A stretch of DNA of 20,000 bases from Folioceros fuciformis (taxonomy: Eukaryota): NCBI GenBank assembly GCA_049999805.1, contig JBNGIO010006148.1, positions 61,153-81,152 of the forward strand, written 5' to 3'. Shown here in pieces: positions 1-20,000 of the stretch (position 1 is its first letter; each line of letters begins with the position of its first letter). The notes below the pieces were generated by a model, which was given only the letters and a program-made list of their open reading frames with translations, was not told the origin of the DNA and ran no database searches. The position numbers and the translations under genes were made by a program.

Positions 1-1
1 G

Positions 2-1741
2 CGATTATCTAAGGTCAAGCCAAATGATTATGTGTATGTGGCTACTCTCAAAGCGTGTGCCAATGTAGGTGATTTGGCCTCCGGCAGAGCAATACACACT
101 GATGTCGTTGACAGTGGATACGACACGAACATATTTGTAGGGACTGCTCTTGTGGACATGTACACCAAATTGGGCATGGTAGAGGATGCTCGCAGAGTTT
201 TTGACATGTTGCCAAACAAGAATGTGGTCACATGGAGTACTATAATAGCAGGGTATGTGCATCATGGGCAAGGTCAAGAAGCTCTTAATCTCCATGAAAG
301 CATGCAACGGGACAAAGTGATACCAGATGTGGTGGCCTTTCTGTCTCTTCTGAAGGCGTGCACCTGTGTAGGAGCCATACAGAAGGGCAAGCAGATTCAT
401 GCGGAGATTCTGGATCAAAGGATGGAAAGTGACATCTCAATTGGGAGTACATTAGTGGACATGTATGCAAAATCTGGGAATCTGGATGATGCTCGATCAT
501 TCTTTGACCGGATGTCCTCCAGGAACATTGTGACATGGAGTGCTTTGATTTCAGGCTATGCCCATCATGAGCTTGGGAATGAAGCCCTCATTTTGTATGA
601 GAAAATGCGAAGCATAGGCATGACTCCGGACAGGGTGACCTATGTCTGCACTCTGAAGGCATGTGCTAGCGTAGGGGCCATACACAAAGGCAAGGGAATT
701 CATGCAGAGATCTTAGGGAGAGGACTGGAGGCTGATGTGTTTGTTGGAAATACCCTAGTGGACATGTATGGACGGAATGGATATCTGACAGATGCTCGCA
801 ACGTGTTTGATAGACTGCCCACTAAAGATGTGGTGACATGGAATGCTTTAATTAACAGCTACGGTCAACACAACAGCTGTGAAATGGCAACCCAATGTTT
901 TGAGACGATGCGGCGACATGGAGTTGAGCCCAATGGTGCCACTTTTGCATGTCTTCTCGTTGCCTGCAGTCATGCTTCTTTGGTGGATGAGGGTCAGAGA
1001 ATTTTCGATATGATGGAGGAGAATTATGGCATTTCTCCTACAGTCGAACATTATACCTGCATGGTGGATCTTCTTGGGCGGTCAGGACGCTTGGACGAGG
1101 CAGAAAGTCTATTGCAAACTATCCCACTTGAGAGTAGCAGTGTGGCTTGGATGTCTCTGCTCAGTGCCTGTAAAAGTCACGGAGATGTTGATCGAGGAAA
1201 GCGGTCTTTTGACAAATTTGTAGGACTGGAACCCAAGGATGCAGGGGCTTATGTACTTATGTCGAGTATCTATGCTAGTGCAGGGAGGTGGGACGATTTG
1301 AAGGAAATCGAAAGCGTCAGAAGGTGCACTGGTGCTTACAAGAAGGCTGCAAAGACATGGATCGAGGTTGACAATCAGGTGCACGAGTTTGTAGTCGGGG
1401 AAGACCGTGGCGATACAGCTTTGAGAATGAAGGGTTTACATGCGAGGCTGAAGGAGAGTGGGCATGTGCCCCAAACTGAGTTGGTGTTGAAGCCAATATC
1501 GGATCGGCAAAAGGAAGACGCCCTCTGTGGGCACGCTGAGAAGTTAGCTTTGGCGTATGGTCTTCTGAACACTCGAGAAGGCAAGACTTTGTTGGTGACA
1601 AAAAATCTCAGGATGTGCGACGATTGCCACAGTGGCACAAAAATACTTTCACGTGTAGAAAAGCGCGACATCATAGTTAGAGATTCATACCGAGTCCATC
1701 ATTTTAAGGACGGATTCTGTACGTGCAAAGATTCGTTGTAG
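2..1741 (+). CDS. PLS-class pentatricopeptide repeat protein with C-terminal E1-E2-DYW (DYW:KP-like) domain; organellar RNA editing factor; 5'-partial
   Basis: Frame is open from position 2 (RLSKVKPNDYVYVATLKAC...), so the gene starts upstream of the window. Motif order is L-S-P-L-S-P-L-S-P2-L2-S2-E1-E2 (e.g. VVTWNALINSYGQH, TFACLLVACSHASLVDEG, EHYTCMVDLLGRSGRLDEA, AWMSLLSACKSHG), followed by a deaminase domain with HAE and CDDCH. Stop TAG at 1739-1741. No introns seen. Confidence 0.97.
   Translation, partial: RLSKVKPNDYVYVATLKACANVGDLASGRAIHTDVVDSGYDTNIFVGTALVDMYTKLGMVEDARRVFDMLPNKNVVTWSTIIAGYVHHGQGQEALNLHESMQRDKVIPDVVAFLSLLKACTCVGAIQKGKQIHAEILDQRMESDISIGSTLVDMYAKSGNLDDARSFFDRMSSRNIVTWSALISGYAHHELGNEALILYEKMRSIGMTPDRVTYVCTLKACASVGAIHKGKGIHAEILGRGLEADVFVGNTLVDMYGRNGYLTDARNVFDRLPTKDVVTWNALINSYGQHNSCEMATQCFETMRRHGVEPNGATFACLLVACSHASLVDEGQRIFDMMEENYGISPTVEHYTCMVDLLGRSGRLDEAESLLQTIPLESSSVAWMSLLSACKSHGDVDRGKRSFDKFVGLEPKDAGAYVLMSSIYASAGRWDDLKEIESVRRCTGAYKKAAKTWIEVDNQVHEFVVGEDRGDTALRMKGLHARLKESGHVPQTELVLKPISDRQKEDALCGHAEKLALAYGLLNTREGKTLLVTKNLRMCDDCHSGTKILSRVEKRDIIVRDSYRVHHFKDGFCTCKDSL
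1343..1738 (+). other. DYW:KP-type zinc deaminase-fold domain (132 aa)
   Basis: KAAKTWIEV replaces the PG box. The SHP motif is missing after HEFVVGE. HAEKLALAYGLL (1532 onward) replaces HSEKLA. Also present: LLVTKNLRMCDDCH and HHFKDGFCTC. Terminal triplet is DSL instead of DYW. Confidence 0.85.
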
Positions 1742-2031
1742 GCAAAATTTCACACCCGCTGAACACATTTGATTCGGACGTGGGGAAGTCTCTGCCAGTT
1801 AGTTGTCGACGTAAGAACTCGAAAACAGGTACATGACGGTGAAGCCGGACAAAACATGTACCAATGTGGCAAAGGTTTAGCTATCTCTTCAGTCCAAATT
1901 GGACTACTGCCGAGAGACCTGACTACATCCACCTAGAGCAGAAGCCGAGCTGTTCTCAAATGCCCCTGCCAGAATTCAAACGAAACCTCCTGCAGTTGCT
2001 ATTTACAAAAACGACTTCAGACAAAGGAACT

Positions 2032-5000
2032 CTATGGCGTATAGTCAAAGGGCTCCGGTGGGGGAGGTTCACAGTCGTCTACGGCCATAGCAGTATCGGA
2101 GGAGGTGTCTGGAGGTGCTGGGGGCGCCCCTCCTGAGCTCGGCGCAGCAGCAGACACCGGCGAATCACTGGATACCAATTCAACAGGCTCTGATGGGTTC
2201 GTGTCTCTCAACATCACAAATCCTGAAGATGCCCTCTTCAAGGGCTGATACCGACAGGCCTCTGGAAATCTGATGTATTTCTCTTGTGCGGGGACAACCC
2301 TGGCTGGGTTGTTGAGCACTTCAATAGCGGAATCAACATCTGCACCTTTCTTCTCAACACCTGTGTCCACCTGCACATAAAGAGGACGCAATGCATTATT
2401 TGCCCGAGCTCTCCTCAATCTCCTCAGCACTGGCTGGATAGGAACCACAAACGCTACCTCCATTGCATCATCCTTCCCAGTTGTAGCGGCAGATTCCTCA
2501 GCAGATGCAGAAGAACTTTCCCCTGCCACTGCAGCTGCCGACGAGCCCTTAGCCTCAGGATGAGGAGATGAACTACCCTCCTGTGCCAATGCTTTGCTGG
2601 TTGCTGCCTTTGAATCGCTTTCTTTCTTTGCCCTCACTTTAGCCCTGGCTGATGTAGACAGCACTGCAGTTGGCAGCTTGATTGCTGAAGTAGTTGTCGG
2701 GGGTGCTGTAGATGGAGGATACCCAAACATAGCAGGGGGAGCCTCCGAGACGAACTTGAACTTTGGCATGCGAAGTTCCGAATTCAGGCCAATAAACGCC
2801 GTCGGCGCAAATGAGAGGCTGATGAAATATATCAGGGGGTACCAATACCAGAATTGTGTAAAGACCGCCATCCCGACTACAGCAGTTACTCGGTCGTGAC
2901 CCGTTCTTGACTGGAGCCGAATACCAACGTTCCGACCACCAGCATCAAGAATACCGTAGGCAAGAATGGCACCCATCTTGCTCATTGTATCCTCATGCTT
3001 ATCCAGAATAATCTTCTCCAGTTGACGCCTGAGACGAATCAAAGTCCAAAGCAGGAGGTACAATCAAATGCAAGTACTCGTGAAACAACATGAAAAAACT
3101 TTTTGCCAATCAAAAGGAATAAGGCAACAATGGATATGGAAATGGGCCGGCTCAGGATGTTTTACCCCCAACAGAAAAACTGAAAAGCACAGAGCGTCCA
3201 ATACCTGAAGTTGCCAACGCGAGGTTCACGCATCTCAGTTGCCTGCATGAGGACCATAGCCATTGCTATCAGAGCACCTTGTCTTACAAAATCCACCGCA
3301 TCTGAAGTCAGAGGCTCCAGAAGCGAGATTGCTTCACTACTGGCTGTACCAGCACATGATATACCCACAGCCATGGCCGCACCATACCTCACATGAGCAT
3401 TGTAGGACTCTGAGAGGAGTGAGACAATCCGTGGAGTCTGCACAGAACAACCAGTGCACCACTTGATGACACCAGCAGCTAGGGGACGAGCACTGCATGT
3501 AGTGATGCTTCTCAGAAAATCAACATACCTGCTCAGGTTCACCACAAAGAACGAACCCAAGTGCCAACACGGCAGTTCTCCTTACGTCATCACTGACATC
3601 AGAGACAGCAAAATGCAGAAGTCTCCGAATAGCACTGTTGTTTGCAGTACCCTTGTAAGCTAGAGCCAGAGCATACATGCCACCATAACGCAAAATTGGG
3701 TCTTGATCTCTGGTCAATTGCTCTATTAAAGTGTCAGCTTGCTCTTCACGTCCATAGACCACAAGGGCTATTCCCAAGGCCAGTCCCCTGAAAAACATAG
3801 ATTATACATTTCATAAGTAGCAGTGCACACAATGACAAACAATTTGTCGATCAGGCCCTCACAGGACCATGCAAAGGAGGCTTCTTTCGGACTAAAGCCC
3901 TTTAAACAACTAAACGCACCTGATAATCTTTTCATGCTGAGTGTCATGGGCATAAGCCAGCATTTCGCCTGCCTTCTCGGATGCTGTTCCTACCATAAGC
4001 AGACCCATGCTAATGCCAGCTGCCTCTCCAGCCACGGCACTATCTATGTACAGAACGCCCTTGACATGTTCATAAATATCCTCATCTGCAGTTCCTAGAG
4101 CTGCCAATCCCAAACCTAAACAAGCACCATGCTGAATAACCTGTAACACAGGTGAGTGACTGTTAAGTGGATCGTGTACAAACGTCCAGCGTCTGTGCAG
4201 AGCGGATTCCAGATGCCTACCTCATTGCTCGTGTTTTTCAAGCTTTCCAAAAGAAACTGCTTGATACCCTCCCCATGATTAGCATGAATAAGTCCAAGAG
4301 CATATAGTGCCCCACCTTCAGAGTACGGACTTCCTCCACCAGTGCCACCATTTTGTGGAAGATATGGAGCCATGAGTGATCTACCTTGCTGCAGGTGCCC
4401 TCGGTGTATTACACCGAGACCAGCAGTGGCACTGAACTTCGCCCAATTGGTGGCCCTACTTAACCAATCCTAAAGACATTTATCAGTGTCAATACTCACA
4501 AATGTGAACCACCCAGGTTTTTCCCAAACATCTGCAATATGCAGCTACAAGCAAAGCAAGGGCTAACCAGATTGTCACGAAGGAAAGTATCCACAGTCGT
4601 CCCAGCATGCATCAGAGCATTTGAATAAATTGTGGCGCTGTGACAAACACTGTTGCGCATCTCAACAGACTGCTTAATGGTTTTCAGGATGAGCAGATCC
4701 GATCTGCACGCATGAGAGAAGACAAATGTGTAAACAAACAGAATGCCACTTTCCAGAGACTGGAGACTAAGAATTCAGGAAATGCAACTCGAGAAGTTTA
4801 CCTGTTGTGACTATAAAGGAATTGAAGAGCAAGATTTATGGGTGTCTCTCCACTTAAGATAGCTTTGAGCTGTGCCAATCTCTCCCAATAGCCAGCAGGT
4901 TCCTGCTTTGGCTCTGACGCCTCACCAGTCCCCTCAGTTGCAACAGTTCCAGTGGGCAGTTCAGATTCTGATGTCTCCATAGCCACTGAGGATTCATGTT

Positions 5001-6568
5001 CAGACGTGCTAACAACGTTCTCTCCAGTCTGGGGAACTGGCACACTATCTGTGGCTGCTGCAGTGCTGACTGGTTTTGGATCTGGCAATGCATCTCTCAC
5101 ACTGACCAAGAAATGCTGGTACTCATTTTCAAACAGGTCAAAAGCAACTTGGAAGGCCATAAGAGCATCTACCTGCAAGCAAATGCTACTGGTCAGAAAT
5201 AAGGTCAAATAAGACAGTAGTCAAGAAATATTGAGTAGAAGGGTTCAACCTTATCTGATCTGAGAAGTCGATCAAGAATAGTGGCAACAACTCGAGGCTC
5301 ATCAAGAAACATGAGGCACTGACAAATACTCAAGTAGTCTGGCAGGTCAAGTTTCCGATAGATCTGAACCAAGAACCGTAGTACCTGTACCAAAAGTTCG
5401 TGATCTTAAGATAACAGAGCAGACAAATTGAGGAAAACTTGCAGCATACAATGTGAAATGGGGTTGAAAGTCTCCAGGTGTAACAAGGTTAAACAGAGAA
5501 CTACCTCTTCCTTAAACTTCCTTCCCATCACAAATGTCTGTGTCAGTCGAAGGCAATACGCTAGCATAGCATGTACATTGTCACTTCTCATGATAGCCTC
5601 CTCTAACTTATCCAGCCTCCTACACTCCAAGGCGATACCCATAGCCTGCTGGTATTTCCCATCTCCCAGACACCTGTGAGATAGAAGCACATATCCATTA
5701 TCGCGGCCACAAACATACTTGGCACAGCAGAACCTAAAGCATTGAGAACAAAGGCACAAGCTCTACAGTTAACCTACTTGTCAAGCATTTTCTCCACAAT
5801 CGCCACCAATTGTTTATCTGGCTCAGATGCAGATTCGCTGGACTCGGCAGCCTTAACATTGAGAGAGGCATATTCGTCGATGCACTTTGCTGTAAGCAGA
5901 AAGACAGTTCATAGCGCTCAATCGAAGAAACCAACATCTAGATCATGGACTCAAGGATGCATGGTTGCGGGACAGACTGAGACTCACCAACGAGAGTTTG
6001 CACGTACTCTGACTCTTCTTTAACGTCAAATAGAGGTCCAGCGGCAAGAGCATATGTCAGGGCATCATTAAGCTCCCCCAAATAGTAGAAAACCTGGCCA
6101 GGCAGGCATACCCAGAAACACGAATCAATTGCCAGGGCCCTAACAGTACTAACACGCGTGACAAAGGCGCAATTTAAATCCGACTACCGCACATGAAATC
6201 GGCTATCTCACCTTGGAGGCCAGCAAAGCTGCTAATTGGCTCTTGTCAAAGCGAGTATCTTCATGAAGGCTTTCACTGCATCAAATCGGATTATTCAACC
6301 TCTGACGCAAAATACGTAAACCCCCAAACCCTAGAACATAAACCTTGTCCAGCAGAGGGCTAGACTAGCAGGGCCGACGCGAGACGTACATTATTGTGAT
6401 GTGGGAAGAAATCTGAGGCCAAAATTGAGGCACCAGCTTGTCCAGGTATGTAAGCGCGTGCACCTTGAGCGCGGGGTGCTCCTCCTGCAGCATAGCCAAG
6501 AGCGGAGCCACACCTCCTACCCCGCCCATCCGCCATTGGGCAGGGTGAAGCGGAGGGGCAACAGCCAT
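2032..6568 (-). CDS. RPN2: 26S proteasome non-ATPase regulatory subunit 1 (RPN2/PSMD1), 14 exons, about 1047 aa
   Basis: Exons (minus): 6568-6390, 6275-6212, 6093-5988, 5889-5778, 5673-5505, 5384-5250, 5172-4802, 4703-4568, 4469-4221, 4140-3920, 3787-3529, 3437-3205, 3028-2458, 2370-2032. All introns are GT-AG and the frame is continuous (3144 nt). Diagnostic peptides: [78 protein letters not shown]-terminal [11 protein letters not shown] second in-frame ATG lies at 6529. Confidence 0.96.
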
Positions 6569-6852
6569 GGCAACAGTTTTTCCGGGAGCGGAGAAGCGAA
6601 GCTGGAGTCGTGCAGAACTGAAGCAGGCTCAGACCAGATTCCACCCCAACTCAAGCCGACTCCTACAAGAGGTCCGCTTAGAAACAAAACAAATTTACTC
6701 GTTCGCTGGAGTGGGCGTATGCTTCACTTTGTGAAACCCTAAAGTTATGTATTTCTACCTACACCTGCCCTGAAAGCGCAAGCCATTGGTGCAGCTACGA
6801 ACAATTTCCCCCCCAACTAGAAAGTTTCCCATTCCAGGCGAGCACGGCAGCG
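6569..6852. promoter_or_regulatory. Putative bidirectional promoter and 5' UTRs shared by RPN2 and ATP synthase subunit e
   Basis: Only 284 bp separate the two divergent ATGs. Telo-box AAACCCTAA at 6734-6742 and reverse CCAAT (ATTGG) at 6785-6789. A further AAACCCTAG sits at 6326-6334 in RPN2 intron 1. Confidence 0.6.
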
Positions 6853-7178
6853 ATGGCAGGCGCTGGAGGTATCTCAGGGCCCTACTCGGGCACAAGCACT
6901 CTGGCACTGGTAAGCTATGTCTTCGCCTTTCAATTTTACCACGCATTCCATCGATCGGCTCCTAAGGTCTGATGGGCGAGTACTTTTGGGTGCAGGTCGC
7001 TCGGGTGTCAGCTGTGACTGTCGGAGTTTTGTATGGACGAATGAAGCTGTCGTATCTCAAGGTGTGATCCTCGATTGCCACTTGTTTCTGTGCGTTCCGT
7101 GCTATGTTTGAGGAGCTGATTACGTGAATTTGGATTCTGCAGGCAACCACACCAGCTCCAAAAAAAGCTCACCATTGA
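6853..7178 (+). CDS. Mitochondrial ATP synthase subunit e (plant type, ATP21-like), 3 exons, 52 aa
   Basis: Exons 6853-6909, 6996-7061 and 7143-7178 are joined by phase-0 GT-AG introns. Product: MAGAGGISGPYSGTSTLAL-VARVSAVTVGVLYGRMKLSYLK-ATTPAPKKAHH*. YSGTSTLALVAR, G.LYG..KL..LK and terminal KAHH match plant F1Fo subunit e as I recall it. Confidence 0.9.
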
Positions 7179-7697
7179 CGCAGGGTAGGTCCATGAGAGC
7201 CTTCTTTCCGTACAGCGATCTGGCGGGGTGGACGCTGTGCGGCGGATGTATTGTTTCCTTGTTAGATGCATCCGGGTTGATCATGCGGAACACGCGTCTG
7301 TTCTGTGATGTGCGTCTTCAGGATGTGGTCAGCTATTGCTGGGACCTTGGCACGCGGGTTGCATGAGAACTTGACATTTGCATCTACTGTTGAGATTCAA
7401 CAAGTTCTTCTCCACTGCAGTGTTATGATCGCACTCCAACAGTTTTGCATTTGAGTAAAGATTCGACTGGAACTTCCCTTGTGAGCCAGAGATCTTCGCG
7501 TCTGCTGTTCAATGTGCTGTCAAATGCGAGGTTCGAAACGTGTTCCATGATAAAACACCGTCTCCGAGTCTCGATGTTCCGATGTGATGGTTGTTGTAGG
7601 AGTTCTTTCGTTCGTATACCCGACTTAGGAGCATATTAAATGGCAGACCGTGTTAGCTCCCGAACGTCGGGAGTTGGTAAATAGTATTTGGATTTTG

Positions 7698-7797
7698 NNN
7701 NNNNNNNNNNNNNNNNNNNNNNNNNNNNNNNNNNNNNNNNNNNNNNNNNNNNNNNNNNNNNNNNNNNNNNNNNNNNNNNNNNNNNNNNNNNNNNNNN
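7698..7797. other. Assembly gap (exactly 100 N, probably a placeholder of unknown true size) hiding the NUP205 start codon
   Basis: Run of 100 N. The sequence immediately after it is already mid-exon NUP205 coding sequence (PHDRAELAHVLHIFLPDFQAFLQSP). Confidence 0.95.
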
Positions 7798-10700
7798 CCT
7801 CATGATCGAGCTGAGCTCGCCCACGTTCTTCACATCTTCCTGCCCGACTTCCAGGCCTTCCTGCAGTCACCGGTGTTTATTCCGCCTTCCTGATTGTCGC
7901 TACTTCCAATTGATGGACGACGTTCGTCAGTTTTTGCAGCTGAGGAGGAATCTCTGAGCTTCTAGCGTTATGAATCAATTTTGTGAATGGAGTGTCTTTA
8001 GGGGCCCAAAGTGGAGGATAGGGCGCAAGTCATGTCCAAGGAGGTCAGGCTACCCAATGCTGGACCTACACCAGCTATACTGGACGATCAGGATGCACAA
8101 ATTGTGAGTCAAGTGTCCAAGGCCCAAGAACCCAATTTTCTAATGGGCACTAGCTGACGATCGTCTTGGTATGTTCTCGCTCTGAAAGGCTATCAAGCTC
8201 AGTAACGACTTTCACCTTAATGAACTGCACTGTGTGGGTCTCCTGGTACACGCTCATCAAGAGGTACTGGTTGTCACCTTGATATGTCGCTTTTAGTTTT
8301 CTGGAATTCTGGTCAAGGATGTGCATCATTGAATTGTGTTGTCGGCCTTCGCCAGTGCAATCTTCAACATAGGGAACCCCTGGAAGTTTTACGGCTCACA
8401 GCTGGTCTCCGCTTCGCTGAGAGGAGGGCTCTTATCACAACGTTGCTGCTGCTGCTTAGAGTGAGCTCCACGAAGCAAGCTTTTAGCTGAAAGATGTGTA
8501 TCTGGTCGGTCCACACCGATCGTTTGGATGATTGAGCCTCTCAAGACTGTTATTCTGATGGATTGCGTGGCTTCAGACCGTGGTGCTGGACGAAGAGCTG
8601 GATCCTGATGTGATTGCTGAAGTTCGAGAATATGTCGAAGGTCTCCTCTTGTCGGGGCTGCGAAATAGACTTGTGGAGTTGATCAAGGTATCGTTTCGCT
8701 GAGAATCTCTGAGATTTATGCAGTCGGTTTCTCTTGAGGGTATCTAACAAATCGTATTCCGCTCTGGTAGGAATTAAATCGAGAAGAGCCGGCCGGGTTG
8801 GGAGGCCCTGGAGTTGAGCCTTACGTGATTGATTCACGAGGGTCTCTTGTTTTGCGGTATGATATTGCACAGAGGGAAAGGTTAAACCTCAGTCAGTGCC
8901 TTGTCTACACCTGTCTGATCGTTCGTATAAGTATGGACTGGCACACTTCCTGTATTCACTTTCAGTTCTTCACATTGTTCCAAGCTGCGCGTTTGATATC
9001 GTGATGGGTATTGACGGACAAAAGCGCTGCTTTCTTTAGGTTCAGTAGAAGCAAAAGACTTGTACAATCTACTGAAGGACACGTCTACAGATCATAGCAT
9101 CTCTCAAGGCCCTGTAAAACTTCAGGTATCTTATTTGACTAGCTCCTTCCGATTTTCAGTTGTGTGGAATGGCTTTGGGTTCAATCCTGCAAGTGAGCCT
9201 CGAATAGGTTACTCCTGCTTGCCTACATTGTTTTGCGGACTAAGTGTGTCTAAACTATTTTCAGATTGTGTACACAATTATGTTCAGCCTGGTCATCTCG
9301 TTGTTGTCTGACGCCTTCGGGGGAGGTCAAGATATGGCAGCTGTCCTTGCTCCTGATGCATCTTTCCGTCGGAGCTTTCAAGAGCTGGTGACACTTACTG
9401 TGCCTAGGAAAAAAATAGTGTGCTGTGTAATTGTGTGAGCGAATGTAACCCAGTTTTCTCTGCAGGTCGTTGGAACTGGCCTTGATGCAATGACAGAGGG
9501 TTTCACTGGAGTCATCAGATTTGTGTGGGCTGTATTTCTGGTCCTTACTTCTGGGGTGGCTAGTCCTGCAGAGGATGAGGCAAATGCAGCAGTCTGCCTC
9601 AATCGTGCCTGCGAACATGATGTCTTTGACTTTTTGACCAACAGAGTAGTCAGAACTGCTGCCTTTCAGGTTGGTCTATTATATCTTACGTCTCTGCATC
9701 TTAGTGAGACTTGTTAGCGTTATCTCAAGAAAAACACTGAGCACTTCGGAAGAATGTTGACTGGCTCATATCTCATAACCGCCCTTGTCTCACCGTTCAC
9801 CAGAATGATGAGGAGGACCTTTTGTTCATATTTAGTGCCTATCTACACAAGCTTCTGACCAGCTTTCTGTCGCAACCCCTTGGACGGGACAAGGTGGGTC
9901 AGTTTCACTTGTTTTAAAAGTGTGTTCCTGTTTTGTTTCCATGCAGTTTTAGCGACCCTGTCCCCCACTGTTCATTCCTTGGATTCCAGTGTCTGAAGCA
10001 AGTTTCTGCAGGTCCGAGAGCTCAAGGAGCTAGCCATGATGTCCTCCGATGCTCTTGACAATGAATCAATTGTCCCAGTTGCAGAGGACAACGGTAGGGG
10101 CGAACAGCAGGCTGCAGCCCAAGGAAAGCCGTTTGTGTCACTGCTGGAACTCTTAGCTGAACTTTACCAGGTATGCATTTTGAGCGTGGACGTTCCAGGT
10201 GTTAACATATCAATGCCAGACGCAGTGCTGAAGATTGTGGTTCTCTGTTGCAGAGGGAAGCAGAGCTCATGGTTGACAATGAAGTCATTTGGAATTTTGT
10301 GCGATTTGCTGGTGAAGACCATAACAGCTATGTCACTTTGGTGGCTTTCTTGCATATGATGACTGCATTGGTATGCACCCTTTCTACACATTTGCATTCT
10401 GGGGACTCAAATTAAGTGCGTTACCATACATCCAACTAAAGCTGCCTGGTTATGCAGGCCTCAAGCGAAAATGGAGCAAAGAGGGTGTACCAGCTGATGC
10501 AAAACAAATCAATGAGGTCTTTGGGGTGGAACACGCTCTTCAATTCGCTGGTTGTGTATGAGCAGCAATTTAGGCAGAGGAAGCAGACCGCTGGGTCACT
10601 GCTTCCGTCATTTCCAGAAGGTGATGCTAGGGCATTGGAGGCTTACTTAGGAGTTCTACGTCAGGTATTTAATGGCAGCTCAGGTGTCTCCTGTACTTCT

Positions 10701-13700
10701 CGAGATCTTCTGTTCTTTGTGCTTCCATGTGATCTCTCTTGATTCCACTGCTGGGATTGCAGGTCATGGAGTCAGGAAATGAGGTGGAAAGAACGCAGTG
10801 GTTTGCTGACATTGAGCCTCTGTTCAAGTTATTACCTTGGGAAAATGTGCCCCCTCGCCTGAAGGTACTCCTGACTGGAAGCTTCAATCAGGCGACATTT
10901 TTTTTCCAATTTGAATGCCTTCACTCACTAGCTTGTCCTGCTCTCAGGGTGCTCTCCGCAGTGCCATTACAGCATTTGTACCTGTATCAACCGTTGTAAG
11001 AGACAAGGTGTGGAGGTATCTGGAGCAGTACGATCTTCCAGTTATTGCAGCACCAGCAGTTGCGGATGGAAATCTCACTCACATTCAGTCCAAGGTAAAG
11101 GAACGTACTTCCCTTCTATCAGGCCAGCCTTGCTTTGAGTCTGACCTTTAGAACGCACACTTTGAATGTGACTTGATTGTTCGTTTGCTGACACGTGTCC
11201 TTTTCATATGCTCCAGACTCATGACATGGCATTTGAACTGAATGAAGTAGAAGCTCGGTTAGAAGAATACCCATCCACATTGTCCTACCTGGAGCTGCTG
11301 AATGCTCTTATTGCTAGTGAGATTGATCAATCTGATAAAGGGCATAGGTATGTTGGTTCTGTTCTAGGTTTAATCTGTACCAGAGATTCAATGTTCTTCT
11401 AGAATCTTTGCTCTGGCGTTCTAGTCAACAGTTTTCTAGTGAAAGGACTCATTGTTTGCTGGGAAGATGCTGAGAGCGCGTTTTGTTCCAGGTACATTGG
11501 CATTTTTAGATTTGTTCGGGACCAAGTGTTTGCGCCATATGCTCAAAGGGCCTATGCTGATCCAGTAGAGAAATGGCAGCTTGTAGTTGCAGCACTTCGG
11601 CATTTTCAAACGTGAGGGTACTACTCTGGCCACTTTGAGTTGCTGGATGACTAGTTGACTGGTGCTACCATCTATGTTTTCGAAGTGCAACATGGATTCT
11701 TCATGCTGCTGTAGAGTGAGTTTCTGCATGCTCATTGCTTTTGGCTTGGATGATTCTGGGTGACTTGGCAGTATGCTGAGTATGTATAAGTTCTCAGAAG
11801 ATGATATCCGGAACAATTCAGACCAAGTGGTACAGTCAAGCAGTGGAACAGGCATGGGAAGTCAAGTTGCTGGAGCATCTCGTCTGCTGTTGCCGTCATT
11901 GGAGCTTATGAAGGTATACCCTGAATTTGCTGTAAGGGCTACTTTGCAACCAAGAGGATGGTGTTGAATGGTTTCTCAAAGTCAAATGCTGTGTTTGCAG
12001 GACTTCATGAGTGGCAAAGTTATTTTCAGAAATATAATTGGTATTTTAATGGTGAGGGTCAATGGGCTCTTTGAAGAACGTACCAGCCAACTATATGGCC
12101 CCTATTTGGAAGAAGCAGTGCAGCTTTGTCTTCAACTCATTCTTATTGCTTTATCAAAAGATACCCTCATTGCAGATTTTTGGCGTCCAGCTTATCAGGC
12201 AAGTGCCTATTGTCTTGAAAGTGTCCAAAAGGGATGTGCAACTGCCATTGAGCTGGAGGATTTGTGTGTTCAAATGTTGCGGATGTTTCTTGTGTGTAGA
12301 CTGTAGATGTAATTCTGTATCATGATACCGAACAAATTATAGCACTTTTGGAGTATGTCCGCTATGATCCCCACCCTATGATTCAGCAGTACTCGGTTCA
12401 GATTATGAACGTTTTAAGGTAAACAGATTTCAGCTCATTTGGTTTAGTATTGAACGTATAGATTGTGGCTCAGAGCTTTCCCATGGCATTTTGACTGGTC
12501 CTGCGGAGCATGTAGTCTTGTCTGTGATGCTGTTCACAGGCGAGAGCCAAATTTGGTTGGGCGAATCTCAAGCAGAATCCCATTGGTATTGCAGTGCACG
12601 TATCCCACAGCTAGTGCCGATTATCCTGGAAGCAGGAGCGGCATCCTGTATTGTGGAAGACTGTGCAGCGTGTCTGGAGGCACGCATTCGGGATCTGAAT
12701 GCTACTGAGAGCTCTGAGGATGACACTGGTTCCCTTATTCTTAGGGTGAGTCATATGTTCGCAGAAATATAGGTTATTTTATTTCTCGAATTGATACTAT
12801 TCGGCTGCATTTTAATGTCTACCGTATCGCTGTCTGCAGCTTTTAATTGAGAACTTAAATGGGTCTAACCTCAACATAACGCTTTTGCTGCTCGGATTTG
12901 ATCTCGACCAACCTGCTAGGAGTATGCTAGAGCCAAAGCGTCAGTACAGGTGCAGCAGGGTCTCATTTGATTTGGTTACTTACCCTTTGTGGGTTGACCG
13001 TGTACTCATTTCCAATTTCACAATGCAGCTGTTTACGCGTGGTGCTAGACATGCTGGATACCTTATCAAGGCCTGAAGTTAATTATACTCTCCATGAGCT
13101 TGGGTTTCAGGTTATCTTTACACCCTGTTCTTTTCTTTAAATTGATTTCAATCCTCAAAGTGGATGGCCTGGAGGCCTTGCTGTTTTTCTTTTTGAAGCT
13201 TGGTGGATTTTAATCAGTTGGTAGATTGTTTGGTTTTGCAGTTGATATATGACCTCTGCATGGACCCAGTGACAAGTGGAGCAACTGTGGACCTCTTACG
13301 CACAGAGAAATATGATTTCTTTTCTAAAGTAACTTACAATCTCGTCCTCCCTGATGAGTTCGTTTTCTTGGATTTCGGGTCCTGTGCTAATGATGTGCAC
13401 CTTGCAGCACCTGGATGGTTTTGCGTCTGCCTCCCTCCCTGACCGGAGTGATAACCAGCCATTTCGTGTGAGCAACCTGCAGCAGGTATTCTTCGCCTGG
13501 TAGTTTGACAGGCTTCCAGTTGGTTTGCAGCCTGGAAGACATCTGCTCTCATTTAACCTTTAACATTTTCTACAGAGAGCCTGGTTGCTTAAGCTTATTG
13601 CCCTGGAGCTTCATTTGGCTGATACTGATGTGGCTATACATCGTGAACGCTGCCGACGTTTATTAGCCCATGTGTTTTTGAGGGACGCGCCTGGATCTGA

Positions 13701-16700
13701 GAATGGCTTTCTCTCGTCCGTGGTGCCTCTGAGGCTCACATATTCATCCTCTGAAGTCATTTCGAAGATCAAGGTACGTCTGGATACCTGGGTTGTCGGT
13801 GCAGAGCCAGGAATAAGTGCTTCTCGTCTCCCATGTGGGTTCCTGCCAGGCTTCTGCCAAGAGGGTTTCTGGCCAGGAGGGTTCCTGTCAGGTTTCTGGC
13901 AACCAAAGCCTAGCCTCTTGTCCTTCCACGAGGCCTGACACGAGTTCGTGGCATGTTGCTCTAGCAACTTAAAGGGTCTCGTGGCCTGTCACCTGAAGGT
14001 CTTCATCTTTTGCAGGTCTTGGAGCTGCTCGACATTGTTATGTTCCAGCTGTCTGAGATAGATACAGAATTTCTGCCCGAATTGCAGGGTTTCAAAGATG
14101 ATCTCAAGGTATGACACGGCAGCAAGGTCCTTGTGGGACTTTTATTAAGTATCAAGATTCCTTTGACAGTGCTGGCCTGACTCGTGGCTTGATATAATTT
14201 GTGCAGGTGGATGAGTTGCTTACCAACACATCAACAGTGGACATGGGTGGCGTGTATCGCGTGTCTGACAGGGGGGACAGACTTATTGATATTACTGCAC
14301 TTAGAGATTGCTTGTGGCAGGTCGGTGTCGATTCTTTCTCTGCTCCCTAAGCTTGTAGCTTTATGTCTAATGCGTTTGTGGAACTGTCAGGAATACAAGA
14401 GGCTCGAATTGCATCACAATATTCTGGCTAATGGCCACCGGCAAGCAGAGTTGAGAGAGGCAGTGAAGCAATTCATTAGATGGGCCTGGAGGAGGAATAT
14501 CAATCTCGAAGAGCAGGCAGCGCAAGTGCATATGCTAGTTGGGTGGACCCAGCTAGTTGAGGTGAGTAACCCTGTTGCTGTGCTGGCGTTACGTGACCAA
14601 ATAGTGCCTTAGTTCCGGACTTCTTGACGTATGGAGAATTCATTTGCCGGCATTCCTGGCAGGTGGCCATTTCAAGAAGATTTGAGTTTCTGGGCAGTCG
14701 AGCACAGATTCTTTTTGAGTAAGATGTCGTGGCTTCAGCTCTTGCAGACAAGATGCAACTGCTCTCAAGACTGATTGGCTCGTTTCTTGTGCAGCATACT
14801 GGATGCAGCATTAAGTGCAAGCGTATCATCAGATTGCTCGCTACGGATGGCTTCGACCCTTTGCCAGGTGAATGCTGATTCGCAGATGCATGATATCCTG
14901 TACTTGCAGGGATTAGTTTTCGTTGGCCTTTAGCAGAATAATTCGACGGTCATTGGTCTGAACAGTGTTGTGAACTTGCAGTTGGTCCTGACAGCTATGG
15001 CAAAGCTGCAAGAGCTCAGCATCGTCTCCCCTGGAGAGGGTGAAAGTACAGACGATGTAACATATCTTGATCTTTTATCAACTGTCCGGCTTTCCAACAG
15101 TGCGTGCCACACTATACTGTCAAAATTAATTGCTACGATTCTACGCCCCGAATCATCTGAAAATTTGCGCAGACGGTAAGTTCCATGTAAAATATGTGGT
15201 ATCCAGTAGGGACTACTACCGTTCGTTTCCTCTCCTAACAGAATCTCTAACGTTCTCGTGTTCAGGCAGTATGCGACCCTGTTAAGGTACTTCCATTATT
15301 CACAAGGGATGGTAAAGCATGATCTCCCAGTGTCTGTGATGCAAACCCTCCTGATGAATGGGAGTGAAGGAGAGGAGGATGCCGAGATTGAAAAGGTAGG
15401 CAGCCAACGCGTAATGCAAGTCTTTCCATTGCTGGGAGCGAAGTGTTTCTGTTGCTTGAATACTTCATTGTTGGGAACACGTCTGTGAGAGTCATGGAAG
15501 TATTTTGGAATGTTCAGCTTGATCGGGAGCAAACAGAGCTAGCTCAGGGGAATTTCGCAATTCTCAAACAGGAAGCAACGGCACTTGTTGATGTGGTATG
15601 TAACTATGTGTGGTGCTTGTGCCTCGCTGCTTAAAATGATCGAATACATTGTCCTAACAGATGAGTTTTGTTCAAGATGGCTTGGTGTTGAGTGTGGTTT
15701 CTTACTACTGGGCTTAATTCGAATGGGCTCACAGGTAGCAAGGGATGCTATGCATGGTACTGAAGTGGGCAAGGCTATTGCTTTTTATGTCCTCGATGCG
15801 TTAATAGCAGCAGATCGTCAACAAGTTTTTCTGAGCCAATTCCAGAGTCGTGGCTTGCTACAATCATGTCTTGCGGATGTTAGCTCCAACTCTTACCAGG
15901 TGCGATAGGGCTATCTTTTTTTTGTCTTGACATGTAGATGTGTGTGTGTTTGCGGTTTTTTAGCTCAGCGTGTTGCAATTGTCAAGCACGTCGCTGGCGC
16001 CAAGGCCAGGTTGTCGCTAAGGTGTCCGGGGTGATCTAACATGAGAATGCATGGGACACACTATGTGTTGACGACAGGCAATTCTTATACCATCCCCCGA
16101 TTCAGTGCGACGCCTGTACACGGTGGAAGCAGAGCTGGGTCTGCTTCTGCGAGTTAGCTACAACTCCAAAAAACGTGGAACACAAGCACTCTTCGCCATG
16201 GGTGCATTGAGGAGCCTGTCTGCCTGCCGAGCGATAGATATCCAGTTGACGGTACGAGAGAAACCCCTGAGTTTGTTAGAATGCCGTGTAAATCGCCTCA
16301 AGCATGCGGTAATGGCGCGCAAGTTATGATTTTTCAGGAAGGCAAGCGGGAGCACAGTGTGAAAATTGGCATTGGGCTTCCGTCACAGCACGACAGGCAA
16401 CATCAGATTGTGGCCCCGGTTCTTCGTCTTGTGCTATGCTTCACTTCTCTTGTTGACACCTCCGCCACTCTCGAGAAAGTAAGCGTTCAGTTTTGCTAAT
16501 CCGTGTATGTCTATTCGATCGCACTTTTTCACAAGATACTGGGGGACCTGGCGGAAGAGTGCACCAGTTAGAGAGACGTGTCTGCCCTTGGCATTCACGC
16601 ACCCTGTGTCGCTGTATCTTTCTAGGGACAAGACGAGGTGGTGCTGGAGATCGTGGAATTCTGTAAGATACATCAAGGATTGCTCGAGCGAATCCTTAGA

Positions 16701-18382
16701 CATGATATTCAAGGGGTGGAACTCGCTGATGTGGAGGAAGTTCATCTGGTTACAGCCATACTGGCGAAGGTGCGTCCTTAGGTGTTTTTTTCCTTGTTTT
16801 TTTTTTCCAATATGTATGAATTTCATCCATTCCTTGCTGGTCCTCTCCACTCCTGACCGTCGATTTTGTTTTGATGCAGGTCTGGCCACTTGCGGAGTCT
16901 TCAGATTTTGGGTTTACCCAGGGTCTCTTCAACCTCGCGTACGTTTACTTCTCTCCCGATTCAGAAACACGGAGCGAAGTCGTCAAGCACATCCGATTTA
17001 ATGAAAGGAACCCAGACCTTACAGCAGCTGACCGAGAGGTAGACATGAGTCGAGGCGATCGTAAGTTTTGCTTTCACGTTGTTGCATCTCCTGAATGGGT
17101 TGTGTGATTTGGCAGGGTGTACGGAAGATGGAGCTGTTGGTAGCTAGGATTAGGTGCAACCTGATAACTTTCCTGTACTCTATGGTGGCCAAGCATGGGC
17201 TCCGGTTGCACATTAGCAGGCCAGACGTAATTCCCGTTCTTCATCATCCGGTACATGTGGTGAACTTTTGGTCATGAACAGCGTAGATGATTGATGTATT
17301 TCCTTTGTTCCTTGGTGGTCGGCCAACAGGTTCCTGAACAGAAGATGAGTGCGACTCAATACAACCTGGGAAGGCAGAGGCAACCCACGCTGAAGCTGGT
17401 GAGCGAACTGCTGTACCAGTCCAGCCTGGACTTGGAGTCTGCTCTGGAGGATAAGACATTACTTCTGGCCAAGGTGAGGGATCCGCGTTGTGTGTTATTT
17501 TGTGTGTAAAGGTTAAAAGGTTTGAGTTTAGATCTCCTTTCTTGGGTGTGCAACACCCCTACATCTACATCCCTGATGTGTGCAGCTGGAAGATGTAAAT
17601 GAGCTGTCGAGGCACGAAGTAGACCTCATCATCAAGGCCTACGGCAGACAGGAGGAGGCAGACGCAGGAGACACCCTCCGCAAGAGGTAAGCGACAGCGT
17701 GCTGGCCAGGTCCTGCACTGTGGTGACGTCGTGAAACTGAACTGAGGCACGTCGTGTTCCGGCTGCACAGGAGGTTCTTGGCCATGATTGAGATGTGCAG
17801 TGCTGCTGGGGCGAAGGACAGTTTGGTCACGTCCCTGTTATACATGGTGGAACACAGCCTAGAGATTTTGTACATCCACTTGGAGACGAGGTTAGCAAGT
17901 GATTCTCCCTCCTTCCTTCCTCCTCCTTCCTTCCTCCTCCTTCTTCCTTCCTATCCAGGGCCCTCCCGCAAGCTGCACCGTCCTGACGCGGTCGTCTCCA
18001 ACCACTCTCCGCAGGCTGGCGCGCGTAAAAGCGGACGTAAGCTTCAAACCCATTGACGACACGGAGAAAGCGTTGGGCAGCAAGGAGGAGGTGAGCGTCC
18101 TGATGGACCGCCTGCTCCCCATATTCGACTCGCTGGGCGCCATGACTGAGGTACCGGCCCTCTCCACACCACACCACCCGACAACATGTGTCCCTAACGG
18201 AACTCACTTTCCGTTTCCTTCGTACTAGCTAGCTATGTCACTAATACGGCGCCCCTGGGCGTGGCGGGTGTGGCGGGCGGTAACAGGATCGAGTGGGTCG
18301 CAGCACGCAGCACTTGCAGCGACTGGTCCGCTCTCTCAGACCTCGGATCCTCTCCCAGCTGGTTCTAGAAGGAGGCGCGTAG
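7798..18382 (+). CDS. NUP205: Nuclear pore complex protein NUP205, at least 45 exons, about 1890 aa visible; 5'-partial because of the gap
   Basis: Exons: 7798-7872, 8002-8103, 8189-8263, 8356-8460, 8577-8687, 8771-8930, 9040-9125, 9265-9387, 9466-9669, 9804-9893, 10012-10170, 10254-10370, 10458-10664, 10763-10864, 10948-11094, 11217-11347, 11492-11611, 11772-11913, 12001-12198, 12300-12418, 12595-12745, 12840-12949, 13029-13110, 13242-13328, 13408-13485, 13576-13773, 14016-14108, 14207-14320, 14391-14561, 14663-14718, 14795-14867, 14982-15175, 15266-15395, 15518-15595, 15735-15899, 16078-16251, 16338-16478, 16626-16769, 16880-17038, 17116-17226 (or 17250), 17330-17473, 17586-17686, 17771-17890, 18015-18150, 18287-18382 (TAG). 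Frame is continuous. Peptides ELNREEPAGLGGP, DSRGSLV, FKLLPWENVPPRLKGALR, ELNEVEARLEEYPST, IIALLEYVRYD and NLEEQAAQVHMLVGWTQLVEV match plant NUP205 as recalled. Confidence 0.93.
12199..12299 (+). other. Non-canonical GC-AG intron in NUP205
   Basis: CAG|GCAAGT donor and TGTAG| acceptor. This junction gives FWRPAYQ|TVDVILYHD...IIALLEYVRYD, colinear with the homologues as I recall them. Confidence 0.8.
17903..17952 (+). repeat. Pure pyrimidine (CCT/CCTT) low-complexity tract in a NUP205 intron
   Basis: ttctccctccttccttcctcctccttccttcctcctccttcttccttcct. Confidence 0.85.
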
Positions 18383-18804
18383 CTAGCTGGTACAGTAGCC
18401 GGGATGCAATGTAGAGTGGGTGTTCCACACCCAAGGTAGCCGGGCAGCCCTGCTCCAGAGTGTTGCAAGGTGTGGGCTGCGGGTTGGCCCCGACCTTGTT
18501 CTTTATGTGGCAAAAGCTGATCCGTCAAGTTGGGGCGCGGACTCGTCGTAACCTGCCGTGTGTGGCAGTGTGCACTGGAGCAAGGTTGCCAATGAGCGTC
18601 ATGCACACGTAGGGCCGGCAACAGGGCTCAAATCTGGGGCGCGAGGCGGGGCCCTCCTCCGGGCCAGACGGTCGCATGTGGTACGACTGCGTTGCGCCAC
18701 CTGCGCCTTCCCTCCGCCGATTTTATGAGACCCGAGGTTGAGCTTGCCCTGCTCCCCCCCTGGTTGCTCAACCTTGCTGGGCCTGGATCGCGGTAAGGCT
18801 GTCG

Positions 18805-18874
18805 TGCCTTGCCCTGCCGTTCCTTCCCTTGCCTTGCCCTGCCGTTCCTTCCCTTGCCTTGCCTTGCCTGCCCT
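18805..18874. repeat. Perfect 25-bp tandem duplication built from TGCCT/TGCCC/TCCCT pentamers
   Basis: tgccttgccctgccgttccttccct occurs at 18805-18829 and again at 18830-18854, then continues as degenerate pentamers. Confidence 0.9.
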
Positions 18875-19030
18875 ACCCGGCCCGCTCCAGCCCCTGCCCT
18901 AACCCCGATAACCAATCAGTCGCGCCAGCGGGAACGCAGGCAGGCAAGCAGGCAAACGAGGAATGTTCACAGGAGATGTATCTAGGCAATAGACTACATG
19001 CATGGGCGTGCTGGAGTGGGCAAGGACGCG

Positions 19031-19125
19031 GAAGGCAGGGGAGGGGAAGAGAAGAATGAAGGGGAAAGGGGGAAGAAGGGAGAAAAGAATGAGGGAAAAG
19101 GAAGAAGGAGAAGGAGGAGGAGAAG
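19031..19125. repeat. Near-pure polypurine (GA-rich) tract
   Basis: About 95 nt made almost entirely of G and A. Confidence 0.85.
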
Positions 19126-19129
19126 TGTA

Positions 19130-19589
19130 TTATAGTGCAACCTTTTTGCTGTCCTGTCCTATGTGTGGGACTAGGTATGTCCTTTTGACAACAACTGGTA
19201 TCATGGTGGGCCTAAGCCCTAAGCTTTTTTGTTGCAACGCGGGCACACCGTCCACTGCATCCCAGTAGGTAGCCAGCCCAGCCAGGCGGCCAGCCAGCCC
19301 ATGAAAGCTCTGGCTGGATACATACTTAACTACCAGCGCTGATATTTTATCCCGCATCCACCATATCCAGTTTGGCCTAGTTGCGAGGAGGACATGGAGA
19401 TGGAGAAGGAGAAGGAGAAGGAGAGGGAGCAGAAGCGATGAAGATTGGATTGAGTGACGGTGGATTGGGGAATGTGGCCATGGCACTAACGTACATACGT
19501 ACCGATGTAAACACATACCTGGCTTTTGCATTGCATGAAGAGCAAGAGATGGCATTCGAATGATTGCTGATGTGAGCACGGCTGGACAT
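19130..19589 (-). other. Possible small spliced transcript (hypothetical 105-aa orphan ORF or lncRNA)
   Basis: TATA-like (TA)5 at 19775-19784; ATG at 19589; donor CCAG|GTATGT at 19519/19518; pyrimidine tract and CTAG| acceptor at 19377/19376; in-frame join to TAA at 19132-19130. No recognisable homology. Confidence 0.25.
19396..19428. repeat. (GGAGAA)n hexamer microsatellite
   Basis: ggagatggagaaggagaaggagaaggagaggga. Confidence 0.8.
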
Positions 19590-19714
19590 GGAATCCAGGG
19601 GGGCGCCCTGGCTCTGGGGCTGGGCCGAGGGGCGGCGATACTGCACTGCTCTCCGTCCCTAGGATTCGGGGCCCAGCCGCCCAGGCCCATGCCCACGCCC
19701 AGGCCCTGGCCCGG

Positions 19715-19765
19715 CGAGACGACACGAGACGAGACGAGACCAAATGAAACGAAGCGGAACGAAAC
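19715..19765. repeat. Degenerate (CGAGA/CGAAA)n pentamer repeat
   Basis: cgagacgacacgagacgagacgagaccaaatgaaacgaagcggaacgaaac. Confidence 0.8.
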
Positions 19766-19852
19766 TTCACAATGTATATATATAGCGAGAGTTGGGATGG
19801 GTGAGTTGCCATAAATATCGTCCACTGTGTGTAATAGCAATTGGAAGTGGCA

Positions 19853-19924
19853 GGGGAAAGGGAAGGAAGGGGCAGGCCAAGGGCGAGGGAAGGGAAGGGC
19901 AGGGCAGGGAAGGAGAGGGGAGGG
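19853..19924 (+). repeat. G-run-rich pentamer repeat (AGGGA/AGGGC), G-quadruplex-type motif
   Basis: GGGCGAGGGAAGGGAAGGGCAGGGCAGGG at 19881-19909, with further G runs on both sides. Confidence 0.75.
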
Positions 19925-20000
19925 CCACAGAGAAGGGGCTGGGTAGAGAGTTTTCCTCTCGCTCTGCTTTTTTCGTCTTTTCCGCGGTGTCTGTCAGAGG

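Follow-up and report, generated by a model that had tools for sequence, protein, structure and literature searches.

Editing factors with a DYW:KP domain are confined to hornworts, lycophytes, and ferns (PMC13386178). The domain has been defined by a Lys-Pro pair at its start, a length of 132 or 133 residues, and a lysine at position 88, and Ala is typical of it in the HxE motif, where Ala or Cys takes the place of Ser (PMC11845758). Domains ending in DRH and GRP are hornwort variants of this class (PMC9478123, which cites Gerke et al. (2020) and Gutmann et al. (2020)). For this subgroup, a survey of 22 hornwort genomes is already available (PMC13386178). The activity of natural KP proteins was called unknown in PMC11845758, and the activity data for the class stem from designer proteins. 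Three of seven such designs were active, namely the GRP-based KP2 and KP3 and the fern-based KP6 (PMC9478123, PMC11845758), and the DRH-based KP1 thus was not among the active ones. U-to-C editing by KP2, KP3, and KP6 depends on the HAE motif, the CxxC motif, and Lys88; KP6 also performs C-to-U editing. Papers from 2024-2025 (including PMC11845758) implicate the active-site Lys88 as the nitrogen donor, by way of an RNA-protein crosslink. A sequence-only reading of the locus described here had called the amination mechanism unresolved, which these papers render partly outdated; the lysine in question is present in the protein.

Gene structure, locus, and expression

The window analysed is a stretch of 20,000 nucleotides of Folioceros fuciformis DNA. 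Its positions 2-1741 (plus strand, as for all features below) contain the 3' portion of a PPR gene of the PLS class, the remainder of which is cut off by the window start. The frame, with 579 codons before the stop, is open at the first base of the window and does not require an intron in this stretch. Pfam matches within this frame are PPR (1.5e-58), E_motif (3.5e-11), and DYW_deaminase (3.9e-34), and the architecture can be written as ...(P1-L1-S1)n-P2-L2-S2-E1-E2-DYW. A contig of run X1 (record 1), which has the same species label as the likely source run, extends 786 nt beyond the window start, so that at least 786 nt are located upstream of the window. As the N-terminus lies outside the window, so do the transit peptide and a full target prediction.

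Our own parse of positions 26-1138 resolved the motif series L1-S1-P1-L1-S1-P1-L1-S1-P2-L2-S2 with lengths of 35/31/35/35/31/35/35/31/35/36/32 residues, an array that is incomplete at the window start. It is followed by an E1 motif of 34 residues (1139-1240; parse and Pfam E_motif) and an E2 motif of the same length (1241-1342). Parse and Pfam together thus give the spacing of the PLS class, with P1-L1-S1 at 35/35/31, P2-L2-S2 at 35/36/32, and E1-E2 at 34/34. In the P and S motifs, position 5 and the last position carry the pairs TN, SD, SN, SD, ND, NN, and TS. By the PPR code, the motifs inside the window would read the partial target A G n A G n U Y n r, spanning nucleotides -13 to -4. The S2 motif is positioned over nucleotide -4 (PMC13324415).

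The E2 motif is of KP type, with Ser9, Glu24, Arg27, and a Lys as its last residue. Position 24 is Glu in 25 of 36 hornwort-type sequences and in 23 of 36 other members of the KP clade, whereas Arg occupies it in 97 of 112 PG sequences. Likewise, Arg is found at position 27 in 32/36 hornwort-type and 32/36 other KP-clade sequences, compared to Met in 89/112 PG sequences. According to this comparison, the E2 motif varies together with the type, KP or PG, of the DYW domain that follows it.

The neighbouring gene is a spliced RPN2, and Pfam matches were obtained for two of the three ORF pieces located on its exons. No Pfam match was obtained for 16 of the 20 ORF pieces neighbouring the PPR gene, and one further piece matched Nup192 below the cut-off. 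A search of the protein collection yielded no orthologue of the PPR gene, the best full-length identity being 54% among the best 120 of 5,263 matches, and a query of the protein atlas returned just generic Streptophyta DYW clusters.

Two X1 contigs match the window at positions 1-845 and 817-2368 with zero differences. The second of them runs on into RPN2 with the introns removed, and the DNA run X2 does not contain such joints. An orthologue with approximately 93% identity, located beside the same spliced neighbour, is found in two relatives, represented by X7 (115 differences over positions 1-1726) and X4 (110 differences over 1-1574). The match of the X7 contig stops at nucleotide 1726, right after the CxC motif, so that the last four codons are unmatched in that species. 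None of the runs listed for the locus is recorded as RNA, but judging from the intron-skipping joints, X1, X7, and X4 are probably RNA-derived assemblies; in them, an intronless PPR gene taken alone is indistinguishable from DNA carry-over. This nuclear gene, which is present in RNA-derived assemblies and has an expressed orthologue in two relatives, is taken to be transcribed. Among the first 40 listed differences from X7, 17 codons are changed synonymously and 20 non-synonymously, at 155 versus 538 sites. This corresponds to a dN/dS of roughly 0.3 for a partial list that covers nucleotides 37-694, and hence the PPR part rather than the DYW domain.

The catalytic domain

The deaminase domain comprises 132 residues (1343-1738) and is followed by a TAG stop codon (1739-1741) that was read directly from the DNA. 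Its Pfam match to DYW_deaminase has an E-value of 2.3e-35 and is therefore far beyond chance. The AlphaFold2 model of the domain has a mean pLDDT of 90.7, and Foldseek assigned a probability of 1.00 to matches with the PG-type structures 9kfx (a consensus PPR-DYW protein), 7w86 (DYW1), and 7o4e/7o4f (OTP86). The fold is the same in all of them, with TM scores of 0.93, 0.76, and 0.80, respectively, and an rmsd of 1.4 Å to the DYW domain of 9kfx_A; sequence identity in the structural alignments is 34-45%.

For the assignment of ligands, the domain was aligned to the OTP86 DYW structure 7o4e, with the list of ligands taken from PMC7611903. The H-A-E motif (1532-1540) provides the zinc ligand His64 and the catalytic Glu66, which are equivalent to H892 and E894 of OTP86. 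The C-D-D-C-H stretch (1616-1630, with CDDC at 1616-1627) provides Cys92 and Cys95 (C920 and C923) for the catalytic zinc and His96 (H924) for the second zinc. His119, Cys126, and Cys128 (H947, C954, and C956), located between positions 1697 and 1726, complete the set of ligands for the second zinc. Thus, an HxE...CxxC core and a second zinc site made of H, H, and CxC, as expected of the DYW fold, are in place. Lys87 (1601-1603) aligns with K915 of OTP86 and with Lys88 of the 133-residue KP domains, and it forms an invariant column across 36 sequences. The seven zinc ligands are complete, and Glu66, Lys87, and counterparts of D958 and K928 are retained as well. DNA, translation, and the 7o4e alignment agree with the sequence-only reading on the extent of the domain (1343-1741 including the stop codon) and on the positions of the HAE motif, the CDDC motif, and the second-site residues.

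Two zinc sites, the catalytic Glu, and the active-site Lys are thus common to the PG structures and the domain studied here. It differs from PG proteins in that the P-G pair is missing, HxE contains Ala where they have Ser, the first Cys is preceded by Met rather than Val, E2 has E24/R27 in place of R24/M27, and a region inside the gating insertion is four residues shorter. The domain begins with K-A-A (1343-1351), in which the Pro of the name-giving K-P-A is replaced by Ala. The sequence-only reading had reported the absence of a PG box. This is correct for the P-G pair, but the box itself is present in its KP form, KAAKTWIEV, with Ala for Pro. The equivalent of the gating region (H837-G891 of OTP86, with limits from PMC7611903) would extend from 1382 to 1531, as mapped by the alignment offset, and contains the GHVPQT motif (1460-1477). 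Alignments with 9kfx and 7o4e place a gap of four residues after residue 23, between nucleotides 1411 and 1412. It had been described as a deletion of the SHP segment and as a mark of DYW:KP domains. The gap is real, but it marks the hornwort-like subclade rather than all KP domains: the stretch concerned measures 27-28 residues in that subclade and 31 in most other KP-clade sequences and in PG. The remaining motifs named in the earlier reading, HAEKLALAYG and NLRMC along with GHVPQT and the non-DYW end, are all present in the translation. That end is D-S-L followed by TAG (1730-1741), where PG domains have D-Y-W. The terminal residue is thus a Leu, unlike in OTP86, whose terminal Trp stacks on a zinc-binding His.

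Class assignment

A maximum likelihood tree was calculated with IQ-TREE from 124 core columns, which include neither the N-terminal motif nor the three residues at the end. In this tree, the domain falls into a clade of 74 tips (support 100/99) that contains none of the 32 canonical PG sequences, and within it into nested clades of 47, 37, and 27 tips (99/80, 98/86, and 97/86). In the 74-tip clade, K-P is present in 51 sequences and a YW or FW end in one, both being traits that were not used in the tree. In the hornwort-type clade of 37 tips, a YW or FW end is absent, and the named fern sequences P0041, P0177, and P0148 are placed outside this clade. Profile scores agree with the tree: the domain obtained 192.6 bits with the KP profile and 149.2 bits with the PG profile, a difference of 43.4 bits, and the 114 PG-labelled sequences scored 30-64 bits in favour of the PG profile, with the KP and PG labels assigned by N-terminal residue pair and end motif rather than by published HMMs. 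Of eight positions that discriminate between the two classes, seven are in the KP state in the domain and none is in the PG state. The 34 best of 87 matches (52-71% identity) contain HAE, in one case HVE, and none of them has a YW end.

Tree, profile scores, discriminating residues, and the KP-type E2 motif thus support the assignment of the catalytic domain to the DYW:KP class, as the sequence-only reading had proposed; within this class, it belongs to the hornwort-type subclade. The Ala in HxE, the non-DYW end, the length of 132 residues, and the conserved Lys87 are traits of KP domains, and the canonical PG features are replaced throughout (A-A for P-G, HAE for HSE, and DSL for DYW). Of the Lys-Pro start pair, the Lys is kept and the Pro is exchanged for Ala. 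Because this pair is a consensus trait and not a universal one, clade and profile were given precedence, and the gene is an ordinary, slightly atypical member of the known DYW:KP class. A KAA start also occurs in 3 of the 73 other sequences of the clade (P0205, P0008, and P0209).

In an AU test, a topology that unites the query and the 32 PG sequences in one group was not rejected (delta lnL 29.9, p-AU 0.208). In the constrained tree, however, the length of the joining branch is zero, and all of PG moves next to the query, inside the hornwort-type KP group. We read this outcome as an uncertain attachment point of PG, not as a PG affinity of the domain.

Natural hornwort DYW:KP proteins share with the studied gene the PLS-E1-E2-DYW architecture, HAE, NLRMC, the stretch of 27-28 residues, a non-DYW end, and the KP-type E2 motif. 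DRH and GRP are the commonest ends in the 27-tip subclade, where 13 unnamed sequences with the former and four with the latter are 62-71% identical to the domain. Unlike these proteins, the domain is the first branch of the subclade and is neither of the DRH nor of the GRP variant; it begins with K-A-A where they have K-P-A, and its end is DSL. Neighbouring basal sequences end in VDH and DSP. The designs KP2, KP3, and KP6 belong to the same class, and the residues that they require, His and Glu of HAE, the CxxC cysteines, and Lys88, all have counterparts in the domain. However, these designs are consensus domains on a synthetic PLS array, whereas the studied gene is natural and has its own array. 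KP6 in addition is a member of the tracheophyte subclade, in which the gating region is longer.

Proposed editing function and alternatives

We propose that the gene encodes a site-specific organellar RNA editing factor of KP type, with U-to-C conversion as the most likely chemistry, and assign a probability of about 0.6 to this reading. The PPR array would read the bases upstream of the target, and the E1-E2-DYW part would bring the nucleotide that lies four positions downstream of S2 to the active site formed by zinc, Glu66, and Lys87. Lys87 may then attack C4 of the uridine and thereby convert U to C, as proposed for the designer KP enzymes. Organelle targeting and the target site are predictions, as is the direction of editing, and U-to-C activity is suggested by family membership.

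The sequence does not fix the direction, because KP6 edits C to U and because the lysine needed for U-to-C editing is conserved in PG domains, too. Accordingly, the protein might be an active editing factor whose native reaction is C-to-U or proceeds in both directions, instead of U-to-C alone, which we regard as the least improbable of the alternatives, at about one chance in five. In human cells, designer KP6 catalyses the two reactions, and single or triple substitutions are enough to reverse the direction. According to our own mapping, the domain has the U-to-C-promoting residue at two of five such KP6 positions (E and V, among positions 6, 17, 47, 116, and 119) and the C-to-U-promoting residue at two of three (G and V, among positions 64, 113, and 133). 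However, these substitutions are not predictive of direction elsewhere, since they are changes toward the KP consensus and depend on context. Moreover, the hornwort-derived KP2 and KP3 had no C-to-U activity, and the class markers of the domain (profile, discriminating residues, and E2) are all in the KP state.

Somewhat less probable is a catalytically silent or decaying paralogue, that is, a PPR protein that binds RNA but has a KP domain without editing function. Hornwort genomes contain a very large number of PPR genes, 1,583-2,308 each (PMC13386178), and such a fate would fit the loss of the KP proline, the unusual DSL end, the last four codons that are unmatched in a relative at 93% identity, and the absence of the DRH-based designer from the active ones. 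Against it stand a frame that is open over 579 codons, the complete set of zinc ligands, Glu66, and Lys87, and only five departures, all conservative, at positions where at least 85% of the subclade share a residue. The dN/dS of roughly 0.3 over the listed part, the presence of the gene in RNA-derived assemblies of three species, and the KAA start of three other clade members argue in the same direction. A more speculative reading concerns the small basal grade to which the domain belongs, with K-A/V-A starts and variable ends (DSL, VDH, and DSP). It might represent a third natural subtype, apart from the DRH and GRP groups, with a chemistry unlike that of the designers. We consider this improbable. 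If it were true, the grade might contain, for example, a natural dual-direction editor or an enzyme that converts U to C without a lasting protein-RNA crosslink. In that case, the coordinated exchanges of Arg24 for Glu and of Met27 for Arg in E2 would form part of substrate handling in KP enzymes; position 24 contacts RNA in the structure of a PG complex. Finally, it is highly improbable that the domain is a canonical, if divergent-looking, DYW:PG cytidine deaminase domain, as the outcome of the AU test and a Trp at position 6, found also in PG-type sequences, are opposed by a clade free of PG sequences, the 43.4-bit preference for the KP profile, PG states at 0/8 positions, the lack of a P-G pair, of HSE, and of a YW end, and the zero-length joining branch in the constrained tree.

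Significance

In the literature consulted, U-to-C is the one pyrimidine transition without a characterised natural enzyme, and the activity data come from consensus designs. One more member of the KP class leaves the overall picture unchanged, and the addition made by the studied gene is small but concrete. Its placement demonstrates that a domain can belong to the clade without having the name-giving proline or the terminal triplet. Since this natural KP gene is intact and expressed, and two relatives have an orthologue of it, it provides a usable test object for the U-to-C editing that its family membership suggests.

Gene Structure and Active Site of the DYW Domain

On the plus strand, a frame of 579 codons extends without a stop from the window's first base to the TAG at 1739-1741. 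In Pfam this frame (2-1741) matches PPR repeats (E = 1.5e-58), the E motif (3.5e-11) and DYW_deaminase (3.9e-34), and its 132-residue C-terminal piece alone matches DYW_deaminase with E = 2.3e-35. Our own motif parse gave the order L1-S1-P1-L1-S1-P1-L1-S1-P2-L2-S2-E1-E2-DYW with lengths of 35/31/35/35/31/35/35/31/35/36/32/34/34/132 residues, the textbook values, and started the DYW domain (1343-1738) at exactly the nucleotide, 1343, that the sequence-only reading had proposed. The gene is truncated by the window start, as a contig derived from RNA extends 786 nt farther upstream. Within the window, the P and S motifs carry the position-5/last residue pairs TN, SD, SN, SD, ND, NN, and TS, for which the PPR code would presumably predict A G n A G n U Y n r at positions -13 to -4.

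The motifs named in the earlier reading were all recovered: HAE at 1532-1540, CDDC at 1616-1627 and GHVPQT at 1460-1477 in the DNA, and HAEKLALAYG, NLRMC, and a non-DYW end (DSL) in the protein. The claim that zinc and catalytic residues are kept was borne out by alignment to the canonical DYW protein OTP86 (structure 7o4e) and the ligands listed in the available text of PMC7611903. Both zinc sites are complete, the catalytic one with H64, C92, C95, and Glu66 (numbered within the domain) and the second with H96, H119, C126, and C128. The active-site lysine (K87, corresponding to K915 of OTP86), D130 (D958), and K100 (K928) are also retained, whereas Leu takes the place of the terminal Trp of OTP86. 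What had been described as a deletion of the SHP segment amounts to four residues missing behind residue 23; this gap falls within the gating insertion (H837-G891, limits as in the available text of PMC7611903). An AlphaFold2 model of the domain (36-row alignment; mean pLDDT 90.7) superposed on the DYW domain of 9kfx, a consensus PPR-DYW/RNA complex, with a TM score of 0.93 and an rmsd of 1.4 Å.

Assignment to the DYW:KP Class

According to the available text of PMC11845758, DYW domains of the canonical PG type and of the KP type, the latter linked to U-to-C RNA editing, differ in the N-terminal pair (P-G versus K-P), the HxE motif (Ser versus Ala/Cys), and the C-terminal end (conserved DYW versus variable); the KP lengths given there are 132 and 133 residues. 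In a word-indexed search, the best 34 of 87 matches (52-71% identity) have HAE, or HVE in one case, and none ends in YW, while DYW-ending matches in the same search share 36-50% identity with the query domain. An exhaustive search of cluster representatives returned 2,491 matches at E <= 0.001, 150 of which were listed. For phylogenetic analysis, 257 distinct complete DYW domains were taken from 349 collected proteins. Trees were calculated on 124 core columns that left out the N-terminal motif as well as the three C-terminal residues, so that these traits could serve as independent labels.

FastTree placed the query among the 257 domains in a 74-tip clade (SH-like support 0.989). The IQ-TREE input comprised 106 of these rows, namely the 74 clade tips and 32 drawn at random from the 105 rows that have P-G and HSE and end in YW (151 rows omitted). 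In this tree the clade was supported at 100/99 (ultrafast bootstrap/SH-aLRT) and included 0/32 PG rows. K-P occurs in 51/74 of its members, and a YW or FW end in a single one. Nested clades around the query contained 47 (99/80), 37 (98/86), and 27 tips (97/86), the smallest with 13 DRH, 4 GRP, 2 DRP, and eight other ends. DRH and GRP are described in the available text of PMC9478123 as the two hornwort variants, with tracheophyte KP proteins clustering separately from those of hornworts. Consistent with that separation, the named fern sequences P0041, P0177, and P0148 fall outside the 37-tip clade. The query is basal within its subclade, where it branches off first among the 27 tips, beside rows ending in VDH and DSP, and belongs neither to the GRP group nor to the main DRH group. 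It is also atypical, as it has the DSL end and lacks the name-giving proline. It differs at just five sites (T5, A26, S115, Y116, and T127), each a conservative change and none catalytic, from residues that at least 85% of the hornwort-type clade share.

Separate KP and PG profile HMMs of the core columns were built from 40 and 114 rows, respectively, which had been labelled solely by traits outside these columns (102 rows unlabelled). The query scored 192.6 bits with the KP and 149.2 bits with the PG profile; this difference of +43.4 bits compares with a median of +42.1 for the KP training rows and with -30.3 to -63.7 for the PG rows. At eight positions that distinguish the hornwort-type clade from PG domains, it has the KP state at seven, the PG state at none, and another residue at one. 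Profiles and phylogeny thus both upheld the KP class put forward by the sequence-only reading.

The alternative, that the query belongs with the PG domains, was addressed by an AU test. In the 106-domain tree the KP/PG split is supported at 100/99, yet shifting all PG rows beside the query costs 29.9 lnL, and the best tree with this grouping is not rejected (p-AU 0.208). The joining branch of the constrained tree has zero length, however, and the entire PG group sits within the hornwort-type KP group, beside the query. The AU result thus reflects an attachment point of the PG group that is poorly fixed by 124 columns and does not indicate a likeness of the query to PG domains; given this outcome, the bootstrap values are no proof of the exact topology. 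The feature is genuine, its class was called correctly, and the protein is a natural, hornwort-type member of the known DYW:KP class.

The preceding E2 motif (1241-1342, plus strand) co-varies with the class of the DYW domain. E2 position 24 is Glu in 25/36 hornwort-type and 23/36 other KP-clade rows versus Arg in 97/112 PG rows; at position 27, 32/36 and 32/36 have Arg versus Met in 89/112, and position 9, variable among KP rows, is Asn in 99/112 PG rows; the query protein has E24, R27, and S9. Across the E2 motifs of the collected proteins (P0003-P0349), positions 24 and 27 switch jointly with the DYW class, from E/R in the KP clade to R/M in PG. In the structure of a PG complex, RNA contacts around the edited nucleotide involve N(9,E2) and R(24,E2), among other residues (PMC13324415, available text).

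Expression, Constraint, and Neighbouring Genes

Sequencing run X1 and the likely source run X2 (DNA) bear one and the same species label. Contigs of X1 are identical to the window over 1-845 and 817-2368 (0 differences). The second X1 contig runs on into the convergent neighbour, where it has at least 10 CT..AC joints, i.e., GT..AG introns on the minus strand. Since these joints are absent from X2, the X1 contigs derive from RNA. None of the matching runs is on record as RNA, and an intronless gene alone is indistinguishable from DNA carry-over. Runs X7 and X4, with two other species labels, contain an orthologue at about 93% identity adjoining the same spliced neighbour (115 differences over 1-1726 in X7, 110 over 1-1574 in X4). 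The 40 listed X7 differences (nt 37-694), a partial list confined to the PPR part, comprise 17 synonymous and 20 non-synonymous codons over 155 and 538 sites, a ratio of about 0.3. The match to X7 stops at 1726, the second Cys of CxC, and the last four codons are unmatched in that species. The PPR gene is apparently expressed and under constraint.

The convergent neighbour (2032-6671, minus strand) encodes the 26S proteasome subunit RPN2, as identified from Pfam matches to RPN2_N (exon 4804-5169) and to HEAT_2 and PC_rep (exon 3529-3786). At least 10 introns are removed in the RNA-derived contigs. The longest ORF over the last exon of RPN2 has its end at 2032, some 290 nt away from the stop of the PPR gene. 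As one X1 contig also passes through both genes, their 3' ends probably overlap or abut. X4, listed as "DNA?", has a contig on 1877-6275 without the RPN2 introns that X1 and X7 skip; the X4 contigs thus behave like RNA. Farther along, a small plus-strand gene at about 6680-7500 (GT..AG joints 6908/6995, 7059/7141, and 7183/7321) reaches an X1 contig depth of 1004, far above its neighbours, and its ORF pieces 6682-6969 and 7112-7363 have no Pfam match. A long multi-exon gene occupies about 8000-18800, with many further X7 joints, at 8460/8580, 8932/9047, 12200/12306, 13328/13414, and 14718/14796. The sole hint to its identity is a possible Nup192 (nucleoporin 186/192/205) match at 10440-10739 (plus strand; E = 0.0046; 14.7 bits, short of the cut-off of 28.7 bits). 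At 19130-19993 (minus strand), a 287-codon open frame has no Pfam match. At about 19680-19750, contigs of related species break off into short-period, low-complexity C/G-rich runs.

Mechanism and Direction of Editing

If the protein works like other members of its family, the PPR array would bind RNA on the 5' side of the target, with the S2 motif above nucleotide -4 (PMC13324415, available text), and the E1-E2-DYW module would offer the target base to the site formed by zinc, Glu66, and Lys87. In the available text of PMC9478123 and PMC11845758, designer KP proteins lose U-to-C activity when HAE is changed to HAA, CxxC to AxxA, or Lys88 is replaced; the active designs are only the two GRP-based ones and the fern-based KP6, which edits C-to-U as well. 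The active-site lysine is common to KP and PG domains, and editing activity had been demonstrated for no natural KP protein, according to the available text of PMC11845758; a literature search by titles found no paper characterising one. Given the few active designs, the additional C-to-U editing by KP6, and a lysine found in PG domains as well, the direction of editing is assigned here at the level of the family: as a member of the DYW:KP class, the F. fuciformis protein would be expected to convert U to C.
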